A DNA stretch of 64,000 nt, from NCBI RefSeq assembly GCF_037042905.1, contig NC_087256.1:2170001-2234000 (forward strand). Reading direction: 5' to 3'. Source of the stretch: Lytechinus pictus. Its lineage: Eukaryota. How positions within the stretch are numbered: the first letter of the stretch is position 1; every line of letters begins with the position of its first letter. Shown here piece after piece: positions 1-64,000 of the stretch. A program made the position numbers and the translations under genes. The notes under the pieces were generated by a model that did not search any database, was not told where the DNA came from, and saw only the letters and a list, made by a program, of their open reading frames with translations.

Positions 1-1770
1 AAAAATAGGCAATTATATATAAATTTTTCGATAATTTTAGAAAATGCTGGCAAGATTGATATAGGTCTGTAATTAGATAATTCTGACTTTGATCCATTTT
101 TAAAAATTGGAACAACACATGCGATTTTAAGTTTATCAGGGAATATTCCGGTAGTTAAAATATAATTAAAAATATTGCACAAGGGAAAACAGAGAATGTG
201 AATTGCTTTCTTAATGACTAACATACTAATTTCATCATACCCATCAGCAGCAGAATTACAAAAAACTACATACAATTTTAATAATTTAATCCGTTGTGGT
301 GTGATAAAAAAAAACAGTGTTATTGTTTCTATTCAAATATTGCACAAAATCTTTCTTTCTAGTACATGTAGTTGACTGCAAACTATTTGAAAGAGATGAA
401 CCGATATTAACAAAATTATCATTGAATGCTTGAGTGATATCACAATCGCCAACTACTTTATCATTGATAACATTTATACTTTCAATAACAATTTGCTTGT
501 TCACTCTACTCATTGCTGTATTAATAATATTCCAAGATTTTTTAAGATTGTATTTGGCATCCAAAAATAACTTTCTATAATACTCATTTTTTATATATTT
601 TATTTCATAGTTAACTTTATTACGATAAGACTTGTATTTATTCTCTCTATATGTAGTAGGTTTTTGATTAATGTCTTGTATAACAAATATATTTTATTGC
701 ACATAATTCTCAAGTCATCATTGAACCATGGTTTATCTTTACGGCGTTTACATTTGACATTAGTTTTACAAAAACATTCATCATATAAATTTGAGAATTG
801 ATTTAAAAAGTATTGTACATAACTTTAGGATTTCTACTATCAAAATTCCATACAATCCTTCCTAATTTTATAATAAAATCTACTATATTAACATTTATTT
901 TGCGCCTCATAGATACTGTATTTTGTTTGCTGATATAATGACTATGAATACAATACACTTACATCAACTAAAAAAACACCAGAATAGATATTGCATATAT
1001 CATTTGTAAATATGTTGTCTATTAAAGTAGTAGATTGTCTGGATACTCGAGTTGGAATATGAATGACTGGATAAATCGATCTGGTTATAAATACATCAAA
1101 AAATTCACTAACCTGTAGGCAAGAATTAGCATTTAATAAATTAAGGTTAACATCACCACAAAAATACAATAATTTATTTTCTTTAGAAACTTTATTTAGT
1201 ACTGTAGTAAGAGATTAGATTAAAAATTAGGCAACGATGAATTTAGCGGTCTATAAATTACGCTAGATATTATATTTTTAAAAGATGATTTAATTTCAAT
1301 AAAAATACATTCGATAAATTCCGAAAAAATATCTAAATCACTCCTATGTACAAAATAAAAATCATTTCTGATGTAAACTCCTACACCACCACCACCCCTG
1401 CGATCTTGGCGGGAGTTACCAATGAAATTGTACCCATTAATATTATAACAAGGATCATTACATTTTAGTCATGTCTCTGTTACACCTATTGCACAGAAAT
1501 TAACGTCGAGACCATGTAAAAAAGTAACAAGATTATCAATGTTCTTCTTTATACTTCTACAATTAATATGTATACAAGAAAATCCTTTTCGCAAATCAAC
1601 GTTAGATTGTTCTTCATGCAGGAACGTGTTAAATTCATTTGGCATAAAACAATTTAGTTGGGGACCATAAGAATTATGTTCATCATTATCAATTGGAGAT
1701 AAAAGCTTGGATATATGAAGAAAATTATCATTTCGCATTGCTTGTCTATATAACTCAACATCAGGCATAT
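1..1770 (-). mobile_element. Decayed non-LTR retrotransposon (CR1/L2-type LINE) ORF2: APE endonuclease followed by the start of the reverse transcriptase, running off the window edge
   Basis: Minus-strand fragments give APE motifs (FSCIHINCRS..AIGVTET, RRGGGVGVYI, GDVNLNLL, PTRVSRQSTTLIDNIFTN), a linker (SWNIIN..FNDNFVNIG) and pre-RT motifs at 1-190 (GIFPDKLKIACVVPIFK..SNYRPISILPAFSKIIEK). Broken by stops and frameshifts. Confidence 0.93.
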
Positions 1771-4700
1771 TTAAAACATTTACAAAACAGAATACACAAA
1801 CAAAAATAAGCAAAAACAAGGATAACAAAGAGAGTGTACAGAGAGTACAGTTTAAAAGAACCACCGGGAGTTTATCGTTAATAAAAAGTTTGACAATCTG
1901 AAAAAATGGAAGGTAAAGTTTATTATATATATGTTTAAAAAATGGACCTGTCAAAATATTTATTTCAACATCAATAAGTACATAATGTAAGGATCTGTAT
2001 CCATAAAATTAAAACTTACTTCCATATGTAATTCCAATAAAAATTAGATCTAAAATATGTATTAACAGAAGGAGTCAAAAGCAAGGAGCCATATAACAAA
2101 TAAATGATTTTTTTTCAGCAAAAAGCCATGACCAGATACATAATGAAATGAGTTACAGCAATCTATATCTAATGCATTAAATCACTTGTCAAACAAATCT
2201 TTTTAATTCTTCAGGGACAAAATTTGAATAAGCATAATTTGATATGATAAGATATAAAATAGCAAGTGGAAGAAGTGGTGATATGACATCATCATTTTGT
2301 TCATTTAATATTCATGAAGACATGCATGGATCTGTTTTACCGAAATGATGCATATCATTAAGATGTGAAAACGTTGTTATTCCGGGTCCGATTTTGATTA
2401 AATTGTCAGTGTTTGCTCATCTTATTTTTCTGTTTCCGTTAGATTCATATTATACCGCTTTAAGTTGAGCACTTCACATTTAGGGTGAGGACGTCGTGTG
2501 CATGACAGATAACACATTTGAACTTGATGTATAACTATACCCTAACAAAACACTTGCACATGTACACACACACACGCACCAACATAGGCACACCACTTAC
2601 GCGTTGGTTGATATATTACATGAAATGGAGCTTAATCATAAATTTAATTCTTAAACTCATTTATATATATATTTTCATTCAGGTATGTAGAATTTGATAT
2701 CCTCATCATTATTAATAGGCCTCGAAGATACCTAGCACAAGAATTTAAATATTAATGTCTAATTATGCTTAGCAATTAAAATACTGGAGTTCTTAAGTCT
2801 GTTTGTATATTGGCTATGATGTGTGCCGAAGTAGCAATGGTGTTGTGTTGTCCGGAATAATTATGGCTCAGAATACAAAATGTGTCTGATTTTTTAGACT
2901 ATCAATATTTGTGCCCGTGAACTTTGAACTTGTATATTGGGCAGTGAAGTGGTCATGGTTTTCTCCCTTTATTATGTTACTTTGTTAGCATAAAAGCCTG
3001 CTATGTTTGATCTTGCCCGTGCTATGTGCTATCATTACGCTGAGAAAATAAACACCCCCTCACTATAATCACAAAAAAACACTGTTGTATGTAAATGAAT
3101 GGCCAGCGTCCCGGTAGATTATTGAAGAGATATGGGGAGATCAGATCGACCTCCAGTAATGTGATAGGCGCACATTCAGCCTATAAGACGTAAGAACAAT
3201 GTAAAGTTATATAGATACGCCGAACAACAATTTCTTTATCAAAAAAGCCATTAGCCTGTTTTATTATATAGATGAAAATAGATCTGAAATGAAACAACAG
3301 GATAAATACATTTTTTTCAATTTCCAACTATAGTAATCTGTACTTTTGTTTTCTTTTAATTTGATAAGTGTGGTCGCTCAAACGTGTGCCTTATGGCAGC
3401 GGTGTATGACCAGGAATAACACATGATCACGTGACTTCAGCGCATGATACTAACGATCACGCATTACAAGGCAATGTTCTAGAACATGACTTGTGTGCAT
3501 ATAGTAATATATCTGTGTATACATAAAATTCGATTGGTGACATATTTTGTTTCATGATTGAACTAAAACTTATAAATGTCAAGCCTGAATCATTCACACG
3601 ATACCATTGTACACCATCATCATTTACCACGTGTGACTAATAGCCCTCATAATGAATTCTACTGTTTATTAAGCAAAACATAAATTATGTTTTTTCTAGT
3701 CATTATTTTTTACCATTCACTGTTATATTATATCATACTCAATACCATGCTTTATTACACGCGGAAATGAAATTATGCATTAACGATTCCATGTACCAGA
3801 AATATTGACCCGTGATCGGAAATAAAAACTAACAACATGAAAAGTTGGAGCACCAGGACAGTTAATACACACAACATATAATCACACAATTCAGGCTCGT
3901 ATATGGATAACCAAAGAAAAAAAAAGAATAGGTCCGCTTATTGGTCGAAAGAAAAAGAAATGATGTTCAGGAAGCTAGGAACCATTAGTGATAACAAAAA
4001 TCCATATTTTGAAAAAATATTCAGGACACCTCACTTTAGTTGCATGTGGTTAATTTATTAACTTTGATTACAAGAAGCGAAAATTTTACTATTTCCCGGA
4101 CAAATCAGTATTGAAAATACTCGATAAGCTGGATTTAGAAATAAATAGAGTTGGAGTGTTTTGAAGTGCGATGAATTAGTCCTAAGTCATTTCAAATTTA
4201 TATTCAATTTGAGAGAATACAAATTATGTAGGGCAATTTAGATGTGAACTTTTACACACATATTTACTAATCGAAATATCCTTTATGACGCTATGAAAAT
4301 AGGATGACATACATCATTGGTATTTATTCAAGTGTATTTGCCTTAAACCTACAACTGTTTACTTGTATGCGCCGATAGTGATATGAAGCTTTTGTATAGT
4401 GCACACTAGTATGTTGTATACATCATGGACATGTAGAAAAGGTTTCGTGACTTGGAAATGAACGGACAAACTTTGCATATTCCCGTCGCGATGTGTCACA
4501 TTTCTCAGAAATCGAAATATTCAAGTCGCCTTTCTCTCGCCCTCTCTTTTTCAAACTCTGGCTTCCGCATTACAATTTCTTTCCTTTTTTTGCATGTGAT
4601 GAAATACATGAATCGGAATCCTGCCATTTCTACGAAATTAAATTGGACATCGAATTCCAAAAATCTCCCACCCACTTAATGCGTTAAATATAATCCTCCT

Positions 4701-5440
4701 CTTTATGTCGCTTTACCATTCCACATCGTGTAGCATGTCAATGTAATCATGGATCCTACTAGTATGAGGATCCATAAATGAAGTAAACATCAATTATACT
4801 CGGCGGGGTTTGTGAACGATATTTATACTCCATTGATATAATGAGGGCAGAATAAAATTCAGTACGTAAATAATGTGTTATCCTTCATCATGATGATGGT
4901 AACTTCGCAATCAGAACAAATTCATCTCGAATAGAACTCTCCCTCTTCATCCCCCCCCCTCTCTCTATCTCTCCTCATATACATCCCGAAGGCTATGAAA
5001 CATGTTCTATATCTCCAGTGCCATGGCATTGTGTTGCCTTGAAAATGACTAATGTCGTGCATATTTACATTACGAAAGCATAATGGTGCAAAACGGGTAC
5101 CATCCGGTCATGTGATTTTGAAATGCACAGAATGTACGGGACAATGTATAGCATTCTTTTATCCATTCATGAATAATTCATGGGTAGATATATCAACCGG
5201 TCTACTATTCAGTTTCCAAGAAAGAGGTTAATGCATATTACGCTACAAATCGATTTAACTGAAAAATTACTGCGCTTTAACGAAAAGTACTGAACATTCA
5301 TGCATTTCATAACTATCGTCAAAAATATGACAAATTTTCAACAACAAAAAATATGCCTATGTGTTTTATGTATTTGATCATTATTGCCAAAAAGGAAAAT
5401 GAGCACTTGTAGTATTTACGAGCAACAAATCCAACATTTT

Positions 5441-6878
5441 GAAAGTGGAATCCGACTAAAATGAAAATGTTATTTAAAAGGGATAAAAATCCCTTTTACA
5501 GATATACAGTGCGTATCAAAAAAAAGTTTACACTTAGAAAAAATCCTGTAAAATTATATATTTGTAATATCCTGAAGATTTTTCCGTATTTTAAGATTGG
5601 TACAGATCCATTTAAGCAAATGACGATATAACTGTCGGAAAATATTTCCACTTGAGTGAGCACCACTGACTTTTGAAAAGTGTGTGAAAAATGATTTGCG
5701 CAGAACTTTGAAATAGTTATGCGAATAAAAGTAGACCTTAATCATGAAGAACACTTTGATTTTAGACAGTAAAATTGATTTGAAGATATCTTTTACTTTT
5801 TAAAACTTGTTTTCTTGCCCAAAACACTTCGAAGAGTGCATTGCGCCCCACCCACTTACCCACACACCGAGGCCATCGTGACGATATTTGCTTTACACTG
5901 AGCTGCGATATACATGAAATGGGTTAGGCTTGATTTTCATTTTGTTAATCATTGTCAAGCTTGGGAAAAGTGTGGAGAAACAAGTATTAAATGAAAAATG
6001 AAATGTAAACCCACTTTAAATGATAAAAACTTAGTGAAAAAATGCTGTAGATGTCTGATATAAACTTTTGTTCAGATTCAGTTATGTCCTCAGATCCAGC
6101 TGGCACAAAAGAGGTAAAGGTTGTGCTTACTAAGTGTTGAAATTTCAATTTGAGTCGCAAAATTGTTACAAAATGCTTGAATGTATCCGTTTTATTTCAA
6201 TTGACTATAAAAGCAAAGGAAATGTATGAGAAATGTTTCGCAGTGTAAGTTTGATATCGCCCTTTCCCCTTGACACAGCGTGAAAACGAGCATTTCTGCG
6301 CAAACAGATTTCTGCGAGCTTTACAAAAATGGACAGTGCTCACTCAAGTGTAACATTCTGTCAAAACTTTTACTTTCATTGGATAAATGAGACCCAAACC
6401 CAAGATTATATGTGAAAAAATTACCCTCGTGTTGTATATTTTTGAATTCCCAGGGCGTTTTCAAAGTGTAAACTTTTTTTGATACGCACTGTATAAGTAA
6501 AATTTGAATAAAATAGGAGAAACAATTATAAATTTTGATTTTTAATGTTTTATGGGGATTTCAAATTGGCAACACAGATGTCATTCTTATATTTGGTAGT
6601 GACATACATATTATATCAATATGTCTCTATGAATCTTTCTAAAAAGGCTAGTGATTTTTTTATGGGGACTTAATAGGAATATTCTTTACATTTTTATTAC
6701 TACCCAATTATAAATATGCTTCGGAGAAAACAACAAATTCCTAGAAATCATGAATTTATAAATGTGATATTTACAAACTCTTATATTCAAACAACCACAA
6801 CGTCCCAATCCGTGATCTTTTAAACATTCGTCTTCTTTCACACAAGCCATTTAGTTACTAAGGGTCCATTTCCCTTTA
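5441..6878. mobile_element. Old, eroded TTAA-type (Kolobok-like) MITE interrupted by the Tc1/mariner MITE
   Basis: Flanks of the inserted element rejoin into sequence resembling the 43825-44412 family (aaagtggaatcc..aaatttgaataa..atggggatttcaaattggc) and end in atttccctttaa. Confidence 0.55.
5507..6491. mobile_element. Non-autonomous Tc1/mariner-type element (MITE)
   Basis: Near-perfect TIRs CAGTGCGTATCAAAAAAA(A)GTTTACACTT, TA target duplication on both sides (5505-5506, 6492-6493), no transposase ORF. Confidence 0.9.
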
Positions 6879-7570
6879 AAAACACACTCTTTTCATTATG
6901 TGCTCAGCATGATAAAACCATTGATCAGTGTACATGGTGAACTGTCCGCCTGGGGGAGGGGGGGGGGGGGTGAAAGGGAGGATCAATCTATCACAAGTAA
7001 TAATAGGCATATCATATAATTGAACCTTTAAGAATACAAACTTTGTTTTCAAGCTGATTTTAAGATTTAATATATTTCAACTCCCCATCAATCATTTCAG
7101 TCCATGTGTGTTTGTAAAATAATTGCTAGAATTCCAACTTTCCCTTAAACAGACACTATTTTGTGAGTAGAATGTAAATGTTTACACAATATTGTGCAGT
7201 CTATATGTAAGTCTTATTTTTTATCGTTTTACAGACTGCCAAAATTATAGAAAAGTGACAGGAGTTGGTTTGACATCTTTCACTTTCGTTAAAGTCAATA
7301 ATGAGCGTTCTTCACCTTCTTTTCATTTTTCTAAATTTCTTCAAATTATTTTGATAGCTGTTGACCTCTCAAATAATTTATATACCTCATCCATCAGCCC
7401 CTTCCCCCACACACATACACCCATCCATCCTCCCACCTGACTTCCACACACAATCATCCAATTTAAAACAGGTGACATTGAAATTGTATACAAAAGTGAA
7501 AAAATAAGAATGAATATATAAAAAAGAAAAAGGTTGAAAAACAGAAAGAGAAATCAAAGTAAGAGAGTAA

Positions 7571-7731
7571 TACCATGGTCACATTTGCTCTACGGCGGCC
7601 GTACGGCGAGTCGAAAACAGCCATCTTAACATTATCATACCAGCTACATATAGGTGGTTTGAATAAAAATAAATAAAACAGCCGTTTTCGACTCGCCGTA
7701 TGGCCGCCGTAGAGCAAATGTGACCGAAGTA
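7571..7731. mobile_element. Short palindromic PIF/Harbinger-like MITE
   Basis: ~40-bp inverted repeats (GGTCACATTTGCTCTACGGCGGCCGTACGGCGAGTCGAAAAC / GTTTTCGACTCGCCGTATGGCCGCCGTAGAGCAAATGTGACC), TAA duplication at 7568-7570 and 7732-7734; second copy at 32994-33154. Confidence 0.85.
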
Positions 7732-7774
7732 TAAGCAGTATCTTTGTGATCAGCAATAAAAAAAATGTGGTTCC

Positions 7775-7806
7775 TTGACAAAAAACACAGAAAGAATGTT
7801 TTTATT
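7775..7806 (-). terminator. Candidate distal cleavage/polyadenylation site of the zinc-finger gene
   Basis: Minus strand reads AATAAA (7806-7801) then AACATTCTTTC and a GU/U-rich element TGTGTTTTTTGT. Coincides with the change from CpG-poor to CpG-normal sequence. Confidence 0.55.
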
Positions 7807-8497
7807 TTACAGAGTATCTTTAATTAAATTTAATGTGTTTCTGGACTGTACATAGAAGGTATCGGCACTTGCACTGTATAAATATATATGATACATCTCC
7901 TGTGGGTGTGCATCGACATACCAAACACCTCTTAGTACAATGAATGAATAGACAAAACATAAACAGACACAAGCATGATTCGCAATATCATTTAGAAATG
8001 GAAAATAAGAGAAATAAATGTACAATCAGAATTGAATTCAGTATTGAAATATAAAACACAATTTCCTTCACCAATACTGAATATAACAATATCTTTTTCT
8101 TTTTCCCCTTATAATGGAGAGAATTATAGATCTGAGAGAGACGATTTAAAGAGGAAATAACAAAATAGAAGCACAACAAATACATCTTATTGATGTGTGA
8201 TTTTTTTTCATAATGAAATACACAAGACAAATACATCCTTTTCTTTCCCCATCATCCTGCAAAAAAATGTTTATATAAGGCATGGCAACCTTCCTGGAGT
8301 GAAATAAAATTCAAACATTAATTCATTCATAAATGAAATTACTGTAAGTTTCCTGGAAAATTCCCATTCATCTCCACGTAACATTGGTGCAGGATGTTGT
8401 CTCCTTGTCGTTCTTGATTGAACAAGGTTTACTCATCACAAGTTATGCAGTATGTAATCACAACTCCACCTGCATAATGAAATACATTCTTTACAAT

Positions 8498-8648
8498 CTG
8501 GGTATCATTCTTAAAGACTTGCTATGATGGCAAATAACACAATTTATGTAACAAATCTACTATCAACCAATCAGATTGAAGGACTTTAGTAGCTTTAAAC
8601 TATTATTGCAATTTGCTATTATAACAAGTTTTATGAAACATGTCCCAG
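8498..8648. mobile_element. Eroded short palindromic MITE
   Basis: Imperfect TIRs ctgggtatcattcttaaagacttg / caagttttatgaaacatgtcccag around a ccaatcag core. Confidence 0.55.
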
Positions 8649-10191
8649 ATGTGAAATTATCATACCCACAAAACCATGCCCTTAATCGCAGGTATGTAGG
8701 GAAAGACAAAAATGATCAAAAAACCATAAGGGCAATGGAATCTAATTAATTCAACAAGTTTGGCAACATACCAGTATCTTCGTCTCCTGTAGAAGGTACA
8801 AATAAGGTTCTTTCAATTTTTGAGTTGATGAGAACTCCCTGAGAAATACATGTATACATTGAGTTTAATACCCCATTTCTGGAACAAAAGAGGATCAAGT
8901 CCAATTTGAAAGAAAATAAATATGTTTTGGGGTATAGATACAACTGATTCCATTGCCTATATGTGTATTGTGAGCTAACATTAATTGATGTGGACAGTGA
9001 AACAATGCCCAAGACTTGGTAAAATACACTTAACAGTACAATTATTTCATTAGTGTGCTACAACTATACACAGCAGTATCGTGCTCCAAATCACACATTT
9101 AAATAGAGTCAAAGTCTTCCATTTTGTCTGTTACATTACACTACTGATACATGCTAAAGAACTTTCTCCAAGTCTGTTTATTAACAGGGTATCCTAATAG
9201 CACTAAAACTGCAAGAAGCTTGGAAAAAATGTAAAAGTAGAAAGAAAATAGCAAGCATGTTACACAGTATAAAATTGAATATATTCAACAAATGTACAAA
9301 TATAGTTGCGAGAAAAAGAAAAAAAGTCAGGATCCTTAACATAGGTACACACATATATATATAACACATAAACATATATATATACCTATATAAAGCCTGA
9401 ATTATGATATCCCTGAAATAACTCTCCAGTGAAACATCATATAACTTTTGTCATCACACATTACAACATGGGAAACAAAAGCATGCATAATACAAAAAAA
9501 GGCTCAGGTATTAATCTTAAACATATAGCATTTAGTCCCTGAGATACAATTAGGAAGGGATAATCAGAGAGAGGGGGTTCCCCGTAGGGTCCCTCGACAC
9601 CTGCCCCTCACAAAATAGTGTTTTTTTTCCCTTATCATCATGCACTTTACAAATGATTTTCTCTCAATACACAATCACTGGTTAATACTAGTTCACTCTA
9701 TACACACCGCTCTATCTACTCGTCCTACAATAATCTAACTTCCTAAAATGGATCATTAAATAGCCCATTCCCAACATAATCAAACCTGCCATTCAGTGTC
9801 TTCTCCCAATATTCATAAAAAGTACCAAATTCCTGAAGCTACACAGATGATTTTTTTTTCCAAAACGGCCCACATGGCAAATCTTTGAGGATTCCTTTGA
9901 GAATCATAAATATTTTCTTAAATATTATTTTTGAAGGATGTCTTTTTAAAATTGTTTATACAAGTAGAATAGCTTTCTAAAATGCATTTTTCCCTCTAGA
10001 CAATTCAAGAAGTAAAAATAATTCAGAAAAAAACCCAAATCATATTGACCATAAATATGAATGCTTTATTCAAAAACATTATCTTAGGGTTCTTTAAATG
10101 TTAGTATTTCCTCTTTGTTAAGCATTTTAAGATCAGCTATGAAACACTCTGGCCCTAGTTGTAAGTATACCCTAACTATTGAGATTGACAA

Positions 10192-10400
10192 TTAGGGTCA
10201 AGTCCATCTCAACAAGAAGTTTATTTGAATGAAAATACAAAAATCAAACAAGCATCAAGAAAGGTATGATAGCTTCAAGTCTCTAAACTTTAAAAATGTC
10301 ACAACTTTCTAATTTTACATCTGAAATCGATAGAATATATGGTGCTATTCTTGTCGATTTTTTTAGGTTTTGTATTCATTTGTCATTGGGGAGGACTTGG
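10192..10400. mobile_element. Internally deleted, eroded copy of the Kolobok-like MITE family A
   Basis: ggtcaagtccatctcaacaagaag..aaaatcaaacaagcat and aaatgtcacaactttctaattttacatc..ggggaggacttg match both ends of the 21144-21746 family. Confidence 0.65.
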
Positions 10401-13400
10401 ATTAGTTTTATTAAAAGTCTCAGTATTTTTAGCTGTGGCTTCTTTTTTTTAGCGTCTCTTAGCTTCAGATCCACTAGATGTAATCCCACAAATCAATTGT
10501 TAACTGGTTATATTTAACAGCTCATCCCCCTTAAATTCTTAAGAATATTATTGTAATTACTCAGTCATTGTGGTAGTACTGAAATCACAAAAACACCATC
10601 CTCATTGATACTAAACACATTTCTCTGCTTTCCCTTAAGAAAGTTTGTCAACCATTCCTAATATCATCATTAAAAATCAATAATCCCTTTATGCATGATA
10701 CGGGAGGTAATGCCCAATTAATAATAATAATAAATGGCTGAATGCTCTATATACTGAAAACAATTTGTTTGAAATCCAATCTGTGACTGACTTTACCTAC
10801 ACAATGGGTTAAAATAATATGAACAATCAATCATCATGAGATGGAAAACTTGAAAGCAAGTTTATACTGGCCATTGTTATAACATTGAATATGGCTGTGA
10901 AAATATACAAGGCTTGTTGATCAATATTGAGCAGTATGCAATCCATCTTATTAACAATTCATTACTTACTTGAGCTTTTCATTCAATATTTTTTTTTCAA
11001 AAAAAAAATATAATATGCGAAAAACACAACATGTACACTTTCTTGTGGTAACATTTTATTTCAATAGATTTTGCAGCATTTAAAACTAAAACCCTTGGGT
11101 ATAATCCCTAAACAAATGTGATCTTGGCTAGAATCATGTTCTTCTTTTCATACACTTCCAACAGAAGTACAAACATAATTATGTTTTTAGATGTACTTTG
11201 AGATCTGTTATATACCATAGGGCTCACATTCTAAACATACCAGAAAGGTTATACATCAATTACTAATGCTAATATAATACTCTACAATCTTATAACTTCA
11301 TTTCACTAACACATACATTGTGCTTGAAGCGAGAGCAAACAGTTCTATAATACACATGTACACATTCATCCAACCATGACACTGTTTGGTGAGAGATAAT
11401 GTCACATTTAAAATGGAAAAAACAATCATCTTTCCTGAAAAACCCCACAATGCCATGACCCAATTGAGTCTAGAGAAAAGAGAACAGTAACTAGAAAAAA
11501 AAAATGCATGTTGACAAAAAACAAACAAACTTATATTCCCTGCAGAAGTCCACAATACACCTACTATTCTTCCATTCATACAATCTCATACCTCTAAATT
11601 TTTAAAGGATAAACAAAATAAAATGCACTCAAATTACACTACGGTGGCTGAGAGATAGAGGTCTAATAATGGTCAATCAGAATCTCTCATATTTCAAATA
11701 GTTAGTGAGGTAGATTTTCAACAAATATCAAATATTTACATAGGCTACAAGAAGTACCCTCTAACAATTTTCATTAAAATCTCATTTACCAATAACATAG
11801 CAATATCATAATCTCAAAAAATCGACAAATCACAAGAGAATATATTAGTTTGATGTGATTCCTTTAAGTGAGGTGAAAATATTTAACATTTCTAAACACA
11901 GAATGAAGAGTTTACTATGTGTACAATTAAACCGACCACCTGTTGTCAAATTTCTATAAATAATGTAGTACAGAAAGTTGAAGAAAAAAAATCACAATTG
12001 TCTTCATAAAAAATTGAGAAACCAATGATTTGATGTTCGTTCTTATGGAAATTTGAAACCCACTTTGTGCAACATACTCATAAGTTATGTTTCCTCCAAA
12101 ATATATGAAATCATTTTATTACTGTTCCATACATTATTTGCAAAATAATGTATAATATGGCTTAATAAAGATGTGATACAAAGAGTGAGGTATTTTAGAC
12201 ATAATGCACTTTCCATTTTCATACTTTCTTCATTTTTCAATCATTGCAAATTTACAATTGAGGTAAAAGTGCTAGTAATAACCTCTTTCATAAATGAAAT
12301 GATGTGGAACTTTAGAACATGTGTTTGAAAAACTGCACAATGCCGCCAACATAATATTTGTATTGCCTTAATTCATTTATTTATTTATTTAGTTTTTAAT
12401 ACATGTCAACACTTGTCAAAAGGAAAATCAATTTTTGTTTTTTCCTTTTACATTGAAGCATCAGTCTTAAAGGACTGTAATTATACATTTCAAATTTACT
12501 ATAAAACAGAAGGGTTAATTATTTGTCTTTAATATCTAAGTAAAGCCAGATATGAGGTAGCATTCTTATGTACACAGCACATTCAACACCAGGAAAACAA
12601 AATAAGAAATAAAAACCCAATTAATTTTACAAATACATTAAAACACCTGTATTTTTCATGTGCTTTTAGACATATATGGACATTAGTACTACGTGAGTGA
12701 TAGCTGTTATATAATCAGTTTATGACTATAATGTATTCCCGATTGTATAATGCTATCACACTTTCACAAAACATCCAGGTACTTATAAAACAAAACAAAA
12801 AATGCCCCAAACCATAAAAAAAAAAAAAAAAAAGTTTAAATTGTATACTATGTAAGATAAACTTGAGTGCTGTTAACATTCAATTGCCCTTTTTAAAAAT
12901 CATATACTAAGTAGAGATGGTCATGAGAGATGATCTTTTTGTAAATTTGGGTACCTCTAGGTTTTATTTCAGAAGATATGCTGATATTTCCCTGAGATTA
13001 TAAATTCGATAATTGCAATTTAGTAAATGATGCCAGCTAATTTATCGGGTAAAACAGTGTACAATTCCCCATACAACAGATTGAGCGTGATATTCCCTGA
13101 TCATGATTAATGATCATATACCTTGTCAAAAAGAGGATTTCACTACTTGAAAAATATTGTATATAGGGGGAAAAATTTTACTTTTAATATAGCTAAAATG
13201 AGCACAACTGATGTTTTATTTTCTTGCTGCAGTAAAAATAAATGACAGAAGGACATAAATAAGAAGGAATTGTTAGGAGCTAGAACTAAAGATTTCAAGA
13301 GGGTGGATGGGCTTAAACTCAAGGGAAATCACCTTCAAGCTAAATTAGCTTTGGTAAATTCATTGTCAAATGAAGATCTGATCTAAATAAATAAATAAAC

Positions 13401-13907
13401 AAAGTACCTAAACTTTGAAGTTCCAAAATATCAATATCTTCTCCCTTTTTTTTTGGGGGGGGGGGGGCGGGGGAGGGGAATGAATTTACTTTTATATGCA
13501 TGTAATGAGGGGACAATTTCATGCAACATTTCTGATATTAGCTTATTCTGGAAATAACAGGTCAATAACACTGCTTACAGACCTGAATGTGATCAAAATG
13601 GTTGAATACAGATTACTACAGGGAATCATATTTACATTAATTGTCAGACATACAGGAGTCCAATATAATCTTTACCAAATCTCTACCAACATTTTACAGT
13701 ATATAGCTCAAATTTTTTCTGAGCAAAAAGGTATACAGATCACCAAAACCAACTTAAAATACCATGAAGGGAAATATCTTCTTCTTTTTTTTACATTAAA
13801 GAGCAACCCATTTTATGGTTGTTTTTGTTGTTGTTATACCCAAGGTATCTTTTCTGAGCTTCAAGATGATATGATCTTGTTCTGAAAAGTTAGAAAGGAT
13901 GGCCTGT

Positions 13908-13934
13908 ATATATATATTAAATATATATATATAT

Positions 13935-13965
<31 letters not shown>
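13908..13965. repeat. (TA)n microsatellite, interrupted
   Basis: Directly visible. Confidence 0.95.
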
Positions 13966-13970
<5 letters not shown>

Positions 13971-16900
13971 TGCTTTAAGAGACCAATCCACACTGAATGG
14001 ATCCAGATCTAACGGACCATTCCGATCAACAGGTCCAGTATGAATCGGTCCATGTGATTATCAGCTGGGTCTTTATCTTTCAAAGAGTATAGGCATAGGA
14101 TAGAGATGAGGTAGTTATTTAGTTAAGCAGTCTGATAATCCATTGGGCAAAAGTTTTGTTCTTTATTAATCCCTGAATACATAATGGACCAGGTGATATG
14201 ACAATAAATGCTTTCATAAAACTATAAAGAACCACAAGGTTATTTAGTAATTTTAAGTATGGAGTGGGACATTTCTCTGAATTGTATATATAGATTTTTA
14301 AATTGATACTAAAACATATTGGGCCAAAAGAAAAGTTTGGGGGAAAATAAGTAAAAAATAAACCATTTTTGGAAGTAGAAATAGAAATGAGTTGGCAATC
14401 TGATGGAGATGTATGTGTGTGTTATGACTAAAGGTTGTAGTAGTAGCAGCAGCAATGTGACCAACAGCATAGCTTTGATTTGAGCACTGAAAGCTACAAG
14501 CATGACATAGAAGCAAAAGCACAGAATGAACTCTTTGATGGGAGAACAAAAGTGTTTAAAAAAATGATGAAAAAAAAATCCCATTTAACCCTTTTATAAT
14601 ATCTCTTTTAAAGCCTACATGATTATACAGAATTGTTATTTGCAAGAATAATCTACAATTTTTTCTGTCTACTTATTCTAGGCAGCAGAAAGAGTGCATG
14701 CAGCATAAAGAAATATTTCTGAATAAAAATTGAAATGCAGCTAAAAAGAGAGAGCGAAAAAAAGACAAGTAAATGGGAAACAGACTCATTCAAATTCAGT
14801 TACTTATTTTTTTACAAGTTCTATAATACACAAAACATGTACAGTGTCTCCTTTTCATCATTCAAAGTTCTCAGACAATGAATGTTATTTCCTGTTTCCC
14901 ATAGAATATGCAATATGGTCAAAATAGTATCAAATTCGCTTACCAGCCATCTCATGTACTGATCATGAGTCAGGATTCATGTCAAAATGTTATCTAATCA
15001 ATGAAATTTAGAGGAAACAACATCAAAATTATTGATAGATATCACAGACGGGAAGGTATTTTGACAAATTTCAGAATAAGTATTCACTAACATGACAAAG
15101 CATGATGTATTCAACAAGACCCACAAACAAGTACCCGTAATCACTTTATTTTTTTTTATTCTTGATTGGGATCTAGCTTTTATAGTCCTGCAGTGAGCAA
15201 GTGAGCTAGACATGTAGAAATCTTTTATTCATTTATATTTCAGTTTCTTGCAGCCTGAGATTTTTCAAAATGTACATCTTCTAAAAATTTATGCAAGACA
15301 ATCTGATCAACAGTGTATCGCATATATACACTAATCAAGTAAGAGGGAGTTGGTTCGATGGAAAAAATATAGAATGCGAAAATTTTGACTGTTAAAACTT
15401 ATCAGGTAAAATAAGACATTGTTAGTTAGGGGGTTAATCACTGTTTTTTTTTTAAGAACTCAATACACAAAAAAATTGACTTTCATTTCAGCTAACCATT
15501 TTATCCTCCTCATCATAATGATTGTTGAGTTGGTGACAAGGGCTGTGTGATAGTTGTAATAAAATGTGATTTTATTAAATATTTTTATTACCTTCACACA
15601 TTCCCCCAATTCCTTTTACGTGTACTATACACTTTTATATAGCACTGGATATTAAAAAGAAAAAGATTAGCAATTGTGTGAGATAGTAATAAAAATAATT
15701 CATTTTAAAGTGGCGACAGGTGAAAAATAATTTTGATTGGCTTAGGAGCATCTATCACTGACTTGTTACTAGAGTAACTGTTGTAGAGAACTACATCTTG
15801 TCAGTGCTGCAAAGCTTCATTAAATGGTGCAAAGCTCGTTATTTCGGTAGTTGTTAACTTGTTGCTATATCAGACAAGTTCTAAAAGGATGCAAAAATAT
15901 AAACATGAAGCATGTGTGACCTGCTTGTCTGTGCAATATGTGAAACTAGTAAAATGACTTTTAAGAAATGATCAACAAAGCTGTCTTTAAATGCAGAGTG
16001 CAACATGTAAACAACAAGAAAAAAGGGAGTTGGGGTGGGTAGAAATTTTCAGAGGGGTGGAGAGGGAAGATGAGGGGTAAAAATATATTGAGTGGAAGGA
16101 TAAAAGGAAAAGGATTACTTTTCTCATTTTTTCTTTGGCAGACAGAATTTGCCGAAGATCAATTCAAGACTGATCGATGACTTTGAGAAGCACAATCAAA
16201 GTTTCATGAATCTGGACTCTCTTATTCTCACTGCAGCTGGTATAGTAGCCACAGCTTCTGATTCAAAGATGACGTTTTAAGTTCTAAACGAACCAGGATA
16301 TTATTCATGAATAACCTTAGCCAATTGTGTCTTCATTGCAAATAAGCTCTTTGGCTAGCACTGATCAGGCATAGGCTTAGAACCTGGCTAAAGGAACTCA
16401 AGATTTTATTCCTTCAGTTAGCTGATACCTATCCCCATCTCCTTATATTCTGAAGGGAAAGAGTTCCTTTATGATTCAACTTGTAACAATTATTTAGTTA
16501 AAGTACCTTATGTTTGATCCTATACCCTGTATCCTATTTAGAGGGCATGTCTTAGTGATCTGAATTTGGAAGTGTGGGGCAGTTATTAAGGGGTGAAATT
16601 AAATCTTGATAAATGTTCTCATTTTGGTTTGAAGTATCATTAAGAAAAGAGAGAAAAAAAGAAGAAGAGGGAATGAGAAGAAAAAAAAGTATGTCAGGAG
16701 CAAGGGCATTGAATCATCAGCCAGGCAGGATATGAACTTGGTGTAAAAGGAGCCCCTGTGAAGCAAGCAGAGCTAAATTTATAACTATCCCCTGTACATG
16801 ACCTTGCTATTATGACTGTCCATTTCCTCAAGAGTAAAAAGCCCAAGTATATAAACATGAACAAGTGAGAAGAAGGGGCCAAAGCCTGACACAAAATAAC

Positions 16901-18738
16901 ACATTGCATTATGATAGGAGATCATAATTGTGTTTAAAAAAAAATAGAGCATGTGTAAAAGGGCTGCTCATAAAACTACCATGTTTCCAAGAGGTACCAG
17001 AAGCTCTGTTACAAGTCTTAAGACTTGTGAGTGTGAGTGAGCAGTCCTGAGCAATGAAACAGCTTCATCGCTCAGATTCAAGACTTATGCATTTTGATGA
17101 GAAAAGTATCTCCTTCATCTGGCACTGCTGATGAAGTACAATTGGAAGAATTAGGTTGAGGGATCAGATTATGGGAGAGAAGGATTATGGCAAAGCATTA
17201 GAAGAAATGTTTATCTCATCTTAATATTATGTATGCATACATTCATGGTGGATCAGTGAGGGATTGTGTAGCAATGTATGCATGATGAGGCAATCTATAC
17301 AACACTAAATTTAGGACATGAAATTAGAGTAAGAAGGAAAGCAAGAAAACTCAGGATTGCTGCAGATTGTCACAATCTCTTGGCTCATGGAACAGTGAGC
17401 AAAAACAAAAACAGGAGAGAAAAAGGACAGTAAGAGATCGGGGGGAGGAGAGATGAGAGAAGAACAGAAAATAAGTAATCCTATTAAAGATCACAGTTAA
17501 TGTGCAAAACACAAAACCAGAAATGGACCTAATGCGTAGTAATTTACAGGTACATATGTGATTTGATTGCTCAATAAACAGGTTTGCTAAGCTTGTTCAA
17601 ATTTATGAACATTTAATTTCTATGGCCCAACCCAAAATATATGTACCATAAATGCTTAAATGATATCTAGTTTGTATTACTTGTTGGTTGCTATATCTGG
17701 CAAGCCTCTGGCATGCACTAGGGTTATCGGGTTGCTTACAAAAGTATACGAGAAAGGAATAGGTTTAGTAAATAAAGGTTTGTGAATTGGGTATTTTGGC
17801 TTGTTTTACAGCGGTTTTTAGGTCATTCATCTGCTTAATTTTTTTTTGTGATAAAAGACATGATTTAAATTGGAAGGGATGGGAGTTCACTGTTCTTTAT
17901 ATAATAGCCAAAACTTTATAAATGAATTAATATTTATAGATATTCTTAATCTACTGACAGAAGAAAAAGGCAACTTCTGCAGAATGATACTGTAATGTTT
18001 TACTTCCATTTTTGAGGTTTGTTAGTTGATATCACATTTGAGGTTGAAAGGTTTTGAGGATCATGCATTCTATAATACTTGGTAGTGTGAAATCACACTA
18101 TGATGAAAAGATATTTTACGGAAAACCCCCCATAAGGGTTGTTAAATATTAGAGTAACACATCTACAATATAATCTACTAATCATCACTACTACAATGAG
18201 GTATAATAACAATAATAAATGTTAAAAAATTTACAATACTCATTATGAAATCCTGACTTAAAAATCACAAATATGAAAGCCTGAAATAGGCCCAAAATAG
18301 ATATATACTTACTGATTTGAGGAAATAAATCCAGATATGTTTTTTTTTATCTCTAGGTACTTAGCATATAAATGTATATGTGTAGTGCACATAAGAAATA
18401 TTCTCATTGGATATAAAAGTATAAAACTATAACAGTAGTTCTCCTGATAAGACTTTGCTTGAACAAAATAAAATGCAAGCACTTGTTGATTTTTTGTCTC
18501 GAATGATTTCAATACACTTGATAATACACATTTTACATGATAAAATAGACAGTAATTGCAGTTTGACAAATAAGCTTGCGCTAAAAGTATAACATGGAAC
18601 ATTTCGACACATAATAGTCAAAAACACTTATATTTCATATATTTTGCACCCGCATCATAAAATGTTTTAAGTTCAAAGCTCCAACACCTACTTAAAAGTG
18701 ACAAAGTAATATTTTAGATATTTCATGGCTTGAAAGCA

Positions 18739-20832
18739 TTACCTGACATGTTGGCTTCGAGTCACGTGACAAGTGAACTCTATCTTGTCCCGACAGACGT
18801 AGCCGCATATGCTGCACTGGAAAGGATGTCTTGTGCCATGACAGCTCATGTGCAGAGTAAAGATGACATGATCGGTAAAGAAGGTCTCGCAGTGAGGACA
18901 TTTGACAGCCTGGTGAGGGATGCCCACTGGATCACCTCCCATCCATTCCGTCTGTGCTTGGCCGTCGATCTTGCCATCTTCTTCACCACCGCTACTGCTG
19001 CTGCTCTTGTTGCCCTTGTCTGCCGCCTGTGGGCCAGAGGTAGATATTTCACCATTGTTGGTCACCACTTCACCTTCATAAATTCCTTGCTTGAAGTACC
19101 TCTGCGTGTGACCAGCGTTTTCGTCTGAGTCTGGTGTCACATCACCAGGGGATCTCAGATTCTGGCCAACTCCATGAGGATACTTGTACATGTTTTGGTC
19201 ATGTGGAGAGCCCGGCACGTCAACACCATTGACCATTGCCTGATGATGGAATGCAGGCATGACCCCTTCTGCTTTGACTCCAAGAGGGTGATTAGCTTCA
19301 CTGGCATATGCTGCTGCTACATGACCTTCTGTGTTGGGTACATCAGACCTGGTATCAATCCAGAGCTCTGTACCATGCTCTTGTTCTGGTGACATAACCA
19401 GCTCCCTCTTTGGAAAGGGTGTCCTCTTCCGCTTCCTGGCACCGCCCTCCTTCTTGCGTCTAAAGATTGGAAAGTTGGCCCAATGAGGCGCATTTTCGTT
19501 GGGATGAAGAGGTTGAGGAGATATAGATGTATTTGAAATGACAGAGTTCATTGTGTTATTGACCATGCTACCCACCAGAGAGCCAGGTGTGATGTTACCT
19601 GATCTAGAAGGGGCACTATGGTTGCTATCACTTTCATGGACATCCCGGGAAGGTAGATGTGGTGAGGGGTTGCCCGGGAGGTCCGGTGTATCCTGGGATG
19701 GCATTTCCTGAGGTTGACCCGTACTTGATCCTGGACTTGTCTTCTGGGGACTTAGTGTTTCTGAGGAGGCTATTTCTGAATGAGGTAGAGAAATATTTGA
19801 ATGTTTTACAATCTTGCCATTGCCCATCTCCATTTCCCTAATGCTATTGTCTGAGCCATCATAGGGGCTGTGTTCTTGCATGGACAATGCATGAGATAAA
19901 GAAGGGGGGCCATTATCAAAACTTCCTGAGGTATCTAAGACTGGTTTGCCTTCACTGGTATAGAGAGGGGCCTTGTACAGCCCTTCTTCTGAAGGTGAGG
20001 AGATATTATTTTGAGCACTGAAAGGCGGCGAGCTATCTTCCGTCATGGACAACGGTGGCAACGGTGCCCCATTGACATCAACATTATTATGGCGCTTACG
20101 ACGATGCGCTTGCAGGTTGCATTTGTAGGGCGTCTGGTAGTGGCACTGGTCACACTTGAACTGCTTACTGGTGCCAGTGTGGACGATCAAGTGCCTCATT
20201 AGGCTGCTTCGGAAGGCACTGCTGAAGCCACAAACCAGGCACTTGTAGGGCTTCTTCCCTGAATGAACATTCATGTGCTCATTTAAGTGTGTCTTGGTAG
20301 GAGAAATGTGTGTACACAGCTTACACTGGTACACTCGTCCATGTTCAGAAAATGGTGAAAGGGCGCTTAAGGAGTTGAGACCTTCCATGGTTGGAGGGGG
20401 ACCTGAGGTAGATACATGCAAGGGAATGCCTCGACTCACTTCCGGCATGAGGGGCGGGGGCAGGTCTCTTATTTTATTAATGTCTGGCATGCGACGATCA
20501 ATTAAGATGGAACTCGTCATATCGACCCTGTGGACTGCCAGATGCTGCTGTAACGTACTATGTAATGAACAACTGAAGCCGCACTCTAAACACTGGTATG
20601 GGCGCGAACCTGTATGAATGTTCATATGTTCATCGAAAGCAGCTTGTGTGGACGCAATAAACGTACAGAGTTGGCACTGGTACCCTTGACTTGGCTTACG
20701 AGGGCTTACACCAGGAGAGGTATTCTGTTGTACTTCTGGAGGTGGTGTTCCTGTGGAATCCTCACCAATACTGGAATGACTAGAGCTACTGCGGGATGAC
20801 CCAACTGTTTGCAATCTTTCTTTGTCAGCCAT
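18739..20832 (-). CDS. IKZF5: Ikaros/Hunchback-family C2H2 zinc-finger transcription factor, most like Pegasus (IKZF5); 697 aa, 7 fingers (2+3+2)
   Basis: Open 697-aa ORF. Fingers at aa 51-101 (two), aa 168-~248 (three, last ending NLQAHRRKRH) and a C-terminal pair CPHCETFFTDHVIFTLHMSCHGTRHPFQCSICGYVCRDKIEFTCHVTRSQH typical of the Ikaros/Hunchback dimerisation domain. Basic NLS-like RRKK..RKRKR and SUMO-consensus VKAE. In-frame TGA directly before the ATG fixes the start. Family is secure; exact IKZF5 orthology comes from recalled sequence similarity and needs a phylogeny. Confidence 0.9.
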   Translation of the reverse strand: MADKERLQTVGSSRSSSSHSSIGEDSTGTPPPEVQQNTSPGVSPRKPSQGYQCQLCTFIASTQAAFDEHMNIHTGSRPYQCLECGFSCSLHSTLQQHLAVHRVDMTSSILIDRRMPDINKIRDLPPPLMPEVSRGIPLHVSTSGPPPTMEGLNSLSALSPFSEHGRVYQCKLCTHISPTKTHLNEHMNVHSGKKPYKCLVCGFSSAFRSSLMRHLIVHTGTSKQFKCDQCHYQTPYKCNLQAHRRKRHNNVDVNGAPLPPLSMTEDSSPPFSAQNNISSPSEEGLYKAPLYTSEGKPVLDTSGSFDNGPPSLSHALSMQEHSPYDGSDNSIREMEMGNGKIVKHSNISLPHSEIASSETLSPQKTSPGSSTGQPQEMPSQDTPDLPGNPSPHLPSRDVHESDSNHSAPSRSGNITPGSLVGSMVNNTMNSVISNTSISPQPLHPNENAPHWANFPIFRRKKEGGARKRKRTPFPKRELVMSPEQEHGTELWIDTRSDVPNTEGHVAAAYASEANHPLGVKAEGVMPAFHHQAMVNGVDVPGSPHDQNMYKYPHGVGQNLRSPGDVTPDSDENAGHTQRYFKQGIYEGEVVTNNGEISTSGPQAADKGNKSSSSSGGEEDGKIDGQAQTEWMGGDPVGIPHQAVKCPHCETFFTDHVIFTLHMSCHGTRHPFQCSICGYVCRDKIEFTCHVTRSQHVR

Positions 20833-20885
20833 TCATGATCTAATTCTTCACACTTTCCTTGGAAACATAGATTGTAATGATAATT

Positions 20886-20915
20886 CTGCAAGGAGAAACA
20901 TAAGAGAAAGAGATT
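20886..20915 (-). promoter_or_regulatory. 3' splice acceptor of a 5'-UTR intron; exon starts at 20885, 53 nt before the ATG
   Basis: Minus strand TCTCTTTCTCTTATGTTTCTCCTTGCAG|AATT: long polypyrimidine tract plus CAG. Confidence 0.8.
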
Positions 20916-21143
20916 GTTTTATATAGTGTATTGGTTTCATAAAGTATAAACAATATTGTGAAAAATATGCAATGAACAATCTTAGTACATAACTAAAATA
21001 AATTTCCAAGATTGTTGACTTCTTATGTCAAAGTACAAGATGTCATGATAAATGAATGAATATAACAGGTACTGAATTTTTCAAATGGCCTTTTTGGTTA
21101 TTGGAAGTATTATACATGGAACTAGAATTTCTTAATTACTTAA

Positions 21144-21746
21144 AGGACAAGTCCACCCCAACAAAAACTTGATTTGAATAAATAGAGAAAAATTCAACAA
21201 GCATAACACTGGAAATTTCATCAAAATCGGATGTAAAATAAGAAAGTTATGATAGTTTAAAATATCGCTTCATTTCACAAAACAGTTATATGCACATCTC
21301 GGTTGGTATGCAAATGAGGGAACTGATGACATCACTCACTCACTATTTCTTTTGTATTTTATTATATGAAATATGAAATATTTTGATTTTCTCGTCATTG
21401 TCATGGGAAATGAAGTTTCATTCCTCCCTGAACACGTGGAATTCCATTATTTCAACATTTTGTGCTTCAGGCAAGGAGGTCCTAATCATCAAATTCGTAA
21501 AAATTGAAATATTGTAGAATTCAAACAATAAAAAACAAAAGAAATAGTGAGTGAATGACATCATCGACTCTCTCATTTGGATGTAACTGGCTCGTTCACA
21601 TAACTATTTTGTTAAAAATAAGCGAAACTTTGAAATGTCATAACTTTCTTATTTTACATCCGATTTTGATGAAATTTTCAGCATTGTGCTTGTCTGATTT
21701 TTCTCTAGTGATTCAAATCAACATTTTTCTGAGGTGGACTTGACCT
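21144..21746 (+). mobile_element. Kolobok-like non-autonomous MITE, family A (full length)
   Basis: TTAA duplication, termini AGGACAAGTCCACC / GGTGGACTTGACCT (purine termini, unlike piggyBac CC), long imperfect subterminal inverted repeats; further copies at 24510, 32064, 58164. Confidence 0.88.
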
Positions 21747-24509
21747 TTAATGATTGAACAGCTTATAAAAATATTTCTTTATTAAAATACATTTTGCAAG
21801 AAAATAAAGATAGATGGCAGATTGTTCCCTCAGTCTTGAATGAATTTGAAATACATTTAAAAGATATTTTTGTAGATGTATAGAAATATACAAATATTCT
21901 GAAAATCCCTGATCACATTTCCCAAAGGTTTGAATCATATGAAAAATGTTTTAGAAAATAAAATGATGAAGACAACCAGAATGAAATGCATTGTAATCTA
22001 ATTATTGAGCAAATTCTTCCCTCATTGGTTCCAAGGATTTCGAAATTCAACAGTGAAGCCTACCCTAATAACAAGCTCATACTGATAGAGAAAATTAAGC
22101 ATCAACACTGAAATATTCATCAAAATTGGCTCTTAAATGAGAATGCTCTAGCATCTAAACTGTTCACAAAACAATCAAATACACAGCATTGGTGGTAAAT
22201 GACACAACCTTGCAAACTCACTACTTCTTTGGTATTTTATTATCAGAATACGAAAATTTTGAACAAAGTAATTTAACAAAACCAAGATCTAAAGTAGCAC
22301 AAATAATGAGTCACTTTCAATATGAATCAAATTAAAAATTCCAATATAATTCACAGGTTTGACTTCTTACTGGAGGAAAATGGATTGGCAAAATTGATAA
22401 AATTTAACATGATGAAAACATTAAATTAAAAAACTCACTCAAATGATGATTAATATTATAATCATTAACAACTAAACTTGAAGTAGTAAAAAACAAATAA
22501 TCATTGTGGTAGCCAAAATTAATTACCACTTAAAAAATCTTAAAATTCTCCATAAAAGTTAGCAAAGTACAATGTTCTGTAACAAGTGGTTTCTTTAACA
22601 AGACTACAATAATCAAGTACAATGTCCATTGAAAAATAGAATGGAATGGCAATGGAAGAATAAAATGAGAGGGAAGGAGAGACAGAGAGAGAACGAAAAA
22701 GATTTCTGAAACCATTTTGAAATTAAGAAGACTAGAGTTATCACAGAATAAAAACAATATAAGGGCCTGCAAAATATCATTCTGTAATAGGGCAGAAGAA
22801 TAGGACTTATTTAAAAGGAATGGAGCAGGACTCAACGCTACATTGCAACAGCAATCCTTCCAACGTGTTACTCCATCACACCAGAGAGTACTGCGATCCC
22901 TTGCTCTACAGGACCAATAGGCAGCCAGCAGAGTCCACTGTCAATATTGACCTGATATAATCACATAGATTCACATTGAACTCTACCACTACACAGGCCT
23001 TGGGTGCAGTATGCATGTATGAGCCCTGTTTGTCCACTGTATGTGCACCCAGTGCCGAATGTGTGTGTGTGTGCTGTGTGTGTGACAGAGCGCGAGTGTG
23101 TGTTGTGGGAGTATGCAGAGTGAGCTTGGGTGTGTGTGCGTGCCAAAGATTGTGTATGAGTACTGGACAGTGGCATTTGTACATGGCCGAACATCTACAG
23201 GATGGTTCTGGCTAGTTCGCAAAGCCACATACAACATAGTATCCATGCAGCAGCGGGCTATTGGAGAGAGAGGGAGAGAGATACCGTAACGTGCAACGCA
23301 ACTCGCAGGCAGCATCAACAGATGACACGACTTTGAACCAGAGATTCAACCATAGATTTAACCATGAAAAATGGCAAGGAAATGCAATAAGTATATAAAA
23401 TCGAAGAGAACATACCCCTGTTTTAGCCTGCCTAGAGGCCATATTTGCTGGTGGAAGATAAGCCTCTGCTAGATGGATGGACAATAATTGTTCCGTATAA
23501 GAGAAGAGAGAGCGAGAGAAGAGAGAAACCCTGCGTGTTTACTCACTCCTAGTTGGAAGCAATCCTTCTACTAACCACACACACACATAGTACTCTCATT
23601 ATATACACCACATATGATTTGTATGCTAGAGGTATGGCAATGACCTCACACTCCAACGTTAATGTACTTGTATTGTGCGCAGCATTTGATTGTGAATGCT
23701 TGACCAGGCATGTAGAGTGACGCGAATGAGTGACTGAACCCTCTCTGCACATCCAATCAAAAGCCTTTCTATATATCACTCCATGTATCCAAATATCATT
23801 TCATGCTTTTGTTACCATGCCTGATGGCTTAAGTCTCTTACCCCCCCCCCTTCCTCTCTATTTAATAGGCTTCTGGTGAATTTCCAGTATTGGGTGGTCA
23901 AGGCTGGACCATAATTACATGTAGGTTCGAAATGTGAAAGAAAAGAATTGCACTGTCTCACTATCTCATTGGCTAACAGGTTCAAGTGGAAGAGACCTAT
24001 AGGTAATCAACAAAACTAACAACCTGGAACTGACTGCGCACACAGTTCACATTTCTCTACAGCAGTTGATGAAATAAATTTATTTGATCAATCAAAACTC
24101 TTCACTAGTTGTTGCTGCCAATGATAAACCCAGTGTGCATGTCTCATTGAACATGATACATATTCATTGTCGATCCAGTTTTCAGGCATAACATGAATAA
24201 CATAAAATATAAGAATGATAGTATGAGGCTTTACTTCCCATCGATCTACTGCTGATTGGCGGATGATCTTGTTGATATAAAACGCTTCCTATTCTTCACA
24301 GTCTGTACTTCCATTATAAACCATTCATGTTAGCTCCAATAATACCAACAATCAAACACAACTTCACAAAACAAACTCCTCTCCCGTGGAGCAAGTTGAA
24401 TTAAAAACACAAAGGAAATTTTGGTATGAAATTTAGAAATTCATATTCAAGATGCAGAGAGGGATAGTGAGAGCATAATGATGCCCACCTGTCAAATATG
24501 CATTATTAA

Positions 24510-24642
24510 AGGACACCTCCACCCCAACAAAAAGCTCATTTGAATAATAAGAGAAAAATCCAACAAGCATAACACTGAAAATTTCATCAAAATCGGATGT
24601 AAAATAAGAAAGTTATGACATTTTAAAGTTTCGCTTAATTTC
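24510..24642 (+). mobile_element. Truncated left end of MITE family A
   Basis: ttaa|aggacacctccaccccaacaaaaag.. matches the first ~130 bp of 21144 and 32064. Confidence 0.85.
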
Positions 24643-24652
24643 CAAGGAACAT

Positions 24653-24722
24653 AATCTACTACTAATAAAACCAGATTGATATGTAACAATCTACTACTAA
24701 TAAAACCAGATTGATATGTAAC
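24653..24722. repeat. Perfect 35-bp tandem duplication
   Basis: aatctactactaataaaaccagattgatatgtaac x2, next to the MITE truncation point. Confidence 0.95.
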
Positions 24723-27700
24723 ATGGGTGTAGGCGTAGTTCTAGGTGGTATGAGATTTAATACTCAAAAATTAGAAATACACTATTACTAAGAACCAGTT
24801 TATAGATAATTGAAAATATTCACTCAAGCTAAAATGAACATGACGTCAGTCGGTAGTTCTTTTTCATAGTCTTGTACATTCTTTTAAAATAATTGAATTT
24901 CACCATACTCTGTTATTCAAATGGGTCTGCATGAATAAGGCTATATGGAGAGGGAGGGGCTTAGCTATTTAGGGGGTGCATTTGGAGGCTGAGTGACCAC
25001 AAAAGATTGATAAACTGCATTCATGCTCTCTGACATGATAGTGAGGCCAATGCCAAGAACTCATTACTAGTCTACTCCAATTCAGACCTCTTATCATAAT
25101 TACACTTCATAGCGTAATACAGTCGAGATAAGAATTGTCATCCATGTGATTTCCTAACCTAACTGTACAATACAAAAAAACATGCATTGGAAATGTGGTA
25201 TGGGATTGATTTTTATATTAATGTTGAAAATGGGCATCACCTGCTGGAATAAAAAGGTTTGATTTTGAAACTACAACAGATGCACTGAAGCAGCATCTAG
25301 GTCAATTTGCAACTCTTGTCCTTAAGCAAGTGAAAAAAAAATAGCTTGCTTGAAAATGGAATGTAGTATTGTAGTTATCAAAATTTCTCTTTTGCCTTTT
25401 TTTTTATAAGCATGGTCTTTTCTCTAGCAGATCATACATTATCTTCAAAACAGCTAGGAAAATGTATTCTTAATGCTGGGAAATAATACTGATGGAATTG
25501 TTCTAGTTACTATAGAAATAATACTTCATTCTTTTCCTGCACATGTCAAAGGATAAGTTCAGGTGTTTTGTACTACTTAGTACTTATTCAGAAAAGATTT
25601 TTTAAATAGAAATCTAGTACAAGTGACCACTAACTAGAGTTATTTCATAATTACCACCTGAAAAGTCATTACTGATATCCTTCAAAGATAAGCATATTTA
25701 AGAATATAAAACGCCTTCAGGCTTCCTGTCAAGAAAATAGGACAAATTAAAATTTACAAATTCATGAACATATTACTTAATAAAAGAATTGTGAGCAATA
25801 AAAGATAAATAAATATATAAATAATTGAAGATTCAATTAATGAATAACAAATTAAAAAAAAAAGAAACAAAAATAAGTTTGTGTATATAGTGCATACCAA
25901 AGTATATAAAAAGAGTACGTTTAGTGCTCCAAAAGATATGGGAAATAGAAATCCCCCCAAAAAAGAGAGATTATTATTATTATTAGAAACGAGTATGTTC
26001 AAGCTTTGGAAAGTTCAATTTGGACTATTATTCTCACATTCCAATCTTACAAAAGTAGTATCATATCTATTTTCAGACAAAATTATGAAAAATAAATAAA
26101 TAAAAACTAAAATGCACATACAAGTACATTACATACACACCTTACACATAAGAATGATGATTTATTAAATACCTCATCTGTGCACAGCACACTGAAGCAG
26201 GATCATGAAATTGACATGTCACAAACAACCTGTATGTTGCATTAGATTTATTATCCTACACTCATCAAATTTACAGGGTACTTGAATGATTCAACTGACA
26301 GGCAAAGTAGCCCATTCATAATGAAATGGATATTTCCAAGATCAATGGGTTTCTCTTGGCCTGAAAATTATATGAACTCAATACATAGAATAATTTAAAA
26401 AAAAAAATGATTAAAAAATCGTAAAAAATGTTCCTCCCAAGTAATCTGGAATATGGTATACCAAATCAGATGGCACTACACACAGTTGTGTTGAAATAAA
26501 AATGGTTTCCGTCATAACAATATCGTCATTTTAAATGAAGATCATTTATATCACACAAAACTGGAAAAAAAGGGGAAAAATATTGCTCCAGAGCTTTAAA
26601 AATACTACTCAAACAGTAAAGATTCATTTTTCCCATTTAAAAAGGTATTAAAACATTATTATTGAATAAATACTTACAGAGTTAAATGAAAATTTGCTCT
26701 TTCTCTTTGTCTAATAAAACACATAATTAAAAAAAAATATATATATATCAAAATAAAAACATACATTTTAAAGACCAAGCATTTGCCCCCCCCCTCATTA
26801 TGCACCTGCACCCATACATTAAGATAGTATTATAGATAATTTGTAATTGTTTTCTGGGGTTGCCATACAGTCAACCCCTACAACCTTCTAAAAATTGATA
26901 TGTAATAGAAAATGCAATTTTGTTCAATGTTTTGCTTGTCAATTGATTTATTAAGTGGATTGTATTTTCTTTGTTAATATGTTTATGAAAAAAGTTGCAG
27001 AAACCAATAAATGAAATGAAAAATGAAAATTAGTCATTCTTACACTGAAATGTCTGCATTTTACTTTATAACCATTCATTTGTAAATATTTTCAAAGGTA
27101 GAGATTTTCATTTCATGTACACTAAAACGTAGCTCCCACACACACACACACACACAAATATTGTATTATCAAAACAGTGATTATAGCCTCTATGATTCTG
27201 AATCTGACTCATACATTCAAACAAAACCTAGGTCTAACCTGGTAGTGCAAGGAAAAAATGTTTGATTTCATAGCCCAATAACCAATATTTTTTTATCAAA
27301 GACTTGTATAGTATAAAATTTGACTCAAATTATGAGTACATAAAGCAAGAGCAAAAAGTGCGAAAAACGTAACTGAGTTGGCGTCTGGAATTGTAAAAAA
27401 TGCTTATCCAATCAAAATATTTATTGTCAGGTCAGTAGAAACTGGTAAACAGATTATCCATTCCAAGACTTAAAAAAAGGCCCTCTGGCTTTAGAATGGA
27501 CATAGAAATATCCTGCTTCCCTGTATAACATTCAACTTGAAACAAAGGAAATTAGATATAATAATACACATGAAAGATGATCATAATGAGTTCTTCTCAC
27601 TTGAACAGTCACTAGAATGTCAGCTGTTCTTTGGCCTAATTAGAAGCATTAAGGTTAATTACTCAAGTTATAGCTATGCATTATTCAAACCTATTAAAGT

Positions 27701-27939
27701 GTGTTCTCATATCCTAATTAGGGTGAATTTCTTTCATTTATCATACCCATCATACCCTGCCAGAGATACTGTTCTAAAATCCTAATTACAATAAACTTAC
27801 TTTGAAGAACAGAACAAAAGAGCCAAGTGACTCCTCCTAATTGTATCTCACTTCAAAAGAAGGCAATTGGCAACTTTGACTGTATTCTGCCATAGAGGGC
27901 AGCAGAGGACATTAAGATATGAGCAAAGGCACTTGTAAG

Positions 27940-28354
27940 GGTTTATTTCCAATTCGTCTACTGCCAATTCGTCCAATTGCCAACTCGTCTACTATCATTT
28001 AGTCTATCATCAGTTTGTCTACTCATCACATGGTCTACTTTCATTAAGTCTAATGGCATTCCGTCTAATAACCAGTTGGTCCAATAGCCATTTAGTCCAT
28101 ATACTCTTTGGTCTAATTAAACTAAAGTGTTAATTGTGCAAAATGAATAAAAAGAAAGTGGGTATTAGACCAAATGATTATTAGACGAAATGGTAAAAGA
28201 CGAACTGGTGATGAGATGAAGTGATGATTGAACCAAATGGTTATTGGACCAAATGGGTGTTAGACGTAATGTTGATGGACGCAATGGCATTGGACTAAAT
28301 GAAGGTAGACCATGTGGTGAGTGGACGAGTTGGCAGACGAATTGGCAATTTACC
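27940..28354. mobile_element. Merlin-like MITE with internal gtcta/tagac short repeats
   Basis: GG termini, TIR ggt(t/a)(t/a)att(t/g)ccaattcgtct, 8-bp duplication cttgtaag/attgtaag; second copy 37844-38193. Confidence 0.75.
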
Positions 28355-28594
28355 ATTGTAAGGAGGAACTAGGCTTCTAAAAGGTTCTCCAAGTCAACTG
28401 GCTTGCACCACTGCCTGCAAGTTGTATTCTCACAAACCTGAGCCTGCACTAGCCTTCTTTTCTATTAACTCCAGTCTTAAGATGAATCTTGTCAACAAAC
28501 GGTAATAGAAACATTATAATTAGAATGATCATTCCTGGAGGCTTGTTTATTAGTTTCTTGGTAGTGTATCTTTGGTAGATTCTAGAACTCAGAT

Positions 28595-29125
28595 CCAGGG
28601 GGGGTACTTAGTATAAATGTATGATACATATGTACTGTGGTTTAGACCCCCATTTTCAGCCTAAATTTCTGTTCCAGAGCATCACCAATTCAGAAATCCA
28701 TAGAAATTCCTATTTTTTCTCGTTCCAGAGACCCTCAAATTCGTGATTTTCGTTCTGGTGCACACCCATCATGAACTACTCAGCCGGTCAGAGCGGCGAG
28801 CTTGATCGGTGCAGAGCCATAGTGCCGGGCCGCTGATGCTCCCCGTGCTCGCAGCTAACCTGATATGAATCTAGCAAGATGCATGCACCATTTTTTTATG
28901 TAGCCACTACTACGCTACGCCTACTATATAATGAGTTCCGGAGACCCCCTTTTTTCATGTGGTCAGTTCCACAGCATTGCATTTTTAGCAATTGTTGATC
29001 CAAGAGCTATTCGGGAGACCCTCGTTTTCACTTTTCAGACCAAGATTTAGTTCCAGAGCCCCCACCCCCAACTTTGGTGCGGCACATAGGCATCATGTTA
29101 TAATTTGAGGATACCCCCCTCAGGG
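28595..29125. mobile_element. Unclassified non-autonomous TIR element with G-run termini
   Basis: ccagggggggtacttag.. / ..ttgaggatacccccctcaggg, flanked by direct repeat tcagat (28589-28594, 29126-29131). Confidence 0.7.
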
Positions 29126-29632
29126 TCAGATCCCATGGTAATATGCTATGTAAGATAGCAGTGAAGGTATACCGCTTAGACTAGATCTAAAAGTTATTAC
29201 TTTCTTTAAAAAAAAAAAGAGCAAGAAATAGACTTTGAAAATTACAAGTTAGAGTTAGACTAAAACAGAGAGAGGGAGACAAAATGGGAGTGGAATAGAA
29301 AGGGAGTGAGATAGGAAGAGAGGAAAAGAGCTAAGGGAAGAGGGGGGGGGGGTGTTGAGAGAATAAGAGAGAGCTTTTTATCTTCAATCTGGGTCACTTT
29401 CTAACCCTACAGAATCCAGACAATCAAAGCCCCTTACTTCCTCTCCCTCCTGTCTGGCTATTTCCATCTATGACCAGTAAAACAACAAAAAGGAAACATA
29501 ACTTCAACCACAACTCTAGCCTCCATCCAAGCTAAACATGAATTTTTAAACTAATTTTTCCATTAATTTTGTTGTCAGTACAAGATCCTTCAATCCCTAT
29601 TCTAAAGTTTTAGTAAGTCTAATGAAGGAATG

Positions 29633-29749
29633 AATAATAATAATACTAATTGGCATTTATATAGCGCTTTATCAATCTACGACTGTTCAAAGCGCTTCAC
29701 AATTATTATTACCCGGTCACTGGAATCGTAGCATTCCAAGCAGCCTGTT
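29633..29749 (-). mobile_element. 5'-truncated SINE 3' end
   Basis: Nearly identical to 61050-61130 (atagcgctttatcaatctac..cgcttcacaattattattacccggtcactgga), (AAT)n tail, flanking direct repeat aggaatg. Confidence 0.8.
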
Positions 29750-32063
29750 AGGAATGGAATGGAGAATAATGATAAGACTAAGTGAACCATGACAGATGCC
29801 TTCAATAATGCCTGAAAAGAAAATATGAGCAAATTCAGAGAATATGTGTAAATTGAATGCCATCATTACTTCTTTTCCTTACATCGAATTTTGATGAATT
29901 CTTTTCAGCATTATGCTTTGATTTTTTTATTGGGTAAAATAAACTTTTTTTGGGTGGACTTAAACTTTGATATGGACATTTATTTCACGAAATGAAAGCA
30001 GTCTTCCTGTTAACATATTGGAATTCCATTAATTCAAACCACTAATACCACATACCCCCATCTAACTGTTTTTGTGGTCAAAAGTGAAAGAAACATGTTG
30101 AAATGTTTTCTGGAAAAAGCACATTCCGAAGGTTTTCATGTCTCTGGACCAATCTTGGGGTAAAAGGAGAAGCAGGAGTGAGTCAACCTTTCATTACAGA
30201 TTATTCTAATATTTTTAAAACCTCTCATTGTTCATGAAACATAATACAGTAAGCACATTGAAATGTAAGTCCTTTGCATGAATTACCACGAATATGATAG
30301 AAACATGTAACAGGAAGTTTTACCACTCTGAAAATTTCTATAGATCTTAACAAATCTGTTATAACTTTTCTGATTTGTTGTTCATTTCCAGTGAAAATCA
30401 ATCTTTTTATGACTTCATAGTTGCTACATATGGTTTCACTATAGTTTCCATAGCCTTTGGTAACAAATAAAAACATTCAGACTTGCTCATCCATTGAAAA
30501 TGATAGTCGAAAGAGTGAATTCCTACTTACATCAATGTACGTTATATGAGGAGTTGCATACTGAGAATGTGAATTTAATTCTATATTTAATTGTTTAATG
30601 TTTTTCAAACTATTGATTAAAAGTTCATTGACTGGAAATGCAATGAATTGCTAAAAGCAATTTATCATTTAAACGAGCCACTTATACATAACAATTGTAA
30701 AAGCCAACCCCAGACTCAATCTACATCAATACATGATACAGAAAAGTACAGCTGTTCACATTCAAAACAAGAAAATTAATGTTTAACTTATTACATGAAC
30801 AAACAAGAAAATGTATGTTGAACGTATTACAAGTATGATAGATAACAGTTGTAGCAATTGTTTAAAATGCGTCACATGATATTTAACTTTTGCACACATT
30901 CCACTGCAGTGCAAAAAGATGCACAACCAAAATCGACATAGCACGTTCCAGCAGACCACATGCTAGAGTAGGAGAAAGAGTAGAATAGCAACAAAAAATA
31001 CCATAAATCATTTTAAAGACCAGTGTTTCAGTGTTTTATGAAACAAAAAGTATATGCAGTGAAAACACATTTCTTCAGATGGTGCATATTGGGCACTCGT
31101 TCAAAGCCTTGTGCGGCACCTATCTATACAAACCTTGCAAGCACTGTACTTCCACTAATGCACTAGATTATGTGCATTAGTAATTTTTGCTACCAATAAG
31201 TTTAAAAAAGAGAAGAGAATGTGAACTCATAAACATTGTTAATAAACATGTTGAATGGGGAGTTATTAAGTTATCAAAACTATAAAAAAAATTAAATGTC
31301 TGAAATTATGAAAAAAAGTGATTGTAAAGTGTTGTTTCATTCCTTAGCTACAAACTGCTATATTGTGCATATATACTACAGAGGTGACTGTTTGTGGACT
31401 AAACAAAAAATTGTAACATGTTCACTGTCACACTTGTTTGATTTTGTCTATATGTATCAAAATCATCTCATCGTTGACATGAACCTTTCAAGGAACACAC
31501 CAAAAGTTTAGTCAATTCCCCCCAAAGAATTCTGCTATTAGCCATGTCCTTTCATGACAACATAGAATACAAGACCATGAATCGAATTGTTGCCTTTACA
31601 TTGACTTCTTACAAAACACACAAGGGGTATATAAATAGCAACTGAAAATACTTTTGTCACACATCATAAACGCAGGCAAACTCAGTGCACTTCCCCTGAC
31701 CTCTGTCACCTATATACAACAAAACTATCTATTGAAGTGACACCCTCTGAACATCACACTTTGAACTAACAAGAAATCATGGGAATAAACCTCACTGAGG
31801 AATCATTCATGAATCACAAGATGTTCCATGTCCTTCTCTTCCCCCTTTCTAGTCAAACCCAACAGAATATATATATAAAAAGATTATACAGTTAAGAAAT
31901 AACGCCAGGAAAAGCAGCCAGTCACAGAGTAGCAAGGCGTTTGAAAGACTTAAAGGTATACATTCCTGGGATTAAAAGGGCGCTGTATGATGTTATTGTT
32001 GCGTGCAGCACTTCCTGCCATTCCTTACGGAGATCATCTACACAATTTGCATGTAACTGTTAA

Positions 32064-32668
32064 AGGACAAGTCCACTCCAACAAAAAGCTAATTTGAATA
32101 GAAAGAGAAAAATCAAACAAGCACTGAAAATTTCATCAAAATCGGATGTAAAATAAGAAAGTTATAACATTTTAAAGTTTTGCTTAATTTCACAAAACAG
32201 TTAAATGCACATCCTGTTTGTTGTGCATATGAGGGGACCGACGACATCACCCACTCACTATTTCTTTTGTAATTTATTATATGAAAAATGAAATATTTGT
32301 TTTCTCGTCATTGTCATGTGACACAATTCTTCATTCCTCCCTGAACAAGTGGAATTCCATTATTTTAATATTTTGTGTTTCAAGCAAGGGGGTCCTAATT
32401 GTCAAGTTCATAAAAATTGAAATATTGTATTGTTATAATTCAAACAAAAAAACAAAAAGAAATAGTGAGTGACATCATCGTCTATCTCATTTGCATATCA
32501 CTGAATTGAGCATGGAAGTTTAGAACTGTTTTGTGAAAAATAAGCGAAACTTAGAAAATGTCATAACTTTCTTATTGTACATCTAATTTTGATGAAGTTT
32601 TCAGCATTATTAATGTTTGATTTTTCTCTATTTATTTAAATAAACTTTTTTCTGGGGTGGACTTACCT
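32064..32668 (+). mobile_element. Kolobok-like MITE family A (full length)
   Basis: TTAA flanks, collinear with 21144-21746. Confidence 0.88.
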
Positions 32669-32993
32669 TTAATCATCAGCCAGTCACATAGCACATGCAC
32701 AGTACACATGTACTGCACTGCGCTTGGCTCCAATGGTGCCGGCCAAAACATCTGCTGACATCATTTCACACAGCAGAAGGAGACAGAGCCAACCTGCAAG
32801 AATCTACAAACAGTAGCCAAAGCATATGCGAACAGAGAACAGTCAAGAGTTTGGGCATTCAGATCATGGAATCTGCATAAGCACCATAGAACATTGGTGT
32901 CAATGGGCAGCTAGCGCGGCATTCAGTGCGTATGTAGGTATGTCCAATAGCCCCCTCTTGAATCCAAGGAATGTATATCTTTAACGGTCCTAA

Positions 32994-33154
32994 TGCTGCA
33001 GTCACATTTCCCCTATGGCGGCAGTACGGCGAGTAGAAAACAGCCGTTTTATTCATTGTTATTCAAACCACCTATATGTAGCTACCACAAAAATATTTAA
33101 ACAGCTCTTTTCAACTCACTGTACGGCCACCGTAGGGGATAAGTGACTGTACCA
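32994..33154. mobile_element. Second, diverged copy of the short Harbinger-like MITE (opposite orientation to 7571)
   Basis: Same TIR skeleton; core ttattcaaaccacctatatgtagct is the reverse complement of the 7571 core; TAA/TGA flanks. Confidence 0.8.
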
Positions 33155-33175
33155 TGACAGGATCCCTATGACAAT

Positions 33176-34440
33176 GGGTCAAATGCATAAAAAGTAGCAA
33201 TTGCTTTGCTTTTGCTTGATTCTATATGCATAAAAATGAGCGAGCAAATGCTTTTGCTATAGTAAGCTCAAGCAATTGCTAACTGCCTCCTAGCATTTGC
33301 TTGACGATTAAGCTAATGCTTAAAAGCGTATGCATCAAGCAAACATTTTGCTTGTGCGTTTAAGCACTTGCTTGGTTTTTTTTAAGCTCCATCAGAGCAG
33401 CTTGAGCGTTTGCTTGATCAGGGTGTTTTTAATCATGTTTATGCACCTGAGAGAGAACCCCAAGGTGTACCGTAGCATGCATGTACATGTTTTCTTCTTA
33501 ATAAGTGCAAACCAGATGCCCAATGTATAACTTTATAAAAAAAGACACAAGTTAGTTTGACACAACTTCTAAGGAAAATATGTTATATGAAAGAAGCGGT
33601 AATTTGAACTGCCACACCTTTGCGTTCGAGTCCTGCCTTTTCTGTGAGTCTTGTTCGCACCAGCGTGATGTCGCTATTGTTCAAACCGCAAGCAATTGCT
33701 TTCTGAAGGCAAGAAAAGGGTTACGCACTAGAAAATGGTTATGCATATAAAATAAAGCAAATGTTGAAGCATGATCTTTTCCTTGGCTAGCTATTAATTG
33801 TGCTTTAAGGAAAATATGTTATATGAAAGCGGTAATTTGCACTGCCACACCTTTGTGGAAGCGCCGTGGTGTGGCGGTTCTGACTCTCGCCTTGTAATCA
33901 GAAGGTCGTGTGTTCGAATCCCACCATGGCCTAGCGTCCCTTTGGCAAGGCATCAATCCACAATTTACCACTCTCCACCCAGGTGTTAAATGGGTAGCCG
34001 GTAGGATGCGAAAGCCTATGTAGTATGCCTAGCAATTGAGTCTTGGAACTCTTGTTGGAATGCTCCCCAAGGGAGTGGAGAAGGTGCATACATTGTATGC
34101 GGGCATACAAGGATCCGATGACCGGGGTAATAATATATCTGTAAAGCATTTAGAGACATGGTGTCAATGTGTTAAGCACTTTATAAAAGCGGAATTTTAT
34201 TATTACTTTGTGTTTGAGTCCTGCCTTTTCTGTGAGTCGTGTTCACACCAGCGTGACGTCGCTATTGTTCAAACCCCTAGCAATTGCTTTCTGAAGGCAA
34301 GAAAAGGGTTTAAGCACTAGCAAATTGTTAGGCATATGAAATAAAGCAAATGCTGAAGCATAATCTTTTCCTAGGCTAGCTATTAATTGTGCTTGAAGCA
34401 ACTGCTTACCAGCAATTGCTTCTTTTTATGCATCTGAGTC
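33176..34440. mobile_element. Non-autonomous TIR element with an internal ~236-bp tandem duplication, hosting a SINE
   Basis: TIRs gggtcaaatgcataaaaagtagcaattgct / agcaattgcttctttttatgcatctgagtc; duplicated units start taaggaaaatatgttatatgaaag (~33570, ~33806). Confidence 0.75.
33858..34205 (+). mobile_element. tRNA-derived SINE (Thr-TGT-like head), full length
   Basis: A box TGGTGTGGCGG, B box GTTCGAATCC, core ggcaaggca..ctctccacccaggtg..aatggg, (TAT)n tail, target duplication ctttgtg (33851-33857, 34206-34212). Confidence 0.9.
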
Positions 34441-36080
34441 TGACCAAATGTTCAAAGATTGAGGATGTCAATCAAGGCAATGCAGGTAAGGTACCAGGGA
34501 GAAAGGACGTATCATTGAAGGTGTCATTCTACCTTGTTTTTTCTGTCCGAAGAATCACATCTCTTTCTTGTAACACTTTTCAAATAATCCTGCTACTTCC
34601 CATCTCACAAATATTTGCAGACATTTTAACCATCTCATGAATTATCCAGCTATTTTACAAGTAGAGACACACTTAGGATTCACATTGGTACAATTTATTC
34701 ATGGTATCCTACCATCACATCACTATTCGAACACAGAACATTTTGAGGAATACCCCAAATTGGGCAGACAGAGCCAGAATCTCCAGTTTTTTTTTGTGGG
34801 AAAATCTTATCATTTGAGGTGCATCACAGTCAGGATCACCCCCCCCCCCCATGGAGACTTTTTTTAATTTATAAATTTTACTCCAAAGTTCTCTTAACAG
34901 TACTACCATTAATCTGTGGTTGTTGTAGTGCAACAAAAGATACAAGATGGCACTTGGAGGTGCCAGAACGGATGTATGAAATGGTAATAGAGGTCATTGT
35001 TCAACCCATTTCATACATTCATCAGCTCCCAACCTCTTCCAGTAAACAATAGGTAAAATCATTTTCATTAACACTTTCCAGTCTCATTATCATATCTTGC
35101 ACTTTATCAAAATGAGTGACAGAAGAGCATTTAATAATGCAACATAAATTAAAGGCTTTCTACCTCTCATCTTGTGTCTCACTCACAAGGATGATGCAGT
35201 GAACATAAGAGGAGTCGACACATCTCATTTTGATATCTTGAATAATAATCTATGATTACTATAAAATGAGGGATAGAAGTAAATAGAAAGTCATTAATGC
35301 TTAATACAAATCAAAAGAGTGATCGTATCAAGGACATTGGAATTGGAGGGGAGTATCACTATTTGGGAAGATATCATCTTTTAAACTCATTTCATTTTCT
35401 TTTCTTAACTCATTGTGACACGGAGAGAAGGTTCATAAGGTAAAATATCTAAAAGAGAGAACTATTAATTCCTACAAAATTATCTTTTGAAAAAAAATCA
35501 AATATGTTTATATTCCAATCTCAAGTTTAACAATCAATAGTACCAGTAAAAAGAAAGTTAAAAAGGAAGGCCTGCAGGTGTAGATCATGACTTAAAGGAA
35601 AATAAGAAATCATTAATAATCTGAATTTCAGACATTTTAACCGACTGGATAAAGCAAACAAATCCGTTTTATAAAAAGTATAGAATACATATTTTTCTTG
35701 CCAATATATGATTTTAATATATTCATGTTTATCATTTATCCCTTAAACATAATTTTTCGCCCTCTCTATTAAAATCCCACTACCTCTTTTTGTTTTGTCA
35801 TTCCTCTCTCTTTTTTGGTAAATGATTCTCCCTTTCTCTTCAGTCAGCAGGATCACGATTTTTTAAGCATATCAGGGAAACACTTGAACAAAACATTTAA
35901 AAAAATTCATAGTGTGGGCTACGGTCCATTAAGACACTTTCCTCATCCTATCAAATAAATATTATGAAAGCATGGAGTTTTCCAATAATCATGTTGTTAT
36001 GGTCGCTATAGTATAACAATGGTTTGACCTATTTTCAAGATATGTAGCAGAGATGCATAAATTATTCATTTGTGTATTTA

Positions 36081-36380
36081 AGGGTGATGTTTCATAAAGC
36101 TGTTTGTTAAGTTCAGCGTGAAGAGGAAAATGAGTAGCCAAGTGTACACGTCTGATTGAATTGATTCAAAACTAATAGTCACATTCTCTGAAGTTAAATG
36201 TACGGACAGATAATTAACAACTTATATAAAGTGCTGATGAGGATTTTCTGCAAAGTGTATAGTTTACTTTTGATGAAAAATTATATTAAAAAATTGGATC
36301 ATATTTTGGCAATTCATATTCGTGTTAACGTAAATGAGTCACTCATATCTCTGTGACCAACTTTATAACACAGCACCCTG
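36081..36380. mobile_element. Eroded palindromic MITE
   Basis: agggtgatgtttcataaag.. / ..ctttataacacagcaccct inverted termini. Confidence 0.5.
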
Positions 36381-37843
36381 GTTAAGTATCTTATGCTGTA
36401 TTTGAACGCAAGTTTATCCCTTCTCTCTTTTATATCACTCCCTCTTTTAATCCTCTCTCTTTTACTCCTCTATATCATGTTCAGCTCAATCCATTGCATA
36501 ATTTATTACATGCCACTCTAAAAGATATTACATTGACTGAAAACTTCAGGATAGCTTTTAAATGTAATACAAATGGGAATTTCATGCTCATTATGCTATC
36601 TATAAAAACAAAAGAGTTATTTGCTTCTTTACTCTCCTCATGAAAGCTCTATTCATGATAGCATCTGCCACATGAAGGCAATTTCCATCAATGTCATATC
36701 ACTGGGCAAACGCAATCTAATAGATAACCCTCATTACATATAAGGTGTTTTCATCTCATTCCTTTTCAGCTTTGATAACGAACATAGCTAGAGGCTGAAA
36801 GGATAACATGAACTCATGAATAAAAAATATCCATTATTTATGCATAAGGTCTTATCTCTCATATGACAATGACAACAAAGAATATATCTTGAAAACAATG
36901 GATGGGTAATTTTCAAAATGGATTTCGATGAATGTGCACCAATCTTTGTGAAGTGTACATGAGGGATTAGAATTATTCATACCCAGGCACTTCACATAAA
37001 TTTCCATTACCTTCATTTCATTACAATTTCCAATAGGAACATTTGCCAAGGATGTAGAAAATTAAAAGATAACCATTCAAGACATACACAGATCTGTACT
37101 AAACCCAGGTGAGGCAAATAAGTACCTTAGCAGGAATTAATTCCTTAAAATGATTGGGTACTGTAGCCGTAGGGCAACCAGGCTAAAGCAAGGGTAACAA
37201 TATCCAAATCCTTTGGAAGTGCATTGATATTATGTGTTACCTGCAACAGGAGCCGTTTCTTATTATCATTATGATTATTAAAAAATCCATGAAATGTCTT
37301 GAAATGTATATTAATGTCTTTGAAATGTATTTCATGACAGTCAAAGAATAAGAAAATAGAATGTGATAATGAACATAACAGCAAGTGTATGAACAAAATT
37401 TTTAATTGTATTTCCTTGATTTGTTTCAGCTTATTTGATGTTGATCATGTGTAACAAATCCATAGGATGACGCGATTTCAAATAAAAGCAGCATGATTAC
37501 CATACAAGGGCACTCATGGAGTACGCCTGGAAGTAAAGATTTTTATGTAAACCCCTCAAAGTAAAGTGCCTCTCGTCATAGTAGTGAAAAAAGCCCGACT
37601 CCTTTTAAATACCCACAACTGACAATAACAATAGCTCATCAAATCATTTTCTTATCAAAATCAAGATTCAAGCAACCCCTTGCAAATAAAGTAAATAAAA
37701 TACATATGGAAAATAAATGAATATTAAACCAAAACATAAATCAATGATTGATAAATATACAACAAAATAATAAATTCTACCCTAATGTCTCTATAAAAAT
37801 ACCAGGATTCAGATTGATATTTATAGGCTAACCATGTCACTAT

Positions 37844-38193
37844 GGTTTATTTCCAATTCGTCTTATGCAGCCAACTGGTCAACTATCATTTGGTCTACCA
37901 GCAGTTCTTCCACTCACCACATGGTCTAATAACAAGTTGGTCCAATAGCCATTTAGTCCATTTGGTCTAATTGGACTAAGTGTTAAATTGTGCAAAATGA
38001 ATGAAAATGAATGAAAATGAAATGGATATTAGACCAACTAGTTATGAGACGAAATGGTCATAGACGAAATGGTGATTAGACGAAGTGGTGATTGGACCAA
38101 ATGGTTGTTGATGGACGGAATGGCATTAGACTAAATGAAGGTAGACCATGTGGTGAGTGGACGAGTTGGCAGTAGACGAACTGGCAATTTACC
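37844..38193. mobile_element. Second Merlin-like MITE copy
   Basis: Collinear with 27940-28354; target duplication not preserved. Confidence 0.75.
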
Positions 38194-39012
38194 CTCCCTG
38201 AACTAACTCATTGCCTGGCCGAACTGCTATCACATCGAAATTATAGCTGAAGGCCGGCCAAAAGGAAATTGATGAGAATGGGGCATAACATGATCATTCA
38301 ATCATGACACTGATGAATGAAAAAGGGAAGTCAGGTAGATATACACTGGACTATGGACAAGCAACATAAGTTGGCCATACTATACAGGCTCCAGGTCAAG
38401 GCCATAGTGGTGTATAGAGTCAAAACTAATTAACTAGATTAAGCTGTAAAATAACAGAGATCATCACTTCCATGTTTTATACTTTACTTAGACCCCCTGC
38501 AGTGTTTCATTTTTATTACCAATATACTAAGTACACTCTCATAATAACTGACAGCAGCACAACTGATAGAGGGCATCAAAGTTGCTATTATGGTTGCTAA
38601 AGTAGTATCCAATGGTAACTACCATGGTAACAATGCTCAGCAGCCAATAACAAGGCATAAGCAACTTTGTGTCTCGACCACTTATGAAAATAACCAGAAA
38701 TATTGTGAAATGACTGGGATGGAATAACACTTGTCATAAGTGTCTTGAACGTAAACTTGAAGGTCAACCTCAAAATGAACTTTTTCTTTTTGGGACTTTT
38801 TGGGGGGGCTGACCGCCCCCGACCCCCCCCCCAACCAGCCCCCCACCCCCCGCTATTCGCCTGCCAATGCTGGAGTCACAGCATTGGAGCTCCCTCAGGC
38901 TGATACTGGCTAACAGTTATTGTAACTATAAACCTTTTTCTATTCATGGCAAACTTGTAATTTGTTTGGTTATTGTAGTTAATTTTTAAACTTAGAACAA
39001 ATTCTTCAAACT

Positions 39013-39893
39013 AAACAAGTGGAACGCCTCTGGCAGTCTCGCCTGCATTGCGCGATTTGATATATACCAGCAGTGCTGACTTTGAAAACAGCTATTAAAT
39101 AATCATTCATAAAAGAAAACACTCATATGACAAGAAAATACTATGTCCATTTACCCAACATGACCTTTGACCATGACCATGTGACCTCAGACATGTGCAA
39201 AACAACTTGATTAAGCTTATGTCTATGTTTCATGAACTACATAGATCCATAAACTTTCTAAGTTATGATGCCAATTCAACAAATACCCCCAACATGGCCA
39301 AAGTTCATTGACCCTAAATGACCTTTGATTTTGGTCATGTGACCTGAAACACACACAAAATATTCAGGGATAAATGGTTACTCTTATGTGCCAAGTTTCT
39401 ATGAACTAGATCTTTAAACTATTAAAGTTATGATGACAATTCCACAAATACCCCCAACATGGTCAAAGTTCGTTGACCCTAAGTGACCTTTGACCTTGGT
39501 CATGTGACCTGAAACTTAGGCAGGATCTTCAATGATACACTATCACCCTTATGTCCAAGTTTCATGAACTACGTCCATATACTTTCGAAGTCATGACGAC
39601 ATTTCAAAAACATAACCTTGGTTAAGATTTCGATATTGATTCCCCCAACATGGTCTAAGTTCATTGACCCTAAATGACCTTTGACCTTGGTCATGTGACC
39701 TGAAACTCAGGCAGGATGTTTAGTAATACTTGATTACTCTTATGTACAAGTTTCATGAACTAGGTCCATATACTTTCTAAGTTATGATGACATTTCAAAA
39801 ACTTAACCCTGGTTAAGATTTCAATGTTGACGACGCCGCCGCCATCGGAAAAGTGGCGCCTATAGTCTCACTCTGCTATGCAGACGAGACAAA
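39013..39893 (+). mobile_element. Helentron/DINE-like non-autonomous rolling-circle element (family H1) with internal tandem repeats
   Basis: Starts aaacaagtggaacgcc; sub-terminal inverted repeat gtctcgcctgcat / atgcagacgagac; terminal hairpin; central repeats with tgacctttgaccttggtcatgtgacctgaaac; A-run insertion site without a TSD. Confidence 0.8.
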
Positions 39894-42229
39894 AATTAAG
39901 GAAAGCAGATTTTGTAAATTCTTTCATTGTTATTTCAACAAAAAATTATTTTTGCACCTATGAAACTCTCATATTTGTCAGTTTCTAGTGTCCAACCATC
40001 AAATGGCCATTCATGCATGATTGAATTACATGAGAAAGTAAACAGAGATTATGCAATGCTACCTTATACATGTGTAATCAAGTCATTTATGGACATTACT
40101 GGTAACATTTACGATATTAGGAAGTGACATTTTTATGATGAAACATGGCGTTTACATCACAGGTTATAATAATTAATTTCCTTGTTTCCTATAATGAAAT
40201 AAGTTTCTATATCACAGCGTCAGACTCAGATATGTATCCTGTATGTAAAAGAGTGCCTTCCATCTTCTTTGGAAATGACATTGTTTTACATCATAGAAAC
40301 AGATTAAAGTGACTGATGTAACGTGGATACTATTTAATTACATTCGAATTTGAAGGCGATGCAGGTGTGATGGATGTTAATTCCTAAGAGTACGAAGAAA
40401 CAAAGCGAAATATATTTACCTTTAAATTCATCAGCATAATAGAAGAACAGCTTTGGCACATTAAATTTGGTGGACATCTGCATAAGATACAAACAGAGTA
40501 GAAATGATGAATAAAATAGTACTTGAAACTGATTACTGCCATAGAACCAGTAATATAATTATAATGTCCTCCTAGCCCTGAAAATTAATATAGGCCTATA
40601 TGATTCTCTGATAAGTCCATAGTTCTAGAGGAGCAATAGACCACTTTGAAGTTCCAGAGTACCAGGTATTCTCTAATATTGAATTTGCCTCCGATCATGA
40701 AACAATTTTGCCAATGTCAAAGCAAAAACTTGTAATATTCCTGAGACAAAATACCTGTTAAATAGTAGGTATGTGTCAAAATTAATTACGAGAACTTTCT
40801 CAACCCAGCGAGTAGTTGGATGAGGGCGTTGTGGCTGCTGATGCCTTGCCTGCTAATCAGACCTACTGTGCATGCTTATAACTTCAAGAACTTACCCTGA
40901 AAGGGCTTTTTTTAGCATTTATATTAGGTCAATATGAAGGTGGAAAATAATTATTTTACGGTATTACAGTGATCAAGTCAGTCTGAATTCACTATTAACA
41001 GTTATATATAAAAAAATAACATAATCTCCTTAAACCACACTAAAAACCAACACATAATCAAATACAAACACAAACGGATTTGTAATACCACTACATGGTT
41101 TATCCTCACTGGGGTTTAAAGGAACCACAATATAAATAATAGGAGACCATCAAAAGATCATGGAATAGTAGTTAACCAGTAGGTCCTTGAAATATTCACA
41201 TACATGTACATGACAAACATGCTGGTACCTTGTTTTCTATTGAACTCAATAACAAGAATGTAATAGGAGAAAGTAAATCTTATCACACATTTGATATCAA
41301 AATCACTTAATAACAGAGACGTACTTGACCACGACTAGTGGGGAATTTCAGGAAAGATAGAAAAGGGCAAGGCCAGGAATTGAATTAATTTTTAATGAAT
41401 AGAAAATGATGAAAATCAATCCATTAGGACATGCTTTGTGGATATGGAAAAGAAATGTAGATAAAAAAACAAAAAAACAAAACAATCGGTATGCACATGG
41501 TCATTAAGAGTTTCATGAGTGAAACAAAAAAGTGTAGTCTCAAAGCAGAGAAATATCTGGTGTTATCTACCTACTGAGATGATTCTAGAATCAATTTCAC
41601 AATTGAACCATATTAAACAACAAATTCTATTATTTGCATTCTGATTTAGGGGGCTGAAATATGAAATGCTATTATCATCTCCACATTCATATCCAATTTC
41701 TTCATCTTAATTCATAAATGAAACCTTTACTTGACTTAACCACAATAGGCTCTCAAATTAAAAAGTCAAACTTTCCTAACAACTCTATTTTTTAGCAATT
41801 TTAAGCAAGTCTGTACACTTCAAAATAGAATATTTCTAGATAGACAGTGCCTTGAAAATGACTATTATAATACAATTCAAATATGAAATCCAATTTCTGG
41901 CCATGAAACAAATTTAACAACAATGTATCCAAATTGAATAGAGCAACTGCAGATTGGGGTACATATTATTGGAATCACTAAAATTATAAAAATTTACTCT
42001 ATTCTCCACTGCACACAATAAATGTATGTATGGGACTACTCTCAGAAAGAATGTTTACTTAAGCTGCTTGAACCTCACATTTAATAACATTGAACTGTTA
42101 TCTTGCATTCACATAAAATTTTGTGACTGTGAATTCATTAAATGTATGAAATTTGGAAGAAACTTTGATTTTCATTTCATTTATTACCAGAAAAAGAAAC
42201 AATCTCTGTTTACTCCTCTCTAACTGTCC

Positions 42230-42870
42230 ACTTACCACACAATCACTTATTTCCTCCCCAACACATGCACTCTCACACACAAACACATACCCCACCACCA
42301 AATCCCCCATCAACACACTCCCGTACTTATATAGTGATGACCATACACACACTCCCTTCTGTATATCCCACACTCACACCCACAATCTCAAACACATACG
42401 CATAACCCACCACCCAACATCACAGTTACATACTAACACAATGATGACCATACATACACTCCCTTCGATAACTCCCACACCCACACTCTCACACACATAC
42501 CCTCTCCACTCACTCACCTATCACACACTCACATACTTACACAATGATGACCATATACACACTCCCTTCTATATCTCCCATCAATATCTCCCACACACAC
42601 ACATACCCTCTCCACTCACTCACCCATCACACTCTCACATACTTACACAATAAACCATGCACACACTCCCTTCTATAACTCCCACACCCACACTTACACA
42701 CACACATACCCTCTCCACTCACTCACCCATCAACACACTCACATACTTACACAATGATGACCATGCACAAACTCCCTTCCGTATCTCCCACACTCACACA
42801 CAATTCATATGTCACCACTTACCCAACAACACACTCACGTAGGATTATGAACACATACACTCCCTTCTGT
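42230..42870. repeat. CA-rich complex minisatellite
   Basis: Recurrent unit acaatgatgaccatacacactcccttc..actcccacacccacac..cctctccactcactcacc; explains the His/Thr/Pro-rich pseudo-ORFs. Confidence 0.85.
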
Positions 42871-43824
42871 ATATAGCAATTATATACCAATGACATGAAA
42901 GTATATATCTTCATACTTATGCAACACTCTCTTATCTCCCTGTGTGTTCCTTTCCACCCCTACTATTAATATTGCCCACATCATACCCGCTATCTTGTAA
43001 CACTATGCACTATTTCACAAGTAGTGAGCTTCCCATGGGGCGGGTGATATACTCATATGACATGAACATAATGCATCACTTGAAATGTTCTACCTCATGA
43101 ATAAAAGTTGCAGGCCAACTTAACCAACTATAGCTTCATGGAATCTTTTTCGGTACTCTTCAATTAACGTACTGAATTTCTCTCTTTCTTGTCATAATTT
43201 TCCAACTACTAGTAGTAAATTCACCCCAGGCCCAAGTTGTCATTGAACAGCAGATTGTGATCGGAAGACTGTTCACTGATAGTGAAACATGAACAGTGCA
43301 ATACTTGCCTGAGTTGTGAAAGTAATCAATAAAAAGAAAGGTTCAATAGAAGAAGACTGAGATATTATGCAACAGGAAAATGGCTTACTTTAACGTTGGC
43401 CTGAAATGGCGAACATGGCAAAAATTAGTGTTACTCCCAAAGCAACAAAGCAAATCTTTGCAACTAAACATAATCCAGTAGATATATAACCACCAGTGTT
43501 TGTGTTCTGCATTTTGTAATTGAGTTTTCAGTCATGATTCATGTTGCTGTTTAAATTTGAAACTCAACATTGAACACACCCTAAGGCTCTGCTATCTCAA
43601 AATGACTGAAACTCACTATATCCTGTTCCGAAGTCTGATTCTGCAAACATCACAATTGTAAATTTAGACAATAAATATCCCAATACTGGCCAGATGATAC
43701 GCTGAAGATATCAGAAGATAGAGAAACTTTGTTTCACTATTTTGGGACATTCAAGCGATCATTGTCATCAAATGCCAGCACTGACTTGAGAGCATCAATC
43801 GTGTGTAATTCCATCATTAGTTAA

Positions 43825-44412
43825 AGGGGAATCCTACCCAAATAAAAACCTGTTTTTGTGAGGAAAAGAAAAATCAGACAAGGTGATAGGTGGAAATTTG
43901 AACAATATTTTACAAACAACAAGAAAGTTATTGATCTTTAAAAGTTGTAAATATTGGTGATCACTATATCCATGGAGACTTCAAATTGGCCGCATGTGTG
44001 ATGTCATAGTGATGTAAGGCAAGGACTACTCTTCCATGTACTCCAATACATATTCTTGCTAAAATGTAATTTTTCCCAAAAGTTTTATTTCAAATTATAT
44101 TTTTCTTTCATGAGGACATAAAACAATATACTACCTGGGTTATATTTAGATTACTGCTCCAGGGGAATGGGTACTTAGGAGAAAACCACAAATCCCTGAT
44201 AATAAAGTACATGGCCTGTGGGAAGGTTGTCCTTGCCCTTGTCATAATTTACTTACCCAGTTGCCAATTTGAAATCTACATAGTATTAGTGATCTCAATT
44301 TTAAAGCAGCTATAACTTTCTTATTGCTTGTCCGATTTCTTTCAAACTTTCACCATTCTGTTTAATTTATTTTTCTTCTTCCCAACACAACATTTTAAGG
44401 CTGGATTCCCCT
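43825..44412. mobile_element. Kolobok-like MITE family B
   Basis: TTAA|AGGGGAATCC..GGATTCCCCT|TTAA with subterminal inverted similarity (caagaaagttat / ataactttctt). Confidence 0.85.
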
Positions 44413-45230
44413 TTAATAGTAGAGAGTATAGAGCTACAAATTTGAAATGCAAGCAAAGTAGGACCCATTCATGGTTGCATCCCTATTTGTGGAGTCTAAT
44501 CTCTTTCACACTCAACCATCTCTACAACATCGAGCCTGCTATGTTCATTGCCGTGCTGACTGACGCTGCCAATTTGATTGACCTGATTTAAGTCATCGTC
44601 ATTATGACTGAACAGCGGCAGCAGCAGCAAGTTCGCTGACCTTGGCGTAGGTAGAGCAAACTGAAAGATTTTGGCCAGTGGACATGAGACTTGAGAGATG
44701 CTGTCCCCATTTAGTACCCCATTCTTCGTAGAAAGTAACCTGATGCTAAATCCCTACAGCCCGTCACATTAGAAATTCAGCTCCAAACAGTCCTGCGGTT
44801 TAGAACTAATCGATATGGAATACTTCAGAGCAGTGACCATACAGACCTTGTAATACAAATTCTTAAATTGGACATACAAATCTTTGAAGACTTTATCTAT
44901 AGATGGTAACTTAAAATTTATTTATCATTAATTTATACTATTAAATAGTGCTCCATATGAATTCTATTATAATATGAGACAGAAGATTGACAACCAATAA
45001 AACTTACCTTTTTTCCACCGATAATATCAATAATCTGTTTTTCTTGAACTGATTGTCATAGTTATTGTATATTCCTTATTGAACGCACTATGGTAGTTTT
45101 TTGTTATCTTATTATTATCATCATCATCATTATTAAAAAGTAAAAAGAACTTGATGAGTATTGAATTGGATTAAGAGATTTCAGAAAATTCATTTTAAAG
45201 GACATCTCCAGTGTAAACTAGTTACTTTAA

Positions 45231-45813
45231 AGGAGAATGAAACTCTTGGAGCAAGTTAGCTTTTGTGAAAGCAGAAAAATCAAAGAATAAGATCAACAAA
45301 ACTTTGAGAAAAATAGGACTAGCAATAAAAGAGTTATGAGCATTTGAATGTCGAGATCACTAATGCTATGGAGATCCTCCCATTGGCAATGCGACCAAGA
45401 TCTGTGATGTCACACACGTACAACTCTCCCATTTGGACACTGAAAATATACCCCAAAACATCTCTTTTTGCTCATTCTAATCATATGACAAACGATTCAT
45501 CAATGATATAATGTTGTGAAACCTCTGTACTTGTCATCTCATAAAGAGAACACCTCACCTTGTGATAGACTCTATAAAAGTGAGAATATAAGTGAAATAA
45601 GTACTAAAGTAATGAGGGAGTTGTACGTGTGTGATATCACAGATCTTGGTCGCATTGCCGTTGGGAGGATCTACATGGCACTAGTGATCTCAATATTCGA
45701 ATGCTCATAACTTTCTTATTATTCATTCAATCTTCCTCAAACTTTCAACAATATGTTTCTTTGATTTTTCTCTTTGATATGGATTCAGCTGGTTTCAAGG
45801 GTTTCATTCTCCT
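45231..45813. mobile_element. Kolobok-like MITE family C with ~200-bp inverted arms
   Basis: TTAA|AGGAGAATGAAAC..GTTTCATTCTCCT|TTAA; internal arms ggcaatgcgaccaagatctgtgatgtcacacacgtacaactc / gagttgtacgtgtgtgatatcacagatcttggtcgcattgcc. Confidence 0.88.
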
Positions 45814-46974
45814 TTAAGGGACAAATTGAATAATGTTGTGAAAACTAAGTGTCCAGTTATTTGCATAATATGTCAACATATGGGCCCTGTGGATTGTACA
45901 AAATTACCTAATATTCCATGGTTTGCTAAAATTTTTAATCTATTAGTAAATGTACGCATATAATTGTCAATTTCCCCTAATATGAAACATCATTTATAGA
46001 ATATATGCTTGCCTCTCAGAGCAGGTTTTGCAGTATTCAGGAAAAGATATCTGAAATTATTTTTTAAGTAAGTCGGACTGGTGTGAAACTACCCATTAAT
46101 GCAATAACTGCCTTGTTAGCATGGATCTAATTTTTTAAGGTCAATAGTTTTTAATTTGCCAATTGTGAAAGGTGTCTCAATTTATGTTTATAGCTGTCCT
46201 GAACATGAACTTAATTCTCCAGGTCACTTATCACTTTGAAATTCAAGAACACCTCTTCTACACTAAAAAAATAAAACAAAATATATTTAGGCCTATCCAT
46301 CAAAAAATAAAATCACAGTTTTCAATTATATTACCCAAAATCATGTATCTTACTTCCTGCGACACTTTCACTTTTTTAATGGTGATTAAAACAGAGGCAA
46401 CATCACATTTACCATGCCTTCAAATTCAGAAACGTTATGATTTATGAGTCTGAACGCTTTCTTTGTAACCTGCCTGCAGATATCCCTAAGACAGAAAATA
46501 ATAGTCAAATGACAAGAGCACTTCACACTGTCCATCACTCACTTACAGCTCAACTGACCATGTACATAACCAATGCGCAGAAAAGTGGAGCCTGTAGGAT
46601 TAACGTTTGACTGAAAATAGCGCAAAGAGGCTTTGACAATAAACCTGACTAATCGATACTATATATACATTTTTTAGAAAAGCTGAAAAAACATAAAAAA
46701 ATGACTTGTACATAACTACTGAACAGAATAATGTAGAAGACGTCAAGAAAAAATATTACAAAATATTAGCAAAGGTTTGAAGAAAATCGATTAAGAATCA
46801 AAGAGTTATTATAATTGGACTTTTTTGGTTTGTGATGTCATATGCAAGCAGCTTTCCTACATAGATTTGTTAAAAAATCAATCAAATGACATTGTCTCAG
46901 AAAATTGAAAATGGTTTATATTGTTACTTCAGTACATCATTAGACAAGTAATTTTACACCTACACCTGAAAGAA

Positions 46975-48330
46975 AAACAAGTGGAATGCCTCATACCCTT
47001 TTCATAAACCCAATAAAACCTATCCTCCAATTAGCCGCCTAAGAGTAATGCGAATAATTCAATAAAAATTGCGTTCACAAACTCCGTAAATTATCCGCAT
47101 TATTTTTACGAGCGCCCGTCCTGAAAAAGGCGAATAATCGTCATGACAACTGGACACGCCCCCTCCGATGCGGTTGTGTTGGAAAAGGGTGACCTTGTGA
47201 CCGCACCATGGCAATTATCCGCATTATTTGGAAATACGTTCATAAACTCAAAATCTTGTCCCGATGCCGCTATTATGCGGATAATAGCAGCATCAGAATA
47301 ATGCGGATAACTCTTGTCCTCCTCTGATTTTACGACCAAATTATGCTGCTATTAGCCGCATAATTGGGTTTTATTGGGTTTATGAAAGGGGTATCAGGCA
47401 GTCTTGCCTGCATTACATTATTCCATATAGCAATAGTGCTGACTTTGAAAACAGCTATTTAATAATAATTCACAAAAGAAACACTGATATGATATCAAAA
47501 TACTATGTCCATGGACCCAACATGACCTTTGACCATAAACATGAGCAGAACATACTTGATAACCCTTATGTTTATGTTTCAATTACATGAGTAGATCCAT
47601 ATACTTTCTAAGTCATGATGCCAATTCAACACATACCCACAACACGGCAACATTGAACTTAAATGACCTTTGATCTTGGTCATGTGACCTGAAACACACT
47701 TAATTCAGGGATACATGGTTTCTCTTATGTCCAAGTTTCATGAACTAGATCCATAAACTTTTGAAGTTATGATGACAATTCCACAAATATCCCAAACATT
47801 ATGAAAGTTTGTTGACCCTAAATGACCTTTGACCTTGATCATGTGACCTGAAACTCACACAGGATGTTCGGTGATACTTGCTCTTATGTCTTAGTTTCAC
47901 AAACTAGATCCATAAATTTTTCAAAGTTATGACAATTCACGAATACTTCAACACGGTCAAAGTTTGTTGACCCTAAAAGACCTTTAACATTGGTCATGTG
48001 ACCTGAAACTTAAGCAGGTTCTTTAGTGATACATTATTACCCGTATGTCTAAGTTTCATGTACTAGGTCCACATACTTTCTAAGTAATGACAACATTTCA
48101 AAAACTTAACCTTGGTTAAGATTTCGATATTGATTCCCCCAAACATGGTCTAAGTTCTTTGACCTAGGTTATGTGACCTGAAACTAAGGCAGGATGTTCA
48201 GTCATACTTGATTACCCTTATGTCCAAGTTTCATGAACTAGGTTCATATACTTTTTAAGTTATGATGACATTTCTAAAACTTAACCTTGGTTAAGATTTC
48301 AATGTTGATGACCCTGCCGCCGCTGTCGGA
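46975..48330 (+). mobile_element. Helentron/DINE-like family H1 copy, interrupted near its start and lacking the terminal hairpin
   Basis: aaacaagtggaatgcctca|..|ggcagtcttgcctgcat rejoins to the H1 start; same internal repeats. Confidence 0.8.
46994..47393. mobile_element. Young Harbinger-like MITE
   Basis: TIRs TACCC(T/C)TTTCATAAACCCAATAAAACC, 3-bp duplication TCA (46991-46993, 47394-47396), CpGs still abundant. Confidence 0.88.
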
Positions 48331-48863
48331 CTGCTCGTTTACATGTATGACATCACAATTCAAAAATTTAAAATGCTAATAATTTTAATACTTGATGAAT
48401 TTTCACCAATATTTGTTATTATTTTCTGCCATTTTTACAAGAAACTTTTCCTCAGGGTGAACTTCCACTTTAAGTCTTCACCCTTAAATTGATTGAGTAA
48501 TTGCTGGGGACTTTGACAAAGACAAGACAAAATGTACAAGATACCAAGACAACAAGAATGTTTTCAACTCACATTTTTTGTACTCGTACAACTATATCAC
48601 AGATTCTTTTTTCATAACAAGCAATGGACAAGTCATAAACGTTATCTTTGATGAAAACCCACATGACAACATTGTAAAGTGTCAGTGGCCAATTATATTC
48701 AAAGTTGCAATGGTAATGAGCATCTATCTCAGTCTGGTAAGTTTTGAAAAGCAGAGCTCAAAAACTTCGGAAGTTAACGTCAATTATCACTCATGGTTAA
48801 TTTTGAAAAGCCAGGCTTCTAAGACGACATCATCTCATTGTCTGAATTAATTGAATCTGGCCC

Positions 48864-50385
48864 TATCGCGCTATCGGGAAGGACCCGACCAATCGCTTCT
48901 CCCGCAAGCTTTCTACTATTCTTCGCGGCTTCCACAAGAATGGTGATATTGATGCTTCTACCTTCCGTAAGTTAAAACCATCGCAGAAACAACCGCCTAG
49001 GATTAACAGACTCCCTAAGATCCATAAAGCCTACATCCCGCTCCGTCCGATTGTATCATGGGTGAGTTCTTTTGCTTACAATGCGGTCGTAAGTATCTCG
49101 CTGACATTCTTGCTCCCTTAGTCGTTTCCAATGGACATGCTGTCAATAACTCCGCATTGTTTGTTGATTTCCTGCGAATTGAGACCATACAGGATCATGA
49201 GGTTATGGTCTCATTTGATTACCAATGTTCCATTGACGCCGCTTGCAAGGTCGCACTTAGCAGGCTTGAGCGCAAACAGTTATCTCCGGCCAAGGTGACT
49301 GAGCTTTTGAGTTTTGTTTTGCTTATTTCATGTTTACCGGCAATATCTATGAACAGCACGAAGGAGCGGTCATGGGCAGCCCAATTTTCCGCTGTGATCG
49401 CCAACTTGTTCATGGAGGCCTTTGAGGAATGCGTGCTGAAGGCCTGCCCGCCCAACTGCGCCCCTACAGTTTGGAAATGATATGAAGATGATACGTTCAT
49501 TATTACGCACAGATTCGCCGCAGATGACCTTTTGAGTCACATGAATACGCAACAGCCGTTCATCCATTTAACCATGGAGATGGAAAGCAAGAGGAGAGCT
49601 CCTTCTGAACAGCATGCACAATTTAAGTCCGCTATAGTGATCCTGTTTGTTGATGGTATCGTGCATCTTCTCCGCCAGCGCTTGGAGAAGCATGGTATCC
49701 GAGTTATATTTAAGTGCAATAGTATCCGCAGCCAGCTGGTCCGTCCAAAAGACCACCCGTTCCCCAACAGACGCGATGGGGTTGTTTATGAGATCCCTTG
49801 CTCGACCTGCGACAAAGTCTACATCGGTGAGACTGGTAGACCTTTGGAGAATGCATGAAGGAACATCGCCGTGATGTTCGGCTTAGGCGCACCAATAGCT
49901 CTGCTATTGCAGAACATGCTTGTAAGTCCGATCATCGATCCACCTAACTGGGATGAGGTCAGCTGCATCGATAGAGACAAGCATTGGTATACGCGGCGCA
50001 TTAAGGAAGCGATTTGGATCCGTTTGCAACCGCGCAATATTAACAGGGACAACGGCATTGGGATCCGTGATGAATGGTTACCAACCATCCGATGGCAAAC
50101 AACATCCACCGATCACAGCGCGTGGCCCCCGTACCAGCAGGTGCCTGACACCAGCGCGAGCACTGATTGGCTGGCAGCATCGCCCAATCACAGCGCGGCT
50201 CACACCTGAATGGAACAAGACATTAGCGTGCAGCCGGGCGCATCAGCACCTCGCCGACGCTAGAAACCCATGCACAGCAGCGTCTTTGTTCATTGCCTGT
50301 CTATCAGCTTGCGGATGAAACGTCGCTCTCCAACAACGTTTGATCCATCGTGAGACAACCAATTATTTCTTCTTTTCTCTTCAAT
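48864..50385 (+). mobile_element. Decayed, 5'-truncated Penelope-like retroelement (RT + GIY-YIG endonuclease)
   Basis: Motifs KDPT, LPKIHKAYIPLRPIVS, MGSPI, VIANLFMEAFEE, WK*YEDDTF, GVVYEIPCSTCDKVYIGETGR, SAIAEH, RRIKEAIWI..NINRDNG across frames, with stops and deletions. Confidence 0.93.
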
Positions 50386-52957
50386 CTCACAAAAACTTCT
50401 TGAAATTTAATAATCTGGTCTTAAGTTCAAAACGATTAGACTAGGTAAGAAGTTAAAGATATGTGCTCAGAAGCTTTCTCTGAGATGAAAGATAAAAGTT
50501 CATAAGCTGGCACCAATAAGTAAAATGAACCCTCTAAACAATTTACCACATGAAATTTATAATTTACATTAATGCTCTGAAATGTCCTAAACTTCTCATG
50601 CTCTGAAATGTCCTAGGCATTGTTATCTCACTTAACAAATAGGAAGTGATGAAAATGATGACCCAGAATGCATACTCAATAATTGAATCTGGGACACAGC
50701 TGTGCAACATTGATGTGAAAGCTTCTTCTGATATCATCAAACCATACGCATGTTAAAAAAGTGATGGGTGATGCAATTAGGCTTTTTAAAAATGATGCAT
50801 GAGTAAAAAAAGTGCAAATGGATTACTTCATTCTTCACTATACTCATGCTGAAGTTTATCACATGGCTGGTTTATCAGCATAAACGGGGCAAGAATTTTC
50901 AGCGCCAAATTCAATCTTTTATCAGCCAAACTGCACCCAGTATGCTCAACATGAATGATTAGTCTCATCAAGAGCAGGAAATACTGAAATCAAACAAATG
51001 TGTTATAATCATTTTAGTTCTTCTAATTTAATCAGAGAGAATGAGAAGAGAGGGAGAGAGAGATAAAGCATGAGTGTGTTAATACATGAATAGAAATGCA
51101 TTACAGTTTGTACTTTTGAATGGGTCAATGTGTTCTAATTATGTCAGAATGTTGAAAGACATGCTAAATCAACTTCAAGGGAACTGCTATCACTTTCCAA
51201 TATGTAACCATATTGGTCAGAGCATTAACAAATTGAACTTCCAAACTTGAAAGGCATCTTTTAATTGGATTCAAAATTAAATTAAAACATCTTCGGAACA
51301 TGACTTCTGTTCCGCCTTACAGCCAATCCGTGCAAAATTCAATTAAAACTATTCATAGCTTATTATTTACCTCAGAAGAACAATTAGTGAAACAAACAAT
51401 GATTTCACTGATTATTTGTTAAAGCATATGATATTCTTACATATTGTTTGCTCAAATAAAAAAAATTGTCAGTCAAAATCACAATTTGTTTCATGGACTA
51501 CTTCGCTGGTTATCATAAAAACAGTGTTTACATTCATTCAGTAACCTTACAATTAAAAATTCATTTAGTAGTAGTAAAAAAAATCATGTATTAATAGCTT
51601 GCTTAAAAAGTGCACTATTTGAAAGTAAAGCAAGATTAATTGCAAATATACCATTGGCAAAAGATAAGAGGCAAGAATTTCAATTTAATCCAATAAAATT
51701 AGAAATTGACATTTGTGATGCTGCAACAGGCATATTTGCCCAAGGAATGACCTGCTTTATTGGGTGATTTACAACAACTAAAAATCTTATTTTATGCATA
51801 AATCAATATTAGAAAATGCTCAACTGAAATCATTTTATAAAATTCAACTGTGCAATTCGTAGATACGCCAAACTTCACAAGGGTGAAAGTTCCTCAACAT
51901 TTTTCACTACATTTGCAACTCTCAAGCATTGTGTTATGGGCATTTTATTCTATTTCATTTTTTTTTTGGGGGGGTGTAAAAATAATTAAGAATATTACTG
52001 GGGAAAGAAAGAACAATATACATGTAGAAGTGATAGCAGACATAAGGTCAAAAATCCATCTAACCTATCAATTAATAATTAAACAAGCAAATCAACTTCC
52101 TTTTCTCTGTTTTACTTTCAATGTGAATCATATGTCCATTTATGTAATATACTAACATTAGTTAGAAACTACAAAAGAAAGAAATATTACCAGGTCTGAG
52201 ATGGTGTTACAGATATGAAAAAAAAACCTAACAATGGTTTGTCAATTTCAATCAAGTTTTCATAGATTTCATAGACAACTAAAATATATTGTGATTGCCC
52301 TGGCATGGTTCACAGAAAATAGGTGAAGATTTTATGCTACATAAATTAGATTTTCATTCATATGGCAGCAAACTGATCACATGTTTACATGGTATCAATT
52401 CACATTTTGTTCTCCAGTATGCAGTACAAATTTCAAATTGCCTGAAAAAAGGTCTCTCAGCCTGAAAGTTAATCACATGAAAACCACATTGTTTGCAGTT
52501 AAACGGACATCCCATGAAGGAAATACATTATGAGTGCCAGGGTTTCCTGTTTATCTAGTTTAATAACAAACATTGATTGCTACTTTAGAACCCAATGTTC
52601 CTTTGAATAACATCAAAATCAAGGTGATCTATTCTGTGCTCATCACAAGAATGACATTCATTACCAGATCCAAAGTAAAAACACAATCAGAAAATTTTTG
52701 ATGTACACAGGCTTTTCATAGAGAACTTTGGACTTTAGAATAAAGCTTGAAATAAAATAACAATCAAGGGATCACATTAGTTCTGAGTGATCTATTTATT
52801 ATGTGCACATCACATTATCACAGGTGTAAAGTTCAAAATGTGTGCAAATTAGACTCTGGCTTTTATATGGATCTCTTCATTTTATATTCCTTTGAATTAC
52901 ATGAAGGTCACATTCAAGTACTTATTTCCAAATGGATTCAGAAAATGTTCCAAATAT

Positions 52958-55850
52958 AAACTAGCACATCAATGATGTGGAGCTCATCCGGCATCTCGCA
53001 ACCAAATTTAACACAATTTTAATTTCAGCCCAGTTGTCACTGTAGTGAATTATATTGGTGACATAAATTGAGGATATAGAATTGAAATTGATGAAGAAAT
53101 GACATAGAAGCATTTTTTGTGATCTATGAATAAATTTCATATAAATTAAGCATAAATAATTTTCTCGTCAAAATTTCTTAACTCTATGTAGTACCTTGGT
53201 GAACCTCATGTAGCTCTCAGATGGAACAAAAATAATAAAAAATCAACAAATAAATAAGCATTTTTTGTGAGTTTTGAAAATATATGAATAAATTAGCATA
53301 TTTAATTAGTTCCAAAATTCTGTGTTGAAATTTTGTATCACCACCTCTAGCTATTATATAAAGCAAACAAAATTGAAATTGATCAACAAATGAAGAAAAA
53401 ACATTTTTGTGATTTATGAATAAATTTTGCATAAATTAGCATAAATAATTTTCTAGAAAAAAATTCAAAATTTTGTGTACAAGTTTGGTGAACCTCATGC
53501 AGCTCTACCAGATTGAAGAAAAAAAATCAAAATCGGTCAACAAATAAAGAAGAAGAGACATTTTCTGTAATTTATAAATAAATTTTGCATGAATTAGCAT
53601 AAATAATTTTCTACTGAAAATGTCAAAATTCAGGGTAGAAGTTTGGTGAACCTCATGAAGTTCTACCAGATGGAAGAAAACAAGTGGAATGCCTCTGGCT
53701 GTCTCACCTGCATCACACGATTCAATATAGCAGCAGTGCTGACTTTGAAAACTACTATAAAATAATTATTCACAAAAAACACCATTCATATAATCATACA
53801 ATACTACGTTCATTGACATTTGACCTTGATCATGTGACCTAAAACTTGTCAGTGATCTTGATTACCCCTATATCCACATTTTATACACTATATCTATAAA
53901 CTTTGAAAGTTATGACAGCAATCTAATAATTACCTCTAAAATAGCCAAAGTTCAATGACCTTAAATGACCTTTGACTTTGGTCATGTGACCTGAAACTCA
54001 CATGAGATGTTCAGTGATACTTGATGACTCTTATGTTCAAGTTTTATGAACTAGACCTATATATACTTACAGAGTTAGGATGGTAATTCAACAAATACCC
54101 CCAACATGGCCAAAGTCCATTGACCTTTGACCTTGGTCATGTGACCTGAAACTCGAAGGGGATGTTCAAAGATACTTGATTACTCTTATGTCCAAGTTTC
54201 ATGAATCAGATCCATAAACTTTCAAGGTTATGATGGTAAATCAACAGATACCCCCCCCCCCACATGGCCAAAGATCATTGACCTTTGACGTTGGTCATGT
54301 GACCTGAAATACGCACAGGATGTTCAGTGATACTTGATTACTCTTATGTCCAAGTTTTATGAACTAGACCAATAAACTGTCAAAGTTATGATGGTAATTC
54401 AACAAATACCCCCAACTTGGCCAAAGTTCATTGATCTTACATGACCTTTGACCTTGATCATCGCACAGTATGTTCAGTGATACTTGATCACTCTTATGTC
54501 CAAGTGTTATGAATCAGATCCATAAACTTTCGAAGTTATGATGGTAATTCAACAGATACCCCATTATGGCCAAAGTTCATTGACCTTTGACCTTGGTCAT
54601 GTGACCTGGAATGCGCACAGGATGTTCAGTGATACTTGATTACTCGTATGTCCAAGTTTCATGAACTAGACCAAAAAACTTTCAAAGTTATGATGGTAAT
54701 TCAACACATACCCCCAATTTGGCCAAAGTTCATTGACCCTAAATGAACTTTGACCTTAATCATGTGACCTGAAACTTACACAAATAGTTCAGTGATACTT
54801 GATTAGTATTATGTCCAAGTTTCATGAATCAGATCCATAAACTTTCAAAGTTATGATGGAAATACAACAGATACCCCCAATTTGGCCAAAGTTCATTGAC
54901 CCTAATGACCTTTGACCTTGGTCATGTGACGTGAATGTTCAGTATTACTTGATTAACCTTATGGCCAAGTTTCATGAACTAGGTCCATATACTTTCTAAG
55001 TTATGCTGTCACTTCAAAAACTTAACCTTCGGTTAAGATTTGGTGTTGACGTCGGAAAAGCGGCGCCTTTAGTCTCACTCTGCTATGTAGGCGAGACAAA
55101 AAATCAAAATCGGTCAACAATTATAGAAGCATTTTATGTGAATTTTAAGAAATACGCATAAATTAGCATATTTAATGAGTTTCAAAATTCTGTGGAGAAC
55201 TTTTGAATCCCCCACCTAATGCTATCATATAAAGCAAACAGAATTGAAATCAGACTTGCAATGACAAAGAAGAAGGATTTTGAAATTCAGTCAACAAATA
55301 AAGAAGAGGCATTTTCTGTGATGTATGAATTTCGCATAAATTAGCATAAATAATTTTCTAGACAAAATTTCAAAATTCTGTGTAGAAGTTTCGTGAACCT
55401 TATGAAGTTCTACCAGATGCATGAAGAAAAAAAAATCGGTCAACAAATAAAGCATTTTATGTGAATTTTCAAAAATATGTATAAATTAATTTCGCATAAA
55501 TTAGCATAAAAATTGTTCTAGTCAAAATTTCAAATTCTGTGTAGAAGTTTGGTGAACCTCATGAAGCTCTACCAGATGGAAGCAAAAAATTCAAAACCGG
55601 TCCACAAATAAAGAAGAAGCATTTTTTGTGAATTTTGAAAAATGCGCATAAATCAGCATATTCAATGAATTTCAAAATTCTGTATAGAAGTTTTGAATCC
55701 CCCACCTAGTGCTATCATATAAAGCAAACAGAATTGAAATCGGACTTGAAATGGTGAAGAAGAAGCATTTTGAAATTGTGGACGGACGACAGACGACGGA
55801 CGCCACGCCACGGCATAAGCTCATCTGGCCCTTCGGGCCGGATGAGCTTA
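52958..55850 (+). mobile_element. Helentron/DINE-like family H2 element with its own tandem repeats, hosting an H1 copy
   Basis: Sub-terminal agctcatccggc (52981) matches terminal hairpin agctcatctggcccttcgggccggatgagct (55818-55848), which follows a GACG microsatellite; repeats of cataaattagcataaataattttct..gtttggtgaacctcatg. Confidence 0.8.
53678..55100 (+). mobile_element. Helentron/DINE-like family H1 copy with expanded ~120-130-bp tandem array
   Basis: Same ends as 39013-39893; about nine repeat units; inserted in an A-run of the H2 host. Confidence 0.85.
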
Positions 55851-58163
55851 CAAATTGAAATATCAGCATACAAGCAATGTCATAAAATGCAAATTATGGT
55901 GAGCAGAACAGGAATGTATTGACTTTGAACTTTAATAGCAAAAGTCAGAGCAGCATCTTTTACATCAAGGAATCCTCCAAGCGTCTTTGCATTATATTCA
56001 TCTTAGAACCGATTCTCAACTACTTCCAAAACTGGTTTCCATTAAACCACTTCACAAAACCAGTTTAAAGGATCACTTTGCAAGCTTTCTCATCATCAAC
56101 ATCTTCTGAACAGGTTTCCAGAACCACTTAAAGCATGTACACATGTTGAACCACATGTAGGCTACTGACCAAGTAATGCACCTAGCATACACAAACTAAC
56201 TTTCTTGAAGACTGACTATGTCCTCATCTAGCAGTTTAAAGAGGCAAAGCAAGTCTTGAAAATCACACCACAAGCTTTATTTCCAAACTGGTTTGTACTG
56301 TAGTAAGACCACTTAGGTTCGCATCTGTATCAAAGACTGCTTCCAGTCTTCCCATTTATGTTAAACAGGGGTCAATTGGAAGAATGCAAGTCAATGTGAA
56401 GGACACAAAACACCTTCAAATCCTGCATTGAAATTCCCCTTGAATGAACTGCAAAATTTACTTCGGAACAATTAGGTCAAATTTTGTTAAATAAACATTC
56501 TCTCTGACTTGCTTATGTGTTTCCCTCATAAAGCCACTTTAAACTTAATGATCCTGAACCGTGACTTTATTCAAAGAATCACATAGCCATGAAATATCTG
56601 GAAAAAATAAGCCGGGCTAAGTGCTAAAATCATGAGCATTTGAAGCACCTAACACAAGGGCAAGGACTGAAACCATGCCTCTTAACCTCCATGCCACTGT
56701 AGGTATGTGTTTTTTAGTTGCTAATCGGAAAAAAGCTTTTGAACTTTCAACAGTTCTTTCACTTCTAATATTTCCGCAGCCCTGAAAATAACATCTAGGG
56801 CCCTTTTTCTCCATCCCCAGTTTAGCCATTGTCTAAAGAACAAAGTTTTGAAATACATTGTGATCAATCATTCGTCGTTGGGGAAACATTCTATGTCTCA
56901 CAAATTGGGGAATGAATTACACTCACACAGTGTGCCAACATACATGATGAATCTTTGTGATCACTTCACTGTGACTTATTCACATATTTTATAAAAGAAA
57001 ATTCTTATGAAAGACAGAGCAGTAGAACCTGCAATAATAAGGAACATTTCTACAATTATTTCCACAATGGTGAGCATATCATAACTTTGAACTTGTTAAT
57101 AACATAATTGTTATTGAAGTTGCATTCTCTAGTTCACAGGATGGGGCATGGGGGGTATCAAAATTAAAAAGATTGAACATAACCATCACACATGAGTCAT
57201 GTTAATCAAACATGATTCATGATCACTTTTATCAGAAACTTCTAGACTTTGTGCATGCCAAAGTTCTGCTCATTTTACAATTACAAGCATATCACCATCA
57301 CAGGTGAAATGTAGAGTTCAAACTTTACTGGTTCTCTAAAAATAAGATATGGAAATTGATTTTTCTGTTCCCAACTGATGGCAGACATGTCACCTTCATG
57401 AGTATATAATCTTTAAATCAAATTTGGTTTCAAAATTCAAAACTCTCTTATACCTTTATGTAAAAATACTTTGTAAAGCAATGTCATCACAATGTTCCCA
57501 TTCTAATCTCTGACATTTATCAATTAAATAGAGCCACTATCTAACCCAGATGAAATCTCGTATCATTTATTCACCCCCAGTATCTCCTCTATCCATCATC
57601 CATCAAGATAACTTGATGATTGAGCATTCATTTTCCAGCATACTTTTTGAAACGTTTCACATCGATATGATCGCACCATGTATAACCCACTTGCATATGA
57701 CTTTTATCATTGGCAAAGCTCATGCCGTTGCCTTGGTTTAAGTAGATGCATCTAGATTGATAGTCACTATCGGCATGTATTATGCATGAGGGTGTATAAG
57801 GGCAACTTGATCACTCAAGACGTCCCTTCTCATCAAACAAGCCTAACACATGGGGGCGCTGTTTGATAATGCCCAGGAATCATTCTTCTTTGTACCATTA
57901 ACAGTTGGAGGAGAGCAGTGCAAGGTTCCATGTGTATCGTTTGCATCAGATTCAAATTATCCAGTACAACTAACAATTCACTACAAACTTGAACTTGAAG
58001 GAATAAAATTTGTGATTTGTAGAAAACAAGTTAGCATAGCCATCAATTGGCCATCAACAAAAGAAAGCCTTGTAACACATAGGCCGATACTCAATCAAAG
58101 CTTTGTAACCATATGATCTTTATATTAAAGAAAATAGAATATCATTGATTGTCAAATCATTAA

Positions 58164-58780
58164 AGGTCAAGTCCAACCCAGAAAATTGTTGATTTGAATC
58201 GATATAGAAAAATCAAACAAGCATAACGCTGAAAATTTCATTCAAATCGGATGTAACATAAGAAAGTTACATGGCTTTTTTGAGTTTCGCTTATTTTTTC
58301 GCAAAACACTTCTATGCACAACTCAGTGATATGCAAATGAGTCGAGAGTCGATGATGACCTTCACTCACTATTTCTTTTTGTTGTTTTTTATTTTTTTAA
58401 TTAGCCAATATTTCATTTTTTTTACAGATTTGACAATAAGGACCAACTTGATTTAAGAATAAACTGTTGAAATAATGATAAATTCCACATGTTCAGGGAG
58501 AAATAACAGTTTGTTTTACATGACAATGAGGAGAAAATTCGAATTTTTCATGTTTCATATAATAAAATACAAAAAAAATAATTAGTGGGTTACATCACCA
58601 GTCTACTCATTTACATACCGACCAGGATGTGCATTTAACTGTTTTGTGAAATTAAGCGAAACTTTAAAATGTCGTAACTTTCTTATTTTACATCCAATTT
58701 TGATAAAATTTGCAGTGTCATATTTGTTGGAATTTTTTTTCTTTGTTCAAATTAACTCTCTGTTGGGGTGGACTTGTCCT
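58164..58780 (-). mobile_element. Kolobok-like MITE family A (full length, inverted)
   Basis: TTAA|AGGTCAAGTCCA..TGGACTTGTCCT|TTAA; reverse complement of 21144-21746. Confidence 0.87.
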
Positions 58781-59915
58781 TTAAGCTAAGACAATCAATG
58801 ATATAGCACTGTAACAAAATGCGAACACGGAGTTGAAAACATTTACAAAATCAATATAGAGATCAGAAAAACAGGTATTAGTGGCACTTGGGCAGATGAA
58901 GAAAAGAGGCAGCATCCTTAATACCACTGGAGATTGAAACCATCATAGATTAAAAACATACCTGGGGATGTTTAGTGACAGCAAGAGCTTGATATATACA
59001 AAACCAATATTGGTGCATTTTAGAGCACCTAATAACCACTTCAGATATCACAACAGAGTTAGTGGCACTCACGGCCCAACAACGATCCCATCCCATTTGG
59101 ATAGGCAAACCCAGAAATAATCATTCAGATTTCCCTGGCTATTTTGACCCGAAACATGACACCTTGATCGGGCGTTGCGGGCATGAGGATTGACCGTGGA
59201 AGTAACATGGCGCCTTAGAGATGTGGGAGAGTCTATTGGCCAGCACCATCAGGGAATCTACAGGGATCAGTCAGGCGATATAGGGTATACGACATGAATG
59301 GATAGGGACTTTATAAGCATCAAGATGACAATGATATCATCTATCCTTCTTACTTCATGGTTCATTATTCTAATGAAATATGCAAGAACAACTGCATTAC
59401 CATCAAAAGATGAAGCTGCTTTGCTCAGTAGCTATCATGAAATCATCTAATTCAAGTTACTTTAATGAACAGCCATCACCATGGTAACAAATTCTGGGAA
59501 TCTCTAATAAAGCTTAAAGTAAACATATTTACATTTAATATCACCTAAATTTCAAGGGTATAAATCAAGGTCAGCAATGGACAGCAACTATTCTTACTCC
59601 AGTATTTCATATCAATAATCATTGTAGATTTTTTTTTGTCAGAGTAATTTCTGTAATTCAATGAGAATATGACATTTGGGCAAATTCAAACCATATGTTG
59701 AGAATCATAAAGAAACAGCTCCAAGTGATAATAAAGAAAAAAAGGTATTTGATATATATTCTCAGCTCATTACAACTATAAAACATTGTCTGTAATAATT
59801 TCCAACACACACATGTAATAATATGACATGAAAAACACTTGAAAAAACAAAAAACAAAGAAAACACTGTGTGAGAAATAAATTTGGAAACAACACTATTA
59901 TATTGGAAGTGTTAG

Positions 59916-60670
59916 CACGGAGCTACTAACACAGATCCATCTTCCAATCTCTGTTAATCGTTTGTTTTATCGCTTCCTTCAGGTGAAGAAACGAGATCTA
60001 ACACCAATCGGCGAGCCGCCAGGCGAAAGTAAGAGCCTGCTTACGTAACGTGATAAGCACGCTCTTAAACTCTGAGGTTCGAGATTCTGTGAAGGTCCAT
60101 TCGATGCACCGCCGTAAATGACGAAATTATGAGGGGAAAAAGCATACTTCGAACTTGATTTTGATGCTGTAATTTATTTGTTCAGTTTTGCTCGCCTTGA
60201 AAATATAACAACGAATCTAAAGGGCATTTCTACGGCGATCGTCGCATCGTCGAGTATCCTCCGGTGCCCAATCTACTTCTATTTGTGTAAGTTGAAGGTG
60301 AGTGTGATGCTGGAGCTCCGAGCTCGCGCGCTCAGCTCTTTCACACAGTACAGGCCTCAGCTCCGGACCGTTTCAGAAAAATATTAGAATTGACGCATTG
60401 AAGAGATAGATCTAACAAATTAGACCTGACTTTTATGATATTTCATTGATTATGATCTGTATATTCTATTTAAATTGTATAACCCATTGGGTCCGAATAT
60501 CAGCGTTTTAAATTAAATTCCATCAATTTTCCCTATCTGATTTACGGGCGGCCTGCGCCTGTGAGTGTGAAAGTGCTGTGATGGATCACCCTGCTGTGAG
60601 GGGATTAGCGGTGCCGTGCATGGGGCAAAGCGCTCAAGAGAGCCAGATCTCCATCCGTAGTAGCTCCATG
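59916..60670. mobile_element. CpG-rich segment bounded by short inverted repeats; probable non-autonomous DNA transposon
   Basis: cacggagctacta.. / ..tagtagctccatg (12/13 inverted match); no clear target duplication. Confidence 0.55.
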
Positions 60671-61014
60671 ATATTAACACCCCCACCCTTCGCATCCCGC
60701 CGGATAATCAATAGAATATCTATAATAAAAATAATAATAAAAGGGGTAAGCTGAACTTATGTCATCAGGTTTTCATATCTGACAAGCTGTAGTGATCCCA
60801 TACCTAACAAAGAAAAAACAGTGAAGATTGCATGCTACATATATGTATATACCCCATACATGTAGAGCTGGACAAACTATGTTCACATCTCATCCAGATT
60901 TCGACATGCTTAATTCTACAAATGCATTTGAGAAATTCAATATCTAAAATTAGACTATCATATTTAAATGAAAAATAAAGGCAAATTTTCATTCAATTAA
61001 GTGAAATAAGAGGA

Positions 61015-61331
61015 ATGATAACAATAGTAATAATAATCATTATAATAATGATAATTGGCTTTTACATAGCGCTTTATCAATCTACAACTGCTCAAATCGC
61101 TTCACAATTATTATTACCCGGTCACTGGATTCATAGCTTTTTAGCAGCCACACTTGCTAAACTAACCACAATAACGGTTGTTTCCTACCGGGACCCAATT
61201 AGCACCTGGGTGAGAGTGGCAAAGTGTGGATTGAGGACTTGGCATTGGACGCTATAGGCCATGGTGGGATTCGAACACATGACACTCTGATTACAAGGCG
61301 AGAGTCCGAACCGCTACACCACGGCGCTTCC
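61015..61331 (-). mobile_element. tRNA-derived SINE, same head family as 33858
   Basis: Reverse complement GGAAGCGCCGTGGTGTAGCGGTTCGGACTCTCGCCTTGTAATCAGAGTGTCATGTGTTCGAATCCCACCATGG; (AAT)n tail near 61015-61055. Confidence 0.9.
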
Positions 61332-61410
61332 CAAAGCTTTACTATAACAAGACCAAGTGGAAGTAGTAGTATCAAGGCACTTACCGTATGCTTTGTCAGG
61401 ATACAATCTG

Positions 61411-61540
61411 GGTCCCGTAACACAAAGGTTAGCGATTGATTGTAGTACATTTTTCTACAATTGATTCCACTGACTACAATGTACAATCAATCGTGAAAAT
61501 CAAGCGTATAATCAATCGCTAACCTTTGTGTTACAGGACC
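61411..61540. mobile_element. Short palindromic MITE
   Basis: ~31-bp TIRs ggtcccgtaacacaaaggttagcgattgatt / aatcaatcgctaacctttgtgttacaggacc. Confidence 0.85.
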
Positions 61541-64000
61541 TTGGTTACTTCTCATTCATTTTCCATATTTCATCAATTGAGTAAAGCTTGGGAAATTTTT
61601 CAGGAAACCCGACATAAAGTAAATCAATAGAACTAAATATCAGTCAATAATTCTTTCTCAATAAACTGTGTTTCAATCAAGGGGACAACTAAACTGTAAC
61701 TGACTGCCTCCAGTCAAAACTGGCATTGAAGTCTTTACACACATGCATGGTGAATTCATACAAATGCATCAAACTAGACTCATCCTTCATTCATATCTCA
61801 GAGTAAAAATTAGCTGATTGCTTCTTTGAAAACCCTTGTTAATGAAAAGAATTGATCTTGAATTGGTCAAATTAATGCAAATCAATACATATCTCATAAC
61901 AAATGTATCTCACAATGGGGTAAAGATTCATAGGAAATTAACAAAGTATCTTTGGAAGCTATTCTTTTTTAATCAAGCAGAATATTATAGCACTATTTAT
62001 AAGTAGAAATGTAAAGTACTTAGCAAAACATAAGTTTGCAATAAAAAATTATAGATAAGAATTATGTGCACTTTCATTAGTGATTTATTTTCTTCTGGGG
62101 GACGGAGGGGGGGGGGGGGCGGCGGGGGGAGGAGGGGTTGCGACCATGATTATTTTGATCTACAAAAAATTGTTGAATTCCTGACATTTCTTAAGTTTTC
62201 CTTTCTACGTGCATTTTGAAGTATGCTGGGATTCATGGTGACTGAATCTTTTTCCACAAGCTTGCAAATTCAAATTAAACAAAAATCTATGGATAAATGC
62301 ACAAACTACACAATGCCTCAAATATTACATGTATACATAAGTATTTGAATGGTAAAGTAGTAGAATCTATTGGTGGCCAGAGACATTTTTCTGTTCACAC
62401 ATAAGTGAATCAAATTATAATTTTAATTCTAATACCATTTTTAATCTCGCCAATTTTCTACTAGTGTCAATGCTTCTATTGTGAATGGGGCCAATGTAGC
62501 CATGAAGTCCAAGAATTTCCTTCAATATTTTATGAGGTCAAGCCCACTGAGTGTAATTGTATGGTGAGATGAGTGGACATGGGGGATGGAATTTATGTGG
62601 AGGAAAAAAATGTATATGCTCTAAATGAGGTTGACATGCTTTGGATTCCCTAACCATGGTTTTAGACTTGCACTTTAATACAGTATTATTACATACTAAA
62701 CACATAATAACACACAAAGGGACCTTACAGAATTATAGGTTATATGATGACATCTGAATCTGACATTTAGATATTCTCAATGTCAACTTCATTTTTTTCG
62801 GGGCAGGAGCAGAAAACAAGATGTAGGCCTACGTTTACAATTAATGTGATTTTATTCTAAGGAAGCCTTGTTTTTTATTATTATTGGCAAACAATTGAAT
62901 AAAGAAGCATTTGTTATTAAAGGAAATATAAATACCCTCCCATCCCCTAAAAAATATTTATAAAAAGATTGTAAGAGAATTTCATAACTTCTTTATTAAA
63001 AAAAATATTCTGAAAGATCTAGCACTTGGTAAAAAACCAAATACAATTAATAAACAAACACAGAAGAAAGTAAATTGGAAATAATACATCTTCAAAATAG
63101 AGCTGCAGGCTTGCAGTAGCCAATATAGTAGGCCTATGTATTTGCCACACAACATAACATTAAAGCCTACAATTGACATATAAAAAATATATTGGTCTAA
63201 TTGAACAAGTGTTGATGAAAACAAACCCCATCTCTCGGGTGGTGGTTGTGTTGATCAGTCGACCTACAATCAATTATACAAAGAGAGTGGGATCTTGGAC
63301 ATCAAAGCTAATGAAAGTGTGTTGAACTTGACCTGAGCATATAATAAGAGGATGGAAGGGGTGCTATAGTGATCTCATCCATCTCTATGACAATTTTATA
63401 TCCAGCTTCTACTGCCCCCACCCTCCCATCCCCCTCCCTCTCTCTCTCATATACCATATTTCATATTTGAAACAAGGTTTCACCATGAATGAAAGTTGGC
63501 TTTATGCCAGCTGAGCTGATTTGTGGTCTTCAGTAAACTGGCTATATGTATGATGAACAAGGCTGAATTCTGCCATCTTAAATGTCATCCAGGGGATGTT
63601 CTGATTGGGATGACACATAATTCAGTCCAGCATAAACTTGACATCATGAACACAACTAGTCTCACTAAGCAAACCCTTTTCCAGCAATACTATCCATGAT
63701 AGATAATCATAATCATCTCTGCTTATCACTATATATTGCAAGAAGTATGGTGGCTTTGAAGGACATATGGCAGAAGTATGGTGGCTCTGAAAGACGGTCG
63801 ATCACACATGAGACACGACTTCAGTTGTGAAGTTCATGATCTTCATTGCAAAGTTTGCGATTTTCATTCCAAACTCTGCATCATGAAGTTCACGATTTTT
63901 GTTGCTGCAAACTTTGCAATTTCAGTTTGCAACGTAAGTCATAAACTTCACAGCTAAATTTGCAAAGTTTGAAACAAAACTTGTGAAATTTACCACTATT

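What the first reader, a model, noticed from the sequence alone, without database searches (positions are those of the whole stretch)
8836..18203. Heterochronic-type miRNA module: clustered let-7 and miR-125/lin-4 sites (plus miR-100) downstream of a Hunchback/Ikaros-family gene
Seen, on the mRNA (minus) strand, plus-strand coordinates given. let-7 8mers CUACCUCA at 11706-11713, 12553-12560, 14107-14114, and 7mer-A1 sites starting at 12186, 12259, 18197. miR-125/lin-4 8mers CUCAGGGA at 8836-8843, 9536-9543, 12989-12996 (all three also pair to miRNA nt 9), and 7mer-A1 sites starting at 9410, 13094, 14170. One miR-100 8mer UACGGGUA at 15132-15139. By eye I found neither the let-7 nor the miR-125 8mer on the opposite strand of this interval, nor on the mRNA strand of the 43 kb upstream. 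A rough estimate at ~33% GC is about 0.05-0.1 chance occurrences per 8mer in 11 kb, against three of each observed. Established: miR-100, let-7 and miR-125 form an ancestral bilaterian cluster; C. elegans hunchback-like hbl-1 is repressed through its 3' UTR by let-7-family miRNAs and lin-4; Hunchback and Ikaros act as early temporal-identity factors. Inference: this gene is a temporally switched-off target of the let-7 cluster (e.g. at metamorphosis or in neural progenitors), a conserved or convergent heterochronic circuit that I do not know to be described for this gene.
Basis: partly seen in the sequence, partly recalled or inferred. Interest (0 to 1): 0.9.

Follow-up and report, generated by a model that had tools for sequence, protein, structure and literature searches.

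The report
let-7/miR-125 sites in urchin Ikaros UTR
A sea urchin Ikaros-family transcription factor gene has a ~10.9 kb 3' UTR carrying unusually many binding sites for the let-7, miR-125 and miR-100-like microRNAs, and most are preserved across sea urchins, so this looks like a deuterostome counterpart of the nematode let-7/lin-4 control of hunchback-like hbl-1.

Summary
Every listed site is at its coordinates on the minus (mRNA) strand.

- **Gene:** a single-exon CDS (20832..18739, 697 aa), 98% identical to the L. variegatus "ikaros family zinc finger protein-like". Its C-terminal finger pair is 49% identical to a vertebrate Ikaros.
- **Transcript:** stranded RNA-seq shows minus-strand RNA from 12999 down to an end at about 7810, just after poly(A) signals. 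RNA-derived contigs also hold 13000-18999. The 3' UTR is therefore about 10.9 kb.
- **Enrichment:** let-7 and miR-125 8mers occur three times each, against 0.12 and 0.06 expected (0 of 4000 dinucleotide shuffles). None is on the antisense strand. They rank first and second among 29 urchin miRNA seeds.
- **Conservation:** in S. purpuratus, 6 of the 7 8mers sit at aligned positions, against a 12% background.
- **Wider echinoderms:** Diadema has three UTR let-7 8mers. Three sea stars share a miR-125 8mer about 190 nt after the stop. Two further let-7 8mers lie in the CDS.
- **miRNA genes:** the genome encodes mir-2003 (a miR-100 homolog with the seed intact), let-7 and miR-125 on one strand of one contig.

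Actual repression and its timing remain inferred. Two hemichordate Pegasus-like genes lack the sites, so ancestry beyond echinoderms is open.

The parts
18739..20832 (-). Single-exon CDS (697 aa) of an Ikaros-family C2H2 zinc-finger protein: five N-terminal/middle fingers and two fingers at the extreme C-terminus. Stop codon TAA at 18739-18741.
   Evidence: 98% identity to the L. variegatus 'ikaros family zinc finger protein-like'. C-terminal pair 49% identical to Pogona Ikaros; nearest non-echinoderm hits are Pegasus-like, Eos and Ikaros.
7810..18738 (-). 3' UTR of about 10.9 kb.
   Evidence: stranded RNA-seq, minus-strand RNA only, from about 7810 to 12999, and zero depth at 7000-7399; 13000-18999 held at 0.54-0.82 by RNA-derived contig sets; identity to L. 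variegatus is 0.83-0.98 per 500-nt bin through 7742 and 0.52 beyond. Collinear conserved blocks in S. purpuratus reach 7804.
7801..7834 (-). Poly(A) signals: ATTAAA at 7829-7834 and 7819-7824, AATAAA at 7801-7806. RNA 3' ends lie at about 7810-7841.
   Evidence: one contig ends at 7810 and another at 7841; read ends pile up at 7818.
11706..11713 (-). let-7 8mer, conserved in L. variegatus and S. purpuratus within a conserved block.
12553..12560 (-). let-7 8mer, conserved in L. variegatus and S. purpuratus; the 3' flank has diverged in S. purpuratus.
14107..14114 (-). let-7 8mer, conserved in L. variegatus and unalignable in S. purpuratus. S. purpuratus has a 7mer-m8 in the syntenic interval (L002:17711).
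12186..12192 (-). let-7 7mer-A1, conserved in L. variegatus and S. purpuratus. Further 7mer-A1 sites at 12259-12265 and 18197-18203 are conserved only in L. variegatus.
19781..19788 (-). let-7 8mer inside the CDS (CDS position 1045), conserved through Diadema with diverged flanks.
20404..20411 (-). let-7 8mer inside the CDS (CDS position 422), conserved through Diadema with diverged flanks.
8836..8843 (-). miR-125 8mer plus nt-9 pairing, conserved in L. variegatus and S. purpuratus.
9536..9543 (-). miR-125 8mer plus nt-9 pairing, conserved in L. variegatus and S. purpuratus.
12989..12996 (-). miR-125 8mer plus nt-9 pairing, conserved in S. purpuratus as an island with diverged flanks.
9410..9416 (-). 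miR-125 7mer-A1, conserved in L. variegatus and S. purpuratus. The 7mer-A1 sites at 13094-13100 and 14170-14176 are not conserved in S. purpuratus.
15132..15139 (-). 8mer for the miR-100 seed (carried here by mir-2003-5p), conserved in L. variegatus and S. purpuratus.

Best explanation
The roughly 13 kb mRNA of this sea urchin Ikaros-family transcription factor is a direct, multi-site target of the three microRNAs of the ancestral let-7 complex. In this genome these are mir-2003 (the miR-100 homolog), let-7 and miR-125, all on one strand of one contig.

Proposed mechanism: Argonaute loaded with these miRNAs binds three let-7 8mers, three miR-125 8mers (each extended to nt 9), one miR-100-seed 8mer, several 7mers in the 3' UTR, and two let-7 8mers in the CDS. 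Binding lowers mRNA stability and translation.

Mature let-7 is scarce in urchin embryos and abundant in adult tissue. The likely outcome is therefore that the factor is made early (embryo, larva or progenitor cells) and shut off where and when the cluster turns on. That is the same logic as let-7-family/lin-4 repression of hunchback-like hbl-1 in C. elegans.

- **Shown here:** site presence, strand specificity, enrichment, conservation, transcription of the region, and presence of the miRNA genes.
- **Inferred:** repression itself, its timing and its tissue.
For: - **Sites and enrichment:**. Three 8mers each against 0.06-0.12 expected; 0 of 4000 shuffles; none on the antisense strand.
- **Rank:** first and second among 29 urchin miRNA seeds. 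CTCAGGGA is one of only 5 of 8766 8mers with three or more copies conserved in all three species.
- **Positional conservation:** in S. purpuratus, let-7 2 of 3, miR-125 3 of 3 and miR-100 1 of 1, against a background of 12.1%. That is about 2e-5 under a binomial model.
- **Island pattern:** flanks have diverged at 12989, at 12553 and at both CDS sites.
- **Recurrence across echinoderms:**
  - Diadema has three UTR let-7 8mers against 0.13 expected.
  - Patiria, Asterias and Acanthaster share a miR-125 8mer about 190 nt after the stop.
  - The sea stars carry their own CDS let-7 8mers.
- **Transcription:** stranded RNA-seq and RNA contigs cover the UTR on the right strand, ending at poly(A) signals.
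- **miRNA genes (G000 contig C8, + strand):**
  - let-7 at 32628025.
  - miR-125 at 32629079.
  - mir-2003 at 32601213, with 5p seed ACCCGUA.
- **Literature:**
  - Mature let-7 is nearly absent from urchin embryos (PMC3247247).
  - let-7 and miR-125 are abundant in adult tube feet (PMC6039759).
  - hbl-1 is repressed by let-7 through its 3' UTR (PMC4973599).
Against: - No functional data: no reporter, CLIP, or paired miRNA/mRNA time course.
- Continuity of one transcript from the CDS to 7810 is not proven. Read depth is uneven (12-38x at 8200-10000 against 1-6x at 10800-12999). Annotated isoforms in relatives splice out part of the proximal UTR.
- Single 8mers would not survive correction over all 65,536 8mers. 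Significance depends on the prior hypothesis, on the miRNA-seed panel, and on conservation.
- Two hemichordate Pegasus-like genes show no such sites.
- No miR-125 8mer was found in the 10 kb fetched from Diadema. That UTR is about 1.75 times longer, so the equivalent zone lies beyond the flank.
- Very long UTRs generally dampen per-site efficacy (my own knowledge).
Confidence: 0.7

Rival explanations
1. The matches are incidental. The UTR is constrained for other reasons (RNA-binding-protein motifs, structure, localisation elements), and the seed matches are carried along inside conserved blocks.
For: Several sites sit in blocks of high conservation: 11706, 8836, 9536 and 15132. Other unexplained 8mers are conserved just as repeatedly: TGTATTAT four times and ATTTGTTG three times.
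Against: It does not explain the count enrichment (0 of 4000 shuffles each) or the complete absence of sites on the antisense strand. It does not explain island conservation with diverged flanks (12989, 12553, CDS sites). It does not explain independent, non-orthologous sites in Diadema and sea stars. Nor does it explain why the three enriched or conserved seeds belong to one genomic miRNA cluster.
Confidence: 0.1
2. The sites are real miRNA-binding sites, but the distal region acts as a separate RNA. This could be an independent or cleaved 3' UTR-derived transcript or lncRNA that sponges let-7/miR-125, rather than a control on the Ikaros protein.
For: Depth is higher at 8200-10000 than at 10800-12999 in two rRNA-depleted libraries, and there is a depth step at about 11983 in one contig set. 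No read-level link to the CDS was obtained.
Against: No promoter or other gene is evident. One contig runs uninterrupted over 8611-12796. The same RNA contig sets hold 13000-18999. Annotated isoforms in relatives extend 3-3.7 kb past the stop. Let-7 8mers inside the CDS argue that the coding mRNA itself is targeted.
Confidence: 0.08
3. The module is a lineage-specific echinoderm acquisition, convergent with C. elegans hbl-1, rather than a retained ancestral bilaterian circuit. This rival concerns the evolutionary reading only, not the mechanism.
For: No sites occur downstream of the two hemichordate Pegasus-like genes. Site positions turn over between urchins, Diadema and sea stars. In mouse retina, let-7/miR-125 do not appear to regulate Ikaros directly; only Ikzf3 and Ikzf5 have conserved miR-125 sites (PMC3760135).
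Against: Site turnover with retained targeting is common for old miRNA-target pairs (my own knowledge). The hemichordate genes may be a different paralog. The same cluster-target pairing is seen in nematodes and echinoderms, and miR-125 sites occur in vertebrate Ikzf3/5.
Confidence: 0.5

Closest known systems
C. elegans hbl-1 (hunchback-like) 3' UTR, repressed by let-7-family miRNAs and lin-4 (Abrahante 2003 and Lin 2003, as cited in PMC4973599)
   Same: A Hunchback/Ikaros-type zinc-finger factor whose 3' UTR carries multiple sites for both let-7 and lin-4/miR-125. The miRNAs are temporally regulated.
   Different: This is a deuterostome Ikaros-family gene. The UTR is far longer (about 10.9 kb). 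There is also a site for the miR-100 homolog and let-7 sites in the CDS. No functional or timing data exist.
Vertebrate Ikaros family (Ikzf1-5) as temporal identity factors in retina and cortex
   Same: The C-terminal finger pair is homologous (49% identity). Ikaros is controlled post-transcriptionally in retinal progenitors, and conserved miR-125 sites are reported in Ikzf3 and Ikzf5 (PMC3760135).
   Different: Direct let-7/miR-125 control of Ikzf1 has not been shown in vertebrates. The urchin gene has a 2+3+2 finger layout and a single-exon CDS.
let-7 complex (mir-100/let-7/mir-125 cluster) and its Drosophila targets such as chinmo and abrupt
   Same: Co-transcribed cluster members jointly target one transcription factor mRNA.
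   Different: The target family differs. In urchins the miR-100 member has diverged into mir-2003 (PMC3384580) while keeping the seed. It lies 26.8 kb upstream of let-7.

Membership tests
Ikaros (IKZF) zinc-finger family | Two C2H2 fingers at the extreme C-terminus (the dimerisation pair) with family-specific sequence. | tested here: met
   An exhaustive HMMER search with residues 630-697 was run. Ten C-terminally placed non-echinoderm hits were looked up. Eight are named Pegasus-like (hemichordates), Eos or Ikaros (vertebrates) or 'ikaros family' (hagfish), and two carry no name. E-values were 1e-25 to about 1e-15. Identity to the Pogona Ikaros C-terminus is 49%.
Ikaros (IKZF) zinc-finger family | An N-terminal cluster of DNA-binding C2H2 fingers. 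| tested here: met
   Pfam C2H2 hits at residues 51-101 and 168-250. The layout is 2+3 fingers rather than the four of vertebrate Ikaros.
Ikaros (IKZF) zinc-finger family | Orthology shown by phylogeny, and which IKZF paralog group it belongs to. | not tested
   No tree was built. Naming of echinoderm orthologs by the sources is inconsistent: ikaros-like, ZNF335-like, sal-like.
Hunchback | NF/MF/CF finger blocks and Hunchback-specific boxes, with best reciprocal similarity to protostome Hunchback. | tested here: inconclusive
   The 2+3+2 finger layout resembles Hunchback's 2+4+2 (my own knowledge). None of the 10 looked-up C-terminal hits was a Hunchback. Homology between Hunchback and Ikaros is taken from the literature (PMC3760135).
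Canonical animal miRNA target site | A perfect match to miRNA nt 2-8 plus A opposite nt 1 (8mer), or a 7mer variant. | tested here: met
   The mature let-7 and miR-125 sequences were found in the same genome.
Canonical animal miRNA target site | The site lies in the mature mRNA, on the sense strand. | tested here: met
   Stranded RNA-seq covers 7810-12999 with no sense-strand splice joints. The region 13000-18999 is held by RNA contig sets. A single-molecule link to the CDS has not been shown.
Canonical animal miRNA target site | The cognate miRNA is encoded by the same genome. | tested here: met
   let-7 hairpin scoring 52.4 bits; miR-125 as an exact 22-mer; mir-2003 hairpin with 5p seed ACCCGUA. 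All are on contig C8, + strand.
Canonical animal miRNA target site | Preferential conservation above the UTR background. | tested here: met
   Six of seven 8mers are conserved in S. purpuratus, against a 12.1% background.
Canonical animal miRNA target site | miRNA-dependent repression. | not testable with these tools
   This needs reporters, inhibitors or target protectors, or AGO-CLIP.
Heterochronic let-7/lin-4 to hunchback-like circuit | The miRNAs rise late in development and the target falls in response. | not tested
   Literature only. Mature let-7 is nearly absent from S. purpuratus embryos (PMC3247247), and let-7 and miR-125 are abundant in adult tube feet (PMC6039759). No stage series of the target was examined.

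The most novel reading that the evidence does not exclude
The pairing of the let-7 complex (miR-100/let-7/miR-125) with a Hunchback/Ikaros-family temporal factor is an ancestral bilaterian timing circuit, retained in echinoderms with all three cluster members co-targeting one mRNA. Sea urchins would then be the first deuterostome in which the nematode hbl-1 logic can be tested directly, for example at the larva-to-juvenile transition.
Probability: 0.3. Interest if true: 0.8.

Novelty: new member of a known kind. Interest (0 to 1): 0.62.

Why it matters
Hunchback and Ikaros specify early temporal identity in fly and mouse neural progenitors. In C. elegans, hunchback-like hbl-1 is switched off by let-7-family miRNAs and lin-4. 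Whether this miRNA-to-Ikaros link exists in deuterostomes has been raised but not shown: in mouse retina, let-7/miR-125 do not seem to hit Ikaros directly (PMC3760135, PMC4973599).

A sea urchin Ikaros gene with enriched, conserved sites for every member of the let-7 cluster gives a concrete and experimentally tractable case. Urchin embryos largely lack mature let-7, so mimics, target-protector morpholinos and UTR reporters are straightforward. This makes the question of ancestry versus convergence testable across echinoderms.

I found no paper describing this in the searched library.

Tried and rejected
- **miR-100 search.** The canonical miR-100 22-mer was not found at up to 3 mismatches, apart from miR-10. 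Rfam found no mir-10-family hairpin within 20 kb upstream of let-7. A weak match at C8:32627441 does not fold as a hairpin. This was resolved through the literature: the homolog is mir-2003 (PMC3384580). Its published 3p sequence (PMC6039759) matches exactly 26.8 kb upstream of let-7, and the 5p arm keeps the miR-100 seed.
- **Protein family assignment.**
  - The PDB sequence search was uninformative, returning generic C2H2 hits such as CTCF and ZNF568.
  - The word-indexed search with the C-terminal domain returned only echinoderms.
  - The exhaustive HMMER search was needed.
- **Crinoids.** The orthologs P0013 and P0014 had no retrievable loci.
- **Diadema.** The miR-125 zone could not be reached. 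The UTR is about 1.75 times longer and flanks are capped at 10 kb.
- **Hemichordates.** The Pegasus-like genes have no let-7 or miR-125 8mers in the 10 kb downstream. This serves as a negative control and limits the ancestry claim.
- **Repeat artefact rejected.** The site contexts are unrelated to each other. The repeats flagged by read mapping (7400-7800, 8610-8640, 10285-10320) do not contain the sites.
- **Earlier scan notes.** A word search returned nothing.

Full report
**Observation**

A script on the window reproduced every site at the stated coordinates on the minus strand.
- There are three let-7 8mers, three miR-125 8mers and one miR-100 8mer, plus the listed 7mer-A1 sites.
- Each miR-125 8mer is preceded by T, which extends pairing to miRNA nt 9.
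All four lie inside the coding sequence.
- Outside this gene, the whole 64 kb window on both strands holds one let-7 8mer and no miR-125 8mer.

**The gene**

The minus strand carries a 697-aa open reading frame at 20832..18739 with C2H2 fingers. It is 98% identical to the Lytechinus variegatus "ikaros family zinc finger protein-like", 88% to the S. purpuratus ortholog and 71% to Diadema. Sea star and crinoid orthologs also exist.

A search of the last 68 residues against 1.84 billion representatives, followed by a name look-up, placed the C-terminal finger pair with the Ikaros family. The hits are hemichordate Pegasus-like proteins, vertebrate Eos and Ikaros, and a hagfish "ikaros family" protein. 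In each the match sits at the C-terminus. Identity to a lizard Ikaros C-terminus is 49%. The PDB sequence search was uninformative.

**Extent of the 3' UTR**

Comparative evidence:
- Against L. variegatus, the window aligns as one 12.8 kb block at 91% identity from 21080 to 8545, then 90.8% over 8487-7735. Identity collapses below about 7740.
- Against S. purpuratus, collinear conserved blocks run from the stop codon to 7804.
- ATTAAA and AATAAA signals lie at 7801-7834.

RNA evidence:
- Two stranded, rRNA-depleted RNA-seq runs were laid on 7000-12999. They give reads of one orientation only (first mate on +, meaning minus-strand RNA in the usual stranded protocol) from about 7810 to 12999.
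- There are no sense-strand splice joints, and depth is zero at 7000-7399.
- Two contig sets end at 7810 and 7841, and one contig spans 8611-12796.
- The same contig sets hold 54-82% of the sampled words of 13000-18999. They hold nothing at 7000-7399, so they are RNA-derived.

The UTR is therefore about 10.9 kb. This agrees with an earlier scan note on the same stretch.

Caveats:
- Depth is higher at 8200-10000 than at 10800-12999.
- No single molecule links the CDS to the distal end.
- The stop codon sits inside a consensus 5' splice site. NCBI isoforms X1 of S. purpuratus and L. variegatus splice from there to non-orthologous downstream exons. Such isoforms would drop the proximal 2.5-3.7 kb, which includes the 18197 site and probably 15132. 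They would keep all the let-7 and miR-125 8mers.

**Enrichment**

| Site | Observed | Expected (Markov-1) | Shuffle mean | Shuffles reaching observed |
|---|---|---|---|---|
| let-7 8mer | 3 | 0.112 | 0.118 | 0 of 4000 |
| miR-125 8mer | 3 | 0.064 | 0.063 | 0 of 4000 |
| miR-100 8mer | 1 | 0.014 | 0.014 | 56 of 4000 |
| let-7, all site types | 6 | – | 0.85 | 3 of 4000 |
| miR-125, all site types | 6 | – | 0.52 | 0 of 4000 |

- The antisense strand has no site of any type.
- Among all 8mers, CTCAGGGA ranks 6th and CTACCTCA 11th, behind only low-complexity words and shifted versions of themselves.
- As single words among 65,536 these ranks would not be significant.
- Against a panel of 29 sea urchin miRNA seeds taken from a published table (PMC6039759), miR-125 and let-7 rank first and second.

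**Conservation**

In a three-species alignment of the UTR, S. purpuratus shows the following.
- It keeps let-7 8mers 11706 and 12553, and the 7mer-A1 at 12186.
- It keeps all three miR-125 8mers with their nt-9 T, and the 7mer-A1 at 9410.
- It keeps the miR-100 8mer.
- The 14107 site falls in an unalignable stretch, where S. purpuratus has a 7mer-m8 (L002:17711).

Only 12.1% of window 8mers are perfectly conserved in S. purpuratus. Six of seven is therefore about 2e-5 under a binomial model. Sites 12989 and 12553 are islands with diverged flanks. CTCAGGGA is one of only five 8mers out of 8766 with three or more copies conserved in all three species.

Deeper relatives:
- **Diadema.** The UTR is collinear but about 1.75 times longer. 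It holds three let-7 8mers (0.13 expected) that cannot be aligned. The miR-125 zone lies beyond the retrievable flank.
- **Sea stars.** Patiria, Asterias and Acanthaster share a miR-125 8mer about 190 nt after the stop, within a conserved block next to a let-7 6mer. Patiria and Acanthaster each have a second miR-125 8mer further downstream.
- **Coding-region sites.**
  - The two urchin let-7 8mers are conserved through Diadema, where the CDS 8mer background is 11.9%, and their flanks have diverged.
  - Sea stars carry let-7 8mers at different CDS positions, one shared by all three.
  - One is a composite CTACCTCAGGGA that overlaps a miR-125 8mer.
  - Expected counts per CDS are 0.03-0.08.
- **Hemichordates.** Two Pegasus-like genes have no such sites in the 10 kb downstream.

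**The microRNAs**

- The genome encodes let-7 (G000 C8:32628025) and, 1 kb downstream on the same strand, an exact miR-125.
- Canonical miR-100 is absent at up to 3 mismatches.
- Hertel et al. (PMC3384580) state that the urchin miR-100 ortholog has diverged and is recorded as mir-2003.
- The published miR-2003-3p sequence (PMC6039759) matches exactly at C8:32601213, 26.8 kb upstream of let-7 on the same strand.
- The hairpin's 5p arm retains the seed ACCCGUA.

So the miR-100-type 8mer has a plausible cognate. This holds provided the mature 5' end is where the homology suggests, which was not verified.

**Timing**

This part rests on the literature only.
- Mature let-7 was undetectable by northern blot and gave only 16 reads in S. 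purpuratus embryos (PMC3247247).
- let-7 and miR-125-5p are abundant in adult tube feet (PMC6039759).
- This fits an early-on, late-off target but is not a test.

**Comparison and novelty**

The mechanism is ordinary miRNA targeting. The closest precedent is C. elegans hbl-1 (PMC4973599). For vertebrate Ikaros a miRNA link is suspected but not shown. Conserved miR-125 sites are reported only for Ikzf3 and Ikzf5 (PMC3760135). Searches found no paper on an echinoderm Ikaros gene and let-7.

I rate this a new member of a known kind. Confidence is fairly high that the sites are under selection as miRNA targets. Confidence is moderate to low that the circuit is ancestral rather than echinoderm-specific.

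Noticed in passing
window 9487, 11347, 14823, 18521 (minus strand): The 8mer TGTATTAT has four copies conserved in the window species, L. variegatus and S. purpuratus, the most of any 8mer in the UTR. ATTTGTTG has three. No regulator was assigned.
   Followed up: no
window 12965 and 15236 (minus strand): Two 8mers for the urchin-specific miR-2007 seed (CTGAAATA), both conserved in S. purpuratus. There are also five 7mer-A1 sites, three of them conserved. This is the third-ranked seed in the panel, but the word is AT-rich.
   Followed up: partly
window ~7400-7800; also 8610-8640 and 10285-10320: An interspersed repeat lies directly downstream of the poly(A) site. It draws reads on both strands and summed contig depth above 1700. 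Small related pieces inside the UTR produce a spurious 7727-to-10285 joint.
   Followed up: no
window 18739-18745 (minus strand): The stop codon TAA lies inside a consensus 5' splice site (AG|GTAATG). Annotated X1 isoforms in S. purpuratus and L. variegatus splice from here to different, non-orthologous downstream exons, giving alternative C-termini.
   Followed up: partly
L014 CDS position 1951 (Patiria); L018 (Acanthaster): A composite site CTACCTCAGGGA in which a let-7 8mer and a miR-125 8mer overlap by four bases, inside the sea star coding sequence. Acanthaster has CTACCTCAGGGG.
   Followed up: no
G000:C12:18480461-18480483: A second sequence resembling miR-2003-3p (3 mismatches), on the window's own contig 16 Mb away. 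It does not fold into the same hairpin.
   Followed up: partly
window 48038-48045 (minus strand): A second miR-100-seed 8mer, about 27 kb upstream of the CDS on the mRNA strand. Whether it lies in an intron or 5' exon is unknown.
   Followed up: no
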